Both the position numbers and the translations under genes were made by a program. Shown one piece after another: positions 1 to 64,000 of a stretch of 64,000 bases of DNA. The DNA is taken from positions 1 through 64,000 of the forward strand of contig CDROCS010006304.1 in the NCBI GenBank assembly GCA_977020255.1, given 5' to 3'. Numbering within the stretch: the first letter of the stretch is position 1; every line of letters begins with the position of its first letter. This DNA is from Obrimoposthia wandeli. Taxonomy: Eukaryota. The notes under the pieces are model-generated. The model worked only from the letters and a program-made list of their open reading frames with translations, searched no databases and was not told where the DNA came from.

Positions 1-884
1 TGCCATGCATTGCCCTATTTCTGGATGGCCGATCAACTGACAGAGTCGTTTAAAAATATTGTCGCCATTGGCGCCAATAGCAATCCACTGATCATCTTTT
101 GTTCGATACGTATTGGAGGGAGCTGCAGTGGGAATAGCCGAGCCTGTTGGATGACGCACCGCGTTAAATTCACCGTATTCTGGCAGCGCGCCTTCCATCA
201 AACTGAAGACTGACTCATACAGTGCCACGTCTATTTCGCGACCAACTGTGCTGCCACTGACATCACGTTGGTAAACCGCACTCAAAGCGCCGATAACACC
301 AAACATCCCTGTTAAACTATCCCCTAAGCTCACCCCAGTACGTACCGGCGGTAAATCACTCTGCTCTTTAGGATAACCTGTCAAATGACGTAATCCACCA
401 AATGCCTCACCGATGGCGCCAAAAGAGACTCTATCTTTATATGGACCGGTTTGGCCGTAACCTGATATATGTACTAGAATAATTTTTGGATTCACTTGTT
501 GCATCTGTGTAAAACTCAACCCCCATTTAGCCAACTGACCGGGGCGAAAGTTCTCGACTACAATATCAACTTCTTTGATCAGTTCTTTTGCCAGAGCGGC
601 CCCCTGCTCCGTTTTTAAATTAAGGGTAATACACTGTTTTCCGCGCCCGTGTACCGACCACCACAAGGTATTGCCATCACGCATCATTCCCCAATTGCGA
701 ATGGGATCCCTTTCCTTATGGTTCAATCCAATCACCTAGGTTTGCCATCAAGGAGCATAAGGAGGTGCCGCGATGAAATGGCCCAGTTCAAGGATTTTTA
801 ACCCCTGTAACGGGCTCGCTATATATTGACTGGGTGCTCTATCATCAGATTAACTTCAATTTTATGATTATTATCAGCGTACAT
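1..884 (-). CDS. CoA-transferase family III (CaiB/BaiF); runs off the window edge, frameshifted near the N-terminus
   Basis: Manual minus-strand translation gives PLQGLKILELGHFIAAP, WWSVHGRGKQCITLNLK, DIVVENFRPGQLAKWGL, ISGYGQTGPY and GEAFGG, all family III motifs. Not in the ORF track; reading frame broken at about 730-820. Confidence 0.85.
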
Positions 885-920
885 GCTTAAAAATTGAATT
901 CTTTTGCCTGCTTTGTTATT

Positions 921-941
921 GTGCAAGTTATTCGAATGCAC
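921..941. promoter_or_regulatory. GTGCA-N11-TGCAC dyad upstream of the CoA-transferase, candidate operator
   Basis: gtgca agttattcgaa tgcac, about 40 bp upstream of the start. Confidence 0.25.
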
Positions 942-1169
942 TTTTCATCAGTACATACAGCCCTCAGTATCCATTGTAAAAACTCCAGTTGACATCACAC
1001 TTCATTCATTCTAAAAGATAGCTTTTTCAATAGGACAAGTTAGCACTGTAACAAACAGATAGTAATTTTATACCTAGGAAGCTGCTGGATGTAAATCAAT
1101 TAGCTTATGAGGGGCTGAGGAGGTTGATTTAAAGCGGCTAATCGCAGGCCGACAATCACTATTGAACAG

Positions 1170-2640
1170 TTAATATATCTGGAGGATACTAAACAAGTTA
1201 TTAGGAAATAGCACTTTAGACACAGTATATTGGGGGATGATCACTTTTAGCTGGCTGGGTTCCAGCCAAATACAGAGTAAGGCATAATACGTTGAAGGAA
1301 GAGAGCTACCAAATTCCCGGGCGAGAGAGATCGGCGCAATGAAGAATTTGCCTTTAATACGATATTCGGCAGAGCGAGCGTGCGCCGTCAAACCTTCACC
1401 GCGTGCAAGAATCGAAGCGACTGGACCAATATCACTGGCCCCCTGCTCAGAGAATTGAATCAATGAAGAGCGTTTTTGAAAATCGTAAACACCCAGTGGG
1501 GATGAAAACCTTGCAGTACCCGATGTCGGTAATACATGGTTGGGGCCAGCACAGTAATCACCTAAAGCTTCCGCGGTATAGCGTCCCATAAAGATGGCAC
1601 CGGCGTGGCGAATTTCTGCTAATAACGCTTCTGGCGCCTCGATTGAAAGCTCCAAATGCTCTGGCGCTACCAAATTACACACTGCAGCCGCTTGGGATAA
1701 ATCATCCACTTTGATAAAGGCAGCGCGGTTATTGATCGACTGCCCTATAATTTGTGAACGCTCCATCGTTGGCAATAATGCCTGCATACTCTGGGCAACT
1801 TTTTCCATATAAGCTTGATCAGGACATACCAATATCGATTGCGCCTGCTCCTCGTGCTCTGCTTGAGAGAACAAATCCATCGCCAACCAATCTGGATCGG
1901 TATTACCATCGGCGATTACTAGTATCTCAGAGGGTCCTGCAATCATGTCAATGCCAACTAAACCGAACACGGCTTTCTTAGCAGTGGCGACATAAATATT
2001 ACCCGGACCGGTGATTTTATCAACCTTAGGTACGGTTGCTGTACCGTAAGCGAGCGCTGCAATAGCTTGTGCGCCACCTACGGTAAACACTCGACTCACA
2101 CCTGCTACAGCAGCTGCAGCTAGTACTAGATCGTTCAACTGACCATTGGGAGTGGGTACGACCATTATAATTTCTGCAACGCCCGCTACATGTGCTGGGA
2201 TTGCATTCATGATTACTGATGAGGGATAGGCAGCCTTACCACCAGGCACATAGATACCGACTCTATCTAACGGCGTGATTTTCTGCCCGAGAACAGTGCC
2301 ATCAGCTTCAGTGTACTGCCAAGATTTATCCGCCTGTCGTTCATGGTAGTTGCGCACCCGTGCCGCTGCTTTTTCCAGTGCGTCACGCTGCTCAGTAGGA
2401 ATACGCTCAAGTGCGTCTTCCAATTGGGTGCGTGTCAGTTCCAAATCAGCCATGACTTAAGACAAATTTATCGGTATATTCTTGATCAGTGCCAATGTAC
2501 ATGTGTTTTATATCCTGCAATATCTGATCGACTACTTGGTTAACACCGTTATCTGAAACGGATTCCCAAGCCAGTAATTTATCTAACTGCTGCTTGAAAT
2601 TTTTACTGTTAGCGTCAAGGCGGGTAATGTCTAACATCAT
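1170..2640 (-). CDS. hisD: Histidinol dehydrogenase, split by an apparent frameshift near 2450-2510; C-terminus reads through past the usual end near 1340
   Basis: ORF 2446..2640 has the N-terminal [12 protein letters not shown] 1170..2453 has [52 protein letters not shown] and AHARSAEYR. Confidence 0.93.
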
Positions 2641-2641
2641 C

Positions 2642-3298
2642 TTAATTGCCTACCGTTTCACGACGCGCAATGATCGCTTGCGAAAGCATATCTAAAATAG
2701 GTTGTATCTGACGGTGTTTTAACTTCATCGGCGCTTGCCCAACCACTAAACGAGAGCTGACATCAGCAATAAACTCTGTCGGCTCCAAGCCATTAGCACG
2801 CATGGTATTGCCCGTATCGACGATATCGACAATTCGATCAGCTAAGCCCATGAGAGGCGCTAACTCCATCGCCCCATAGAGCTTTATCACATCAATTTGT
2901 TGCCCGCGCTCTGCAAAGTAACGCTTCGCTACGTTGACAAATTTAGTCGCTACTCTCATACGCCCTTCAATCGGCGGCGCACCTTTAATAGCAGCTACCA
3001 TTAATTTGCACTTAGAGATTTCTAGATCCAACGGCTCATAGAGTCCTTCACCGCCATGCTCCATCAAGACATCTTTGCCAGCAATCCCCATATCTGCGCC
3101 ACCGTATTCAACGTAAGTTGGTACATCTGTTGCACGAATCACTACCAATTTAATATTACTATGATTGGTATCAAAAATGAGTTTGCGACTGTTAAAGATA
3201 TCTTCGCTGGGCACTATATTGGCGGCTTCCAACAACGGGAGCGTCTCTTTTAGGATGCGCCCTTTAGATAAGGCTATGGTCAGCTGTTGTTTTTTCAT
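2642..3298 (-). CDS. hisG: ATP phosphoribosyltransferase, short form
   Basis: [61 protein letters not shown]; no C-terminal regulatory domain; ATG at 3298 preferred. Confidence 0.95.
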
Positions 3299-3523
3299 GA
3301 TCTCTCTAATATAAATTGCGATCGTTGAATCGTGATGAAACATTAGAAACAGCCCAACTCATCATTTAATACGGTGGGTATCTTTTGATGATGAGTTGAT
3401 CTAAAGGATATTCGCTAGACGCTATCCTTTAAGTCCTAAACAGGTTCTATCACTCAGGTATTCACTACCTGGTCAAAGATCTCGGGTTATTATCTTTTAC
3501 TGCAGCGATATTTTAACCCGTCG

Positions 3524-4782
<1,259 letters not shown>

Positions 4783-4794
4783 AATGTATGCCTG

Positions 4795-5037
4795 TTAGTC
4801 TTGCAGTTTTTGCCATTGGGCCTGGGTGTAGGTCTTAATCGTAAGGGCATGTATGCTGCCATCTGCTATTTGTTGCTCAACACATTTGTAAACCAACTGC
4901 TGGCGTTTAACAGGCATTAAACCGGTAAACTGGTCGCTAACTACCGCCACTTCAAAGTTACACCCCTCACCAGCGGTTTCAACGGTGGCACCTTCTATTT
5001 GTGATTCGATAATTTGCTTTACTTCTTGGGCCTGCAT
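4795..5037 (-). CDS. ibaG: BolA/IbaG family protein
   Basis: VVSDQFTGLMPVKRQQLVY..IADGSIHALTIKTYT; directly upstream of murA as usual; ATG at 5037 preferred. Confidence 0.9.
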   Translation of the reverse strand: MQAQEVKQIIESQIEGATVETAGEGCNFEVAVVSDQFTGLMPVKRQQLVYKCVEQQIADGSIHALTIKTYTQAQWQKLQD

Positions 5038-5638
5038 TGATTGCTCCAATGTAATAATTTGTTGAATTAGTGACTTCAAGAGAGGTGAATACAAGCTCTA
5101 TCACCTTCTTCTAGATGCATCTCCCGCTACTGATCGGTAGAGAATTAATCATGAAAAGAGAGCGTGCATCAGCTACTCGTTTGAAGCCACACATTCGTGA
5201 TTTTGTTTTTATGATTGACAAAAAAATATAAATGAAAATGCCGAGTTGAAAGTCGCTAATTCCAAATCGCCACTTTTCTCCAACTATGTCTGAATTGGTT
5301 ATATAATTCTGCCGCCATGACAAAAGATAAACGTGAAACATCTGCAAAAAATTAGGCTGATAATAACCAAATTCTCAGTAAAAGGCGATGGTAGAAGCCA
5401 AAAATGCCCGTATTTGACCTTAAAAAACTATCGACATTGGCGCCTACTCACAGATACAAAATTTACGTTTAATCTTGATGGGGATAAGGCTGACGAGACT
5501 ATTGCTAATAACGCGTACTGATTCGGCTTAAATTTTAACTAAGATCATTTGTTAACCGACACCCTAATGTTCTTAGTGGTTCAAGCAAAGGGCTGGGGCC
5601 AAGGACTGAACACTAACGGAGTGTTATCGCATTTACTC

Positions 5639-5875
5639 TTATGGCGGTATACGGAGATAGCGTAAATGCTCAAATTCACTATTTTTAACCTTTCGCTGTA
5701 ATGCTAAACACAGTGCCAGCGCCGAGGTATCGACGTCGAGCACAGCGGAAAAGTCGGCAACCAATACACCTGAGCCTACAAGCTCTAGCGCCACCAGCTG
5801 TTCAAAGCATTTTTGCGTCGTACCAAACGTTAATTCACCGCTAAAACTCAAATAATTATCTTGGTAGTTAAGCAC
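5639..5875 (-). CDS. mlaB: STAS-domain protein MlaB (C-terminus possibly frameshifted)
   Basis: SGELTF..ADFSAVLDVDTSALALCL STAS motif; last gene of the mla operon. Confidence 0.8.
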   Translation of the reverse strand: MLNYQDNYLSFSGELTFGTTQKCFEQLVALELVGSGVLVADFSAVLDVDTSALALCLALQRKVKNSEFEHLRYLRIPP

Positions 5876-5907
5876 TTACTTCACCCTTCATTGTCATCGG
5901 CAACGTT

Positions 5908-6521
5908 TTATTTATCAATTGCTTGAGACCATTTTTCGACAACTTTCTGCACATCTTTTTTGTTATCTTGGGCCATTTTAGCAAATTGATTTTTGAAAGT
6001 AACACGCAAATTAAAACCGTCTAGAACCGCATTAACCAACTTCCACTTACCCTCTTTTTTGACCATATATAGTTGATAAATGACATACTTTGACTGTTTC
6101 TCTGATTTAACTTCGTCAGACCTTTGCTTATCCGGCTGGGTTTACTTTCTGGCATGATTTGAATAAAGCTATAAGTTGCTATATCAAAACTAACCAACGT
6201 CTTACCGTATGTTTTTATTAGCGTGTGTTTAAATACTTCGCTAAATTTAGCCTTATCATCATCGCTTGCTTTACGGTAATACTTTCCCATTACCACTTTA
6301 GAGATATAGGTAAAATCTACATTAGGACTTAAAATATGATCCAATTCAGCATAGAGGGGAGCCAAATCAGCTTCCGCATCTCCACGATAAGGAGCGACTT
6401 GCGCTAGCATTGCCTTAATTGAATGATCTACTTCATCTGCCGCTTCTTGCCAACTCGCTTGAACATTGAAACTCAGTAACAGCGAAAGTAACGTACTGAC
6501 TAATAATAATGCTGATTTCAT
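5908..6521 (-). CDS. mlaC: Phospholipid-binding periplasmic protein MlaC, frameshift near 6120
   Basis: Signal peptide and VDFTYISKVVMGKYY; the alternative frame continues WKLVNAVLDGFNLRVTFKNQF to TAA at 5908-5910. Confidence 0.85.
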
Positions 6522-6523
6522 GG

Positions 6524-6979
6524 TTATTCACTCACTTTATTAAACAGAAACTGACCAATTAACTCTTCGAGCACTAGTGCTGATTGAGTATCTTCAATGA
6601 CGCTACCCTCAACGAGTAGTTCATCATCCGCACCGACCGACAACCCTAAATATTGACCACCTAGCAAGCCTGATGTCAATATTTGCACTGAGCTATCCGC
6701 ACTCAAATAATTAACGTTTGAGTATATATCCATTTCGACAACCGCTGTTAAACTTTCAGGATCTAGCGATATATTGGTCACACTACCGATTTGGACCCCA
6801 GAGAGCGCCACTTTAGCTTTTTTGGTCAGTCCACCAATATTTTCAAAGTGAGCATATACTTTATAACCCCCTTGTTTATTCAGCGTTAAACCACTGACCG
6901 AAAGTGCCAGACCTATAGCGGCCAGCAAGCCACAAATTAAGAACAAACCAACAAAAATTTCAACACTGCGCGAGCGCAT
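6524..6979 (-). CDS. mlaD: MCE-domain protein MlaD
   Basis: VEIFVGLF, YAHFENIGGL, LSGVQIGSV, LTSGLLGGQY, DTQSALVLEELIGQFLF. Confidence 0.93.
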   Translation of the reverse strand: MRSRSVEIFVGLFLICGLLAAIGLALSVSGLTLNKQGGYKVYAHFENIGGLTKKAKVALSGVQIGSVTNISLDPESLTAVVEMDIYSNVNYLSADSSVQILTSGLLGGQYLGLSVGADDELLVEGSVIEDTQSALVLEELIGQFLFNKVSE

Positions 6980-6980
6980 A

Positions 6981-7748
6981 TTATAAATCTCCAAACATCA
7001 ATGCAGTTAAAACAAAGTCTAAGGCAAGTACAGTCAATGAAGAGTAAACCACAGTACGTGTTGTCGCCTGTGAAATCCCCTCTGAGGTAGGAATAGATTC
7101 CATGCCCTGATACAAAGCAATCCAAGTGATGACAATACCAAAAACGACCGCCTTAATAGCGCCATTGAGAACATCATCGTTAAAGTCTACAGCACTTTGC
7201 ATATTTGCCCAGAAAGAGCCGCTGAAAACACCCAACCATTCAACCCCAACTAAAGCACCACCATAGATACCCACTAAGGCAAATATCAGTGAAAGTAAGG
7301 GCATCGAAATAAAACCAGCCCACAATCTAGGGGCGACAATACGGCGTAACGGATCAACGCCTATCTCAAGAGGCCAATTGTTCGTCGTCGCACGCCCATT
7401 TCGTTGTTAAGAACCCGTCGCCCAGCGGCACAATAGCGCAGTGACGACAGGTGCTAGTTCGCGAACTAAACTCAGTGCAACCATTTGCCCAACCGATTGC
7501 TCAGAACCAAAATCGACCAGAATCGTATAACCTTGCAACCCCAGTACCATTCCAATGAATAAACCGGACACCACGATAATCAACAGCGATTTAACACCAA
7601 TAGCGTAAAGCTGTTTGATCAATAACGGTAAATTTTGCCTGGGTTGCGGCCACGCAATCAAGGCATGCCATAGCATGAAAGATGCACGGCCAAAGCCCGC
7701 TAGGTTATCTAATGTGGCGCGTCCAATCGCTGCCAGCCAATCTAACAT
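6981..7748 (-). CDS. mlaE: ABC permease MlaE, corrupted/frameshifted near 7330-7410
   Basis: 5' piece has [24 protein letters not shown]; 3' piece has [30 protein letters not shown]. Confidence 0.9.
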
Positions 7749-7784
7749 GATATTTCCAGGCCTCCTCTGTGAATGATCATCCGT

Positions 7785-8582
7785 TTAATCAACCAAATCT
7801 TGTAACAATGGTGGCGCTGGGTAATGAAAAGGTACCGGGCCATCAGGGTAGCCCTGAATAAATTGTTGTACCTCAGCAGATTCACTCGCTTGCAATTGTG
7901 CAGGGCTGCCCGCAGCAAGCACAACACCATCTGCAATGATGTAGACGTAATCGGCTATGCTGAGCGTCTCTTGGATATCATGAGAAACAATAATACTGGT
8001 GTGCCCTAAGGCCAAGTTTAGTTGTTTAATTAAATTAACTAATACACCCATACCGATGGGGTCTTGACCGGCAAAAGGCTCGTCATACATTAAAATAGCT
8101 GGATCTAAAGCGATGGCTCTCGCGAGGGCTACTCTACGAGCCATACCACCGGAAAGTTCACTTGGCATCATCGCGTGAGCACCGCGTAATCCGACGGCAT
8201 TTAATTTCAGCAACACCAAATCACGCACCAACTCATCGTTCAGGTCGGTGTTGACTCGTATCGGGAAAGCAACATTTTCAAACACACTCATATCTGAAAA
8301 TAAAGCCCCACTTTGAAACAGCATGCCCATGTTCTTGCGCGCATCAAAAAGTTTTTTCCGACTAAGCTTGGTCAAATCAGTGCCATCGACAATCACTTCG
8401 CCCGAATTCGGACTCAACTGAGCGCCTATCATTTTCAGCAAGGTCGTTTTCCCAGTGCCTGAGGGCCCCATAATGGCGGTAATCTTCCCTTTGGCGATTG
8501 AGATATTGATATCTTTAAATATCGCGCGTCTTCCGCGATTAAAAGCTAAGTGTTTTATTTCTACAATATTGTGCACGTGCAA
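7785..8582 (-). CDS. mlaF: ABC ATPase MlaF
   Basis: Walker A GPSGTGKT, LFQSGALF, ELSGGMARRVALARAIALDP, YDEPFAGQDP. Confidence 0.95.
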   Translation of the reverse strand: MHVHNIVEIKHLAFNRGRRAIFKDINISIAKGKITAIMGPSGTGKTTLLKMIGAQLSPNSGEVIVDGTDLTKLSRKKLFDARKNMGMLFQSGALFSDMSVFENVAFPIRVNTDLNDELVRDLVLLKLNAVGLRGAHAMMPSELSGGMARRVALARAIALDPAILMYDEPFAGQDPIGMGVLVNLIKQLNLALGHTSIIVSHDIQETLSIADYVYIIADGVVLAAGSPAQLQASESAEVQQFIQGYPDGPVPFHYPAPPLLQDLVD

Positions 8583-8708
8583 CCATACCTTTAAATGCTT
8601 CGAGTTATTACATCGACACCAAGCGCAACAAGGTGTTCCCTACGCCACGCATAACAAATACTGCCTACCGTTAACAGGCATGTTCAAACTACAGCCGTAA
8701 AGCGGCGA

Positions 8709-8717
8709 ATTGTAGCA
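8709..8717 (-). promoter_or_regulatory. Extended -10 (TGcTACAAT) with GC-rich discriminator, candidate mla promoter
   Basis: Minus strand reads TGCTACAATTCGCCGC about 130 bp upstream of mlaF. Confidence 0.4.
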
Positions 8718-8838
8718 CCGCCCTTTTCGTTTAAGAAGTACTAGTGCAGTTTATTGTTATCATTGAAGTGTTTTTTGTTGCACCTAATTTCAGTTCTGTT
8801 CTAATAGCCTTTTTTAGAATGGCGGTCATTTTCCTTTT

Positions 8839-9786
8839 ATGCTATATCCCATCATTAGCTTAGTTATCGGTCTTATTGTTTTGGTATGGAGTGCTGATAA
8901 GTTTGTTTTAGGTGCTGCGGGCAGTGCAAAGAACTTCGGTATGTCCCCGCTATTGATCGGCCTCACTATTGTCGCTTTCGGCACGTCTGCCCCTGAAATT
9001 CTGGTGTCTATTGTCGCTACTATAGATGACAGCGGCACCTTAGCTATTGGTAACGCACTGGGTTCTAATATTGCTAATATCGCACTAGTATTGGGCGTGA
9101 CCGCCCTAATAGCCCCACTGCCAGTAAAAAAAGCGGTACGTTCTAAAGAACTGCCTCTGATGCTGTTAGTCACCATTCTAGCCGGTGCTGTACTCTATAA
9201 TTACAGCTTAGACACTACTGACTCTCTATTACTTTTCGCCGCGTTGATTATTTCCTTAATAATATTTTCGCGCACTCAAAACGATGCTGGCGACACCCAT
9301 GACGATGAAGTGCCCGACATAACAACTAGCAGCAGCATTTTTTGGTTAGTCATCGGCTTAGTTCTACTTATTGCAAGCTCAAAGGCTCTCGTTTGGGGGG
9401 CAACAGAAATTGCTCAATCCTTAGGCGTGAGTGATTTAATCATAGGTTTAACCATAGTAGCGATTGGAACTAGCCTCCCTGAATTAGCCGCCTCTATTAC
9501 CAGTGCTCTCAAAGGTCATCACGATATCGCCATAGGCAACGTCGTCGGTTCTAATATATTTAATTTAGGGGCCGTTATGTCCATTCCAGGCCTAGTCACG
9601 CCTATCTCATTTGGCAGCGACATTTTTAGCCGTGATTATATGTTCATGCTTGCGTTGAGTGTGCTGTTATTAGCTTTTTGCTTCATCCGTAAGCCTGCGG
9701 CAATTAAACGTCCTGAAGGCGCTTTTTTACTCGCGTTATACTCCGGTTATATGTATTTTTTGTACGCGAGTACTGCAACATTATAG
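8839..9786 (+). CDS. yrbG: Ca2+/Na+ antiporter (CaCA family)
   Basis: Two alpha repeats, AFGTSAPE..GNALGSNIAN and AIGTSLPELA..GNVVGSNIFN; synteny with kdsD. Confidence 0.93.
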   Translation: MLYPIISLVIGLIVLVWSADKFVLGAAGSAKNFGMSPLLIGLTIVAFGTSAPEILVSIVATIDDSGTLAIGNALGSNIANIALVLGVTALIAPLPVKKAVRSKELPLMLLVTILAGAVLYNYSLDTTDSLLLFAALIISLIIFSRTQNDAGDTHDDEVPDITTSSSIFWLVIGLVLLIASSKALVWGATEIAQSLGVSDLIIGLTIVAIGTSLPELAASITSALKGHHDIAIGNVVGSNIFNLGAVMSIPGLVTPISFGSDIFSRDYMFMLALSVLLLAFCFIRKPAAIKRPEGAFLLALYSGYMYFLYASTATL

Positions 9787-9808
9787 ATTTTTAGATGCGA
9801 TCAACAAT

Positions 9809-10795
9809 ATGGATAATAACATGAGCCCAGCCAAAACCTATTTAGAGTCTGCTCAGCGCACCATTTCACTGGAAGCTCAAGCAGTCAGTAACTTAGTGCC
9901 ATTGCTAGATGAGAATTTCGTTCTCAGTTGTGAGGCTATTTTACGCTGCAAAGGCCGGGTAATTGTCACAGGCATGGGGAAATCTGGTCATATAGGTAAC
10001 AAGATTGCCGCCACCCTTGCCAGCACAGGCACTCCAGCTTTCTTCGTCCATCCAGGTGAGGCCAGTCACGGCGATATGGGAATGATTACCGCTCAAGATA
10101 TCGTTTTAGCGCTTTCTAATTCCGGAGAAGCGCAAGAGATAAAGGCTATTTTACCGCTCCTAAAGCGCATGGGTACCCCGCTAATTAGCATCACATCCAA
10201 TCCATCATCAACACTCTCACTCATGGCCGATTTCAATCTTAATACAGGCGTGACTAAAGAGGCTTGCCCGCTTAACTTAGCACCGACATCAAGCACAACC
10301 GCACAACTCGCTTTAGCCGATGCTTTAGCGATAGCGCTGTTGGAGGCAAAAGGCTTTAACGCCGAAGACTTCGCCTTTTCGCATCCTGGCGGTAGTTTAG
10401 GGCGCCAACTTTTACTTAAAGTTGAAGATATTATGCACAGCGGCCAAGACATGCCAAAAGTGTCTAGTGGCACTTTATTAACCGGAGCACTGGTTGAGAT
10501 CACCCAAAAGAGCCTCGGCATGACGGCTATCGTCAATAATGATGATAAGCTTATTGGCATATTCACCGACGGCGATTTACGCCGTACTATCGATAGTGAA
10601 GTTGACCTTAAAAAAGCAATTATTGATCAAGTTATGACTAAAGATTCAACCACTGTAGACGCCAACATGCTCGCTGCTCAAGCATTGCAGATAATGCAAC
10701 ACAATAGCATCGGCGCGCTCGTTGTGATCGACTCGGAAAACCGCCCTGTGGGCGCATTAAATATGCAAGACATGCTCAAAGCTGGAGTTTTATAA
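9809..10795 (+). CDS. kdsD: Arabinose-5-phosphate isomerase (SIS + CBS)
   Basis: GMGKSGHIG, STGTPAFFVHPGEASHGDMG, CPLNLAPTSST, HPGGSLG, two CBS domains. Confidence 0.95.
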   Translation: MDNNMSPAKTYLESAQRTISLEAQAVSNLVPLLDENFVLSCEAILRCKGRVIVTGMGKSGHIGNKIAATLASTGTPAFFVHPGEASHGDMGMITAQDIVLALSNSGEAQEIKAILPLLKRMGTPLISITSNPSSTLSLMADFNLNTGVTKEACPLNLAPTSSTTAQLALADALAIALLEAKGFNAEDFAFSHPGGSLGRQLLLKVEDIMHSGQDMPKVSSGTLLTGALVEITQKSLGMTAIVNNDDKLIGIFTDGDLRRTIDSEVDLKKAIIDQVMTKDSTTVDANMLAAQALQIMQHNSIGALVVIDSENRPVGALNMQDMLKAGVL

Positions 10796-11331
10796 TGAAG
10801 ACAATTTCTGCCTCAACACTACGTACAGCTGCAGCTCGCGTAAAAATTGCTGTATTTGACGTCGACGGTATTATGACGGATGGCAGTTTATACTTCCTAA
10901 ACGATGGCAGTGAAATAAAAACCTTTAATACCTTGGACGGCTTAGGTCTCAAGATGCTAATGGCACAAGGAATTAAGACTGCTATTATTACAGGCCGATC
11001 GTCTGCACAGGTAGAAAACAGAGCAAAATCTCTCGGTGTCAACTATGTTTATCAAGGGCGGGATGACAAGCTTGTGGCACTTCGCGAACTTTGTCAGACC
11101 CATAATTTTACGCTTGATCAAGCGGCCTATATTGGTGATGACCTGCCAGATTTGGCCGCCATTAAAGCAGTCGCTTTTGGCGCCACTGTACCCAACGGCC
11201 ATCCTTTAGTTATTGAACAAGCCCACTGGTGCACAACTCGCCGTGGCGGCCAAGGCGCTGCACGTGAGTTTTGTGAAGCGATTCTTGAAGCTAAAGGTTT
11301 ATTATCATTAAGTTATGCAGAGTTTGAATGA
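10795..11331 (+). CDS. kdsC: KDO-8-phosphate phosphatase
   Basis: HAD motif FDVDGIMTDG, IITGR, YIGDDLPD, GGQGAAREFCE. Confidence 0.95.
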   Translation: MKTISASTLRTAAARVKIAVFDVDGIMTDGSLYFLNDGSEIKTFNTLDGLGLKMLMAQGIKTAIITGRSSAQVENRAKSLGVNYVYQGRDDKLVALRELCQTHNFTLDQAAYIGDDLPDLAAIKAVAFGATVPNGHPLVIEQAHWCTTRRGGQGAAREFCEAILEAKGLLSLSYAEFE

Positions 11332-11909
11332 AAATGAGGGTTGACCGCCGCAAGCTCAGACTGTATTTTTCGATATGCTTACTCACCGCTGCAGCTGTGT
11401 ATTGGTATGACACGGATAGTAATATAACTAATCCGTCAATCAATGAGCCCGTCGTTAATAGCCAAATTGATTTTTTTGTCACTGATGCTCAATTTACCCG
11501 CTATGATATCCAAGGTAAATTAGCCAATACTCTAGAAGCTAGTAACGTTGAACACCATCAGTACGCTAAACAAACTAATTTTAGTCGCCCTGTTTTATCG
11601 CGTCAGACTGATGCTGCCAATTTCACGACTATTCGCAGTGAAAAAGCCGTTGCGCTAGATGGTAATGGCCCTATTTCCTTCAGTGAAAATGTTGTAGTTA
11701 CGGATAATAAGGCATCATTAACGGCGACCAATGTAATGAGCGACACTCTAAACTATGACAGAGAAAAACAGCTTATAACAACACAGGATAAAGTAACGAT
11801 TATGCGAGCCAATGGCTCCAAAGTTACTGCCATTGGCATGAAAACAAACCTAAGTCTAAAAAAGATAACCCTGAATAAAAACGTTAAAGGGATAATTTAT
11901 GAAAACTAA
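11328..11909 (+). CDS. lptC: LPS export protein LptC
   Basis: N-terminal TM and beta-jellyroll-like sequence, located between kdsC and lptA. Confidence 0.8.
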   Translation: MKMRVDRRKLRLYFSICLLTAAAVYWYDTDSNITNPSINEPVVNSQIDFFVTDAQFTRYDIQGKLANTLEASNVEHHQYAKQTNFSRPVLSRQTDAANFTTIRSEKAVALDGNGPISFSENVVVTDNKASLTATNVMSDTLNYDREKQLITTQDKVTIMRANGSKVTAIGMKTNLSLKKITLNKNVKGIIYEN

Positions 11910-12387
11910 ACTTTTATTTTTAACCTGCGCATTGCTTTTCGCGCCGCTGGCCCAAGCTTTGCCCAGCGATAAAAGCCAGCCGATTGACGTTGACGCTGAT
12001 AGCGCGAGCATGGACGATAATAGCGGCCTTACTGTATTAACTGGCGCCGTCAAAATTAAACAGGGAACAATGAAAATAGGCGGCGCAAAACTAGAAATAT
12101 ACCGTGATAAAAATGGCGAAATTAACAAGATGATCGCCTACGGTAAGCCCGCTTCTTTTGAGCAGCAACAGCAGAAAGGTAAGCCACTAACACGCGCTTA
12201 CGGCTCGAAGATGGTTTACCTATTAAATGATCAAACGATGACGATCACGGGTAACGCTAAGGTTGAGCAGGAAAATGATAAGTTTAGCGGCGAAAGAGTT
12301 ATCTATTATATGAATAAGGCCGTGGTCAAAGCCACTGGTGGTAAACAGCGAGTCAAAATGATTATCCAGCCCAAAGGACAGCCGTAA
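11899..12387 (+). CDS. lptA: LPS transport periplasmic protein LptA
   Basis: Signal peptide, ALPSDKSQPIDVDAD, GAVKIKQG, GKQRVKMIIQP. Confidence 0.92.
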   Translation: MKTKLLFLTCALLFAPLAQALPSDKSQPIDVDADSASMDDNSGLTVLTGAVKIKQGTMKIGGAKLEIYRDKNGEINKMIAYGKPASFEQQQQKGKPLTRAYGSKMVYLLNDQTMTITGNAKVEQENDKFSGERVIYYMNKAVVKATGGKQRVKMIIQPKGQP

Positions 12388-12390
12388 TTA

Positions 12391-13113
12391 ATGAAACTTA
12401 TCGCCAGCAACTTAGCAAAATCATACAAGCGTCGCCCTGTCGTTCGCGATGTCAGTATGGAAATCCAAAGTGGCGAAGTGATTGGACTTCTCGGTCCAAA
12501 TGGCGCGGGGAAAACAACCTGCTTCTATTTGATAGTGGGTCTAGTTAACGCTGACTCTGGAAGCATATCACTTGACGGTCAAGATATTACAGCCCTACCG
12601 ATGCATCAACGTGCGCGTAGCGGTATTGGTTATCTCCCTCAAGAAGCCTCTATTTTTCGCAAGCTTAGTGTTGAAGACAACATTTTGGGCATTTTAGAAA
12701 TGCGCAATGAATTGAGTCGTGAACAGCGCTATGAAAAGCTCGAGTCATTGCTGCTAGAGTTTAATATCCAGCACATTCGCAAATCTATTGGCATGAGCTT
12801 ATCTGGCGGTGAACGCAGAAGAGTCGAAATTGCCAGGGCATTGGCTAGCGAGCCTAACTTCATACTGCTTGATGAGCCTTTCGCTGGCGTCGACCCTATC
12901 TCTGTTAACGATATAAAACAGACTATCCTACACTTACAAGCTAAAGGCATTGGCGTCCTCATTACCGACCACAATGTAAGAGAAACTTTAGATATATGCG
13001 AAAAAGCTTATATAGTAAACGATGGTGTTATTTTGGCATCAGGCACACCTGAACAAATTTTAGCCAACAAGCAAGTGCGTAGCGCCTATTTAGGTGATAA
13101 ATTTTCGCTTTGA
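12391..13113 (+). CDS. lptB: LPS export ABC ATPase LptB
   Basis: [56 protein letters not shown]. Confidence 0.96.
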
Positions 13114-13164
13114 TGGCCCTGAAGCATTGCATCCGACGTTTTTAAGAGTATCGTTATACCTTAT

Positions 13165-14673
13165 ATGAAACAATCTTTAGAGCTCAAAATTGGACAGCAT
13201 CTGTCCATGACCCCACAGCTGCAGCAAGCGATAAAACTGCTGCAGTTATCGACTATTGACCTACAGCAGGAAGTGCAACAGGCGCTGGAAAGCAATCCAT
13301 TACTCGAAGCCGAAGAAGAGCATCCCGCGGATACCAGTGTGCAGTCGATGGACGATAAAGAGCGTGAGCACATCGAGCTTAAAGAGCTAAAAACTCAACC
13401 TGCTGACAGTGAAGCGGAACTGACTCCTACTGACAGCACCGCCAGTGATTGGAACAATGATATTCCGGAAGAACTGACCACAGACAGTAGCTGGGATGAT
13501 ACTTTCCAACATGGTAGCAGCTCCAGCTCTGTGCAACGTGATGATACGATGGAGTCTAATGACACCAGCGAAGACACTCTCCTTGATCACTTGCTATGGC
13601 AACTAAACTTAACTCCACTCAGCCCTTTAGATACGATCATTGCCGAAAACATTATTGATGGCATCGATAACGAAGGCTATTTGCGCACAGACCTTAACGA
13701 TATAGTGCTGCAGTTTCAAAATAGTGGCAATATTGAATTACAAGGGGTTGAACTAGACGAAGTTGAAGCCGTATTACGTCGAATTCAACAATTTGACCCT
13801 GTAGGTATCGCCGCCCGAGATTTAAGTGAGTGTTTATGCATTCAATTAGAGCAGCTAGATCCTAATACAGCCTTCATGGAAAGTGCCAAAACGATTGTAC
13901 AGCAACACATTCAAGCATTAGGTAGTCGTGATTTTAAAAAAATCATGCGTAAGATGCGAATAAGCGAACACAATTTACAGCAGAGTATTGAACTGATTCT
14001 CTCGTTGAATCCGCAGCCGGGCGCCGCTATCACCCCCAATAATGCTGAATACATTATACCGGATGTGTTTGTCGAAAAAATTGAAGGCATATGGCGTGTC
14101 CGACTCAACAACGACAACAAAATTAACCTTAACGTCAACTCTACCTATGCTGATTTAATTAAGAGAGCGGATAATAGCGATCAAAACACTTACCTAAAAA
14201 ACCATTTACAAGAAGCGAGATGGTTGATCAAAAGCATCCAAAGCAGATACGATACCCTCATCAAAGTGTCCAATCAGATTCTCGAGCGTCAAATAGAGTT
14301 TTTTGAGCACGGCGAATTAGCGATGAAGCCGATGGTTTTGCAAGATATTGCCGAGGCAATTGAGATGCATGAGTCCACTATTTCACGCGCGACAACTCAA
14401 AAGTATATGCACACTCCCAATGGTATTTTTGAACTGAAATATTTTTTCTCTAGTCATGTTAGTACCGTCGATGGTGGCGCTGCCTCTTCAACAGCCATTC
14501 GCGCTTTAATAAAACGACTACTTGTAGATGAAAATCCAAAAAAACCATTGAGCGACAGTAAAATTGCACTACTCTTAGAGTCAGAGGGAATTAATGTAGC
14601 CAGACGTACCATTGCCAAGTACAGAGAGGCAATGGGTATAGCACCATCTAATGAAAGAAAACGCTTGAGCTAA
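13165..14673 (+). CDS. rpoN: RNA polymerase sigma-54 factor
   Basis: MTPQLQQAIKLLQLS, MHESTISRATT, ELKYFFSS, RpoN box ARRTIAKYRE. Confidence 0.97.
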   Translation: MKQSLELKIGQHLSMTPQLQQAIKLLQLSTIDLQQEVQQALESNPLLEAEEEHPADTSVQSMDDKEREHIELKELKTQPADSEAELTPTDSTASDWNNDIPEELTTDSSWDDTFQHGSSSSSVQRDDTMESNDTSEDTLLDHLLWQLNLTPLSPLDTIIAENIIDGIDNEGYLRTDLNDIVLQFQNSGNIELQGVELDEVEAVLRRIQQFDPVGIAARDLSECLCIQLEQLDPNTAFMESAKTIVQQHIQALGSRDFKKIMRKMRISEHNLQQSIELILSLNPQPGAAITPNNAEYIIPDVFVEKIEGIWRVRLNNDNKINLNVNSTYADLIKRADNSDQNTYLKNHLQEARWLIKSIQSRYDTLIKVSNQILERQIEFFEHGELAMKPMVLQDIAEAIEMHESTISRATTQKYMHTPNGIFELKYFFSSHVSTVDGGAASSTAIRALIKRLLVDENPKKPLSDSKIALLLESEGINVARRTIAKYREAMGIAPSNERKRLS

Positions 14674-14714
14674 CAAGCCAAGTACTTAGAGCATAGGTCA
14701 TAAAGGAGATAATT

Positions 14715-15005
14715 ATGCAGATTAATGTCACTGGTCATCACGTTGATTTAACCGAAGCATTAACCGAGTATGTACACAATAAGTTTGCCAGATTAGAGCG
14801 TCATTTTGACAACATAACAAACGTCCAAGTTACTTTAAGCCTTGAAAAGACACGTCACAAAGCAGAAGCCGATTTACATTTATCCGGTAAAGAAATTTTT
14901 GCTTCAGACGAGCAAGATAATATGTATGCAGCGATTGACACTTTGGTAGATAAGTTAGACCGCCAAGTCATACGCTATAAAGAAAAACTCAAAAGCCACA
15001 AGTAA
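14715..15005 (+). CDS. hpf: Ribosome hibernation promoting factor
   Basis: MQINVTGHHVDLTEAL, NMYAAIDTLVDKLDRQ; follows rpoN. Confidence 0.95.
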   Translation: MQINVTGHHVDLTEALTEYVHNKFARLERHFDNITNVQVTLSLEKTRHKAEADLHLSGKEIFASDEQDNMYAAIDTLVDKLDRQVIRYKEKLKSHK

Positions 15006-15019
15006 ACGTAATCACACTT

Positions 15020-15475
15020 ATGCCATTTAACCACCTACTATCGCCTGCACTCACTATTGTCAATCACCAAGGCGGTAGTAAAAAAAGAACGTTAGAATTC
15101 ATCAGTAATACTATTAGCAATATTACTGATGATATTTCCCAAGATAAAATTTTTAGCGGCTTAATCGAGCGCGAGAGACTTGGAAGCACCGGTATCGGCG
15201 AGGGAGTCGCTATTCCCCACTGTCGAGCAGATAATATCAGCAAGGTTTACGCGGTTTTTATAAAACTTGCACAACCCATTGATTTTGACGCCATAGACAA
15301 CCAAAAAGTAGATTTGATATTCTCTTTGATTGTCCCAAGTGACTGCTGTAATGAGCACTTAGCGACGCTGTCAGAACTCGCGTCATTATTTAATGATGCC
15401 GACAATCGCAACGCGCTGAGAACCTGTCAAACGAGTGCTGAACTGTACAGTAAACTCACAGAATTAGGCCGGTAG
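15020..15475 (+). CDS. ptsN: PTS IIA-like nitrogen regulatory protein
   Basis: ERERLGSTGIGEGVAIPHCR, FDAIDNQKVDL. Confidence 0.94.
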   Translation: MPFNHLLSPALTIVNHQGGSKKRTLEFISNTISNITDDISQDKIFSGLIERERLGSTGIGEGVAIPHCRADNISKVYAVFIKLAQPIDFDAIDNQKVDLIFSLIVPSDCCNEHLATLSELASLFNDADNRNALRTCQTSAELYSKLTELGR

Positions 15476-15491
15476 AAGCCGTGGAGTGTCG

Positions 15492-16355
15492 ATGAAACTT
15501 GTTTTTATAAGTGGCCGTTCTGGCTCAGGAAAAAGCACAGCTATTCAAGCACTTGAAGATTTAGGTTTTTACTGTATAGACAACTTACCGACCGCTTTAC
15601 TGCGTCAAACCACTCAATACTTATTACACAGCCCAGATAGCAATTACGATAAAATTGCACTGTGTATCGATGCACGTAACGCCAGCGGTCAGCTGACTGA
15701 ACTGGCCAATATCATTAAGCAAATTCAGAGTGAGCAACACAATATAGATATTGATTTCGTCTATCTTGATGCCAGCGACGAAGTGTTGATACAGCGCTAT
15801 AGCGCAACACGCCGACGCCACCCTATGGATGATCAAGCGCAGGGTTTAAACGCAGCCATAAAACTCGAAAATTCAATACTTTCACCTCTTTCTGATCTAG
15901 CATCCTTGCGGGTCGATACCACGCATTTATCACTCTATCAATTACGCGACATCATTAAGTTGCGTGTATCAGAACGGCGTGAGCAAAATTTATCGCTGCA
16001 ATTTACTTCATTCGGTTTTAAATACGGCGTACCACTAGATTGCGACCTCGTTTACGACTTACGCATGCTACCTAACCCCTACTGGGTGCCTGAACTACGC
16101 TTATACAACGGTACTGAGCAGCCTATCATAGACTTTCTCAGCAACGAGCCACTGGTTAGTGAAATGATTTCAGACATACGTGACTTTGTAGAAAAATGGC
16201 TGCCACATTTCAAACAGAATAACCGCAGCTATGTCACTGTTGCTCTAGGTTGTACGGGCGGCCATCATCGCTCTGTCTATATTGCAGAACAACTTGCTGG
16301 TCATTTCAACCCGCTTATGGATAATGTCTCTCTCTACCACCGCGAAGTGTCTTAG
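15492..16355 (+). CDS. rapZ: RNase adapter RapZ (P-loop)
   Basis: SGRSGSGKS, LEDLGFYCIDNLP, SFGFKYG, LPNPYW, GCTGGHHRSV. Confidence 0.95.
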   Translation: MKLVFISGRSGSGKSTAIQALEDLGFYCIDNLPTALLRQTTQYLLHSPDSNYDKIALCIDARNASGQLTELANIIKQIQSEQHNIDIDFVYLDASDEVLIQRYSATRRRHPMDDQAQGLNAAIKLENSILSPLSDLASLRVDTTHLSLYQLRDIIKLRVSERREQNLSLQFTSFGFKYGVPLDCDLVYDLRMLPNPYWVPELRLYNGTEQPIIDFLSNEPLVSEMISDIRDFVEKWLPHFKQNNRSYVTVALGCTGGHHRSVYIAEQLAGHFNPLMDNVSLYHREVS

Positions 16356-16398
16356 CAACATTCATCACCTTTGCTTACAACACTTAAGGACAAATCAA

Positions 16399-16668
16399 AT
16401 GCAAGTTGTCGATATCGAAATAATCAATAAGTTAGGCCTTCATGCAAGAGCCGCCTCCAAATTAGTCTCTGTCACCACAAAATACGCCTGTGATATTCAT
16501 ATTATAAAAGGCGAGCAATGTGTAGACGGCAAAAGCATCATGTCGTTAATGATGCTTGCTGCAACTAAAGGCACCCAGTTACAAATTCGCGCTCAAGGTA
16601 ATGATCAAGTGGATGCGATCGCTGCTATATCACTATTAATTAGCAATCGCTTTGATGAAGCTGAATAG
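16399..16668 (+). CDS. ptsO: HPr-family phosphocarrier NPr
   Basis: NKLGLHARAA (phospho-His) and GKSIMSL; aagga RBS before ATG 16399. Confidence 0.93.
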   Translation: MQVVDIEIINKLGLHARAASKLVSVTTKYACDIHIIKGEQCVDGKSIMSLMMLAATKGTQLQIRAQGNDQVDAIAAISLLISNRFDEAE

Positions 16669-16806
16669 TTATTCATTCTATTTCAATACCTCACCCGCTG
16701 ATTTAGCTATACTATATAGCGAATACCCGCATAGTATTTAGTTGCTAAGTACTAAATCTGATAAGAGTTCAATCTCTTAAAATTCCTGCTTGAGTTTATT
16801 GAATTT

Positions 16807-18159
16807 ATGAATCAGCGAGCAAACGCTTCAGAATTAGACAAACTAACTAAAGCACTAGATAGCGGTGCCTTTCAACAAATACGTTTTACACTCAACAATA
16901 CACTACAACCCGTCGAAGTCGCTCAACTACTGGAAAAGTCTCCGCCAAAAGAGCGTCGTATTCTATGGAAACTAATTCGTGCGGACCACGAAGGCGCTGT
17001 TCTCCAGCACCTCAGTGATGATATTCAAGCTGACATACTCAGCCGTATGGATTACAGCAAAGTTGTCGCTATTGCCGAGTCATTAGATACCGACGATCTG
17101 GCTGATTTACTGCAGCAACTTCCCGATACCGTGATGCGCGAAGTGCTCAAGGTAATGGATAAACAAAACCGCGAGCGTGTGGAGCAAGTCTTACAGTTTC
17201 CCGAAGATACTGCTGGCGGCTTGATGAATACTGATACGGTGACTATTCGCCCTGATATTAGCATCGAGACAGTACTTCGTTATATCAGGAGGCATGATGA
17301 AATACCGGAGATGACCGACAGTCTTTTTGTTATCAGTCGTCGAAAAGAATCTTATATCGGTGTACTTCCACTGACCAAATTACTCGTCTCAGATCCTGAT
17401 GCCACGGTTCGCGAGATGATGACCACTGACATTGAACCTATTCCCGCAGATATGCCCGATCACGAAGTTGCCTTACTTTTTGAGCAACATGACTTAGTCT
17501 CCGCCCCGGTGGTAGATGATGAAGGTAAACTACTGGGACGAATTACAATCGATGATGTCGTCGATGTCATTCGCGAAGACGCCGATCACTCTTTAATGAG
17601 TATGGCCGGACTTGATGATGATGAAGATACTTTCGCACCCGTATGGAAAACAAGTAAACGGCGAGCCGTTTGGCTCGGAATCAATTTAATCACCGCGATG
17701 ATCGCCTCCTCTGTCATTGGACTCTTTCAAGATACTATAGATCAAGTTGTCGCTCTCGCCGTACTGATGCCTATTGTCGCCTCTATGGGAGGCATTGCCG
17801 GTAGCCAAACACTGACACTGATGATTCGCGCTCAGGCATTAGATCAAGTTGAAAAATCCAACGCTATGTGGCTGGTCAAACGCGAATTTATTGTCGGTCT
17901 TTTAAATGGCATGCTCTGGGCAGTAGTGGTCGCTGTTTTTGCCTTTCTCTGGTTCAAAAGTAGCACTATCGGCTTAATAATTGGCTTGGCGATCATAATT
18001 AACTTAGTTGTCGGCACATTCTCTGGTACTCTACTGCCCTTATTGCTTAAAGCCAGGGGAATTGATCCCGCGCTCGCCGGCGGTGTATTACTAACAACAA
18101 TCACTGATGTTGTTGGTTTTTTGGCCTTCCTAGGTCTGGCAACCTATTTTTACGGATAG
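16807..18159 (+). CDS. mgtE: Magnesium transporter MgtE
   Basis: PEDTAGGLM, CBS pair, GRITIDDVVD, MGGIAGSQTL, DPALAGGVLLTTITDVVG. Confidence 0.95.
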   Translation: MNQRANASELDKLTKALDSGAFQQIRFTLNNTLQPVEVAQLLEKSPPKERRILWKLIRADHEGAVLQHLSDDIQADILSRMDYSKVVAIAESLDTDDLADLLQQLPDTVMREVLKVMDKQNRERVEQVLQFPEDTAGGLMNTDTVTIRPDISIETVLRYIRRHDEIPEMTDSLFVISRRKESYIGVLPLTKLLVSDPDATVREMMTTDIEPIPADMPDHEVALLFEQHDLVSAPVVDDEGKLLGRITIDDVVDVIREDADHSLMSMAGLDDDEDTFAPVWKTSKRRAVWLGINLITAMIASSVIGLFQDTIDQVVALAVLMPIVASMGGIAGSQTLTLMIRAQALDQVEKSNAMWLVKREFIVGLLNGMLWAVVVAVFAFLWFKSSTIGLIIGLAIIINLVVGTFSGTLLPLLLKARGIDPALAGGVLLTTITDVVGFLAFLGLATYFYG

Positions 18160-18163
18160 TTAG

Positions 18164-18685
18164 ATGAACAAAGATAAATTTGAAACAATAGAAGATGAAG
18201 ATGAAGATTTTATCAGTCGCTCAGAACTTAAAAGAGAGGCGGAAGCATTTCAAGACCTTGGCGTTCAGCTCGCACAGCTTCGTCCTGCACAACTTGAAAA
18301 AGTAGAAATTCGCGGCCAATTACGCGATGCTTTGGAAGAGATAAAACGCCTTAAGCCACGTAGTAATGCATTGAAGCGACACTTCCAATACATTGGAAAA
18401 TTGATGCGTTATGAAAGTGCTGAGGCTATCCAGCAAAGCCTGAATAGCTTTGATGAAACTCATGAAGAGTACAACAAAAAATTTCATCGCCTAGAACATT
18501 GGCGTGATCGTTTACTCAATGAAGATACGGGGATGATTGATATCATCGTCAAGGAATACCCAGCGACTGATATTCAACATTTGCGTCAATTAATTAGAAA
18601 TACGCACCGTGAAATTGCCAACGGTAAAAAACCGATTAGTAGTAAAAAACTTTATAAGTATTTACGCGAACTGGAAGATAGCTAA
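18164..18685 (+). CDS. yjgA: Ribosome biogenesis factor YjgA/DarP
   Basis: SRSELKRE..QDLG..L, KRHFQYIGKLMR, HRLEHWRDRLL, QHLRQLIRN. Confidence 0.92.
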   Translation: MNKDKFETIEDEDEDFISRSELKREAEAFQDLGVQLAQLRPAQLEKVEIRGQLRDALEEIKRLKPRSNALKRHFQYIGKLMRYESAEAIQQSLNSFDETHEEYNKKFHRLEHWRDRLLNEDTGMIDIIVKEYPATDIQHLRQLIRNTHREIANGKKPISSKKLYKYLRELEDS

Positions 18686-18694
18686 ACACTCCTC

Positions 18695-21600
18695 TTATTT
18701 TGTCAATGCTCCAGGCGTAACCGCATTTATTTTTGGTGATAGCCAGGAGCCGCTGACGCGGTAGCGCAAAGAAGTGAGTTTTGCCAAACGTTTTCCGATC
18801 AATTTATCGATAATAAAAGCAACTGCTGCAGTTTGTGGTGTCGCTAAAAGTAATGCTGCAACCGGGGCATTACTGGTCAATGGGATTGCAACATCCATGG
18901 TCTGCTCCAGAGTCTTTGCAGCTAAATCTATGGTTCCGGACATCTTTACACTTGTTGAAGGCCCCTCTAAGGTTAACGGTTGATCGTTACTAGCCACGCC
19001 ATTATTTAACGTGTACTTTGCCGAAACCTTATCGTAGCTTACCCCTTTATCTGTTAAATCAGAAAAGTCTAGTTTTAGCCGTTTAACAACTGTATTTAAA
19101 TTTAACAAACCAAAGATACGTAAAAAGTTAGCCGATGTACCCGCTTCTATTATTCTTCCCTTTGATAACTCGAATGCTAACTTGCCGTTCAACCCGCGCT
19201 GGGTTAATTGCCATGGATAACCCGACCAAGATAACTGAGTGCTTAGTGTACCCTTTTGGGACTCTAACACTTTAGCAAAACCCAGCTGCTTAAGGACTGC
19301 ACCAAAATCTTTACCTTTTGCTGTTAAAGCCAAATGGCTTGTAACCGGGCGCTTGCCATCAACCCAGGAGATTTCCCCGGTAACCGCCGTTCCGGCAATA
19401 TTACCGACTATGTTATTTAATCCATATCCAGCGTTATTGGCAGCCATTTGGGCACGCCAACCCCCTAGATGCATGCCATTTAGGCTTAGCTGCTCAATAG
19501 CGAGGGAGACTGATGGCCACAATTTACTGGCAAGATAATTTTGTGAGCCTGTGCTTTTCTTAGCGGTCGAATCGGATGATTTTATAACCAATTTGGATAA
19601 GTTAGCCTCTATTGGCAGGCGCTTACTTTTGGGTAATTTTATACTGCCAGTTGCCAACTCACTATTGAGATTAATGTTCCAATGAGTAGGCAGTTGCTCA
19701 ACGCGGACCTTAGCCTGTTTAAAGATGTGCGAGAGTAGTGATACATTGTTCAACTCAAAGTTGATAGCCGATATTTGCTGTAGCACACTATCTTGATTTT
19801 CTACTTTCTGCTTAGATGATGACGAGAAATCGCTTAGTAATTTAGATAAATCTAGATTGGCTAATTGACCACTTAATCGAATACCGGGAATCCCTGTGTA
19901 CTTTGGTCGAGCGCCGCCAAAAACAATACTTGTACTGGTTGTTTTAGGGTTTAACTGGCGAGAGATACCACGTACTAAATCGGCGTAATTATAGCGCCAA
20001 AGTATTCCCTGTGAGTCAAAATTAGCAACCACCTGTAGCTTCACTGCCTGCTTGGCACTTTTACCCCAAGGAGCGGGTAAATTAACACTTAGCCCTTTTA
20101 ATTGAGAGTTCACTAAAAGCTGATTACAGCTATCATCCGCCGGACAGATATCAATTCGTGCACTGTAGGGAGCGCTCCCTGTTAACTGTGCTAACTTATC
20201 TATTTTTAGCCAAGTAAAAAGGTCAGTAACTGTAGCACCACCATTGAATATAATTGATGTTTTTTGCTGTTCCCCCTCCCCTTTGGTCGCTATGGCAACT
20301 TGAGTTGCTTTGCCAAAAAAGCGCCCTTTTAGCGACTTTGCATTAAAGCCTTTAAGCGAATCATAGCTCAGTGACCCCTCTATGCTACTAAAGGCCAAGT
20401 TTAACGCCTCATCTTTAATCTGTGTGTCACGTAACTTACTCCGTACGTTGACAATGGGAACACCTTCCCCCTCAAGATCTATACTTAACTTTAAATCAGT
20501 GTCCTGCACTCCGGACACTTTCCACGACTTAATCTCTTTGGGAATAAATGGCTCGATCGGTGTTTTCTGTAATACTGCAAATGTATTTTTAACCCCACCA
20601 CTAATTGCTGCCTCAACAATTAATGTCTTGTTGTGATCAATGGTCGATACTGTTGCAGCTAGTAACTTATTGCCGGCTATTTCCCCGCCTTTTGCTACCG
20701 CCTCTACCTTCGCATCAATGACTTTCAGTGTTAGCTGGGTGCCTATCACCGCAGGCCAAGCATCATCATAATTGATATCTGCCTTATCAACGGCTAGGGA
20801 TACTTGTACACTGGGCACACTTTGCTCTTGCTTACCTTCTCGTACTGCTGTGCGCAGCATAAAAAGCCCTTGAGTTAAATATCCTTGTTGTGCAGAGTGA
20901 TTGATCCACTCTCGCAAGCCATTACTCATTACTTTTTTAGGCATATAGTGCAGAGCATCTTTAATATCGTTATCACGCATTCCGATCAATAAGGTCAATT
21001 CACTTTCGCGCTTTTTATCACTAGGGCTACTGAAACTAAAGCGTCCGCGCGCTTGCATTTCCCCTTTGCTAACGCTCAATAGATCAGAGTTAACAATCAG
21101 TTCTGCTGCATCCGTTGCTATGTTTTTCAATTGCCACTTCACTTTTCCCTGTGCACGGTCGTATTGCCAAGCGTCATCAAATAGACTGGGAAAGTGCATG
21201 GAAACCGCACGACTATCTAAATCGATGGAGCCTTGTGCCAAACTCATTCTCAATAGTCCGGAGACACCAGTCACTGCGGGCCCACCACTGTATGCATTAA
21301 GCGATAGCGCTTCTATATCGGCGGCCACTTTAAAGCTATTCCATTTAGATTGCGGCCAAGTCACATTAATATTTTTGACTATCCCCTGCGGATTTAAGCC
21401 TTTTATGACCGATACCAAACTCTCATTCATAGGTAATAAACCTATTAACCACTGACTTAAATCTGTCAGGTCAAACTCAGAAAACGATAAAGCTGAAAAA
21501 TAATTCTGCTCGCCAAGGCTGTAATATGCATCGATGGCCTTTATTGCGATTTTCTGTTCACTGGACTGTAGTTTTAAGTTACGCAATTGTAATTGATAAC

Positions 21601-22525
21601 CATCACTGCGTTTTTGCAGTGCAAAATCAAACTCCGACAGTCCGACAGGAACAGCGGCGGGATCTGCCAATTGAAGATCGTTAAGCTGGACCTTACCGCG
21701 TAAGTCAGAGACTATGCCATCTTCCCACTGAGCCCAAACATCTGTATTTAAAGACAATCGTTTTACTTGATTACTGATATCCAAAGATCCAAGCGCAAAA
21801 ACTTGCTCCGATAAGTTGGTTAATTTGGCATATAACTGCAACTTAGTTTTTCTAATATCTTTTGCTAAGTCAGAGGCTTCAATTGCAAAGCTCACATTTG
21901 AGCTTCTATTGAAATAATTAAGCGTCGCTTCGCCGACAATATGATGTTGTCTTACTGTATTGCGCAACTGAAAGTTGATTGCAGATAAATGCCTTCTGGC
22001 TTTATTTTCTGGATACAAGCTCAAGCTAGCATTACTAAAGCGCACATTAGACTGTTGCAATACGACAGCCAATAATTGATTGATCGAACTGGGCCCGTTT
22101 GTGGTTGAGGGGGCCTTATTCAGTTTCGGGCTAAGTACTGTCATCCAGCGCCCCGATTGCTGCTCTGCAGAGGTTGCCATACCCTCTACATGGAAATACT
22201 TGAATACCAGTGATAAAGCGCGAATGCTACGCGCCAAATCCAATTCCGCACTAACCAGTGCTATGTCTATTTTACGTCGCGTATTATTTTGATCTTGTAA
22301 CTGCAGCGAACTGACTTTTAATACCGGGTTAGCTTGCTGCCACTGCGCCTGAATTTGACCAATTGAGACCTCGACACCTAGCTGCTCAGACAAATACTCA
22401 CTGAGGGCGACGTTGTAGTGATTGATATTCGGTAAAAAGATTCTGACGGATACGGTCAAAGCAGCTAGAACAACTAGCAGCGAGATACTCGTAATTAGTA
22501 ACCATCTACTCGTTTTTCTTATCAT
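18695..22525 (-). CDS. yhdP: YhdP/AsmA-like envelope-spanning lipid transport protein
   Basis: 1276 aa, single N-terminal TM, C-terminal RRLKLDFSD-like motif (KRLKLDFSDL) and Y.V.GSW..P; located after rng. Confidence 0.9.
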   Translation of the reverse strand: MIRKTSRWLLITSISLLVVLAALTVSVRIFLPNINHYNVALSEYLSEQLGVEVSIGQIQAQWQQANPVLKVSSLQLQDQNNTRRKIDIALVSAELDLARSIRALSLVFKYFHVEGMATSAEQQSGRWMTVLSPKLNKAPSTTNGPSSINQLLAVVLQQSNVRFSNASLSLYPENKARRHLSAINFQLRNTVRQHHIVGEATLNYFNRSSNVSFAIEASDLAKDIRKTKLQLYAKLTNLSEQVFALGSLDISNQVKRLSLNTDVWAQWEDGIVSDLRGKVQLNDLQLADPAAVPVGLSEFDFALQKRSDGYQLQLRNLKLQSSEQKIAIKAIDAYYSLGEQNYFSALSFSEFDLTDLSQWLIGLLPMNESLVSVIKGLNPQGIVKNINVTWPQSKWNSFKVAADIEALSLNAYSGGPAVTGVSGLLRMSLAQGSIDLDSRAVSMHFPSLFDDAWQYDRAQGKVKWQLKNIATDAAELIVNSDLLSVSKGEMQARGRFSFSSPSDKKRESELTLLIGMRDNDIKDALHYMPKKVMSNGLREWINHSAQQGYLTQGLFMLRTAVREGKQEQSVPSVQVSLAVDKADINYDDAWPAVIGTQLTLKVIDAKVEAVAKGGEIAGNKLLAATVSTIDHNKTLIVEAAISGGVKNTFAVLQKTPIEPFIPKEIKSWKVSGVQDTDLKLSIDLEGEGVPIVNVRSKLRDTQIKDEALNLAFSSIEGSLSYDSLKGFNAKSLKGRFFGKATQVAIATKGEGEQQKTSIIFNGGATVTDLFTWLKIDKLAQLTGSAPYSARIDICPADDSCNQLLVNSQLKGLSVNLPAPWGKSAKQAVKLQVVANFDSQGILWRYNYADLVRGISRQLNPKTTSTSIVFGGARPKYTGIPGIRLSGQLANLDLSKLLSDFSSSSKQKVENQDSVLQQISAINFELNNVSLLSHIFKQAKVRVEQLPTHWNINLNSELATGSIKLPKSKRLPIEANLSKLVIKSSDSTAKKSTGSQNYLASKLWPSVSLAIEQLSLNGMHLGGWRAQMAANNAGYGLNNIVGNIAGTAVTGEISWVDGKRPVTSHLALTAKGKDFGAVLKQLGFAKVLESQKGTLSTQLSWSGYPWQLTQRGLNGKLAFELSKGRIIEAGTSANFLRIFGLLNLNTVVKRLKLDFSDLTDKGVSYDKVSAKYTLNNGVASNDQPLTLEGPSTSVKMSGTIDLAAKTLEQTMDVAIPLTSNAPVAALLLATPQTAAVAFIIDKLIGKRLAKLTSLRYRVSGSWLSPKINAVTPGALTK

Positions 22526-22735
22526 CTAACAACCGTTTGTAGTTAAGGATCATGCACTCAACTTGAGTACATTGACAGGAGACAGCATGGCGTTAACTCC
22601 CTCAAAAATGGCAGCAGTGAAATTAAGTAAGCGCTCATCCTCACTGCTTGACTATTTATTGTGACAGCACTTAATGTCGTTTTATAAAGAGCTTCTTAGA
22701 TTCATTCAACGTCTGAGAGCTTAACACAAGATTTA

Positions 22736-24223
22736 CTAACGCAGCACCACATCAAAATGCTCCGGACCATAATGGCTATCCACTTTGAACTGGATTGTTT
22801 TTTTAATAAAAGTTTCAAGCTCAGCCAAATGATCAGAAGCCTCATCAGTGACATATTCCACAACTTTTTCTGATGCAAACACTAAATACGAATCGGTGTC
22901 GTAAGCACGGTGCTGACGTAGGATCTCTCTAAATATTTCATAACACAAGGTTTCAGGTGTTTTTACTGAACCACGGCTATCACACTGATCACAAGCTTCA
23001 CACAATATATGCTCCAAACTCTCTCTCGTGCGTTTGCGGGTCATTTCAACGAGCCCCAACTGAGAGACCCCCATTACTTTACACTTTGCATGATCACGCT
23101 CTAATCCACGCTCTAGCGTACGTAAAACTTGACGTTGATGATCGGGCAATTCCATATCGATAAAATCAATGATGATAATACCGCCAAGATTGCGTAACCT
23201 CAGTTGTCTGCTTATTGATGTCGCCGCTTCTAAGTTTGTTTTAAAGATTGTATCTTCTAAATTACGATGACCGACAAAGGCTCCGGTATTGACATCGACA
23301 GTGGTCATTGCCTCTGTCTGATCGATGATTAAATAGCCGCCAGATTTTAAGTTGATTTTGCGCCCCAGTGCCCGTTGCATCTCCTCTTCAACGTTGTAGA
23401 GATCAAATATGGGCCGCTCGCCAGGGTAATACTCCAGCCTGTCAAATAACTCAGGGACTAAAGCGCGAGTAAAGTCTTGTGCTTTATTAAACGTCTCGCG
23501 TGAATCAATACGAATACGTTCAATTCCACCGTGCGCCATATCACGTAAGGCACGCATGTTTAATGGCATATCTTCATAGACAACACTTGGCGGGGTCGCC
23601 GTTTTTGCCAATTTATCAACCGAGCTCCACAAACGCTTAAGAAAGCGAATGTCCGCTAGTAATTCTACCTCACTGGCTCCCTCTGCCACTGTACGCAGAA
23701 TATAACCGCCGTTTGCTATATCCTCCTCTTCCAATGCACTGGTCAATGTATTGCGTAAACGCTCCCTTTCCGCGGTGTCCTCTATGCGCTGAGACACCCC
23801 TAAGTGAGGGTTATTGTGCATGTACACAAGATAGCGCGAAGGGATAGATATATGGGTCGTTAAGCGTGCACCTTTGGTGCCTATCGGGTCTTTTGTCACT
23901 TGTACTAGGAGAGGCTGTCCCTCACGCAACAGATGAGAAATGGTATTTTTTGTCTGATCAATATCTTCATTTTGACGTGGCGATACAACCTCATCAACAT
24001 GGATAAAAGCGGCTTTTTCAAGACCTATTTCTACGAAGGCTGCCTGCATCCCAGGCAATACTCGCACTACTTTTCCCTTGTAAATATTACCGACTATGCC
24101 ACGTTTTGTCGTACGTTCGACATAAATTTCTTGAGGCATACCATTTTCAATAATCGCCACCCGAGTTTCCATCGGGGTAAAATTTATGAGTATCTCTTCG
24201 CCAATTGGTGTCGTCACGCTCAA
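22736..24223 (-). CDS. rng: Ribonuclease G
   Basis: GNIYKGKVVRVLPGMQAAFV, DPIGTKGARLT, TEAMTTVDVNTG, RLRNLGGIIIIDFIDM. Confidence 0.96.
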   Translation of the reverse strand: MSVTTPIGEEILINFTPMETRVAIIENGMPQEIYVERTTKRGIVGNIYKGKVVRVLPGMQAAFVEIGLEKAAFIHVDEVVSPRQNEDIDQTKNTISHLLREGQPLLVQVTKDPIGTKGARLTTHISIPSRYLVYMHNNPHLGVSQRIEDTAERERLRNTLTSALEEEDIANGGYILRTVAEGASEVELLADIRFLKRLWSSVDKLAKTATPPSVVYEDMPLNMRALRDMAHGGIERIRIDSRETFNKAQDFTRALVPELFDRLEYYPGERPIFDLYNVEEEMQRALGRKINLKSGGYLIIDQTEAMTTVDVNTGAFVGHRNLEDTIFKTNLEAATSISRQLRLRNLGGIIIIDFIDMELPDHQRQVLRTLERGLERDHAKCKVMGVSQLGLVEMTRKRTRESLEHILCEACDQCDSRGSVKTPETLCYEIFREILRQHRAYDTDSYLVFASEKVVEYVTDEASDHLAELETFIKKTIQFKVDSHYGPEHFDVVLR

Positions 24224-24230
24224 TCCTTGT

Positions 24231-24812
24231 TTAATTAAACTGCCAAATAGGAACCTTAAATTCTGTCAGTAAATCAGCCGTTTGTGCTAATGGCAAGCCA
24301 ACAATTGCCGAATAGCTGCCCTGTATTTGCTCGACAAACCGCCCTCCTATTCCCTGTATCCCATAACTGCCAGCTTTATCCTGGGGTTCACCTGTTTTCC
24401 AGTAACTTACGCACTGCTGTTCGTCGAGTGTCGCAAATTTAACTTGCGCCTCAACTGTTACGCAGCGACAGCCATGGGGTCCGCTCAACGCAACACTGGT
24501 TAACACAGTGTGCCAGTGGCCAGATAATAGCATTAACATCTCTACCGCATTTTCTTGGTTATTGGGTTTGCCTAAAATCTGCTGCTGATAAACCACCGTG
24601 GTGTCACTGCCTAATACCAGTGATTCGGAGGTGTTTAATACATAAACAGTATGGCTTTTCTCTCTTGCCATACGCTCAACATATTGATTAGGTGACTCGC
24701 CTCCATATGGAGACTCATCTATGTCGGCACTTTGCACCGTAAACTCTGTACCCAACTGTGTTAGTAATTCTTTACGCCTAGGTGATGCAGATGCCAGAAT
24801 TAACTTATTCAT
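24231..24812 (-). CDS. maf: Maf family nucleotide pyrophosphatase (YhdE)
   Basis: LILASASPRRKELL, GSDTTV, DKAGSYGIQG, GSYSAIVGLP. Confidence 0.95.
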   Translation of the reverse strand: MNKLILASASPRRKELLTQLGTEFTVQSADIDESPYGGESPNQYVERMAREKSHTVYVLNTSESLVLGSDTTVVYQQQILGKPNNQENAVEMLMLLSGHWHTVLTSVALSGPHGCRCVTVEAQVKFATLDEQQCVSYWKTGEPQDKAGSYGIQGIGGRFVEQIQGSYSAIVGLPLAQTADLLTEFKVPIWQFN

Positions 24813-25297
24813 GAAACCCTGAATGTGCGTCTAATACTACGTAATATGACAAAAACCCAAGGCCAAAGAAGTGCACTAACAAAAGCTGGAATCAGAAAAT
24901 GAAAGCTATCGGCTATGGTGCCAGTTATCGCTTGAAACCAGTAGAATATTGATTGATTGAGTCCGATAAGCAAGAATACTACTAAAGCTTGCTGCCACAG
25001 TGGATACATCCGAATACGTTTGTGTAGGATTAGCGTGATGAAGGCTATTATGGTTAGAGCCACCGCATTGATACCCAGTACCGAACCATTTAAGACATCT
25101 AACATCAAGCCAACCAACCATGAAGTCCCCACCCCAAAGCGTTGCGGAAGTGCCATAATCCAGTAGATAACAAGCATCACCACCCATTCGGGACGCCACC
25201 ATTCTAGAGCAATGGGTAAAGGTAGATCACTGAGGGCAAAAGCGAGAATAAAGGTGGCAAAAATAATGAGCCTACCACCACTTATCGGTGTACTCAC
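24809..25297 (-). CDS. mreD: Rod shape-determining protein MreD
   Basis: RPEWVVMLVIYW..P, GLMLDVLNGSVLG, ALLWPW. Confidence 0.94.
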   Translation of the reverse strand: MSTPISGGRLIIFATFILAFALSDLPLPIALEWWRPEWVVMLVIYWIMALPQRFGVGTSWLVGLMLDVLNGSVLGINAVALTIIAFITLILHKRIRMYPLWQQALVVFLLIGLNQSIFYWFQAITGTIADSFHFLIPAFVSALLWPWVFVILRSIRRTFRVS

Positions 25298-26181
25298 TTC
25301 ACAGCACTCGCAGAGGGGCTGAGCGCATCTAATACAGACTCATCATCTGTGATTTCCAATACTTCTGTTGGCGTATCAACCATCATTACATAACGGCTAT
25401 TATTCAAGCGTGCTGAGGGCATTGCTTGGACTTGCATAAACTTACGACTGGGGTCTCGCATGACAGAGCTCACCTTGGCGACTGGATAACCAAAGGGAAA
25501 GCGCTGTCCCAACCCAGAGCTAATCAAGATATCACCTTCACGTATATCGCCTTTGTCCGGCACATAGGCGATGACAAGTTCTCGGTGATTACCATTGCCC
25601 AATGCAATTGCCCGCAAACCATTGCGCACTACCTCAACAGGTATTGCATGGCGACCATCAGTCACCAACATTGTACGGTTAGTATAGAGCGAGACTTCAA
25701 CTACTTGGCCCAATACACCACCGGCATCCAATACAGGCTGTCCGACAAACACACCATCCTCACTGCCTTTATCCAGTATCACTTGATGCTGGAAAGGATT
25801 GGGATTTACCCCTATCAACTCGGCGAGTTGGACATCGTCCTTTAGTTTATCACTGCCATTGAGAAGCTCACGTAGGCGAATATTTTCTGCGCGCAGCGTC
25901 GCCATTTGTTGCACTTGCTGTGCCAGCACAATCGATTCCGAACGCAATTTATTGTTGTCTTTGATCAACATCCGCCGCTCTACTAGAACACTGGAGAGAT
26001 CGTCGGCAAATTTTGTTGGCAAATCGACTAACCACTGTACTGGGGTTAGTACGATAGAGAGCACTGAGCGCACCCCCTTGGTCGAATCACCGCGCAGGTC
26101 GACCACGATAAAAATCAGTGCCGCTACAATTAAGAGCATTGCACTGATACGTGGTAGACCACCGCGAAAGATAGGCTTCAT
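25294..26181 (-). CDS. mreC: Rod shape-determining protein MreC
   Basis: MKPIF, coiled coil LRAENIRLRELL, ILDKGSEDGV, SSGLGQRFPFGYPV. Confidence 0.94.
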   Translation of the reverse strand: MKPIFRGGLPRISAMLLIVAALIFIVVDLRGDSTKGVRSVLSIVLTPVQWLVDLPTKFADDLSSVLVERRMLIKDNNKLRSESIVLAQQVQQMATLRAENIRLRELLNGSDKLKDDVQLAELIGVNPNPFQHQVILDKGSEDGVFVGQPVLDAGGVLGQVVEVSLYTNRTMLVTDGRHAIPVEVVRNGLRAIALGNGNHRELVIAYVPDKGDIREGDILISSGLGQRFPFGYPVAKVSSVMRDPSRKFMQVQAMPSARLNNSRYVMMVDTPTEVLEITDDESVLDALSPSASAVK

Positions 26182-26260
26182 ATCAACACCTCTCGCTGAA
26201 GCATCGATTAGAAGGTTTTGCCATTAACGGGCAACAGTTCAACACAACAACGTCGCCAAA

Positions 26261-27319
<1,059 letters not shown>

Positions 27320-27462
27320 TTACGGCGAATGCATCGAATTATAAAAACAGCTAACTCTAACAATCACAGGCAATTAGAGCAAGAAACAATTAGGCTCAGC
27401 TGCGGTTTTTTGGTAAATTTAGCGTTTTAGTTCATATCATCAAAATGACAGAGAATCTATCC

Positions 27463-27750
27463 ATGGCTTTAGACAGGACAGATGTAGAAAAAATCGCTCA
27501 CTTGGCGCGATTAAACATCGATGAATCCGATATTAGTGAATATCAAAACAATCTGAGCAATATTTTAGACCTAGTCAGCCAGATGCAGGCTATTGACACG
27601 ACAGGCGTCGAACCGCTTTCACATCCATTAGATGCCATTCAACGCTTACGCGCAGACAGTGTGACCGAGAGCAACCAACGTGAGGTGCTACTAAAAGCAG
27701 CCCCCGCTGTTGAAGACGGGCTCTTCCTAGTACCCAAAGTAATAGATTAA
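27463..27750 (+). CDS. gatC: Asp/Glu-tRNA amidotransferase subunit C
   Basis: [31 protein letters not shown]. Confidence 0.95.
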
Positions 27751-27768
27751 TCGCCATAGGATTTTTAT

Positions 27769-29220
27769 ATGTTTAGCAAAACCATCGCACAGCTGTCTCG
27801 CGACCTCCAGCAGGGCGAGTACAGCAGCGCAGAGCTGACACAAAGCTATCTAGACCGTATTAGCGCGGTTGACTCAAAGATAAACAGCTACATTAGCGTC
27901 ACTCCTGAAATCGCACTCGCTCAGGCGCGTGAAGCTGATCAGCAGATCGCCGCTGGCAATGCAGGTCCAATGACAGGCATACCCATCGCGCATAAAGATA
28001 TTTTTTGTACGCAAGGCGTTCGTACCAGTGCGGGCTCTAAAATGCTCGACAACTTCATCTCGCCTTATAACGCAACCGTAGTGGAAAAGTTCAATCAGGC
28101 GAATGCCGTTTGCTTGGGTAAAACCAACATGGACGAGTTCGCCATGGGCTCTTCCAACGAATCAAGCTTTTACGGGGCAGTCAAAAACCCTTGGAATTTA
28201 GACAAGGTTCCCGGCGGTTCGTCTGGAGGCTCAGCTGCTGCCGTCGCTGCGCAGCTCGCGCCTGCCGCAACTGGCACAGATACCGGTGGCTCCATCCGCC
28301 AACCGTGCGCGCTAACCAACCTAAGCGGCATTAAACCGACTTACGGCCGGGTTTCGCGTTACGGTATGATAGCCTTCGCCTCTTCTCTAGATCAGGCAGG
28401 CCCAATGACCAAAACGGCTGAAGATGCCGCAATCATGCTCAATGTCATGGCAGGCTTTGATCCCAAAGACTCTACCAGCGCACAGCAACCGACGGATGAT
28501 TACTGCGCCACTTTAAACCAACCGCTTAAAGGTTTGAAAATAGGCCTTCCAAAAGAGTTTTTCGGCAGCAGCCTCAACCCTGCTATCGACGCTAAAATTC
28601 AAGATGCATTGAAAGAATACCAAGCATTGGGAGCCGAACTTAAAGAAATCAGCTTACCCAATACCGGCCTATCAATCCCCGCGTACTATATTATCGCCCC
28701 CGCTGAAGCATCATCAAATCTATCGCGCTTCGATGGCGTACGTTACGGGCATCGCTGCGATTCTCCTGTCGATTTAGAAGACATGTACAAACGCAGTCGC
28801 GGCGAAGGTTTTGGCACTGAGGTCAAGCGCCGTATTTTAGTGGGCACCTATGCATTGTCTGAAGGTTTTTACGATGCTTATTACAAAAAAGCCCAGCAAA
28901 TTCGCCGCTTAATTCAACAAGATTTCAGCAATGCACTGAAAGAAGTCGATGTTATTATGGGACCCACCACGCCCCAACCGGCCTTCACTATTGGCGAGAA
29001 AACATCTGACCCTGTCGAAATGTACATGGAAGACATCTACACCCTGTCACTAAACCTAGCAGGTATGCCAGGCATGTCCATTCCCTGCGGCCAGTGCGAT
29101 GGACTGCCAGTGGGCTTACAGATAATCGGTAACTATTTCGCCGAGCAAAAACTACTCAACGTTGCCCATATGTTTCAACAGGCAACCGACTGGCACACTC
29201 ACACAGCACCACAACTATAA
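27769..29220 (+). CDS. gatA: Asp/Glu-tRNA amidotransferase subunit A
   Basis: Amidase signature [47 protein letters not shown]. Confidence 0.97.
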
Positions 29221-29229
29221 GGAGCCACT

Positions 29230-30681
29230 ATGCAATGGGAAGCTGTTATCGGGCTTGAGATTCACGCTCAACTCGCTACTGAATCTAAAATATTTTCTGG
29301 CGCCAGCACACGTTTTGGCGCAGAACCCAACACCCAGGCATGCGCCGTTGACTTAGCGCTACCTGGAACCCTGCCTGTTTTCAACGAAAAAGCGCTGGAA
29401 ATGGCCGTCATGTTTGGCACCGCCATCGACGCAGAAATCGGTAAAGTCTCTGTTTTCGATCGCAAAAATTATTTTTATCCCGATTCACCGAAAGGCTACC
29501 AAACTAGCCAACTATTTTATCCAATTGTCGGTTTAGGACATATCGATATTGAGCTCTCTGATGGCTCAACTAAGCGTATCGGGGTTACCCGTGCGCACTT
29601 GGAGGAAGATGCAGGAAAGTCGCTGCATGAATCATTTCCATCCATGACTGGTATCGATTTAAACCGTGCAGGCACACCGCTGCTGGAAATCGTCTCTGAA
29701 CCGGATATGCGTAGCGCCGAAGAAGCAGTGGCTTACGTAAAAAAAGTCCACTCGCTTGTCACCAGTCTAGGCATTTGTGATGGCAATATGGCAGAGGGAT
29801 CTTTTCGCTGTGACTGTAACGTATCCGTACGCTACAAAGGCGAAGAGCTAGGTCAGCGAACTGAGAGCAAAAACATTAACTCATTCCGCTTCATTGAAAA
29901 AGCTATTAAAGGCGAAATCATTCGTCAGATTGATATTTTAGAAGACGGCGGTAGCATCACTCAAGAAACTCGTCTTTATGATGCCGACAAGGACGAAACA
30001 CGCCCGATGCGCAGCAAGGAAGAAGCTAACGATTACCGCTACTTCCCCTGCCCTGACTTACTACCTATTGTCATTGAAGACGATTACATTGAAGCTATTC
30101 GCGCCAACCTTCCGGAATTGCCCGATGCACGCCATGCGCGCTTTATCGAGCAGTACCAGCTGAACGATTACGATGCAGGCATTCTCAGCGGTAATAAGGC
30201 ACAGGCAGATTTCTTTGAACAAGTGACCACTATTACCGGAGATTCTAAGCTTTCCGCTAACTGGATCAGCGGCGAACTGGCTAAATTACTAAATCAGCAC
30301 GACCGTCAAATAGAACAATGTCCCGTCACTGCACAATCATTTGCCCAGCTACTTATTCGCATCAAGGACAATACTATTTCTGGAAACATCGCGAAAAAAG
30401 TATTTGAAGCAATGTGGAACGGCGAAGGCGATGCGGATCAAGTGATAGAAGCGAAAGGTCTAAAGCAAGTAAGCGACTCTAGCGCGATCGAAGTGCTGGT
30501 AGATCAAGTAATGGCTGCTAACCCACTGCAAGTGGAACAGTACGTCAGCGCCGAACCTGACAAGCGCGGTAAAATGATCGGCTTCTTCATGGGCCAGGTC
30601 ATGAAAGCATCAGCAGGCAAGGCAAACCCAGGGCAAGTTCAAGGCATACTTAAACCGAAACTAGACGCCCTCTGCAGCTAA
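29230..30681 (+). CDS. gatB: Asp/Glu-tRNA amidotransferase subunit B
   Basis: [59 protein letters not shown]. Confidence 0.97.
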
Positions 30682-30840
30682 CATTAATCGCTCATCAGCA
30701 AAATCACGACCAACCAGACAAGAGTTCTCTTGTCTGGTTTTCATATAGCGTAACTCGCCTGGGTTTAAGTCGTATTCTTCATCTCAGCTAAGCAGTGCCT
30801 TACTCGCTCTTGCCATACAAATTAAAATACACCATATCTA

Positions 30841-33129
30841 TTAATGAACAACCGTATTGGACTCAATCAAATCTACATATGACTTAAGCAGCACTTGCCT
30901 TGATCGCTTCATGAGAGGCGCGATATCTACCGCTAAAGACAACTTCTCATTACATTGCTTTATCATCCCCTGTTCTTTCAGGTTCTTAACGAAACCCAAA
31001 ATACTACGCGAATCACTGTACTCTGGCGACCGAAAGCCAAACTCCATATGTAATGCCGCTGCGATACGAACCCCTTCATCGACCAAATCTGATTCACAAA
31101 TAGAACCGCAGCGCTCAAGCAGACGAAAGACTATGTAATAACGCAATAGATAAGGCTCTGCACTTTGCATCATCACTACAGATAACGAGGTACTTCGCAC
31201 CTCTAATACGCCCTCTTTTTGCTCTATGAGCTGCTGTGACAACAGCACATCACGCACCGACGAAATAATTTCTGGTAACTGCTTGGCCTCCCAAGGCCAA
31301 AAAAGACTACGCGTCAAGAAAGGATAAACACTAATGATCATCGCACTAACTGTTCGAATATTTGCTTTGGGATAACGCTTAGCAAAGAGCAAATAGATAC
31401 CGATAAATAATGTTAAATGCTGAATTTGATTGCGATAAAAAGTCATCTCAGCAGCCTGCTCATTGTCCAGATAGACATCCTGCGCACTAATCTGCAACTG
31501 CCCTCTCGCAGCAGCATCCTCTATCCACTGCTCTACATTTCCCTTAGCCGTACCCACGGGTCGCGCAGGCAACTGCAACAACAATGAAGACAACTGATTA
31601 ACTTGTGATATCAGATGCTCTCTACCCATGCGTTGCCGGCTTTGAGTTAGTAACACTGTCGCTAAAAGCGAAGTCTCCGTCACATAGGCTGCTTTATTAA
31701 TAGCCTTCATGACATCCTGACCAATTAATTTGGATTTCATCGCTAAATCATCATACTTTGACAGATGCTGATCGAGCTCTATCGGCTTGGCGTAGCTGAT
31801 AACAGCATCCCCTTGCCTCCCCTTAAATAATTTCAAACTACGCAACAAACCTGCAAATGATTCGCTTTTTTTACCCTCTCCTGCCAATTGAGCTTGGTAG
31901 CTACGATTTTCGGTCAATTTATCGTAACCGACCCACACTGGCACCAATGCGATAGGTTTACCTTGGCCGCTTTTGGCCGCTTCGATTGTCAGTGACAACA
32001 CCCCTAATTTCGGCGACAGCAATCGACCAGTGCGACTACGCCCACCTTCAATAAAATATTCCAGGGCATGGCCGGCATTGTGCATCTTCATCATATAGGC
32101 TTTGAAAAGCGCGGAATATAAAGGATCTTCACGAAAGCTACGACGCATAAAAATAGCGCCACCACGACGTAAAAGCCCTCCTAAAACAGGTGCGTTTAAA
32201 TTATCTCCGGCTACGACATAGGGCAGCATTAGGCCTTGATTATGCAAAGTCCAAGAAACCAATAGATAGTCCATGTGACTGCGATGACAAGGTAAATAGA
32301 TCATTTGATGTGTTTTTGCCATTTGGCGCACATCTTCCATGCCTTCAACTCGAACTTGACGATATACTTTTTGATAAAAACGCGTCAGGCCTAAACCGAT
32401 AAACCTAGCAACACTCGGACTTAAATTCGCGGCCATTTTGCGTAATTCACGACGTGCCAGCTTCTCTATTTGCTCTGGTTCTTTAGACTGCTGCACCGCC
32501 ATTTGATGTATAGCGCGCTGCACATCTGCGCTAGCAACAAGTTCAGTAATCAAATGCTTACGTTTTTTCAGCACAGGACCAAAGGTTGCGGCACGACGCT
32601 GTAAAAAGTGCGCCTGTAACTGATCGACCACCTTAGCAGCCATGACTCCTGATGTTTGCTGTCGCTGCAGCTCCATAAGCGCGCGTAGAGACAGCGCCTT
32701 ATCAAGCTGGATAATTGTCTGTCGCCCATTAAACAACAATTGAATCAAACGCCCCCACCAGCTAGTGATACCTTCACGCTCGGCAAGCAAAAAACGCCAC
32801 CACGAGAATGATCTATTGGGCAAATGACCGTGATATACACTGACAGGAATGAGCTGAATATCAGGAGCATCTGGGGTGAATTCCAACTTCTCTACCAACG
32901 ATTCAAGACGATATAAGAGCGCTTTGTACTTGCGACGATCCGCACTGAGCAATTGTCTGTTAGGGAATTCACACCCTCTATCACGTAACAACAACGCCAA
33001 TAGCTCTCTGTGTTCTACTCTGCCATTCTCCAATACATAGACAGCATTATTACCAACCGATAAATGCACATCGCCAACGACTTGCGCCCTGACAAAAAGC
33101 TTATTAATAAAGCGACCTAACAATGCCAT
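30841..33129 (-). CDS. plsB: Glycerol-3-phosphate O-acyltransferase (PlsB/GPAT family)
   Basis: HxxxxD motif CHRSHMDY, AGDNLN, GAIFMRRSF, YFIEGGRSRTG. Confidence 0.85.
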   Translation of the reverse strand: MALLGRFINKLFVRAQVVGDVHLSVGNNAVYVLENGRVEHRELLALLLRDRGCEFPNRQLLSADRRKYKALLYRLESLVEKLEFTPDAPDIQLIPVSVYHGHLPNRSFSWWRFLLAEREGITSWWGRLIQLLFNGRQTIIQLDKALSLRALMELQRQQTSGVMAAKVVDQLQAHFLQRRAATFGPVLKKRKHLITELVASADVQRAIHQMAVQQSKEPEQIEKLARRELRKMAANLSPSVARFIGLGLTRFYQKVYRQVRVEGMEDVRQMAKTHQMIYLPCHRSHMDYLLVSWTLHNQGLMLPYVVAGDNLNAPVLGGLLRRGGAIFMRRSFREDPLYSALFKAYMMKMHNAGHALEYFIEGGRSRTGRLLSPKLGVLSLTIEAAKSGQGKPIALVPVWVGYDKLTENRSYQAQLAGEGKKSESFAGLLRSLKLFKGRQGDAVISYAKPIELDQHLSKYDDLAMKSKLIGQDVMKAINKAAYVTETSLLATVLLTQSRQRMGREHLISQVNQLSSLLLQLPARPVGTAKGNVEQWIEDAAARGQLQISAQDVYLDNEQAAEMTFYRNQIQHLTLFIGIYLLFAKRYPKANIRTVSAMIISVYPFLTRSLFWPWEAKQLPEIISSVRDVLLSQQLIEQKEGVLEVRSTSLSVVMMQSAEPYLLRYYIVFRLLERCGSICESDLVDEGVRIAAALHMEFGFRSPEYSDSRSILGFVKNLKEQGMIKQCNEKLSLAVDIAPLMKRSRQVLLKSYVDLIESNTVVH

Positions 33130-33160
33130 AGAGAATATTTCTTCCTTAATGGGTGCAACT

Positions 33161-33175
33161 ATAGTGAATCACTAT
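33161..33175. promoter_or_regulatory. Perfect 7-1-7 palindrome ATAGTGA-A-TCACTAT upstream of plsB
   Basis: Read directly; 32 bp upstream of the plsB start. Confidence 0.3.
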
Positions 33176-33255
33176 CGTCACGTAATTTAACAGCACCCGG
33201 ATTTTACCTAGTAGATTGCAACACCGATAGTTATTTCATCACAAAAAAACTCTTA

Positions 33256-33465
33256 TCAATAATGCGGTGGAGGCGCATCTATTATTTCGCTATGCGAATC
33301 CAGCTCTCCGGTCATTTTAATCTGATGACTTAATAGCTTTACGACACGAGATAAATCCATCAGGGACTTGTCTTGTTTTGCCACCACTTGGTTTAATTCA
33401 TCAATCATTTGCTCTTGAAAAGCGACCCGCGCTTCAAGCTCGTTTATCCGGCTTTCGATATCCAT
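33256..33465 (-). CDS. slyX: SlyX family protein
   Basis: RINELEARVAFQEQMIDELNQVVAKQ, C-terminal PPPHY. Confidence 0.95.
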   Translation of the reverse strand: MDIESRINELEARVAFQEQMIDELNQVVAKQDKSLMDLSRVVKLLSHQIKMTGELDSHSEIIDAPPPHY

Positions 33466-33634
33466 TAGCTCAACCTACCATTACAAAATGGCATACAGTA
33501 ACGGGCAGCGCTTGATAGGTAAATCAAAACTTTATATATCAGCGCAGCCCGCCCATGCCCAATAACAATGGCACCCCCTGACCCTGCAACGCCAACAATC
33601 TCCCGAGAAGTCCGGCAAGCTATTAATATTCTTA

Positions 33635-33663
33635 TTGAATATTAGATCAAGAACCTGTATACC
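33635..33663 (+). promoter_or_regulatory. Candidate sigma70 promoter of the cold-shock-domain gene
   Basis: TTGAAT-17 bp-TATACC, which predicts a ~94-nt 5' UTR. Confidence 0.4.
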
Positions 33664-33763
33664 TGAGCGCTGCAAGAGCAAGTACTAGCGCGCTTTAATA
33701 AGACTTATAGTACTCTTTGCAGATGTATGCCTTTTTATAAATATAACTTTAAGAGATAATTCG

Positions 33764-34234
33764 ATGAGTGGTAATCAACTATTTCGCAGCATCATTGTCA
33801 GTGCTATCGCTGCTGTTCTAATGCCTTTTTTATTAACAAAACTTACTGATGTTAACCTTCCGTCCTTCGATCCTGTAGTCTTGCTTGTTATTTTTGCAGT
33901 GACTATGGCTTGTTGTGCTGTAGCGGGTTTCTCCGCAACTACAGAACAAAATAGCCTTGAGGATTCAAATGCAGATCGTGAAAACGGCGCTGAATACGAT
34001 GACGACGAAGAACTAGAAAATGATGAGCGTGAAACCGGTACTGTTAAATGGTTTAACGTCTCTAAAGGCTTCGGCTTTATCACTAGAGAGAACGGCGATG
34101 ATGTCTTCGTTCACTTTCGTAACATTCGCGGACGCGGCCATCGCTCTCTCAGTGAAGGTCAGCAGGTAAAATTTTATAGCCGTGATAGCGATAAAGGCCT
34201 GCAAGCAGAAGACGTTTCAATATTACGTAGCTAA
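33764..34234 (+). CDS. Cold-shock-domain protein with two N-terminal TM segments and an acidic linker
   Basis: C-terminal [18 protein letters not shown] (RNP1) and DVFVHF (RNP2); two hydrophobic N-terminal stretches; linker [12 protein letters not shown]. Confidence 0.92.
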
Positions 34235-34242
34235 GCACACCC

Positions 34243-34268
34243 ATTGCGTACGCCCAAGCGTACGCAAT
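34243..34268. terminator. Perfect hairpin between convergent csp and DUF72 genes
   Basis: attgcgtacgc ccaa gcgtacgcaat (11-bp stem). Confidence 0.65.
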
Positions 34269-34278
34269 CCTTCTCCCC

Positions 34279-35124
34279 TTAAAACAAATCATCTTGCATC
34301 CCCTGAGGCCACAATCGAATAGGTACCAACTCCTCAATTTTTTGCGCTAATAATGTACTAAAATCACATGCTAACTGTGGTGCACTTGCATTATCAGGTG
34401 TGTGAAAGAAGAGATAGGGCGTCTTGCCTTGCTCTAGCCATTTAACGGTTTGATTTACCCATTGCTCGATCTCTAGTTTTGCCAAGTCTTGATCCATAGG
34501 CACGATTAACCGAACCATTGGCTGATTGGCTGTCGCAATAACATGCGTCGGTACTTTAGGCTTCGCATTTAGAGCTTCACGTGTCGCAGTATCATTGAGA
34601 TAGTCATGTTTAAACAATGAACGAGTATCAAAAATCACTCGATTAATGTGATATTTATGTAATAACTGATTAAAGCGCAACTCAATCTCACCTTTCGCAA
34701 AAAAACAAAGATGCCTCACTTCTACCGCGTAATTAAAATCATTGGGCAGGCTTTGTAAAAACAACTCAAGATGATTAAGTGAGCGTCCATCGAAGTATTG
34801 ATCAAGTTGTAACCAAATTAGACCGATTTTGTACTTTAATAACGAAATTCGGTTCAGAAATTCGCTAACCTGCCGTGAACAATGAGTAAGGCGCTGTTTA
34901 TGGGTAATCTCTTTCGGAAATTTAAAGCAAAAGCGAAAGTGTTCATCAATTGTATCATTCCATAAGTGTATGTTTTGCAAACTGGGTATAGCATAGAAAG
35001 AATGATTGCCCTCAACGCAACTAAAGCTTTTACTATAGGTAACTAACGATTGCGTCTGCGCTTTGTGGGAGTACCATTGTGGGTGGTGCCATTGGGCTAA
35101 ACCGAAATATATTTCATGTTTCAT
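34279..35124 (-). CDS. DUF72 family protein (YecE-like)
   Basis: FGLAQWHHPQW, VEGNHSFYA, FRFCFKFPKEITH, YAVEVRH, PYLFFHTPDN. Confidence 0.9.
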   Translation of the reverse strand: MKHEIYFGLAQWHHPQWYSHKAQTQSLVTYSKSFSCVEGNHSFYAIPSLQNIHLWNDTIDEHFRFCFKFPKEITHKQRLTHCSRQVSEFLNRISLLKYKIGLIWLQLDQYFDGRSLNHLELFLQSLPNDFNYAVEVRHLCFFAKGEIELRFNQLLHKYHINRVIFDTRSLFKHDYLNDTATREALNAKPKVPTHVIATANQPMVRLIVPMDQDLAKLEIEQWVNQTVKWLEQGKTPYLFFHTPDNASAPQLACDFSTLLAQKIEELVPIRLWPQGMQDDLF

Positions 35125-35206
35125 CGATAGTACGAGCTACACTTACTGAAAGTTGAGAAAATCAAGTGACAACAACATCAAACGCTGCGATAGGTATTAA
35201 CTAGTT

Positions 35207-35977
35207 ATGGATTTTGCATCACTCATCGGGATTGTATCCGGTATTGCACTGATTGTATCCGCTATTTTCCTCGGTGGCTCGGCAGATGTTTTTGTCAATA
35301 TCCCAGGAATTATGATCGTAGGTGGTGGCACCCTCGCCGCAACACTACTCACAGTACAAGTCAAAGATATGCTCAACGCGTTCAAAGCCGCATATTTTGT
35401 ATTCACCCGTGACAAAACTAATGCATCAGATATGATCGACACCATGATTGAGCTGAGTAAAATTAGCCACCGTCACGGCTTGTTAAAAATGACACATATC
35501 AAAACCGATTCAAGAGTACTTAAAAGGGCCTGCAACCTATTAGCCGAAGCCGCTTCTGAACAGGTCATACGTAATACATTACAAAACGAAATAGACTCTC
35601 TTATCGCCCGTCATTTTGCGATCCAAGACGTTTTCAAACGCATGGCCAATTATGCCCCCGCATTTGGCATGCTAGGCACCCTCATCGGTCTTATTCAGAT
35701 GCTAAGTAAGGTGGATAACCCAGAATCCATTGGCCCCTCTATGGCTGTTGCATTACTGACAACGTTTTATGGCTCACTATTAGCTACCATGGTATTTTTA
35801 CCGATAGCTGGCAAGCTTCGCGCGCGCACATTAACCGAGGTTACTAATTTAGAAATTATCCGCGAGGGCAGCATCAGCATTCTCACTAACGATCAATGGG
35901 CTCATGTGTATGAGCAGCTGACCGCTTACCTGCCCGAAAACCAGCGCAAAGCTATTTTTCCTAGCACCACGGAGTAG
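35207..35977 (+). CDS. MotA/PomA-family stator A subunit (Na+-type signature)
   Basis: IMIVGGGT, APAFGMLGTLIGLIQML, IGPSMAVALLTTFYG, LPIAGKL. Confidence 0.9.
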   Translation: MDFASLIGIVSGIALIVSAIFLGGSADVFVNIPGIMIVGGGTLAATLLTVQVKDMLNAFKAAYFVFTRDKTNASDMIDTMIELSKISHRHGLLKMTHIKTDSRVLKRACNLLAEAASEQVIRNTLQNEIDSLIARHFAIQDVFKRMANYAPAFGMLGTLIGLIQMLSKVDNPESIGPSMAVALLTTFYGSLLATMVFLPIAGKLRARTLTEVTNLEIIREGSISILTNDQWAHVYEQLTAYLPENQRKAIFPSTTE

Positions 35978-35979
35978 CG

Positions 35980-36807
35980 ATGAGTAAAGCCATAAAGCTA
36001 CATGAAGACGAAAACGAAAATGGCTGGATAGTTACCTACGCCGATTTAGTGACTCTGTTGTTAGTATTTTTCATTTTACTTTTTTCTATTTCAACGCTGA
36101 AAAAAGAGACATTCGTTAAAACTATTGACGCAGTCAAATCAGCGCTACAAGGTACAGGCGCCGGAACTAAAGTTAAAATAAATGTGGAAAAGGTTGAAAC
36201 GGGAAGCGTACCGACGGATTCCACAGACCCATCCGTTGAAACTGGCGAGAAGGAACAGGCACCCACCGATATTGTCGAACCTATTATTACAACGCCTTTT
36301 GCTATTATCCCTCCAGAACCGAGTAAAGATAAGGAAAAAGAGGCAAATAAAGCCTTAGCTAAGCTTTCTAAATCACTGCGTCAGCTGGTAAAAACGACAG
36401 GTAATCAAGACGACGCTAAAATATCGCCACCCAAAGATGGTAAGATTGTGATTAATTTACGAGGGTCACTCTTCTTTGATGCCGGATCTGCTCAGTTTAA
36501 ACGCCAGGCAATGCCGATTATGGATGGGATAGGAAATATTCTAAGAAAAAATAATACTTTTAATTTGGCGATTGGCGGGCACACTGACAACATACCGATC
36601 AGTACGACCCGCTATCCATCAAATTGGGAGCTCTCGGCTATTAGAGCAACCTCTGTTTTGAGGTACTTTATACGCGGTGGCATGAATCCAGATCGTCTAA
36701 CAGCGACTGGCTATGGGGAATCAGCGCCACTGGGAGCAAACGACACGGATGATCAAAGAGATATTAACCGACGAATAGAATTTGTACTTGAGCGTAGACA
36801 GATATGA
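35980..36807 (+). CDS. MotB/PomB-family stator B subunit with OmpA-like peptidoglycan-binding domain
   Basis: WIVTYADLVTLLLVFFILLFSIS with the conserved Asp; GHTDNIPI, SNWELSAIRA, ATGYGE, NRRIEFV. Confidence 0.9.
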   Translation: MSKAIKLHEDENENGWIVTYADLVTLLLVFFILLFSISTLKKETFVKTIDAVKSALQGTGAGTKVKINVEKVETGSVPTDSTDPSVETGEKEQAPTDIVEPIITTPFAIIPPEPSKDKEKEANKALAKLSKSLRQLVKTTGNQDDAKISPPKDGKIVINLRGSLFFDAGSAQFKRQAMPIMDGIGNILRKNNTFNLAIGGHTDNIPISTTRYPSNWELSAIRATSVLRYFIRGGMNPDRLTATGYGESAPLGANDTDDQRDINRRIEFVLERRQI

Positions 36808-37169
36808 AAAAACCATTATTTGAGTTAGATGGACTAGATGATACTAACCGTGGCGAGTATCGCCTTTACCCTAATGACGAAGACAACATTAAATTAATTA
36901 TCGCGGGTAAGGCCGTTGAGGTGGATAACATCTCCGCTAACGGTATTGCGTTTAAGTTTATTGGCAATGTAAAGAAGGCCACCTACAAAGTGGTACTTGA
37001 ATTTACTTTAGAAGAGCAGCACTCTATTGAATGTGCGGTCAAAGTATTACGACAAGCTCCTCCTATTTACAGTGGCACCCTTGTAGATCTCACTCCAAGC
37101 GACTCTAAACTGATAGCCCACTTGATTATTAATAGCCAAAAGCGTGCAATCCGTCGCGGCCTGAAATAG
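36804..37169 (+). CDS. Single-domain PilZ protein (putative c-di-GMP receptor)
   Basis: RxxxR (RGEYR) followed by (D/N)xSxxG (NISANG); ATGA overlap with motB. Confidence 0.75.
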   Translation: MKKPLFELDGLDDTNRGEYRLYPNDEDNIKLIIAGKAVEVDNISANGIAFKFIGNVKKATYKVVLEFTLEEQHSIECAVKVLRQAPPIYSGTLVDLTPSDSKLIAHLIINSQKRAIRRGLK

Positions 37170-37236
37170 AGAAGAGTCACTGTAGCTCTTGAAAACACCT
37201 TACTGCCTCTTTTCAGGGGCATTAAACAATTAACAC

Positions 37237-37264
37237 TTGCGGTATCTCTTTTAGCCTGTATACT
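37237..37264 (+). promoter_or_regulatory. Stable-RNA-type sigma70 promoter, tRNA unit 1
   Basis: TTGCGG-16 bp-TATACT followed by the GC-rich discriminator tcgcccca. Confidence 0.65.
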
Positions 37265-37341
37265 TCGCCCCACAGTTTGAGGCGAAGCGCTGATAGAGAT
37301 TATAAACACTTTAATTTCAATTAGTTCTTTTCTTTATTTGA

Positions 37342-37358
37342 TGCGGGGTGGAGCAGCT

Positions 37359-37392
<34 letters not shown>

Positions 37393-37418
37393 TGGTTCAA
37401 ATCCAGCCCCCGCTACCA
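37342..37418 (+). tRNA. Initiator tRNA-fMet (CAT), copy 1
   Basis: 77 nt, anticodon arm TCGGG-CTCATAA-CCCGA with three G-C pairs, unpaired 1:72, encoded CCA. Confidence 0.97.
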
Positions 37419-37444
37419 CAAATTTTGAACTGGTTTTTTATTGG

Positions 37445-37461
37445 TGCGGGGTGGAGCAGCT

Positions 37462-37495
<34 letters not shown>

Positions 37496-37521
37496 TGGTT
37501 CAAATCCAGCCCCCGCTACCA
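37445..37521 (+). tRNA. Initiator tRNA-fMet (CAT), copy 2
   Basis: Identical to copy 1. Confidence 0.97.
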
Positions 37522-38125
37522 AAAACTTATCGTTACTGTTAAACCCATCTAGCTACAAATCTCTATTTTAAATTTTTTCTTTCATCTATTTAACTATTTT
37601 GACCTTTAATTTTTATTAATTAATCGCTAATAGATTATTCCCTCTGCCAACCCTATCAATAAAAAAACGCACTCTATTAAGACTTCTTTTAAAGAAGCGA
37701 CGCAATATCTACGCTGGCATTTGTATATCACTGCTCGAGCTTAAACCCGCCCCTCTAAGTAATAATGTTTTATACTCAGACTTAAAATTTTCAAAAAATA
37801 ATAATTAAATTTTCTACTAAACCCAAACTATGTGCTTAGTCGTTGTGCAATGTTTTACTCAAATCGCACTAATACAGTAGAATAATTCGCGGTGACCAAT
37901 TAACGAAGAGAAAATGTATCCCATCACTCAAAAAGCAGCTGAGCCCTTTACTTTATCTACTTTACTTCGAAAATTGTATTTAGCCTGGAAGACCATACCT
38001 ATAAATCGTTAAGGACATCCCTATCAGCTTAACTCTATCAACCCTGAGATAGCCCTTAACTCTACACTCTACACCTGAAAGCGCATCATATCCGCCCTGA
38101 TAACTAAATTAGACTAAGCTAATGC

Positions 38126-38153
38126 TTGCAGTATCCAGTCTACCCTGTATACT
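38126..38153 (+). promoter_or_regulatory. Stable-RNA-type sigma70 promoter, tRNA unit 2
   Basis: TTGCAG-16 bp-TATACT followed by tcgctcca. Confidence 0.65.
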
Positions 38154-38231
38154 TCGCTCCACAGTTTGAGGCGAAATACTGACAGAAATTATAAACACTT
38201 TAATTTCAACTAGTTATTTTACTTTATTTGA

Positions 38232-38248
38232 TGCGGGGTGGAGCAGCT

Positions 38249-38282
<34 letters not shown>

Positions 38283-38308
38283 TGGTTCAAATCCAGCCCC
38301 CGCTACCA
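38232..38308 (+). tRNA. Initiator tRNA-fMet (CAT), copy 3
   Basis: Identical to copy 1. Confidence 0.97.
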
Positions 38309-38334
38309 CAAATTTTGAACTGGTTTTTTATTGG

Positions 38335-38351
38335 TGCGGGGTGGAGCAGCT

Positions 38352-38385
<34 letters not shown>

Positions 38386-38411
38386 TGGTTCAAATCCAGC
38401 CCCCGCTACCA
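38335..38411 (+). tRNA. Initiator tRNA-fMet (CAT), copy 4
   Basis: Identical to copy 1. Confidence 0.97.
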
Positions 38412-38680
38412 AAAAACAATCTTTCCACTCTCCCCTATTACTATCCTTTCCCAAAAACATTTAATTTCTATAGAAAACATTTCTCTTATTTCATGCCAAT
38501 TTAAATCATTTATTACCATCACGCCTACCTGCTTATCTACAGCCAAATAGCAGTATACGATTCAATTGACGCTATAAATTCGCTATGCACAATGATAGCT
38601 ATAGCCATTCTATTTAACCTCTTACCTTAGCAAACGACTCAGCTTCAAAGACACATGACTAAGTCGCTTTTTTTGTAAGT

Positions 38681-39328
38681 TTAACCGCCGCCACCATTCA
38701 ACCATTCTAATGTAGCTGCTCGACTTTCATCCGTTACAGCCTTAGCAACTGGATTAGCCTGCATTGCGCTACGCCAGGTTGACATGTTCTCACCTAGGAT
38801 AAACTTTCGGCCAAATATAGGTAGTACGATATCAGCCAATTCAATTGTCGCGGCAAAAGCACAGTCTGCATAACCTATCTTAGAGCTCAACATAAACGGC
38901 TGAGCGCTAAACAATTCTTCTAGCTTTAACAAACGCTCTGAAAATTTATCCAAATGCAATGAGAGTTCCTGCTCATCTCTGGTAGCAGGATCCATGTGGT
39001 AAAAAGTACGTCTAATATGCGGCTCTAACCACAGGTCATGATAACGAGCGAGAAAACGATGCTGCGCCCTGAGAACCAAGTCGGTAGGTAGTAATGGCTC
39101 CTCTGGATAAGCTTCCTCTAAATACTCCATAATGACATCGGACTCTGAAAAGTACGTTTCTCCTACCCGCAGCGCTGGGATAGTTCCCAGTGGAACTATC
39201 TGCATGTACTCTTTTGTACTATAACCTCCTGGCGGAGGTGATATTTTACAGGCGATACCTTTTAGCCCCATCGCTATTCGTACTTTGGCGCTGTATGAGC
39301 TTACCGGAAGTGAATACAGTTCTATCAT
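38681..39328 (-). CDS. Glutathione S-transferase family protein
   Basis: LYSLPVSSYSAKVRIAM, PLGTIPAL, FSESDVIMEYLEE, GYADCAF. Confidence 0.88.
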   Translation of the reverse strand: MIELYSLPVSSYSAKVRIAMGLKGIACKISPPPGGYSTKEYMQIVPLGTIPALRVGETYFSESDVIMEYLEEAYPEEPLLPTDLVLRAQHRFLARYHDLWLEPHIRRTFYHMDPATRDEQELSLHLDKFSERLLKLEELFSAQPFMLSSKIGYADCAFAATIELADIVLPIFGRKFILGENMSTWRSAMQANPVAKAVTDESRAATLEWLNGGGG

Positions 39329-39545
39329 AGCTATTTCTCTTTATACGATTACTTTAACTAGCGCTATCACGCTCACGGATAAACAAAGACAGAATTAAAT
39401 ATGGACCATCTTTAACATGAATAAACATCATAAATTATTTATAACCGATCGTTTAGCTTTTTTTACCTTCATTGGTTAATATGGCTACTTTGATGGCTAT
39501 CACCTAGCTTCACAATTCGACATTTGATGACTTGGACAATACAAA

Positions 39546-41033
39546 ATGAAAACGCTGCAGCAGTGGAAAGAATATGCGACACAATTGCGTTTCAATGACT
39601 TAGCTTTTATTGGAGGCCGCTTTAGGCCTGCGCTCTCAGGGCTTACCTTCCCTAGCACCTCACCTGGGGATGGCAGTACACTTTGTCATATTGCTGCCTG
39701 CGATAGTGAAGACGTGGACCTCGCTGTCAGCTTTGCACGCAACAGCTTTAATAGCGGTATATGGTCCGGCTTGGCTCCACGTCAGCGTAAACAGTGTTTA
39801 CTCAGGCTTGCCGAATTGATGCAACAACACTGCGACGAACTGGCATTACTCGATAGCCTCGATATGGGGATGACCATTAGCGACAGTTACAATGGCAATA
39901 TTCCAGGTGCCATTGAATGTATTCAGTGGTATGCCGAGCTTGCGGATAAATTGTACGATGAAGTGGCTCCTACCAATTCAGATTCCATCGCCCGTATTCA
40001 CAGAGTGCCTGTTGGTGTTGTTGCTGCGATCACACCTTGGAACTATCCTCTACTTATCGCCTGTTGGAAAATAGCACCCGCTCTAGCAGTGGGAAATAGT
40101 GTTATTTTAAAACCAGCAGAGCAAGCAAGCTTATCCGCTTTGAAACTGGCAGAGCTTGCGCAACTCGCAGGTATACCTGATGGGGTTTTCAGCGTAATTC
40201 CAGGCCTTGGTGAGACCGCTGGAAAAGCATTGGGATTACACCCTGATGTAGATGCTTTGGCATTCACTGGGTCAACTGCAATAGGCGGGCTGTATATGCA
40301 GTACGCTGGGCAATCTAATCTTAAACGGGTGAGCCTTGAATGCGGAGGTAAAACACCTAATATCGTGCTCGCTGACTGCCAGGACTTAGACAAAGCAGCC
40401 GCGGCTATTGTGCAAGGCGCCTTCGCCAATCAAGGTCAAATCTGCAACGCCGGTTCACGATTGATTGTCGATCACAGCATAAAAACGGAACTGGTAGATA
40501 AAATAATACACCTTAGTAAGGAATATACAGCTTCGCACCCCTTGGATCCAAAAGCCAAAATTGGTTGCTTAGCTAGCTCTCAGCATCGCCTGAAAGTCCA
40601 ACATTACATTGATTTGGGGCTTGAGCAAGGAGCGAAATTACTGACAACTCAATCGAAGAGCATCAAAGAGAGCAACTGCTATATCGCCCCGCAAATATTC
40701 GACAATGTCACTGAAACAATGGCCATCGCCCACGAGGAAATTTTTGGCCCTGTTCTCAGCATCATTAGCGTGCAAAGTACTGATCACGCTATTGCAGTCG
40801 CCAACAGTACGAAATACGCTCTAGGTGCGGCAATATGGACCGCGAGTTACCAAACCTTCGAATACGCAGCAGCGGCTATTCAAGCCGGCGTTATCTGGCA
40901 TAACTGCCATGACCACGGCGATATAAGTTCCCCAGTCGGCGGATTCAAACAATCAGGATTTGGCAGAGATAAATCCATTCACGCATTCGACAAGTATTTA
41001 GAATATAAAACTTATTGGATAAACCTCAAATAA
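39546..41033 (+). CDS. NAD(P)-dependent aldehyde dehydrogenase, PuuC-like
   Basis: ITPWNYP, LKPAEQ, AFTGST, LECGGK, catalytic Cys NQGQICNAG, EEIFGPV, GGFKQSGFGRD. Confidence 0.92.
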   Translation: MKTLQQWKEYATQLRFNDLAFIGGRFRPALSGLTFPSTSPGDGSTLCHIAACDSEDVDLAVSFARNSFNSGIWSGLAPRQRKQCLLRLAELMQQHCDELALLDSLDMGMTISDSYNGNIPGAIECIQWYAELADKLYDEVAPTNSDSIARIHRVPVGVVAAITPWNYPLLIACWKIAPALAVGNSVILKPAEQASLSALKLAELAQLAGIPDGVFSVIPGLGETAGKALGLHPDVDALAFTGSTAIGGLYMQYAGQSNLKRVSLECGGKTPNIVLADCQDLDKAAAAIVQGAFANQGQICNAGSRLIVDHSIKTELVDKIIHLSKEYTASHPLDPKAKIGCLASSQHRLKVQHYIDLGLEQGAKLLTTQSKSIKESNCYIAPQIFDNVTETMAIAHEEIFGPVLSIISVQSTDHAIAVANSTKYALGAAIWTASYQTFEYAAAAIQAGVIWHNCHDHGDISSPVGGFKQSGFGRDKSIHAFDKYLEYKTYWINLK

Positions 41034-41825
41034 TCAGCGGGTTGCCAAGTAGCGAATCAGCTCGCGCTGAACAGGTAGTAGCCAGCGTTTTTGGCCGTAG
41101 CCTACAAAATTTGGCATTTGCAACACCTCGCAACTAATTTCGTTACCCACCGTTACAGGGGGCGTCGGCAGAAACAGAGGGAGGCCCATCTGTGCTAATA
41201 GCGCTGGCGTTAAACAATAGCGGTTGTCGCTATAATACTCTGGCCATGCATCTGTTATGACGACATCGTAATGACGATCAACTTTCTCTATAAAGTTTAC
41301 ATTTGCTCTCTCACCGTGCTCTGATTTGGCACAACAATGGCTCACTTTTAGCTTTAGTACCTCAGCGAGAGCATACCAAGATTTAAAAACGTTGCTGCAG
41401 GGTCCAAAAAGCAAAATACGAGCACATTTGAGTGAGGGGAATAAAGTCGATAAATAGTAACCATCGGCAAGTACTTCACAGGGGTGTGCCTGGGAGGACA
41501 TGGCATTGATTACTGGCTTTTGGCTCGCTGCGCTAAACTCTTTGAGTCGTTGGTGATTTGCTTCTCTGATAATGTAAACATCGTAAAAAGGGTCCAGATA
41601 CCCTGCCAGATCGATAGCACTTTCATCTGTTTTCAGAACATTAGGCAACTCTACATAGTGTGCACCTAATTGTGAGAACGCCTGTAAAAAAGGAGTGCGT
41701 GTGCGTATGCCATTTCCTTCAAAAGACCACGCTATATTTACCGGCAAACAAGCACTGGAGCCTTCAGCGACTGCCATCCATATCTGACTGATATCCTTCG
41801 CAGTTAAATCATTTATATCAATCAA
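41034..41825 (-). CDS. Aspartate/ornithine carbamoyltransferase-fold protein with divergent motifs
   Basis: FEGNGIRTRTPF (cf. FxxxSTRTRxSF), YIIR, PVINAMS..HPCEVLAD, DVVITDAW, FLPTPP..GNEIS. Confidence 0.75.
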   Translation of the reverse strand: MIDINDLTAKDISQIWMAVAEGSSACLPVNIAWSFEGNGIRTRTPFLQAFSQLGAHYVELPNVLKTDESAIDLAGYLDPFYDVYIIREANHQRLKEFSAASQKPVINAMSSQAHPCEVLADGYYLSTLFPSLKCARILLFGPCSNVFKSWYALAEVLKLKVSHCCAKSEHGERANVNFIEKVDRHYDVVITDAWPEYYSDNRYCLTPALLAQMGLPLFLPTPPVTVGNEISCEVLQMPNFVGYGQKRWLLPVQRELIRYLATR

Positions 41826-41904
41826 ACTGTAACCTATCTCCTATCGTATGTAAGAGAGGACTGGTAGCCGCTATAGCTAACGCCTCCTACTACAATGTAC
41901 TAAA

Positions 41905-43590
41905 TTAGCTGACTTTGAATTGAATACTGTTTTGATGAAGCGTCGCCGCTAAGGCAGACAGCTCTTCACTTGCCTGGGTTGTCTGTTTGGTTGTCTCCGA
42001 GTTCTCTTGAGCTATATTACGAATACTGGTCACATTTCTACTAATCTCAAGTGTGACCGCGCTCTGCTGCTCCGCTGCGGACGATATTTGATAATTGTAA
42101 TCCGTAATAGACTTCATTGCGTGCGCTATTTTTTCCAGTGCGCCACCCGTTTTTGTCGCCATGCCTAATACTTCGCCAGCATTTTTCTGACTGCTGTGCA
42201 TCATATTCATCGCCGCTGTCGAGCCGCTTTGCAAACTCATAATCAGTCCACGAATTTGATCAGTTAACCCTTGTGTACGACTGGCAAGATCACGTACTTC
42301 ATCGGCAACCACTGAAAAACCTCTCCCAGCCTCACCTGCGCGCGCCGCTTCTATCGCCGCATTAAGTGCAAGTAGGTTAGTCTGCTCAGCAACCGACTGT
42401 ATGGTATCAAGCGCTTTAGTTATCCCATTTGAATGCGAATGTAACTGCTCAACAACGGTATTGGTCTCATTAACACTGTTTTCTAAACGACGCATTGAAT
42501 CAAGGTTGTCGGCAACTATTTTCGCCCCCTCTCCAACTGCGGTGTCCGCATCGCTGACCATTTGTGATGCGCTGTAAGTCACTTTAGCAACATCAGCGGC
42601 AGTAGATGAGAGTTCATCAATTGCTGTCGCGACTTGATCTGTTTCATTGTACTGTTGCGCAACCGCCACTGTGTTTTGGGTTGATATCACGGAGAGTTCT
42701 TCAGAGGCTGCCGCTAACTGAGTGGAGCTACTTACTACACTACTAATACAATCATTAAGTTTATTAAACAGAACGTTAAGATCGCGCCCTAAAGCGGATA
42801 TTTCACTATTACCACTGTCATCTAAACGTAATGTCAAATCTAAATCTTTGACTATTCGAGAGATAACATGACGCGCAGCACCCACTTTATCCGTAATGTT
42901 ACGTGAGATATAAAAACCGACAAATAAAATTATCAATGTCGCTATACTGCCAATAATCACTACTTGCTCAATCGCCGCTTTTCGCTACCACGCAGCACAA
43001 AGCAGACTTGGGTAAATACTTCTAATTGCCGGTTAATGCTCTAATAGCTGATTAAACTATCTTCCTCCTTAGAAACCTCCTCAGCCAATTCTTCCGCCGT
43101 ATTCACTTTATTATCAGTTAATACGTAGGATTTCGCCGATGCCTCATAGCTACTATGATGCTCATCTAGCTGCTTTAGCTCTACTTCAAATTGATGCAGC
43201 TTAGTACGATCTTCCTCATTCAAAGCATGCTCTTCACTTTTCTCAATAAATGCTTCCGCCGTTTTAAAATTACTATCCACTTCTTGCGATAAACGCTCAA
43301 ACTTTTGCCTCGCGTTATCAAATTTAATCTCTGCATGGCCAGCCTGGGACTTCGATTGTTTTAAAATACTCGCTCAAGGTCTGTCAAATTCGATAGATTG
43401 CTCGACCAGTTTCAACGCAACTTAAAGCACAGATTGTGGTGAGGGGGATATCCTCTTCCGCAATACTGATGAGCTCTTGCTTAATAGAAAGTAACTGCAC
43501 TATTGTGCTTGAGATAACTAACAACAACGCGATCAGCGCCATTGAGCAAAGCGCAAACAGCTGCTGCTTTATATTTAGTTTGTTGAGTAA
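41905..43590 (-). CDS. Methyl-accepting chemotaxis protein; 5' half frameshifted (artefact or pseudogene), start approximate
   Basis: Signalling domain [32 protein letters not shown] and HAMP in 41905..42960; sensor fragment 43041..43280; TM1 [34 protein letters not shown] read manually near 43590-43440. Confidence 0.85.
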
Positions 43591-44431
43591 CTAGTTATTA
43601 ATTTATTGCGGCCTGTATGAATTATATCATCGCCATAGCGACGCTCTATCCCTGATAACTATTCAACATCCATTTATTTAGATGTAACTAAAGTAAGTTC
43701 GTGTAATGTTGTAACTGTAGGATATGAAACATCAAATATCAAACAAATACCGTAAAATCAAAAAAGTATATATATATATTAATAATGCGTTAATTTATTG
43801 ATATTAAAGCAGAAATCAATGCCTGCAATATCAAATTTAGTTATTCTAAACTGACCGAGAGTTAAAATTGGCGATGATATAAATTCACCTTTATAGCGGT
43901 ATGCGAAACACCATCACATCACACTTTTATAGCCAATAACGGCTAAAAACTCATTCAAATTCCTTTTAATAACTGACAAGCACTTCATTAGATGGGTCTA
44001 TCGCTCTATCTGGTATAGCGACGCTTATTATTTCATCCCTGTATTGGTAGCACTTGAGGAGGTGCATATACATCGGCGCCTTAAACTTACTGAATAGTTA
44101 TCATCTTGATTAATTTTTGGGCCAGGCAACCAGCTGTTTATAAGGTAGATATCTACCGCAAAATACCTTACACATCCAAGGCACTTACACTTAAACGCAT
44201 GTCCTCCAACAACTTAGCATTCTCAGGGAAACACTATTTACTCCGGCTATTATTCAACACAAACAAAAGCCTTGCTAACAGCTTGAGCTTTTTCCATTCT
44301 CCACTTATCTACTATACAACGACATCACTCCTCATTTCTGATTGCTCTTAAAATGTGTCTTCTCTGTATTGACTTCGACGTTTTTTAAGCAGTTAATCAG
44401 CACTATTTAACCCGCCTATTTTGAGAACACA

Positions 44432-45406
44432 GTGGATTTATCTAAGCAGCAACAAGACTTTAAATTGGGACTATTTTTTGCCACCACAGCCATTCTATTT
44501 TGGGGTGTACTGCCTATTGCTCTGAAGCTCTCAAGTGCCTTTATCGATCCTGTAAGCTTGACCTGGTTTCGCTTCTTTGTTGCTTTTCTACTCAGTATGT
44601 TGATCCAAAAATTAAGCGGAAAACTGCGACAGTTTTCTTCGCTGCGAAGAGTTGATTGGCTCAAGCTAAGTTTTGCCTCGTTATTTTCGCTGGGAAATTA
44701 CATTTCTTTTGTCTATTGTTTGGATTATTTAGCACCAGGTCCTGCGCAGTTGAATTTTCAGTCAGCCCCTTTCTTTCTCGCTTTTGGCGGCGTAATTTTC
44801 TTCAAGGAGCGATTAAGCCCATTGCAAATGGCTTGTTTCGCTACCCTCGCGCTGGGGATGTTACTATTCTTTCACCCCTTTATCGCAATGGCACAACAAC
44901 CTAGTAAACAAATTATTTTCGGCATCATACTGGTACAGTTTTCGGCACTCTCTTGGGCTTGTTATGCGCTGCTGCAGAAGTCATTAATTAGCAAGCTGTC
45001 ACCCGGCAATATCCTTCTATATATATATGGAGCAGGGCTTATTGCAATGCTGCCTTTCACCGATTTCAGCCATTTTAGCGTCATGGATAAGAGCCAATGG
45101 GGGATTGCTGTTTTTTGCGCGTTTAATACATTGATCGCCTATGGCAGCTTTGCTCAATCAATGAAATATTGGCCCACCGCTCAAGTGGGTGCGACGGTTG
45201 CCCTAACACCTATCTTCAGCTTTTTTAGTAGTGCTATGATTGTCAAACTCGGATGGTGGCAAGGTATTATCTTAAGTACCAAGTTAAGCCCACTGGCACT
45301 GCTCGGCATTTCCTTGGTTATAGGTTCTGTTTTAGTTGTTCAGTTGCAGCCTATCCTTAGCGCTCGAAGCGCCGCTATCAAGAAACGTAAACAAGTGCAG
45401 TATTAA
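44432..45406 (+). CDS. DMT/EamA family transporter
   Basis: ILFWGVLPIALK, LTWFRF, about 10 TMs, two EamA repeats. Confidence 0.88.
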   Translation: MDLSKQQQDFKLGLFFATTAILFWGVLPIALKLSSAFIDPVSLTWFRFFVAFLLSMLIQKLSGKLRQFSSLRRVDWLKLSFASLFSLGNYISFVYCLDYLAPGPAQLNFQSAPFFLAFGGVIFFKERLSPLQMACFATLALGMLLFFHPFIAMAQQPSKQIIFGIILVQFSALSWACYALLQKSLISKLSPGNILLYIYGAGLIAMLPFTDFSHFSVMDKSQWGIAVFCAFNTLIAYGSFAQSMKYWPTAQVGATVALTPIFSFFSSAMIVKLGWWQGIILSTKLSPLALLGISLVIGSVLVVQLQPILSARSAAIKKRKQVQY

Positions 45407-45408
45407 TC

Positions 45409-45660
45409 ATGGCTAAACCAAATAAGAAAGGCCCGAGCAAAACAGTCGATATTTATTGCGCCAAGTGTAGAGCTGCGTTGTTCAAATATCGTAAAGGGGG
45501 AAAAGGCGCGCTACTCAAATGTTTTAAGGAGCGCATCAGTGAGGATTTTACAACGCGCCCCTGCCACTGCCCAAAGTGTGACGGAGAGTTTGCCCGTGAC
45601 ACATTAATCCGTGGGACTCCGGCGTTTAAAATAATAGGGGGTAAGGTGCTAGTGAAATAA
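45409..45660 (+). CDS. Small basic Cys-rich (probable Zn-binding) hypothetical protein
   Basis: 83 aa with CAKC, LLKC and CHCPKC; starts 2 bp after the EamA stop. Confidence 0.7.
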   Translation: MAKPNKKGPSKTVDIYCAKCRAALFKYRKGGKGALLKCFKERISEDFTTRPCHCPKCDGEFARDTLIRGTPAFKIIGGKVLVK

Positions 45661-45759
45661 ACAGATTAAACACTAAGGAGCTTTGCGCACTCCATCACTT
45701 GTTCTTATTTATATTTAACAGTGCTATGTCATCCGGTCTCAGATAAGTGAAAGGCTCTG

Positions 45760-46845
45760 TTAATATTCACTACATTTAACGCAGTTACGCCCCGCCTTTT
45801 TAGCGCAAAATAGCGCGTCATCAGCCTTTTTAAACAGTAACTCGCTCTCCTGGCCGATATGATGACTAGCGACACCAATACTAATGCGAACAGATTGATT
45901 CTGATACTCGGTCGCTGCAATCACTTGCCGATAATTTTCCGCAATAATACACGCTTGTGCGAGCAGTACATTGGGCAGTAATACCACAAATTCTTCCCCT
46001 CCATAACGGGCACAAAAATTACCTGCCGCGGTGTTTTTACTTAAAATAGCACCTACTTCAGCCAGTATTTGATCGCCAAACGCATGACCATGAATATCGT
46101 TGAACGATTTAAAATGATCAATATCCATCACGATTAAACTAAGTGGTTGGCCAGATTGATTACTATGACTGGTGACCTGCTGTAACTCTTGGTTAAATGC
46201 GCGTCTATTTTGTAGCGAGGTTAGCTCATCTGTTGATGACGTCAATTGTAACTGACGGTTTAATCTGGCCAATTCAACTCTTGAGCTTTGCAACTGTGCT
46301 TTTTCTCTCTCCAATTGAGCGACTGACTGATGCAGTTTTAAAAGCTGCATGATTTGTCGCGCGAGCATATTTAATGCATTAATCTGTTCCATACTGAGCG
46401 TTCGTGGCTGGGTATCGATGACACAAAGCGTGCCAAGAGCAAGATTATCCTCAGTCAACAGCGGTACGCCTGCATAAAACCGAACGAAAGGAGTATTACA
46501 GACCATACCTATGTCGCGAGTAATCGGATTCTCCAACGTATCAAAAACAATAAGTGGTTGATTACTCAAAATAGTACGCGAGCAAATAGCATAACCTCTG
46601 GGTACTTCGGTCGGGCCAATATTATGGCGAGCTTTATGCCATTTTCGTGTCTCATCGACAAAGGCAACCATCGCCTTTTCAACACCGCAAACATGTGCCG
46701 CTAGCTTTGCAATATCATCATAGCTAGTTTCATCAAGGGTATCTAAAATCGCATACTGATGCAGCGCAGCTAATCGGGAAGCTTCATTATCTGGTAGGGG
46801 GAAATCATATTTTTTACTCATAGCTAAACTGTAGATTTTGTCCAC
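45760..46845 (-). CDS. GAF-GGDEF diguanylate cyclase
   Basis: EASRLAALHQYAILDT, RFYAGVPL..GTLCVID (GAF); TDELT, DIDHFKSFND.HGH..GD, RYGGEEF, ADDALFCAKKAGRN. Confidence 0.93.
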   Translation of the reverse strand: MDKIYSLAMSKKYDFPLPDNEASRLAALHQYAILDTLDETSYDDIAKLAAHVCGVEKAMVAFVDETRKWHKARHNIGPTEVPRGYAICSRTILSNQPLIVFDTLENPITRDIGMVCNTPFVRFYAGVPLLTEDNLALGTLCVIDTQPRTLSMEQINALNMLARQIMQLLKLHQSVAQLEREKAQLQSSRVELARLNRQLQLTSSTDELTSLQNRRAFNQELQQVTSHSNQSGQPLSLIVMDIDHFKSFNDIHGHAFGDQILAEVGAILSKNTAAGNFCARYGGEEFVVLLPNVLLAQACIIAENYRQVIAATEYQNQSVRISIGVASHHIGQESELLFKKADDALFCAKKAGRNCVKCSEY

Positions 46846-47026
46846 TCTAGTTTCAACTAACAGATGTTCTAATCACTAAAATAATCATCAAACTATGCAT
46901 TACAGACTCTAAACATAGACATTTAACTAAAATATTTATTTTCGGTATATAAATATAATATTTTTATAAACTCACTCTATTTCAATTAGAAATGACTCTG
47001 TAAAGATAATCTACCTGCTGAGAAAT

Positions 47027-47446
47027 TTAAAATTTATTATTATTCGGCCTCTCAAGGTTATTAATCTTAGTATTACCCAGCGCCTTTAACAGCATGTTAC
47101 GCATAAATCTCAGTATGGGGTAGAGTATGTTGGCGATGAGCTTTGAGCTAAACAACCAGTAATTAAAACGGTTAAACAATCCTGAACGGCTACTCATCAT
47201 TGACAGCATATGAATGGCATCACTGCCATAATAAAGCACCTCATCTATTTGTAGCACCATCCCCTGATCTATATCTAAACCCGCCGCATTGATTTTTGTC
47301 ATCACAGCAGATTTTTCTCTGGCGTCTACGATTATCAAGTTTCCCAGCGTTTGCCTAATCTGTATTATCTGACAGTAAAATTGACAGGCCGGGCAGCCTT
47401 TATCATAAACCAACACTATTTCTCTGTGATGCATGAGAATCCTCAC
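47027..47446 (-). CDS. DCC1-like thiol-disulfide oxidoreductase family (DUF393)
   Basis: LVYDKGCPACQ DxxCxxC motif, YYGSDAI. Confidence 0.8.
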   Translation of the reverse strand: MRILMHHREIVLVYDKGCPACQFYCQIIQIRQTLGNLIIVDAREKSAVMTKINAAGLDIDQGMVLQIDEVLYYGSDAIHMLSMMSSRSGLFNRFNYWLFSSKLIANILYPILRFMRNMLLKALGNTKINNLERPNNNKF

Positions 47447-47771
47447 TAAGATTTTTTCTGTAAGTTAATCAGTGTGCGGTAATTGAATATGAAAATATAG
47501 CGTTAATATGAGAACACAATAGTTGGTTCAACGAGTAGATCTAGTATGAACGACTATCTTAAGGAGGTGAAGGCGGTGGGATCTGCGTTGATTTTTTAGC
47601 TGATAAAGCACTCGCTATGATTAGCGAAGAACTGCTCTTTAAAAGGGAGTTAATCTGAGAAAGGTAAATGCATATAAAGAGACAAGCTACTGTGAATGAC
47701 GTAACTATTCGTGTAATCATGTACGTTGCTAAATAGGTGACAAAGACTGAATTCTTTATCACCTATATTAA

Positions 47772-48506
47772 TCAGGCGCTGGCGTTACAAATTTTGAGGT
47801 ACTGCGCAACCACACTTTGCATGCCTTGCTCAATACACTCAATTGTCAGGACGTGACCGATAGACACTTCTAGTACTTTGGGTATACTCAAAAATTTTGC
47901 TAAGTTTTGTAAGTCCAAATCGTGACCAGCATTCACTTCAATACCCAATTCAGTCGCACGACTGACGGCCGCTAAATACTTATTAAACACCTTTTCATGC
48001 TCTGCGCCATGGTAAGTTGCCGCGAACTCTTCGGTGTAAAACTCAAGACGATCACAACCCGATTGTGCCGCAAGTTCAACATCAACAACTTCAGGATCGA
48101 GGAAAATAGCGGCGCGAACCCCTGCCCTCTTAAGGCGTTCACAGGTTTGCTGTACCAATGCCATATCGCTTCGTAGATCCCATCCGTGATCGGATGTCAG
48201 CTGACCTGGTGCATCGGGAACTAAGGTGCATTGAGTCGGCTTTATCTTCTCGACCATCTGCAAAAAATCTTCCGAAGGGTATCCTTCTATATTGTATTCC
48301 ACTTGCGTATTGTCACGCAGCAAATCACCTAAATCATAAGCATCTTGCACGGTAATATGGCGTTCGTCTTGACGTGGGTGAACGGTTATCCCCTGAGCAC
48401 CTAAATCAATAAACTTGTTAGCAAAATTAACAACACTGGGAAAATCGCGGCCTCTTGAGTTTCTCAACAGGGCGATCTTATTTAAATTTACACTGAGCTT
48501 GGTCAC
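47772..48506 (-). CDS. pdxJ: Pyridoxine 5'-phosphate synthase
   Basis: LSVNLNKIALLRNSRG, GITVHPRQDERHI, NIEG, TLVPD, TSDHGW, VNAGHDL, EVSIGH. Confidence 0.93.
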   Translation of the reverse strand: MTKLSVNLNKIALLRNSRGRDFPSVVNFANKFIDLGAQGITVHPRQDERHITVQDAYDLGDLLRDNTQVEYNIEGYPSEDFLQMVEKIKPTQCTLVPDAPGQLTSDHGWDLRSDMALVQQTCERLKRAGVRAAIFLDPEVVDVELAAQSGCDRLEFYTEEFAATYHGAEHEKVFNKYLAAVSRATELGIEVNAGHDLDLQNLAKFLSIPKVLEVSIGHVLTIECIEQGMQSVVAQYLKICNASA

Positions 48507-48757
48507 AATCGTTCTCGCTTCAACAAGTTATTCTTTAATCGCACGATAGTAGCAAAGTGTCTGAAGGAGTAACACCACAGCAGCACACTTATACGCTTTA
48601 TTTCTCGTGATCAATTGATAGCTGAAACTTGTATCTGAACGATAGCACTATCGGCAAAGGTTGGTCTTACGAGTAATACCGGTAAGCTATAGCGGGGACA
48701 TCTAAAGTGCCCTCGCTATATAACCCCTTACCTAATAACATCTGAGAAGCATCTTTG

Positions 48758-50893
48758 CTAACTAAGTAGATTTCTGTTTTTCTTACTGTGTAAGAATAAC
48801 CCAATAAAGAGCGCTACACAGAGTAGCTTAAGCCATATCATAGGATGTGGCCATAACAAGCCCAACATGAGTAAGCCGCAAGATAATCGAAGTAATACGT
48901 TGAGTGGCCCCTCTAAATAGCCCTCCATCAAACCGACAAACGCATAGAGCCCAAACACTGAAAAGAAAAACACACTCAGTACTTCTGTGGTCGTGCCACC
49001 AATAAAGTTGGTGTAGGCAAAGATCAGCGGCACTATGTACAACCCTTTGGCCACTTTCCACGCACTAAAGCCGGTCGCCATGGGCGGTGTCTTAGCGATC
49101 GCGGCAGCGGCAAAAGCGGTTAAGCACACTGGCGGAGTGACATTAGAATCCTGTGAAAGCCAAAATATAATCATGTGAGCCGACAACAGCACCATCGTTA
49201 GTACTTGTGGATCGAGCGCCTGCTCCAGTAATTGTCCTTTAAAATCATCTGGCACTAATGCGAGTAATGCCTGAGCATCTATCAATGACATCGGAGCACT
49301 CAACAACGGTATTTTCGCAGGATCTATCAAGAGAAAAATAGTGCGTGCCGCTTCAGGTAAACCGCCGGCGACCATAACATCCAGCAATTTCATCTCGGCA
49401 ATCAAATTGTAAAGTGCAGGCGCGGAAAGCGTTGCCAGTACGATATACGCAGCCGTGACAGGCAACCCCATGCCCAGTATCAAAGATGCGAAAGCCACCA
49501 GCACTAGCGTAATTAATAAGCTCCCCGCTGCCCAATCCGTCACCATTAAAGAGAAGGTATTACCGATCCCTGTCATTGCCACTACATTGACCACCAAACC
49601 TATGGCAACGAGTAGAATTGCCGTACTGGCCATATTCCTGCTGCCTTGCGCCAGCGCATCTAAGACCTCTTTCAGCCCCATAGGGCTCTTAGATAACCAA
49701 GAGGAGATGATCACTGCGATAATAGCAATGCCTGCTGCATACGTTGGGGTAAAACCGTAAATCAGCAAGCTGACCAGAACCGCCAGTGGCAATATAAAAT
49801 GCCAACCCTCTTTAAAGACTTCACCGATAGGGCGCGCGTCCAACTCTATGGCATGGGCGTGGCTGCGCTGCGCTTCAACGCGGACATAAAAGCCAACTGA
49901 TAAAAAGTAGAGCAATGCAGGTAGCGCGGCAATGGAAATAATTTGCACATAAGAAATTTGCGTATAAGAGGCCATAATAAAAGCACCAGCTCCCATCACG
50001 GGTGGCATTAACTGCCCTCCAGTAGAGGCTGCTGCTTCCACTGCCGCGGCAAATTTCGCCGGAAAGCCCGCTTTGCGCATCAGAGGAATAGTAATCACCC
50101 CTGTCGACACGGTATTGGCGACGGAAGAGCCTGAGACAGACCCCATCAAACCTGAGCCTAGTACCGCAACAAAACCAGGTCCGCCGACAAAGCGCCCCGC
50201 GGCACAGCGCGATAATTCAATGATAAAATCACCAGCCCCTGATTTAACCAAAAAGGCCCCGAACAAGATAAACATGAAAACAAACGTCCAAGATATACGG
50301 GCAATAGCGCCGAACATTCCCTCACCAGAGAAGTAAGAGCGAAACATAACGGTTTCTAAACTGAGGCCGGCAAAACCAAAGATACCGTCAATATATGGCC
50401 CCCACCAAAACACATAGGTCAGTGCTGTCACTATCATGCAGGGGATAAACCAACCCGTTGTACGTCTGACAAGTTCCAGTACGATGATGATGGCTAAAAA
50501 CGAAAAAAACCAATCGCTATCGTTAAATTTCACTCCACGTGCATACAGTGCATCTTCTGCGCTAATTAAATACCAGGCACAGGCAATCGCCGACACCCCT
50601 AATAAAACATCCAATATCAGTAATATTTTACTCTGGGCAAGCTTTCCCTTAGCCGCTGGATACATTAATGCACAGATAAGGGCAAAACCGCCAAAGTGAA
50701 TAGCCGACACGTAAAGCTCTGACCAAGTCCCCAACGTATTGAAATAGATATGCGCCAGAGCGAATACGATTCCCACCCAGTAAATTATTTTACCGGCAAC
50801 ACTTTCCTCACCGCGTTGAGTTAACTGCAGCTCTTTGAGTGTGGCAGCAAGTTCTGAATCAGCAGTGTGTGCTGAACTCGTTTGAGTAGACAT
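48758..50893 (-). CDS. TRAP transporter fused 4TM/12TM permease (TAXI type)
   Basis: GGPGFVAVLGSGLMGSVSGSSVANTVSTG, AVEAAASTGGQLMPPVMGAGAF, LGMGLPVTAAY, SNVTPPVCL. Confidence 0.93.
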   Translation of the reverse strand: MSTQTSSAHTADSELAATLKELQLTQRGEESVAGKIIYWVGIVFALAHIYFNTLGTWSELYVSAIHFGGFALICALMYPAAKGKLAQSKILLILDVLLGVSAIACAWYLISAEDALYARGVKFNDSDWFFSFLAIIIVLELVRRTTGWFIPCMIVTALTYVFWWGPYIDGIFGFAGLSLETVMFRSYFSGEGMFGAIARISWTFVFMFILFGAFLVKSGAGDFIIELSRCAAGRFVGGPGFVAVLGSGLMGSVSGSSVANTVSTGVITIPLMRKAGFPAKFAAAVEAAASTGGQLMPPVMGAGAFIMASYTQISYVQIISIAALPALLYFLSVGFYVRVEAQRSHAHAIELDARPIGEVFKEGWHFILPLAVLVSLLIYGFTPTYAAGIAIIAVIISSWLSKSPMGLKEVLDALAQGSRNMASTAILLVAIGLVVNVVAMTGIGNTFSLMVTDWAAGSLLITLVLVAFASLILGMGLPVTAAYIVLATLSAPALYNLIAEMKLLDVMVAGGLPEAARTIFLLIDPAKIPLLSAPMSLIDAQALLALVPDDFKGQLLEQALDPQVLTMVLLSAHMIIFWLSQDSNVTPPVCLTAFAAAAIAKTPPMATGFSAWKVAKGLYIVPLIFAYTNFIGGTTTEVLSVFFFSVFGLYAFVGLMEGYLEGPLNVLLRLSCGLLMLGLLWPHPMIWLKLLCVALFIGLFLHSKKNRNLLS

Positions 50894-50986
50894 AGAAATA
50901 CCCTATCTGTATCTAGCTGATACAGCCAATGTAAATGCTGAAAACAGCACAGCAATGCTTAGCATCACTGTACTGAGGAGGAAGTA

Positions 50987-52012
50987 TTACTGTGCGATCA
51001 AGTGTGCAGGTATCTCAATACCTACTTCTTTGTAGTAACGTGCGGCACCTGGGTGCAAAGGCAATGGTAAACCGGCAATGGCTTTATCGATGGCCATCGC
51101 TTTCGTTGCTTTGTGGATACCGTTTAAAAAAGCGAGGTTTTCGTAGATGGTCTTCGTCAGTAAATAGACATCTTCTTCTGTAACATCATCACGCACTGCT
51201 AGAAAGTTAGGTTGCGCGATAGTGTTAACATCTTTGCTCTGTCCAGGGTAAGTGTTGGCTGGGATAGTAAAAGGAGTCCACAATTTGTAGCCACCGTTCG
51301 CCTGCTCCATTTGCTCGGCCGAGAAATTTAGGATGCTTATATCAGCGCCCATTGAAGCGAAGGCTCTGGTCACTGCTGAGGTAGGTACTCCCGATGGAAT
51401 ATTCATTCCCTCAACTGTACCGTTTTGTAAGGCATCAGCAGATGGCCCATAGCCCATGTGCGCTAAATTCATTTTTTCGGCAGGCGTATTCAAGTTGCTC
51501 AAAATTGTGCGACCTGACCCCTCTGTACCTGAGTTCTTTTTACCGATAGAGAATTTCTTTTCTTGAAGGTTTTTGATATCTGCAATAGTGCCGCTTTGGG
51601 CATATTTAGTTTTAACAACAAACTGCTCAACGTTTTGCCATAACATAGATACGGAACGTAAATGCTTTTGTGGACCAGCCTCTTTTAGCTTCCCCTCTCC
51701 TGCCCATGCCCAGGCACCATATAGCCCTTGAAGAATAGCGAACTGTGCTTCGTTTTCACGTAGTAACTTAACGTTCTCGCCTGAACCTGCAGAGTTAATT
51801 GCTGACATAGATAGTTTGTGTTTTGGCTCTAACTTAATTTTAGCCAGTGTCGCCAGTGCAACACCCACTGGGTAGTAAGTACCACCCGTAGAAGCGGTTG
51901 ATAGGATGTAAGAGCGCTTTTCAGCCGCTTGTGTTAAACCCACACTGCCGACAGCAACGGTGGCTGCAATAGCGAGAGAAAGTGTTTTGAGTTTCTGGGA
52001 TGTGATCAACAT
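50987..52012 (-). CDS. TAXI family TRAP substrate-binding protein
   Basis: Signal peptide, TASTGGTYYPVG, SAGSGENV, GKKNSGTE, PLPLHPGAARYYKE; ATG 52012 lies downstream of the sigma54 promoter. Confidence 0.93.
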   Translation of the reverse strand: MLITSQKLKTLSLAIAATVAVGSVGLTQAAEKRSYILSTASTGGTYYPVGVALATLAKIKLEPKHKLSMSAINSAGSGENVKLLRENEAQFAILQGLYGAWAWAGEGKLKEAGPQKHLRSVSMLWQNVEQFVVKTKYAQSGTIADIKNLQEKKFSIGKKNSGTEGSGRTILSNLNTPAEKMNLAHMGYGPSADALQNGTVEGMNIPSGVPTSAVTRAFASMGADISILNFSAEQMEQANGGYKLWTPFTIPANTYPGQSKDVNTIAQPNFLAVRDDVTEEDVYLLTKTIYENLAFLNGIHKATKAMAIDKAIAGLPLPLHPGAARYYKEVGIEIPAHLIAQ

Positions 52013-52050
52013 GCAATGTACCTTTTTTTGATTATTGTATTTATAGCTAT

Positions 52051-52066
52051 TGCACGGCGAGTGCCA
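52051..52066 (-). promoter_or_regulatory. Sigma-54 (-24/-12) promoter of the TAXI-TRAP operon
   Basis: Minus strand TGGCACTCGCCGTGCA = GG-N10-GC, about 40 bp upstream of the ATG, next to a sigma54 activator gene. Confidence 0.8.
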
Positions 52067-52136
52067 AAACACTCAACTTGTTAATTTATAAGACTAAAAA
52101 TAAAAACTATAATAGTACGGAGCCTTTAATAAGCCA

Positions 52137-52188
52137 TTTTATGCCGATTACACACAACAGTAGGCAAAAAATAGCTTAGTGGCAAAAA
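52137..52188. promoter_or_regulatory. Candidate enhancer (UAS) for the DctD-like activator
   Basis: TTTTATGCC-N17-GGCAAAAAA dyad (1 mismatch) plus a second GGCAAAAA at 52181-52188; IHF-like ACTCAActtgTTA at 52071-52083. Confidence 0.35.
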
Positions 52189-52202
52189 GCGCAGAATTTT
52201 CT

Positions 52203-53594
52203 TTAGTTATTGAGGTAATCTACACGATTAATACCATAGCGGATCATTTTTTGATTGATCGTCCGCCGCGGTAAATCTAACTCTGTCATCACTTGTTTAA
52301 TACTGCCGCTATGGCGTGCAAGCGCGTTTTTAATCAACTGAGACTCAAAACTCGCCACCTGTTCAGCCAGTGGTTGGCTCTGATCCAAACGACTAGGGTG
52401 TACCTGTTCGCCATCATCTTGTAGTGATGTTTGCGGATGTTGCTGCTGTAACATATCGGCAATATTCTGCTCATTGTCCAATGCAAAGCGCACCGCTACA
52501 TTTTTCAATTCGCGCACGTTACCGGGCCAATCGTATTGCAATAACGCACTGATATCCGCAGCGCGTAACACTCTAGGAGTGACGTTGTTATCGCTGGCAG
52601 CGATACGTAAATAGTGATCAAACAACAACGGTGCATCTTCTACTCGCTGTCGCAGTGGCGGAAGATGTAATTCAGACACATTGAGCCGATAGTAAAGGTC
52701 TTGGCGAAAGCTACTGTGATCGCGCAGCGCCTCCTTTGAAGCGGCAACTACCCGTAGCTTCACCTTGTGCTGTTTATTTGAACCTAAGCGTTCGATCAGT
52801 TCGTCCTGCAATGCGCGCAAGATTTTAACTTGAACGAAAGCAGGCATCGTCTCGATTTCATCCAGCAGCAAAGTACCACCATCCGCATGTTCAAACTTGC
52901 CGATGCGCCGTGATTTAGCACCCGTGAATGCACCTGCTTCATGGCCGAATAGCTCACTCTCGATCAGAGACTCTGGGATAGCATTACAGTTTATTGGCAC
53001 GAAGTTTTTTTTCTGTCGCGCACTAAAGTCATGTAAGCACTGGGCTACCAGTTCTTTACCGGTACCCGTTTCGCCGTAAATAACCACGCTGGTATCAAGA
53101 TCTGCCAAGCGCATTACCTGCTGCCGTAATCGCTGCATTGGCGCCGATATACCAATTAAACTAGCCTCTATTCCCTGCAGCGATGCCAAGTGGTTCTGTA
53201 ACTTATAATTTTCTTGTAACAGTAAGTGTTTATCACAAGCACGGCGTACCCGCTCGCTTAAACGCTCAGGCAAATAGGGCTTCTCCATAAAATCGTAGGC
53301 ACCTAGCTTCATCGCTTGAGTCGCCATATCAACATCTCCATGGCCAGTTAAGAGTATTACCGGCACATTGGGAAAGCGCTGGTGTATTTTTTGCATCAAC
53401 TCAAGTCCACTGAGCTTGGGCATCAATACATCACTGACCACGACACCGAAAAACTCGGCATTTAAAGTCGCCAACACTTGAAGTGGATCACTAAAACTCT
53501 GCACCTCAAAACCGCAAATACTTAACCATTGTGCAGTTGACTCGCGTACTGTGCGCTCATCATCAACCAATATAACTTGTAATTCACTATTCAC
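52203..53594 (-). CDS. Sigma54-dependent response regulator, DctD-like
   Basis: Receiver VDDE..SDVLMP..TGHG..EKP; GETGTGKE, GAFTGA, LLLDEI, FRQDLYYRL, WPGNVRELKN; C-terminal HTH. Confidence 0.93.
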   Translation of the reverse strand: MNSELQVILVDDERTVRESTAQWLSICGFEVQSFSDPLQVLATLNAEFFGVVVSDVLMPKLSGLELMQKIHQRFPNVPVILLTGHGDVDMATQAMKLGAYDFMEKPYLPERLSERVRRACDKHLLLQENYKLQNHLASLQGIEASLIGISAPMQRLRQQVMRLADLDTSVVIYGETGTGKELVAQCLHDFSARQKKNFVPINCNAIPESLIESELFGHEAGAFTGAKSRRIGKFEHADGGTLLLDEIETMPAFVQVKILRALQDELIERLGSNKQHKVKLRVVAASKEALRDHSSFRQDLYYRLNVSELHLPPLRQRVEDAPLLFDHYLRIAASDNNVTPRVLRAADISALLQYDWPGNVRELKNVAVRFALDNEQNIADMLQQQHPQTSLQDDGEQVHPSRLDQSQPLAEQVASFESQLIKNALARHSGSIKQVMTELDLPRRTINQKMIRYGINRVDYLNN

Positions 53595-53785
53595 TTTACT
53601 GTTCTCTAAGAGACCTTTACGCGACGACTACGCTGGGGGATTCTATGTTAAAAAGCGTTTAATACCCAAAACGGGCACACTAAATCCTCTTTTATCATTG
53701 CTAACTGTAATTTGTTTATGCTTACCCAGCCTCACTGTCGTTGTTATAAGGTGAAGAGATTTCTCTCAACATCAACGGGTATAAC

Positions 53786-55867
53786 CTATTCGGGAATCCC
53801 TTCGATAAACAACGGTAAACTAAAAGTGAACTCCATTCCTGTATCCGTATTCTCAGCACTGATATCGCCTTGAAAATCATCGAGAATATTTTTGATAATC
53901 GACAAACCTAAGCCCAGCCCCATACCGATATCTTTGGTGGTGAAAAATGGCTCAAAAATTTGTTTCAGCTGTTCCTCATCAATACCACCACCGCTATCGC
54001 TCAACTGACAGATAACCCTATTATGCGTGATTGAGTATTGCAGTTTGATGATTTTATCAGGCGAGTGGATCATAGCATCAAGTGAATTTCGCAGTAAATT
54101 AAACAGTACTTGCTCCAAACCTGTGTGATCGGCCAACACTATCACACTGTCTTCTTGAGGATAAAATTCACAGCAAACCTGCTGTTGTTCAAAATCTGGT
54201 GCCAACAGCAACAACACACCACGTGTCACAGCCACAAGGTCTACCATTTGGCCTCTATTGGGTTTAGCGTAGGCAAATGTCTTCAACTGTTTAGTAATAG
54301 CGGCCATGTTATCCACTAAGTGATTCAGCGATTTGAGCTGTTGATCAATTAAGTCGGGGTTATCTTTCACCTTCCCTAAAATAGCCAAATAATTTCGCAG
54401 CGCTGTCAGCGGCTGATTAACCTCGTGAACAATCGCGGTGGACATACGCCCCAATGCCGCCATTTTTTCAATTTTCACTAATTCTGCCTGAGCATTTTGC
54501 AGCGCTCTGGTTCGACTCACCACTTTGTCTTCCAGCGATTCATTCGCTTCTTTAAGCCTGCGCTCTAACTGCTTGCGTTTAGTAATATCCACCAAGGTCA
54601 CGAGATATTCAACCACTGGAGCGCTGCGCATTTGCTTGATACTAAATATGGCGGGAAAGACAGAACCATCAGAGCGTTTAGCGACAACTTCATAGCCGGT
54701 TAGCGGGCTGAAGTTTCCGAACTTCAAATTCTCTAGCACCCTATCGAGTGAAACAAAACTAGGTAATTGATCAAATAACATGCTCAAAGGCTGATTGACA
54801 ACACTATTGAGCGATATGCCAAATTGCTGCATCACCAGCGGATTGATAAAGGTGATTTTTCCCTGTGTATCTAAGGTAATCAGCCCGGATTGAGCGGTAT
54901 TGATAATATGACGACCACGCGCTTCACTCTCTAATTGAGCCGTTACTACCTGTTGTTGCGAGCGCTTTTTAGCTCGCCATTCACGCAAAAACATCAGCAT
55001 TAGCGCTAAAATAACCGCACTTGAGAATACCGCCGCACTACTCCAAAATGCCTTTCCCTTAACATCTAATGGGGTCAGTATGCCTATATTCCACTGTGTA
55101 TCATCCAACAGCACTTGTTGCACCAGATAGTCCCTTGCATTTCTTTGTAATACATTAATGGTAGTGCCATCCAATAGTTGCTCCTCATTGAGCGCAGCCA
55201 CAGCTACTTGATTACTCGCTGTAATGTCAGCAGCTTTGGTCGCATAGATTAGAGATCCTTGGCGATCACTCAAATAAAAATTCTCTCGCGTGGTTAACTC
55301 TTGCAGTGTTTTGGCCACATCGATCCGAATCACTGCCACTCCTATCAAGCGCTGTAAATAGTAAATGGGGGCCGAGAAATAAAACCAGACTCCACGCTGC
55401 TCATCAAACCAAACACCACTCCCCTGCTCACCATTGATCGCCTGCAGAAAAAAAGCACTCTGGCTATAATTTGAATCTAAGGGTTTAGGTTGCTCGCGCC
55501 AATTACTGAAGGCCGCAACATCACCGTTGCGATCTAACACCAGTAACGCGGCTGAGCCGACAATTAAATTTGTCTGTTCTAAATAACGACGCACTCGATA
55601 GAGACTTTTTAGGCCGGGGTCATTCAACAGTGCCTGGACATCCAATTGCTTTGAGACAATATAGGGCAGTGCATGAAATTTATTAAGGGCTGAGCGTACT
55701 GCTGTCACTGTATTTAGCAGCTGTGCGCTACTGTATTGTTGCGTGACTCCCAACCCCCAATCACGCACGTAGAGGTAACTAAAGCCGCTCAAGCTTAGGC
55801 TTGTGATTACAAAAATACTAATAACAAAAAAGCGCCGTGCTGCACTCATGATAGCCAAACTCAACAA
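53786..55867 (-). CDS. DctB-like sensor histidine kinase with an added cytoplasmic PAS domain
   Basis: Two TMs around a dCache-like region; [30 protein letters not shown]; H-box [20 protein letters not shown]; N, G1, F, G2 boxes ([16 protein letters not shown]). Confidence 0.9.
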
Positions 55868-56185
55868 AAAGACCGTTCAATATACTGTAATTTTCCCTCG
55901 ATGTGAAAAAGTCCTGCGGCTCTGTGGTCTATTGCGCGAAAATATAGCCATCTCTAACTCATTGGGAACTCTGCATAACCGCTGCACTCAATTCTACTGC
56001 GTTAAAAAACAACGTCTAATCAAAGGTGAGGGGTACTCTGAATGCTCATTAATACCAATGATGACCATAGGGCACACTGACTGCGCTGTTTGGTCGATTT
56101 GAGCTTTTATTACTATTGTTCGATACGTTATGCAGATATCTCTAATTGCCTTATACTGCATTTTATTTGTAATGAGTGGATAAAC

Positions 56186-56914
56186 ATGAGCAAAATTGCA
56201 GTCATCACTGGCGGTTCTAAAGGTATCGGTCTCGCCTGTATTGAACAGCTCATTAGTGAAGGTTACACCGTGTGTAACTTAGATATTCAACCAGGGGATG
56301 CGGGTGAATACTGGCCCTGTGATGTCAGTAATTTCGGCCAAGTTCAACAAAGTATCGTTGATATCAGACAAAAGCATTCACGTATTGACCTACTGATTTG
56401 CAACGCAGGTAAACACTTTAGTGGCACCATAGAGACCACCAGCGAGCAACAATTTGATCAACTTTTTGCCCTTAATGTAAAAGGGGCTTACGCGGCAATA
56501 CAAGCTTGCCTACCCAGCATGAAAGCCCAGCGCAGTGGCGCAATTGTGATCGTGGGTTCCGATCAGTCACTTATCGCTAAAACAGGCTCCTTTGCCTACA
56601 ACTTAAGCAAACATGCACTCGCCTCTCTCGCTAAAACAACTGCACTAGATTACGCCCCGTATAATATTAGAGCGAACGCTGTTTGCCCAGGTACCATTGA
56701 AACACCACTCTATCATCAGGCGATTGATGCCTATTGCCAACGCAGCGGCGCAGATAAAGCAGAAGTACACGCCGAAGAGGCACAGTTACAGCCTTTAGGC
56801 CGTCTGGGCCAAGCAAGTGAAGTGGCACAACTAATTTGCTTTCTCGGCAGTGACAAGGCCAGCTTTATCACCGGCAGCCTTCATCCTATCGATGGCGGCT
56901 ACACTACAGGTTAA
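56186..56914 (+). CDS. Short-chain dehydrogenase/reductase (sugar dehydrogenase-like)
   Basis: TGGSKGIG, CNAG, YNLSK (YxxxK), IRANAVCPGTIETP, GSLHPIDGGYT. Confidence 0.9.
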   Translation: MSKIAVITGGSKGIGLACIEQLISEGYTVCNLDIQPGDAGEYWPCDVSNFGQVQQSIVDIRQKHSRIDLLICNAGKHFSGTIETTSEQQFDQLFALNVKGAYAAIQACLPSMKAQRSGAIVIVGSDQSLIAKTGSFAYNLSKHALASLAKTTALDYAPYNIRANAVCPGTIETPLYHQAIDAYCQRSGADKAEVHAEEAQLQPLGRLGQASEVAQLICFLGSDKASFITGSLHPIDGGYTTG

Positions 56915-56917
56915 GTT

Positions 56918-57769
56918 ATGAATATTATCGATCCTCACCTGCATTTATTCGATCTAACCTTGGGCGACTATCAGTGGCTAAAGCCGGAAAATCCGCCTAA
57001 CTGGCCTGACAAAGAACGGATTAACCAAGATTTCTCTGTGGCGGATCTAGCCTTAGATAATGGTAATATACTGGCAGGTTTCGTTCATATTGAAGCGGGA
57101 TTCGATAACGTGGAACCCTGGCGTGAAATACAGTGGCTGGAAACTCATGTTGATATTCCCATGCGCAGTATCGCCTCTGTTGACCTTACTTCATCGAGTA
57201 GCCAGTTTATTGCTCAGCTAAACGTACTTAAAACCTATTCGTCTGTGGTTGGCGTACGTCACATATTGGATGAACAAGCAGTGCAGTTGCTCAATAGCGA
57301 ACAAGTAATTGAGAATCTACAAACGCTCGCTCAATCTAAAATGATTTTTGAATGCCAGTTACTCGCATGTGACGACAACGCTATCAGCGCGCTCATTAAC
57401 TTGGTAAAGCAAGTACCATCACTGATCATTATATTAAATCATGCAGGTTTTCCAGCACTCGATCCCCATGGTTATCAAGGGTGGCTGAGCAACATAAAGC
57501 GCCTGCAAAAGCATACCGCTATTTTCGTTAAAGCATCCGGCTGGGAAATGCTCGACAGAGCTTATCAACTGGAGAGCGTCTCCAAAGTTTTAACTGATTT
57601 GATCGATATATTTGGTATCGATCAAATTATGTTGGCCAGTAACTTCCCGCTGTGTACTTTCAGTTGTCGTTATCCACAACTGTGGCAAAAGTATCAGACC
57701 CTTGGCCTAGATGAAGCACAGCTACACAAGCTGTGTTATCACAATGCATTTCATATCTACCAATTTTAA
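56918..57769 (+). CDS. Amidohydrolase family, sugar-lactonase-like
   Basis: IIDPHLHLFD, VHIEAG, VVGVRHIL, ILNHAGFP, VKASG, MLASNFP. Confidence 0.85.
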   Translation: MNIIDPHLHLFDLTLGDYQWLKPENPPNWPDKERINQDFSVADLALDNGNILAGFVHIEAGFDNVEPWREIQWLETHVDIPMRSIASVDLTSSSSQFIAQLNVLKTYSSVVGVRHILDEQAVQLLNSEQVIENLQTLAQSKMIFECQLLACDDNAISALINLVKQVPSLIIILNHAGFPALDPHGYQGWLSNIKRLQKHTAIFVKASGWEMLDRAYQLESVSKVLTDLIDIFGIDQIMLASNFPLCTFSCRYPQLWQKYQTLGLDEAQLHKLCYHNAFHIYQF

Positions 57770-57869
57770 TTGATTTTTGATAGTAATTTACCAATGCTGT
57801 GATAGCGTTAGCGCATATTTTAAATCGTATAATCGCGCCGCGAAGCGCATCTAACATAGAGGATAGCTT

Positions 57870-59021
57870 GTGGACAGTAAAAAAGTTGCCGATGAAACCC
57901 TTCTCGCCCAAGGCATGGGGTATATGGACGAAACACATCTTGGGGTAATCCCTGGTATCTTTCCCAGCACAACCTATGAGCGTGCGGCTGATAACAGCTA
58001 TCCCAATGGTAAAATTTACACCCGTGATCACAACCCTAATTACGAGCAACCAGAACACCTACTAGCTGCCTTAGAGAAAGGCGCTGCCGCGATGTTGTTT
58101 TCCTCTGGAATGTCCGCTGCAACTTGTGTCTTCATGTCACTCAAACCTGGCGACCACGCTATTGTGCCTAACGTTATCTATTGGTCATTTCGCAATTGGT
58201 TACAAACCTTTGCCGCTAACTGGGGGATTGAGACAACGTTTGTCGACAACGGTGATTTAGAGGCGGTAAAAGCCGCAGTGCGCCCAGGCAAAACAAAACT
58301 GATGTGGATAGAAACACCGGCCAACCCGACGTGGGTGATTGAGGATATTGCGGCATGGGCTGACATTGCTCACCAAGCAGGCGCTCGCCTAGCGGTTGAT
58401 AATACAATAGCCACTCCTCTTTTGTGTAATCCACTGGAGTTAGGTGCTGACATTGTTATGCACTCAGCAACTAAATACCTCAACGGTCATTCAGATGTCC
58501 TCGCCGGTGCACTCGTCACTAAACACATCGATGAGCACTGGGCGCGTATGGCGACTGTTCGCGCCTCAGGTGGCGCGGTGCTTGGCCCCTTTGAGGCATG
58601 GCTACTGATGCGTGGTATGCGCACCCTCTGCGTACGCGTAAAACAAGCCTGTAGCAATGCGCTCTCCTTTGCACTGGCCCTAGAAGCACACCCGCAGATA
58701 GAAGAGGTACTCTACCCTGGCCTTGAAAGTAATGCCGGTCATGCTATTGCCAAACGACAAATGAAAGGTGGCTTCGGCGGTATGTTGAGTATTCGCATAA
58801 AAGGTGGAGAGCAGGCGGCGATTGGCACTGCGGCCCAGCTTAAATTATTCAAGCGCGCAACCTCTCTTGGCGGTGTAGAAAGTTTAGTTGAGCATCGAGC
58901 CAGTGTCGAAGGTGCCGGTACTCCTTGCCCTGATGATTTACTACGTATATCGATAGGTATTGAAGCGGTGGAGGACTTGATCGCTGATATGGAACAAGCA
59001 TTAGCCAACAATAATAGGTAA
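57870..59021 (+). CDS. PLP-dependent trans-sulfuration enzyme (cystathionine gamma-synthase/lyase family)
   Basis: YTRDHNP, FSSGMSA, WIETPANP, VDNT, HSATKYLNGHSD (PLP Lys), SLGGVESLV, RISIGIE. Confidence 0.92.
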   Translation: MDSKKVADETLLAQGMGYMDETHLGVIPGIFPSTTYERAADNSYPNGKIYTRDHNPNYEQPEHLLAALEKGAAAMLFSSGMSAATCVFMSLKPGDHAIVPNVIYWSFRNWLQTFAANWGIETTFVDNGDLEAVKAAVRPGKTKLMWIETPANPTWVIEDIAAWADIAHQAGARLAVDNTIATPLLCNPLELGADIVMHSATKYLNGHSDVLAGALVTKHIDEHWARMATVRASGGAVLGPFEAWLLMRGMRTLCVRVKQACSNALSFALALEAHPQIEEVLYPGLESNAGHAIAKRQMKGGFGGMLSIRIKGGEQAAIGTAAQLKLFKRATSLGGVESLVEHRASVEGAGTPCPDDLLRISIGIEAVEDLIADMEQALANNNR

Positions 59022-59044
59022 ATCTGCTTTTTAACGCCTCTTTA

Positions 59045-59069
59045 AAGCGGCGGCGCAAAGCCGTCGTTT
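59045..59069. terminator. Hairpin between convergent trans-sulfuration and LysR genes
   Basis: aagcggcggc gcaaa gccgtcgttt, with G-U pairs. Confidence 0.5.
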
Positions 59070-59112
59070 ACTAACGTCTATTTCTAAAAAGGCGTTAACT
59101 ATTCGATTAACT

Positions 59113-60024
59113 TTACATTTCACTTGGTTGGCATAGCTGCGCTAAGCTAGCGATGATCTGTAACTTCAACTCAATAGCCGCTGCCGATAGCGGTCGGCTA
59201 TTACAACTGATCAACTTAATCGGCTCGTATATGTTAGGCGTAAAACGGCGATACACTACATTCTTACGCGGCTCAACCTCCTCTATATGCTGTAAGTTAA
59301 TCGCATCTATTAACGTTACCCCACATTGCTGTTCAACAAACGCCAGGGCGTTCAAACTGCCGTTAACTTCTATCCTTGGATTGAACACTTTGCCAAGTCC
59401 GGCATAACTCGCCTGCAAAGCCTGATATGTGTCAGTGGTCGGGCTGAACGTTATCCACTCTTCACTATGGATACAAGCGGCTGATAGTTGCATCTCATGT
59501 GCGAGGGGATGATCAATATGCAACGCACAATAGCAGGGTAAGTTAAATTCAACCTCATCATAGTGTCCCTCAAAATAACGTTTATCGATCAATCCTAGTT
59601 CAAATTGACCAGAGGCTACGCCCTCGCACACTTGGCTGGAGCTCATCACCTGCAGGCTCAGTTCAAGCTCACTGTGTTGTTTGAGATAAACGCTGCTCAG
59701 TTTTGGCAACAGGCTATGCGCCGGAGAGAATATACTGGCGATCTTCAGCTTACCCAATTGACCGTGCTTAGCTTTTTCAAAACTATGCTCCAAGCGGGTC
59801 ATATTCTGTAATACCGTCAACGTTTCTCGGTGTAGGTAAGCAGCTTCCGGCGTAGGGTTTAGCCGGCCATTGGCACGAAAAAACAGCTGATAGCCGATTC
59901 TACTTTCTAACGCCGCTAACATTTTACTGGCCGCGGGCTGGCTAAAACTTAAACGCTCAGCGGCCTGAGAAATTTTCCCAGTCACCATCACTTCATGAAA
60001 GAGCCGCAGTTGCTTGATATTCAT
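59113..60024 (-). CDS. LysR family transcriptional regulator
   Basis: MNIKQLRLF..TGKISQAAERLSFSQPAASKML..LE.RIG..LFFR. Confidence 0.93.
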   Translation of the reverse strand: MNIKQLRLFHEVMVTGKISQAAERLSFSQPAASKMLAALESRIGYQLFFRANGRLNPTPEAAYLHRETLTVLQNMTRLEHSFEKAKHGQLGKLKIASIFSPAHSLLPKLSSVYLKQHSELELSLQVMSSSQVCEGVASGQFELGLIDKRYFEGHYDEVEFNLPCYCALHIDHPLAHEMQLSAACIHSEEWITFSPTTDTYQALQASYAGLGKVFNPRIEVNGSLNALAFVEQQCGVTLIDAINLQHIEEVEPRKNVVYRRFTPNIYEPIKLISCNSRPLSAAAIELKLQIIASLAQLCQPSEM

Positions 60025-60055
60025 TGCTCACCTTCGCTAAATATTAATTTTCTGT

Positions 60056-60091
60056 ATAACTTAAAGTTATGAATTGCTGAATAATATTCAG
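60056..60091. promoter_or_regulatory. Two T-N11-A palindromes, candidate LysR binding sites
   Basis: ATAACTT-A-AAGTTAT (60056-60070) and CTGAATA-A-TATTCAG (60077-60091), centres 21 bp apart, between divergent lysR and oxidoreductase genes. Confidence 0.6.
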
Positions 60092-60172
60092 TATTTAATC
60101 TTTTTGATATCTCTATACTTAAATAATATGGCCAGCGAGCCAATAAAACACGGATAAACTTGGAGCAATGAG

Positions 60173-61462
60173 ATGATCGATGATTTTTCTAACACGCCAT
60201 TTTGGCACGACAATACTGATTTATCCGTCTCTGCCACCCCTCTTGAACAACTCTCCGATACGGTTGATGTATTGATTGTGGGCGCGGGTTTTACTGGATT
60301 ATCAGCCGCGCTCACCTTAGCGCGCGCCGGGAAATCTGTCGCCGTTATTGAGAAAAACGAAATTGCTAGCGGCGCCAGCTCGCGTAATGGTGGTTTACTA
60401 GGCCCTAGTTTTCATAAACTTGGAATTCAGGGCTTAATAAAACAGTTTGGCCAAGACACCGCTGATAACTTATTAAAAGAGAGCTTGAACGGTTACCAGT
60501 GGCTGCTAGATTTTATTGAGCGCGAACAGATAGACTGTGATTTACAACGCTGCGGCCGCTTTCGCGGTGCCCTAAAACCCGCACACTTCAAGAATTTGGT
60601 CACCCAAGCTGAGTCACTCGCCCGCAACTTTGATTATCCGGTAACCATTGTCGATAAGACGCACCAACATCAAGAGGTGGGTTCCAATCGCTATCACGGC
60701 GGTGTCGTTTACGAAAAAGATGCTTCACTGCATCCGGCAAAGTTAGTGAAAGGTTTAATTCAACTCTGCCTGAAAGCAGGAGTCACACTGGTTCCGCACG
60801 CTAATGTAGAAAAAATAGTGCAGAACTCTAATGGTTTCAATATCAGTATCGCGCAGCGGATCATCAAAGCCGATGCGGTACTCATTGCCAGTAACGGCTA
60901 CACTGGAAATGTCACTGCGGACCTAAAAAAACGCATTCTTCCCATTCGCTCTTCTATGATTGCCACTGAACCCTTACCCGCGGCATTGATCGATAGCATT
61001 TCGCCTAAAAAACGGACACACGGCGGTACTGATCGTCTGGTTTTTTATTACCGAACCTCTCCTGATGGTCAGCGTTTATTATTTGGTGGCAGAGCGCTCT
61101 CTTATCACGATAAACCGCAGGAGTATTATCGCTTCCTTCGTCACAATATGCTCGACCTCTTCCCACAGTTAGAACAGGCGGCTATCTCTCATGCATGGTC
61201 TGGGTTAGTCGCTTACAGTTTTGATCATATTCCACATTTAGGTAGGCACAAGGGTATGTATTACGCCATGGGTTACTGTGGCTCTGGAGTGGCGCGAGCT
61301 AACTATTTAGGACATAAAATCGCCCTACAAATGCTCGGGCAAGGAGGGGAAACAGGCTTCGACCGTTTTGATTTTCCATCACCCGCGTTGTATTCGGGGA
61401 ATCCTTGGTTTATGCCAATATTACTGCGCTGGCATGGTATCGCCGATAAATGGGGACTTTAA
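60173..61462 (+). CDS. FAD-dependent oxidoreductase (DAO/PuuB-like)
   Basis: DVLIVGAGFTGLSAA, GASSRNGG, LHPAKL, ASNGYT, RLLFGGR, GYCGSGV. Confidence 0.9.
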   Translation: MIDDFSNTPFWHDNTDLSVSATPLEQLSDTVDVLIVGAGFTGLSAALTLARAGKSVAVIEKNEIASGASSRNGGLLGPSFHKLGIQGLIKQFGQDTADNLLKESLNGYQWLLDFIEREQIDCDLQRCGRFRGALKPAHFKNLVTQAESLARNFDYPVTIVDKTHQHQEVGSNRYHGGVVYEKDASLHPAKLVKGLIQLCLKAGVTLVPHANVEKIVQNSNGFNISIAQRIIKADAVLIASNGYTGNVTADLKKRILPIRSSMIATEPLPAALIDSISPKKRTHGGTDRLVFYYRTSPDGQRLLFGGRALSYHDKPQEYYRFLRHNMLDLFPQLEQAAISHAWSGLVAYSFDHIPHLGRHKGMYYAMGYCGSGVARANYLGHKIALQMLGQGGETGFDRFDFPSPALYSGNPWFMPILLRWHGIADKWGL

Positions 61463-61484
61463 GAAAAATATAAGTAAGAGAATA

Positions 61485-61517
61485 CCTCAGCTGCCTATCT
61501 CCGTAGAACAGCTGAGG
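61485..61517. terminator. Hairpin between convergent oxidoreductase and enolase-family genes
   Basis: cctcagctg ... cagctgagg, 9-bp stem. Confidence 0.5.
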
Positions 61518-61526
61518 CGATAACGC

Positions 61527-62705
61527 TTACTTAATCACTAAACGCGGTGAACGCATGACTATTTCATCATTCAGTTCAATACCGATTCCCGGCGTTTCTG
61601 ACACGGTAAATTGACCGTTAACAGGTTGAGGATCCTGCAGGCAAAGCTCTCTATTCCAAGCTTTAATAGCATAGGTATGGTGCTCGTGAATCAAAAAGTT
61701 AGGGATGGCTGTTTCTAAATGTAGTGACGCGGCTGTTGCCACTGGGCCGCCACAGACGTGCGCTTGAATGCGAATATCAAAGATATCAGCGTAATCACAC
61801 ACTTTTTTAGTCTCAGTAAAACCACCGCACAAACCGATATCAGGCTGAAGTACATCAATACTCTGATCTTCAAAGTAAGGACGGACCGCCCAGCGATTGT
61901 ATAAACGCTCGCCGCCGGCAATAGGAACCGCCACTTTATCGGCAACTTTCGCGTGTAGCGAATGGTTGAGATAGTTAACAGGTTCTTCGTAGTACATACA
62001 ATCGAACTCTTCTGCCAACGCACCTAACTGAATGGCTGTCGTAGCACCTGGCAGTGAATGGCATTCAAAAATAATATCCACTTCATCACCCACAGCATCT
62101 CTAATCGCCTGCAACCTGGCACGGTACAGTTTCATTTCACCGCGGGATATAATTTTAGTGCGATCGTAATAAGTATTACCATCTTTGTCGAACATGATCG
62201 GGTCAACCTTAACTGCGTCATATCCTTCAGCAATCGCTTTTAAAGCCGCTTCAGCGTATTGTTCTGGCTGCGATAATGCCTTGAACTCAACGTCCCAGTC
62301 AAACTGTAGCTGTGAGGCATAAGTGCGCAGTGAATCGTTTACTTTACCGCCGAGTAACTGATAAACAGGTACATTCAATGCCTTGCCTTTAATATCCCAA
62401 AGTGCCGTATCAATTGCACTCATCGCGGCATAAACCACCGGTCCACCACCTAAACCCCAAAAGCTCTCACGCAACATACGCGACCAGAGTTTCTCTGTTT
62501 GAAAAGGATCGTGACCGATTAAAAAAGCTTCTGCCATTTCCTTAATCATATGCGCCGCAGCACTGTGTCCTAAATCATAGGCAAGGCCCGCCTCACCGAC
62601 ACCATTAATACCTTCATCTGTGTGTATTCGCACAAAAACAGGGTTCCAGGTTGTGCGCTCTGGACAGTGGATGTCAAATACTTCTACGTGGGTAACTTTC
62701 ATCAA
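61527..62705 (-). CDS. Mandelate racemase/muconate lactonizing enzyme family (acid-sugar dehydratase-like)
   Basis: VRIHTDEGINGVGE, AIDTALWDIKGKALNVPVYQLLGG, AVKVD, YEEP, GER, QPDIG..GG, HVCG. Confidence 0.9.
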   Translation of the reverse strand: MMKVTHVEVFDIHCPERTTWNPVFVRIHTDEGINGVGEAGLAYDLGHSAAAHMIKEMAEAFLIGHDPFQTEKLWSRMLRESFWGLGGGPVVYAAMSAIDTALWDIKGKALNVPVYQLLGGKVNDSLRTYASQLQFDWDVEFKALSQPEQYAEAALKAIAEGYDAVKVDPIMFDKDGNTYYDRTKIISRGEMKLYRARLQAIRDAVGDEVDIIFECHSLPGATTAIQLGALAEEFDCMYYEEPVNYLNHSLHAKVADKVAVPIAGGERLYNRWAVRPYFEDQSIDVLQPDIGLCGGFTETKKVCDYADIFDIRIQAHVCGGPVATAASLHLETAIPNFLIHEHHTYAIKAWNRELCLQDPQPVNGQFTVSETPGIGIELNDEIVMRSPRLVIK

Positions 62706-62780
62706 ATAACTCCTAAAAACTGCTGATATTAATCGGACTACAATATAGCGAACACATCACTACCTTTCAGCCGCTATGCC

Positions 62781-63548
62781 TTATTGGGCAAAACTGGGAT
62801 CTAGCTTGTAAGCTTTACGTAACATGGCTGGCCATATTTTCTGGCCACCTGTTTCACCTATGTTGACGATTTTCTGCTGTTTGAACATATTATCTAAAAT
62901 AGCTTGCGGTATTTGAGTCGCATCTTGGCCTGAAGACTGAATCAATAGTTGAATTTCACAAGCTCGCTGTAAATCAAACATCCGCATAAAAGCATCGCCA
63001 ATGCTATGGCCTAAAGTCAGTCCACCGTGATTGACCAGTAACATATGGTTTGAATTGCCAAGGTCTTGTTGCAAGCGCGTTTTTTCATCCGCGTTGACCG
63101 CTAACCCTTCGTAATGGTGATAACTCAAAGAAGCCAGTGAGAACATAGAATATTGACTGTAAGGTAGTAAGCCTTGTTTTTGAGTGGCTACCGCGATGGT
63201 CTCTTTGGTATGTAGGTGAATCACACAATGTGCATCTGGGCGCGCCTCGTGAATCGCGCTGTGGATGGTAAACCCAGCTGGATTGATAGCATAAGGCGTC
63301 TCATCGAGGATATTACCCGCCAAATCAACTTTTACTAAGTTGGACGCGGTAACCTCATCAAATGCTAGACCAAAGCCATTGACCAAATAATGATCGGTTC
63401 CCTCTAAGCGCGCGGATAGATGCGTGTAAATTAAATCATCCCATCCCAAGTCCGCCACAAGTCGATAACATGCCGCGAGGTCAACACGCAACAGCCACTC
63501 TTGCTCGCTCACTTTCCCCTTCAAGCTTATCTCAGGTAAATCAAACAC
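62781..63548 (-). CDS. Class II aldolase/adducin family protein
   Basis: RVDLAACYRL, IYTHLSAR, EVTASNLVKVD, IHSAIH..HCVIHLHT, LLVNHG. Confidence 0.9.
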   Translation of the reverse strand: MFDLPEISLKGKVSEQEWLLRVDLAACYRLVADLGWDDLIYTHLSARLEGTDHYLVNGFGLAFDEVTASNLVKVDLAGNILDETPYAINPAGFTIHSAIHEARPDAHCVIHLHTKETIAVATQKQGLLPYSQYSMFSLASLSYHHYEGLAVNADEKTRLQQDLGNSNHMLLVNHGGLTLGHSIGDAFMRMFDLQRACEIQLLIQSSGQDATQIPQAILDNMFKQQKIVNIGETGGQKIWPAMLRKAYKLDPSFAQ

Positions 63549-63658
63549 TTTATATCCCTCGGCAATAGTAAATTTACTGCGCTTATCTTATAGTGTTCGC
63601 TGTGTAAAAACAGCGGGTAAATTAGACTTTTCATTCGATTTTGACCAAGGAGATACCA

Positions 63659-64000
63659 GTGTCCACAGTATTAATTAGCGGCGCCAATCGCGGTATTGGA
63701 CGTAAATTAAGTGAATCTTACATCGCAGATGGCTGGCGGGTGATTGCCACTACCAGGAACGCTGATGACAGCGTTGCACGCGGAGCTGAGCACATGTTGC
63801 TCGATTTAACCTCAGCCTCTTCTATTCAAGCGATGGCCAATAAACTCAAGGGGCAGACGATCGATGTGGTGTGGAATAATGCGGGGGTCTATCTTGATAA
63901 AAATGTCAGTTTGGCGCAATTGAGTGATCAGCAGTGGCTCAATACTTTTGCCATCAATACGATTGCGCCCATTCGTATCGCTCAAGCGCTCAAAGACAAC
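63659..64000 (+). CDS. SDR family oxidoreductase (CsgA/C-factor-like), truncated by the window end
   Basis: aaggag RBS then GTG; manual translation VSTVLISGANRGIG..VIATTR..IDVVWNNAGV..FAINTIAP. Confidence 0.85.
   Translation, partial: MSTVLISGANRGIGRKLSESYIADGWRVIATTRNADDSVARGAEHMLLDLTSASSIQAMANKLKGQTIDVVWNNAGVYLDKNVSLAQLSDQQWLNTFAINTIAPIRIAQALKDN

Follow-up and report, generated by a model that had tools for sequence, protein, structure and literature searches.

Results

Genes and features of the locus

The window, meaning the whole 64,000-nt stretch that was analysed (its sequence has no N), derives from an assembly that is a mixture of bacteria; the host of the genes described here is a marine Nitrincolaceae-type bacterium. 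Three adjacent genes encode the A and B subunits of a stator and a PilZ-domain protein, and lie among the following features.

34279-35124, minus strand: DUF72 gene, the upstream flank of the operon
35136..35146, plus strand: conserved upstream element GCTACACTTAC, within the 82-nt gap between the DUF72 gene and the A gene
35207..35977, plus strand: stator A subunit, PomA/MotA-like, 256 aa (Pfam MotA_ExbB, 1.9e-25)
35980..36807, plus strand: stator B subunit, PomB/MotB-like, 275 aa (Pfam MotB_plug, 1.5e-15, residues 8-55; OmpA, 4e-17, residues 165-264)
36804..37169, plus strand: stand-alone PilZ-domain protein, 121 aa, pI 8.7 (assigned by AF2 fold and Foldseek)
37342-38411: four tRNA-Met genes, the downstream flank of the operon

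The TAG of the A gene at 35975-35977 is followed after 2 nt by the ATG of the B gene at 35980, and the ATGA at 36804-36807 is the overlap of the B gene with the PilZ gene. The tight operon of the original prediction is thus present as described, and the coordinates of the flanking DUF72 and tRNA genes agree with it as well. With only 2 nt between the first two genes and 4 nt shared by the last two, the trio is probably co-transcribed. Their GC content is that of the flanks.

In line with the earlier claim, a Pfam sweep of 44 larger ORFs in the window turned up no structural gene of the flagellum; it also showed no second stator. The same sweep identified rpoN, one MCP and one GAF-GGDEF protein; the MCP and the GGDEF cyclase indicate that chemotaxis and c-di-GMP signalling are present in the organism. 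The emphasis first placed on a position away from flagellar genes holds for the window but does not mark the locus as unusual, since Vibrio pomAB is likewise isolated, with xseB-ispA-dxs on one side and thiI on the other.

Upstream of the A gene, the sequence GCTA(A/C)ACTTAA recurs in most of the 12 Nitrincolaceae-type loci, and GCTACACTTAC may tentatively be regarded as the -10 region of the operon promoter. No sigma-28 or sigma-54 consensus was found upstream of the A gene in the window or in the window's clade. A scan of this region in 22 loci returned one sigma-28-like site (L016, -79) and one sigma-54-like site (L021, -74), with a sigma-28 count no greater than that of shuffles (0.56 expected, up to two mismatches). 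These results neither support nor oppose membership in a flagellar regulon.

The A and B subunits have flagellar stator architecture and a Na+-type signature

The A subunit aligns with residues 1-247 of Vibrio alginolyticus PomA without gaps (E 2e-45; about 35% identity). Its AF2 model has PomA (8brd) as the closest match, with TM scores of 0.74-0.82 to PomA/MotA structures, whereas TolQ and ExbB match only weakly (E ~1e-2, TM ~0.4). Helices in the model span residues 73-90, 92-97, 103-113, 118 onward and 231-241, giving the expanded cytoplasmic domain of at least four helices that the FIT/TGI4 criterion asks of the A subunit (PMC12505986). The B subunit comprises a transmembrane helix carrying D22, a plug helix, a low-complexity linker and an OmpA-type peptidoglycan-binding domain, so that the plug and linker beside the transmembrane helix and the OmpA domain of the same scheme are also in place. 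The plug, the OmpA domain and the expanded A cytoplasmic domain are the defining features of flagellar stators (PMC12505986). Both subunits fall below the cut-offs of all NCBIfam stator equivalogs, including the MotP, MotA and MotD models: the A subunit scores 211 bits against the PomA equivalog (NF006527; cut-off 341), and the top match of the B subunit is MotD with 187 bits (cut-off 283).

The threonines reported for the Na+ site are found in the A subunit, in GTLIG (T158) and LLTTFYG (T185 and T186), and all three are invariant across 121 family members. In the same alignment, the H+-type MotC of Pseudomonas aeruginosa has A158 and A185, in agreement with Hu et al. 2023, from whom the rule of Thr residues in Na+-coupled stators is taken (PMC10374538). 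Alignment of the B subunit with Clostridium sporogenes MotB, B. subtilis MotB and PomB located both the predicted Asp (D22) and the FILLF motif, and placed L33 at the position of a Val in the H+-type B. subtilis MotB. With T158, T185 and T186 in the A subunit and D22 and L33 in the B subunit, the residue signature of a Na+-coupled stator is complete, and the stator is probably Na+-coupled.

Rotor-contact charges are altered across the family

Beyond the threonines, the window stator shares P151, P199, the B-subunit Asp, the plug, the OmpA domain and the fold with PomAB (8BRD/8BRI; PMC10374538), as well as the orphan chromosomal location of Vibrio pomAB. It differs in having H88, T96, A232, K85 and N148 where PomA has R88, E96, R232, D85 and D148, and in the PilZ gene downstream, which Vibrio pomAB lacks. 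Several of these differences concern the charges that pair with FliG (R88, E96 and D114 in PomA, together with K89 and R232). The rotor-contact positions of the window A subunit read H88, R89, T96, H97, E114 and A232, so that only R89 and E114 of the charge set are kept.

This pattern extends through the family. None of its members has an acidic residue 96, whereas 122 of 139 other representative relatives do. Residue 88 is His in two thirds of the family and basic in 133 of the 139. Residue 232 is never basic, with the exception of an Arg in one representative (P0162) in the wider alignment. R89 and E/D114 are still conserved. Cytoplasmic helix H4 carries the clade-specific hydrophobic residues L215, L226 and Y235, at positions where relatives mostly have Lys, Gln and Glu. 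Hu et al. report that PomA cannot drive motility without its charges at R88, E96 and D114 (PMC10374538), which makes normal torque generation on FliG by the family doubtful.

Such a cytoplasmic face would also suit a non-flagellar ion-driven 5:2 motor or a gated Na+ channel, in which the A subunit serves PilZ and not the rotor and a c-di-GMP-gated or c-di-GMP-coupled ion flow would have another output, for example envelope or surface sensing or Na+ entry. The loss of E96 and R232, the partial loss of R88 and the H4 hydrophobics all favour this alternative, and other 5:2 motors with non-flagellar jobs exist (PMC12505986). However, every structural hallmark of a flagellar stator is kept, including the plug, a part that opens when known stators engage the rotor; R89 and E/D114 are retained; and no candidate output partner is co-encoded.

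The PilZ protein retains both c-di-GMP motifs

Against Pfam PilZ, the 121-aa protein scores below the cut-off (E 0.018; score 15.8, cut-off 22.5), and its family profile had no match among PDB sequences, so that a fold search was needed to place it. Its AF2 model (pLDDT 81) has only PilZ domains in the top Foldseek list, led by Alg44 (E 4e-5, TM 0.65-0.72), with further matches to the PilZ domains of MotI, MapZ, YcgR and BcsA. The protein has MKKPLFE at its N-terminus, a barrel of six strands and, at the C-terminus, a long helix with the family motif QK..IR.

Both c-di-GMP motifs named in the original prediction are intact, as RGEYR (R16, R20) and NISANG (N42, S44, G47). The protein thus combines the PilZ beta-barrel fold with the RxxxR and (D/N)xSxxG motifs. 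None of R16, R20, N42, S44 and G47 varies among 25 close relatives, and the motifs are kept in 68 family members; at the position preceding RxxxR, more distant members have Arg in place of the Asn seen here. These features suggest that the protein most likely binds c-di-GMP.

The three genes form a conserved, probably vertically inherited module

Since a word-based protein search reaches only close relatives of the PilZ protein, also when started from a mixed alignment, the breadth of its family was taken from gene neighbourhoods. This survey of PilZ and A-subunit homologs, which the original prediction had proposed, found PilZ after the B gene in 58 of 80 metagenome loci and in 12 of 12 genome loci, the latter keeping the trio in the same synteny. 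About five loci lack PilZ despite room for it (L050, L060, L098 and L102, plus L047, which also lacks the B gene). In addition, the trio occurs in Marinomonas, Balneatrix, Thermodesulfobacteriota and Solidesulfovibrio, and complete genomes that carry it include CP093399.1, OZ251574.1, Marinomonas mediterranea CP047694.1 and Solidesulfovibrio carbinoliphilus. The pairing of a stator with a dedicated PilZ protein is therefore a conserved module. No conserved fourth gene accompanies the trio, and none of about 100 loci has a flagellar gene beside it. A plasmid collection contained no family member, all matches lying below 40% identity.

MAGs labelled Polaribacter and Urechidicola also contain the trio. 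These labels were rejected as evidence of non-flagellated hosts and attributed to mis-binning, since the neighbours on the contig (orn beside rsgA, lpxC, secA and recR) look gammaproteobacterial.

Phylogenetically, the trio defines a monophyletic stator clade whose hosts are Oceanospirillales-type gammaproteobacteria and Desulfobacterota. The window A subunit lies in this clade with an SH-like support of 99, and V. parahaemolyticus PomA is placed elsewhere in the tree; the stator thus does not fall inside characterised PomAB, which was one half of an outcome named as counting against the original prediction, the other half being that this is the only stator of the genome. Gamma- and deltaproteobacterial members share more than 60% identity, and a near-identical family is present in Halopseudomonas and Desulfovibrionaceae. 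In the sister lineage, Solidesulfovibrio, R88, E96, D114 and R232 are all kept alongside the same PilZ gene, indicating that the module began as a rotor-competent stator.

Among the 12 genomes, dN is 0.03-0.10 for the A subunit, 0.09-0.26 for PilZ and 0.11-0.29 for the B subunit, with synonymous sites saturated, a pattern of strong purifying selection in each of the three. At these loci the A subunit is 85-96% identical, compared with 51-66% for the adjoining PlsB.

These genomic data bear on each alternative. Both the unusual conservation of the A subunit and the movement of the trio as a three-gene unit among unrelated housekeeping contexts, never next to flagellar genes, add to the case for a non-flagellar motor or channel; the full rotor-contact set of the Solidesulfovibrio lineage, which has the same PilZ gene, speaks against it. 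So does the fact that the named host genera are described as flagellated. On balance, we consider a non-flagellar device unlikely, though plausible enough to be weighed seriously.

The trio could instead be the main or only stator of the polar flagellum, a divergent PomAB equivalent with a built-in PilZ brake. Polar stators, Vibrio pomAB among them, typically have an orphan location, the Na+ signature fits a marine host, purifying selection is very strong, and the window holds no other stator. Against this stand the position outside the PomA group, the sub-threshold PomA equivalog score and the absence of rotor-contact charges on which PomA depends. Moreover, the Halopseudomonas and Desulfovibrionaceae genera in which the near-identical family occurs are known to carry other stator sets, and the level of gamma/delta identity looks like that of an accessory, transferable module. 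A role as the principal stator is accordingly rather improbable in our assessment.

Three further readings, namely a Zorya-type anti-phage module, a Tol/Exb-type energiser and a decaying stator paralogue, were rejected and together appear extremely improbable. The B subunit does match ZorB profiles, through the shared MotB/OmpA domains, but the A subunit has neither a ZorA profile match nor a PADLOC match, and no ZorC/D-like neighbour is conserved. The weak resemblance of the A model to TolQ and ExbB disfavours an energiser, and decay is at odds with three intact ORFs with low dN and saturated dS in the 12 genomes.

Comparison with known PilZ-stator systems

The original prediction held that PilZ effectors of stators are normally encoded elsewhere. 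A published case departs from this generalisation: in Shewanella putrefaciens CN-32, MotL is encoded 34 bp downstream of the lateral motAB, binds c-di-GMP and regulates the motor of the lateral stator (PMC8203827). Compared on the published description and gene order, the two systems share the order motA, motB and then, directly downstream in the same direction, a single-domain PilZ protein (144 aa in MotL), with intact motifs in both (RxxxR and DxSxxG in MotL, RxxxR and NxSxxG here). They differ in that MotL lies at the end of the lateral flagellar gene cluster, whereas the trio is isolated among housekeeping genes, and in that the stator of MotL is proton-dependent, whereas the one described here has the Na+-type Thr triad and lacks E96 and R232.

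In the systems of P. aeruginosa (MotCD-FlgZ), B. subtilis (MotI) and E. coli (YcgR), a PilZ effector acts on the A subunit of the stator, MotC in the case of FlgZ and MotA in the case of MotI and YcgR, and switches or brakes the motor upon c-di-GMP. Unlike the PilZ protein studied here, these effectors carry an additional YcgR-type domain at the N-terminus, and their genes lie apart from those of the stator; P. aeruginosa MotC is, in addition, of the H+ type and located in a che cluster. FlgX of Campylobacter jejuni, a tetrameric PilZ protein under the stator ring (PMC11725899), illustrates that PilZ can be a stator-bound component. However, FlgX lacks the c-di-GMP motifs, tetramerises via two extra helices and is not encoded beside motAB, whereas the present protein has canonical motifs and one C-terminal helix. 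In the literature searched, MotL, FilZ, FlgZ, MotI, YcgR and FlgX are described, and no description of the trio was found.

Discussion

Based on these findings, we propose that the trio is a self-contained, vertically inherited three-gene module whose A and B subunits would build a flagellar-type 5:2 stator unit that is peptidoglycan-anchored, plug-gated and probably Na+-conducting. The PilZ product, most likely a c-di-GMP binder, would dock on the A pentamer at its cytoplasmic domain, and c-di-GMP would thereby switch the engagement or torque of the stator at the polar flagellar motor through a PilZ protein encoded in cis. The scheme would resemble MotAB-MotL or MotCD-FlgZ, yet be hard-wired in one operon. 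We give an even chance to this proposal, that the trio is an accessory polar-flagellum stator switched by c-di-GMP via its own PilZ. It draws on the flagellar stator architecture (the gapless PomA alignment, the structural match to PomA/MotA and the plug and OmpA domain) and on the precedents of MotL after the lateral motAB, of FlgZ acting on MotC and of MotI and YcgR acting on MotA. The Na+ signature, the PilZ fold and motifs, the conserved linkage, the purifying selection, the retained R89 and E/D114, the rotor-competent origin read from Solidesulfovibrio and the MCP and GGDEF genes of the window also speak for it. The loss of E96 and R232, the change of R88 to His, the lack of flagellar neighbours and the restriction of a sigma-28-like site to one lineage (L016) count against it. 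With respect to the interpretation first offered, the flagellar-type stator pair with its Na+ signature, the canonical-looking PilZ and the conserved module have held up, while the arguments from isolation and from the usual separation of PilZ effectors and stator genes are weakened.

The altered charges also allow for a stator lineage that has been retooled, such that its cytoplasmic face reads a dedicated c-di-GMP-binding PilZ protein instead of the FliG torque helix; we regard this as an unlikely outcome. The output of such a lineage, assigned the same low probability, would be a c-di-GMP-controlled non-flagellar device or a torque-less brake or sensor occupying motor slots. If true, the stator machine would have been put to a new use, and this use would extend across sulfate reducers and marine gammaproteobacteria.

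Bacteria retune a running flagellar motor chiefly by two means, exchange of its stators and braking through c-di-GMP. Model systems encode the effector and the stator apart; here, both are found in one very conserved operon that is common in marine Oceanospirillales-type bacteria and Desulfobacterota. The family further offers a natural experiment, in which one branch has the canonical rotor charges, a larger branch lacks them and PilZ is present in both. Direct tests should be feasible in hosts available in culture, among them Marinomonas mediterranea, Neptunomonas and Nitrincola. Comparison of the two branches could reveal how PilZ docks on a stator, and could show whether a stator can take on the role of brake, sensor or non-flagellar motor.

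Operon architecture and genomic context

Three ORFs in the window form one tightly packed operon:

35207–35977, + strand: stator A subunit, ORF ending in TAG
35980–36807, + strand: stator B subunit, ORF starting with ATG
36804–37169, + strand: PilZ-domain gene, ORF sharing an ATGA overlap with B

Two bases separate the A stop (TAG) from the B start (ATG), and all three ORFs are present as originally predicted. A divergently oriented DUF72 gene lies upstream of A, and four tRNA-Met genes lie downstream of the PilZ gene. The window is 44% G+C with zero N, and the G+C of the trio equals that of its flanks. A Pfam sweep of the 44 larger ORFs identified housekeeping genes (hisDG, mla, kdsD, rpoN, ptsN, mgtE, yhdP, rng, maf, mreBCD, gatAB, and plsB), one MCP, one GAF-GGDEF cyclase, a sigma-54 two-component pair, transporters, and metabolic enzymes. 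As predicted, no flagellar structural genes were found among these ORFs. The MCP signalling-domain protein (41905–42960, −) and the GAF-GGDEF diguanylate cyclase (45760–46845, −) are both encoded 5–9 kb downstream of the operon, indicating that chemotaxis and c-di-GMP synthesis exist in the organism.

Several other features of the window were recorded. The four tRNA-Met genes are two pairs within a tandem duplication of ~890 bp (37231–37534 and 38120–38424), whose copies share 98% identity across 207 nt and 84% across the preceding 101 nt. Two genes 5′ of the stator operon, at 33764–34234 (+), lies the gene for a 156-aa protein that starts with a membrane segment and ends in a cold-shock domain, the two joined by a very acidic linker; its position is kept in 12/12 related genomes. 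murA is seemingly split (3524–5094, minus strand), with short ORFs on both sides of a 261-aa ORF that covers just positions 31–300 of the 417-position EPSP_synthase model, and the OTCase-like ORF at 41034–41825 likewise gives a partial domain match. These partial matches suggest assembly indel errors or real frame breaks.

The stator pair carries a Na+-type signature

The A subunit matches Pfam MotA_ExbB, and the B subunit matches MotB_plug and OmpA. Neither protein reached the cut-off of any NCBIfam stator equivalog; the top models were PomA (211 bits, cut-off 341) and MotD (187 bits, cut-off 283). A aligns with residues 1–247 of V. alginolyticus PomA with zero gaps (E 2e-45), and PomA numbering is therefore directly applicable. 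The AlphaFold model of A (pLDDT 74.5) best matched PomA (TM 0.74–0.82), and the 22 hits that followed were flagellar MotA or PomA chains only, with TolQ/ExbB reaching just E about 1e-2 and TM about 0.4. Such features divide flagellar stators from generic ion transporters (Puente-Lelievre et al., PMC12505986). PADLOC gave no ZorA-like match for A.

In B, the channel Asp is D22, and L33 aligns with a Val in the H+-type B. subtilis MotB, a position whose significance we take from work on Bacillus MotB and MotS. The Na+ site of PomA comprises T158, T185, and T186, residues kept in every Na+ stator, while H+ stators have Ala at the T158 and T185 positions (Hu et al., PMC10374538). All three Thr residues are present in the window A subunit, including the two Thr positions named in the original prediction, and are invariant in its family of 121 close relatives (identity at least about 60%). 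The same alignment gave A158 and A185 in P. aeruginosa MotC and T, T, T in V. parahaemolyticus PomA. Sequence comparison thus provides good support for the prediction that the unit is Na+-type.

A PilZ protein with intact c-di-GMP motifs

The third protein matched Pfam PilZ only at E 0.018, below the cut-off, and a profile of its family found zero matches among PDB sequences. Its AlphaFold model (pLDDT 81) has a six-strand barrel followed by a long C-terminal helix, and its Foldseek matches were PilZ domains throughout, including Alg44 (E 4e-5), a Legionella PilZ-like protein, BcsA, MotI, MapZ, YcgR, MrkH, and PlzA. The c-di-GMP motifs are intact, as had been claimed: R16, R20, N42, S44, and G47 show no variation among 25 close relatives and persist in distant members at 14–27% identity. 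Three elements make up the family signature in 68 members: a basic-hydrophobic motif at the N-terminus, which reads (M)FWKK in most of them and MKKPLFE in the window; both c-di-GMP motifs; and QK..IR within the C-terminal helix. The residue preceding RxxxR is Asn in the window's clade and Arg in distant members; in other PilZ proteins (compare entry 3KYG among the Foldseek matches), this residue affects whether one or two c-di-GMP molecules are bound.

A distinct stator clade with a remodelled rotor face

Searched exhaustively, a set of 1.84 billion representatives yielded 4904 relatives. The whole family is essentially one 50% cluster, and its next relatives are the representative proteins P0163 (Solidesulfovibrio, 48%) and P0165 (44%). 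In a FastTree of 156 sequences, P0163 joins the window's family in one clade (SH-like support 99). V. parahaemolyticus PomA and P. aeruginosa MotC are placed outside it; the clade does not cluster with characterised PomA. The P0163 locus encodes A, B, and a 142-aa PilZ protein that belongs to this PilZ family, flanked by a nucleoside phosphorylase gene on one side and acetyl-CoA carboxylase genes on the other.

Hu et al. (PMC10374538) assign R88, K89, and R232 to one face of PomA and E96 and D114 to the opposite one, and report that PomA-driven motility cannot do without charge at R88, E96, and D114. These positions were compared between the family of 121 and 139 other representatives.

Rotor-contact positions (PomA numbering) in the window A subunit, its family, and other representatives
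88: window H; family H in 83, R in 37; others basic in 133/139
89: window R; family R in 113/121; others basic in 113/139
96: window T; family G, S, A or T, never acidic; others acidic in 122/139
97: window H; family variable (D 68, K 17, E 13, N 9, H 7); others acidic in 35/139
114: window E; family always E or D; others acidic in 127/139
232: window A; family always hydrophobic; others basic in 75/139

The Solidesulfovibrio sister retains R88, R89, E96, D114, and R232 together with its PilZ gene, so the PilZ linkage predates the loss of E96 and R232. The lost charges at 96 and 232 favour, and the acidic residue always kept at 114 counts against, a serious rival explanation, improbable as we judge it, in which the unit has been retooled for a non-flagellar or torque-less role.

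Positions fixed across the PilZ-linked clade and different in other stators include S87, T100, C109, S131, and T194. Also clade-fixed are L215, L226, and Y235 of cytoplasmic helix H4, where others mostly have K, Q, and E; we read this hydrophobic strip as a place where the PilZ helix may dock.

Distribution and linkage of the trio

In pattern searches, the window grouped with MAGs of Nitrincolaceae and Oceanospirillaceae and with the Osedax symbiont Rs2. The order plsB, slyX, membrane-anchored cold-shock-domain gene, DUF72, A, B, PilZ is kept in 12/12 loci. Across these genomes, A identity is 85–96% versus 51–66% for PlsB; dN is 0.03–0.10 for A, 0.09–0.26 for PilZ, and 0.11–0.29 for B, with synonymous sites saturated in all three genes. 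Relatives of A above 60% identity occur in Neptunomonas, Nitrincola, Marinobacterium, Pontibacterium, Pokkaliibacter, Balneatrix, Motiliproteus, Halopseudomonas, and Marinomonas and, beyond gammaproteobacteria, in Thermodesulfobacteriota and other deltaproteobacterial MAGs. The trio was found in Marinomonas mediterranea, a Thermodesulfobacteriota MAG, an unclassified gammaproteobacterial lineage, and Balneatrix, each with a different housekeeping context; a Halopseudomonas MAG has A and B alone, without the PilZ gene.

A metagenome scan added 80 loci (55–91% identity). PilZ was found after B in all 12 genome loci and, using a family-specific profile, directly 3′ of B in 58/80 metagenome loci; in most of the remainder, the sequence stops too early to show it. 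Only loci L050, L060, L098, and L102 have room and lack PilZ, and L047 lacks B. Clustering of all neighbouring ORFs in the metagenome loci revealed no fourth gene conserved across lineages.

Individual loci showed further variation. In a sub-lineage (L071, L072, L080, and L086), B is about 475–530 aa, ~2× the usual length, with PilZ still after B in 3/3 loci with room; L071 stops 30 nt past B. L047 carries a response-regulator-like gene (1276–2427) after A in place of B. L060 has an ORF-free 437-nt gap (9541–9977) where syntenic relatives have the PilZ gene, which looks like recent gene loss. The trio also occurs in Flavobacteriia-labelled MAGs (Polaribacter, Urechidicola; L016–L018, proteins P0140, P0145, and P0154), and their gammaproteobacterial-looking neighbours (orn adjoining rsgA, recR, lpxC, secA) indicate that these bins are probably contaminated. 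Upstream of A, L016 has a near-consensus sigma-28 site, TAAAG-N14-GCCGATGA (about 79 nt; locus position about 5922), and L021 a sigma-54-like TGGCTTGTATTTTGC (about 74 nt; about 4927). Both are single cases and, for the set as a whole, no more than chance would give; they hint that individual lineages may have tied the operon to flagellar regulons.

Relation to known systems and proposed role

Two premises of the original prediction require revision. Canonical Vibrio pomAB also stands alone, flanked by xseB-ispA-dxs and thiI, and isolation from flagellar genes therefore says little. The rule that PilZ effectors are normally encoded elsewhere has a published exception: MotL of Shewanella putrefaciens, a 144-aa stand-alone PilZ protein that binds c-di-GMP and regulates the lateral flagellar motor, is encoded 34 bp past lateral motAB (PMC8203827). 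FilZ of Pseudoalteromonas likewise has a single PilZ domain and comes from a lateral flagellar cluster (PMC10304486), and FlgX of Campylobacter is a PilZ-fold protein able to sit beneath the MotA pentamer (PMC11725899). Unlike MotL and FilZ, the trio combines a Na+ signature and an isolated location with very wide spread, very tight conservation, and a remodelled rotor face. We found no published description of it in the literature searched.

We take the module to be a stator unit of flagellar descent, probably Na+-driven, that has a predicted c-di-GMP receptor of its own. That it is the main stator of the organism is unlikely, and we rank this below the retooled unit; an orphan location like that of Vibrio pomAB would fit it, and the missing rotor-contact charges speak against it. 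The most likely reading, in which our confidence is about even, makes the trio an accessory unit, with c-di-GMP as the switch that would control how it engages the polar motor.
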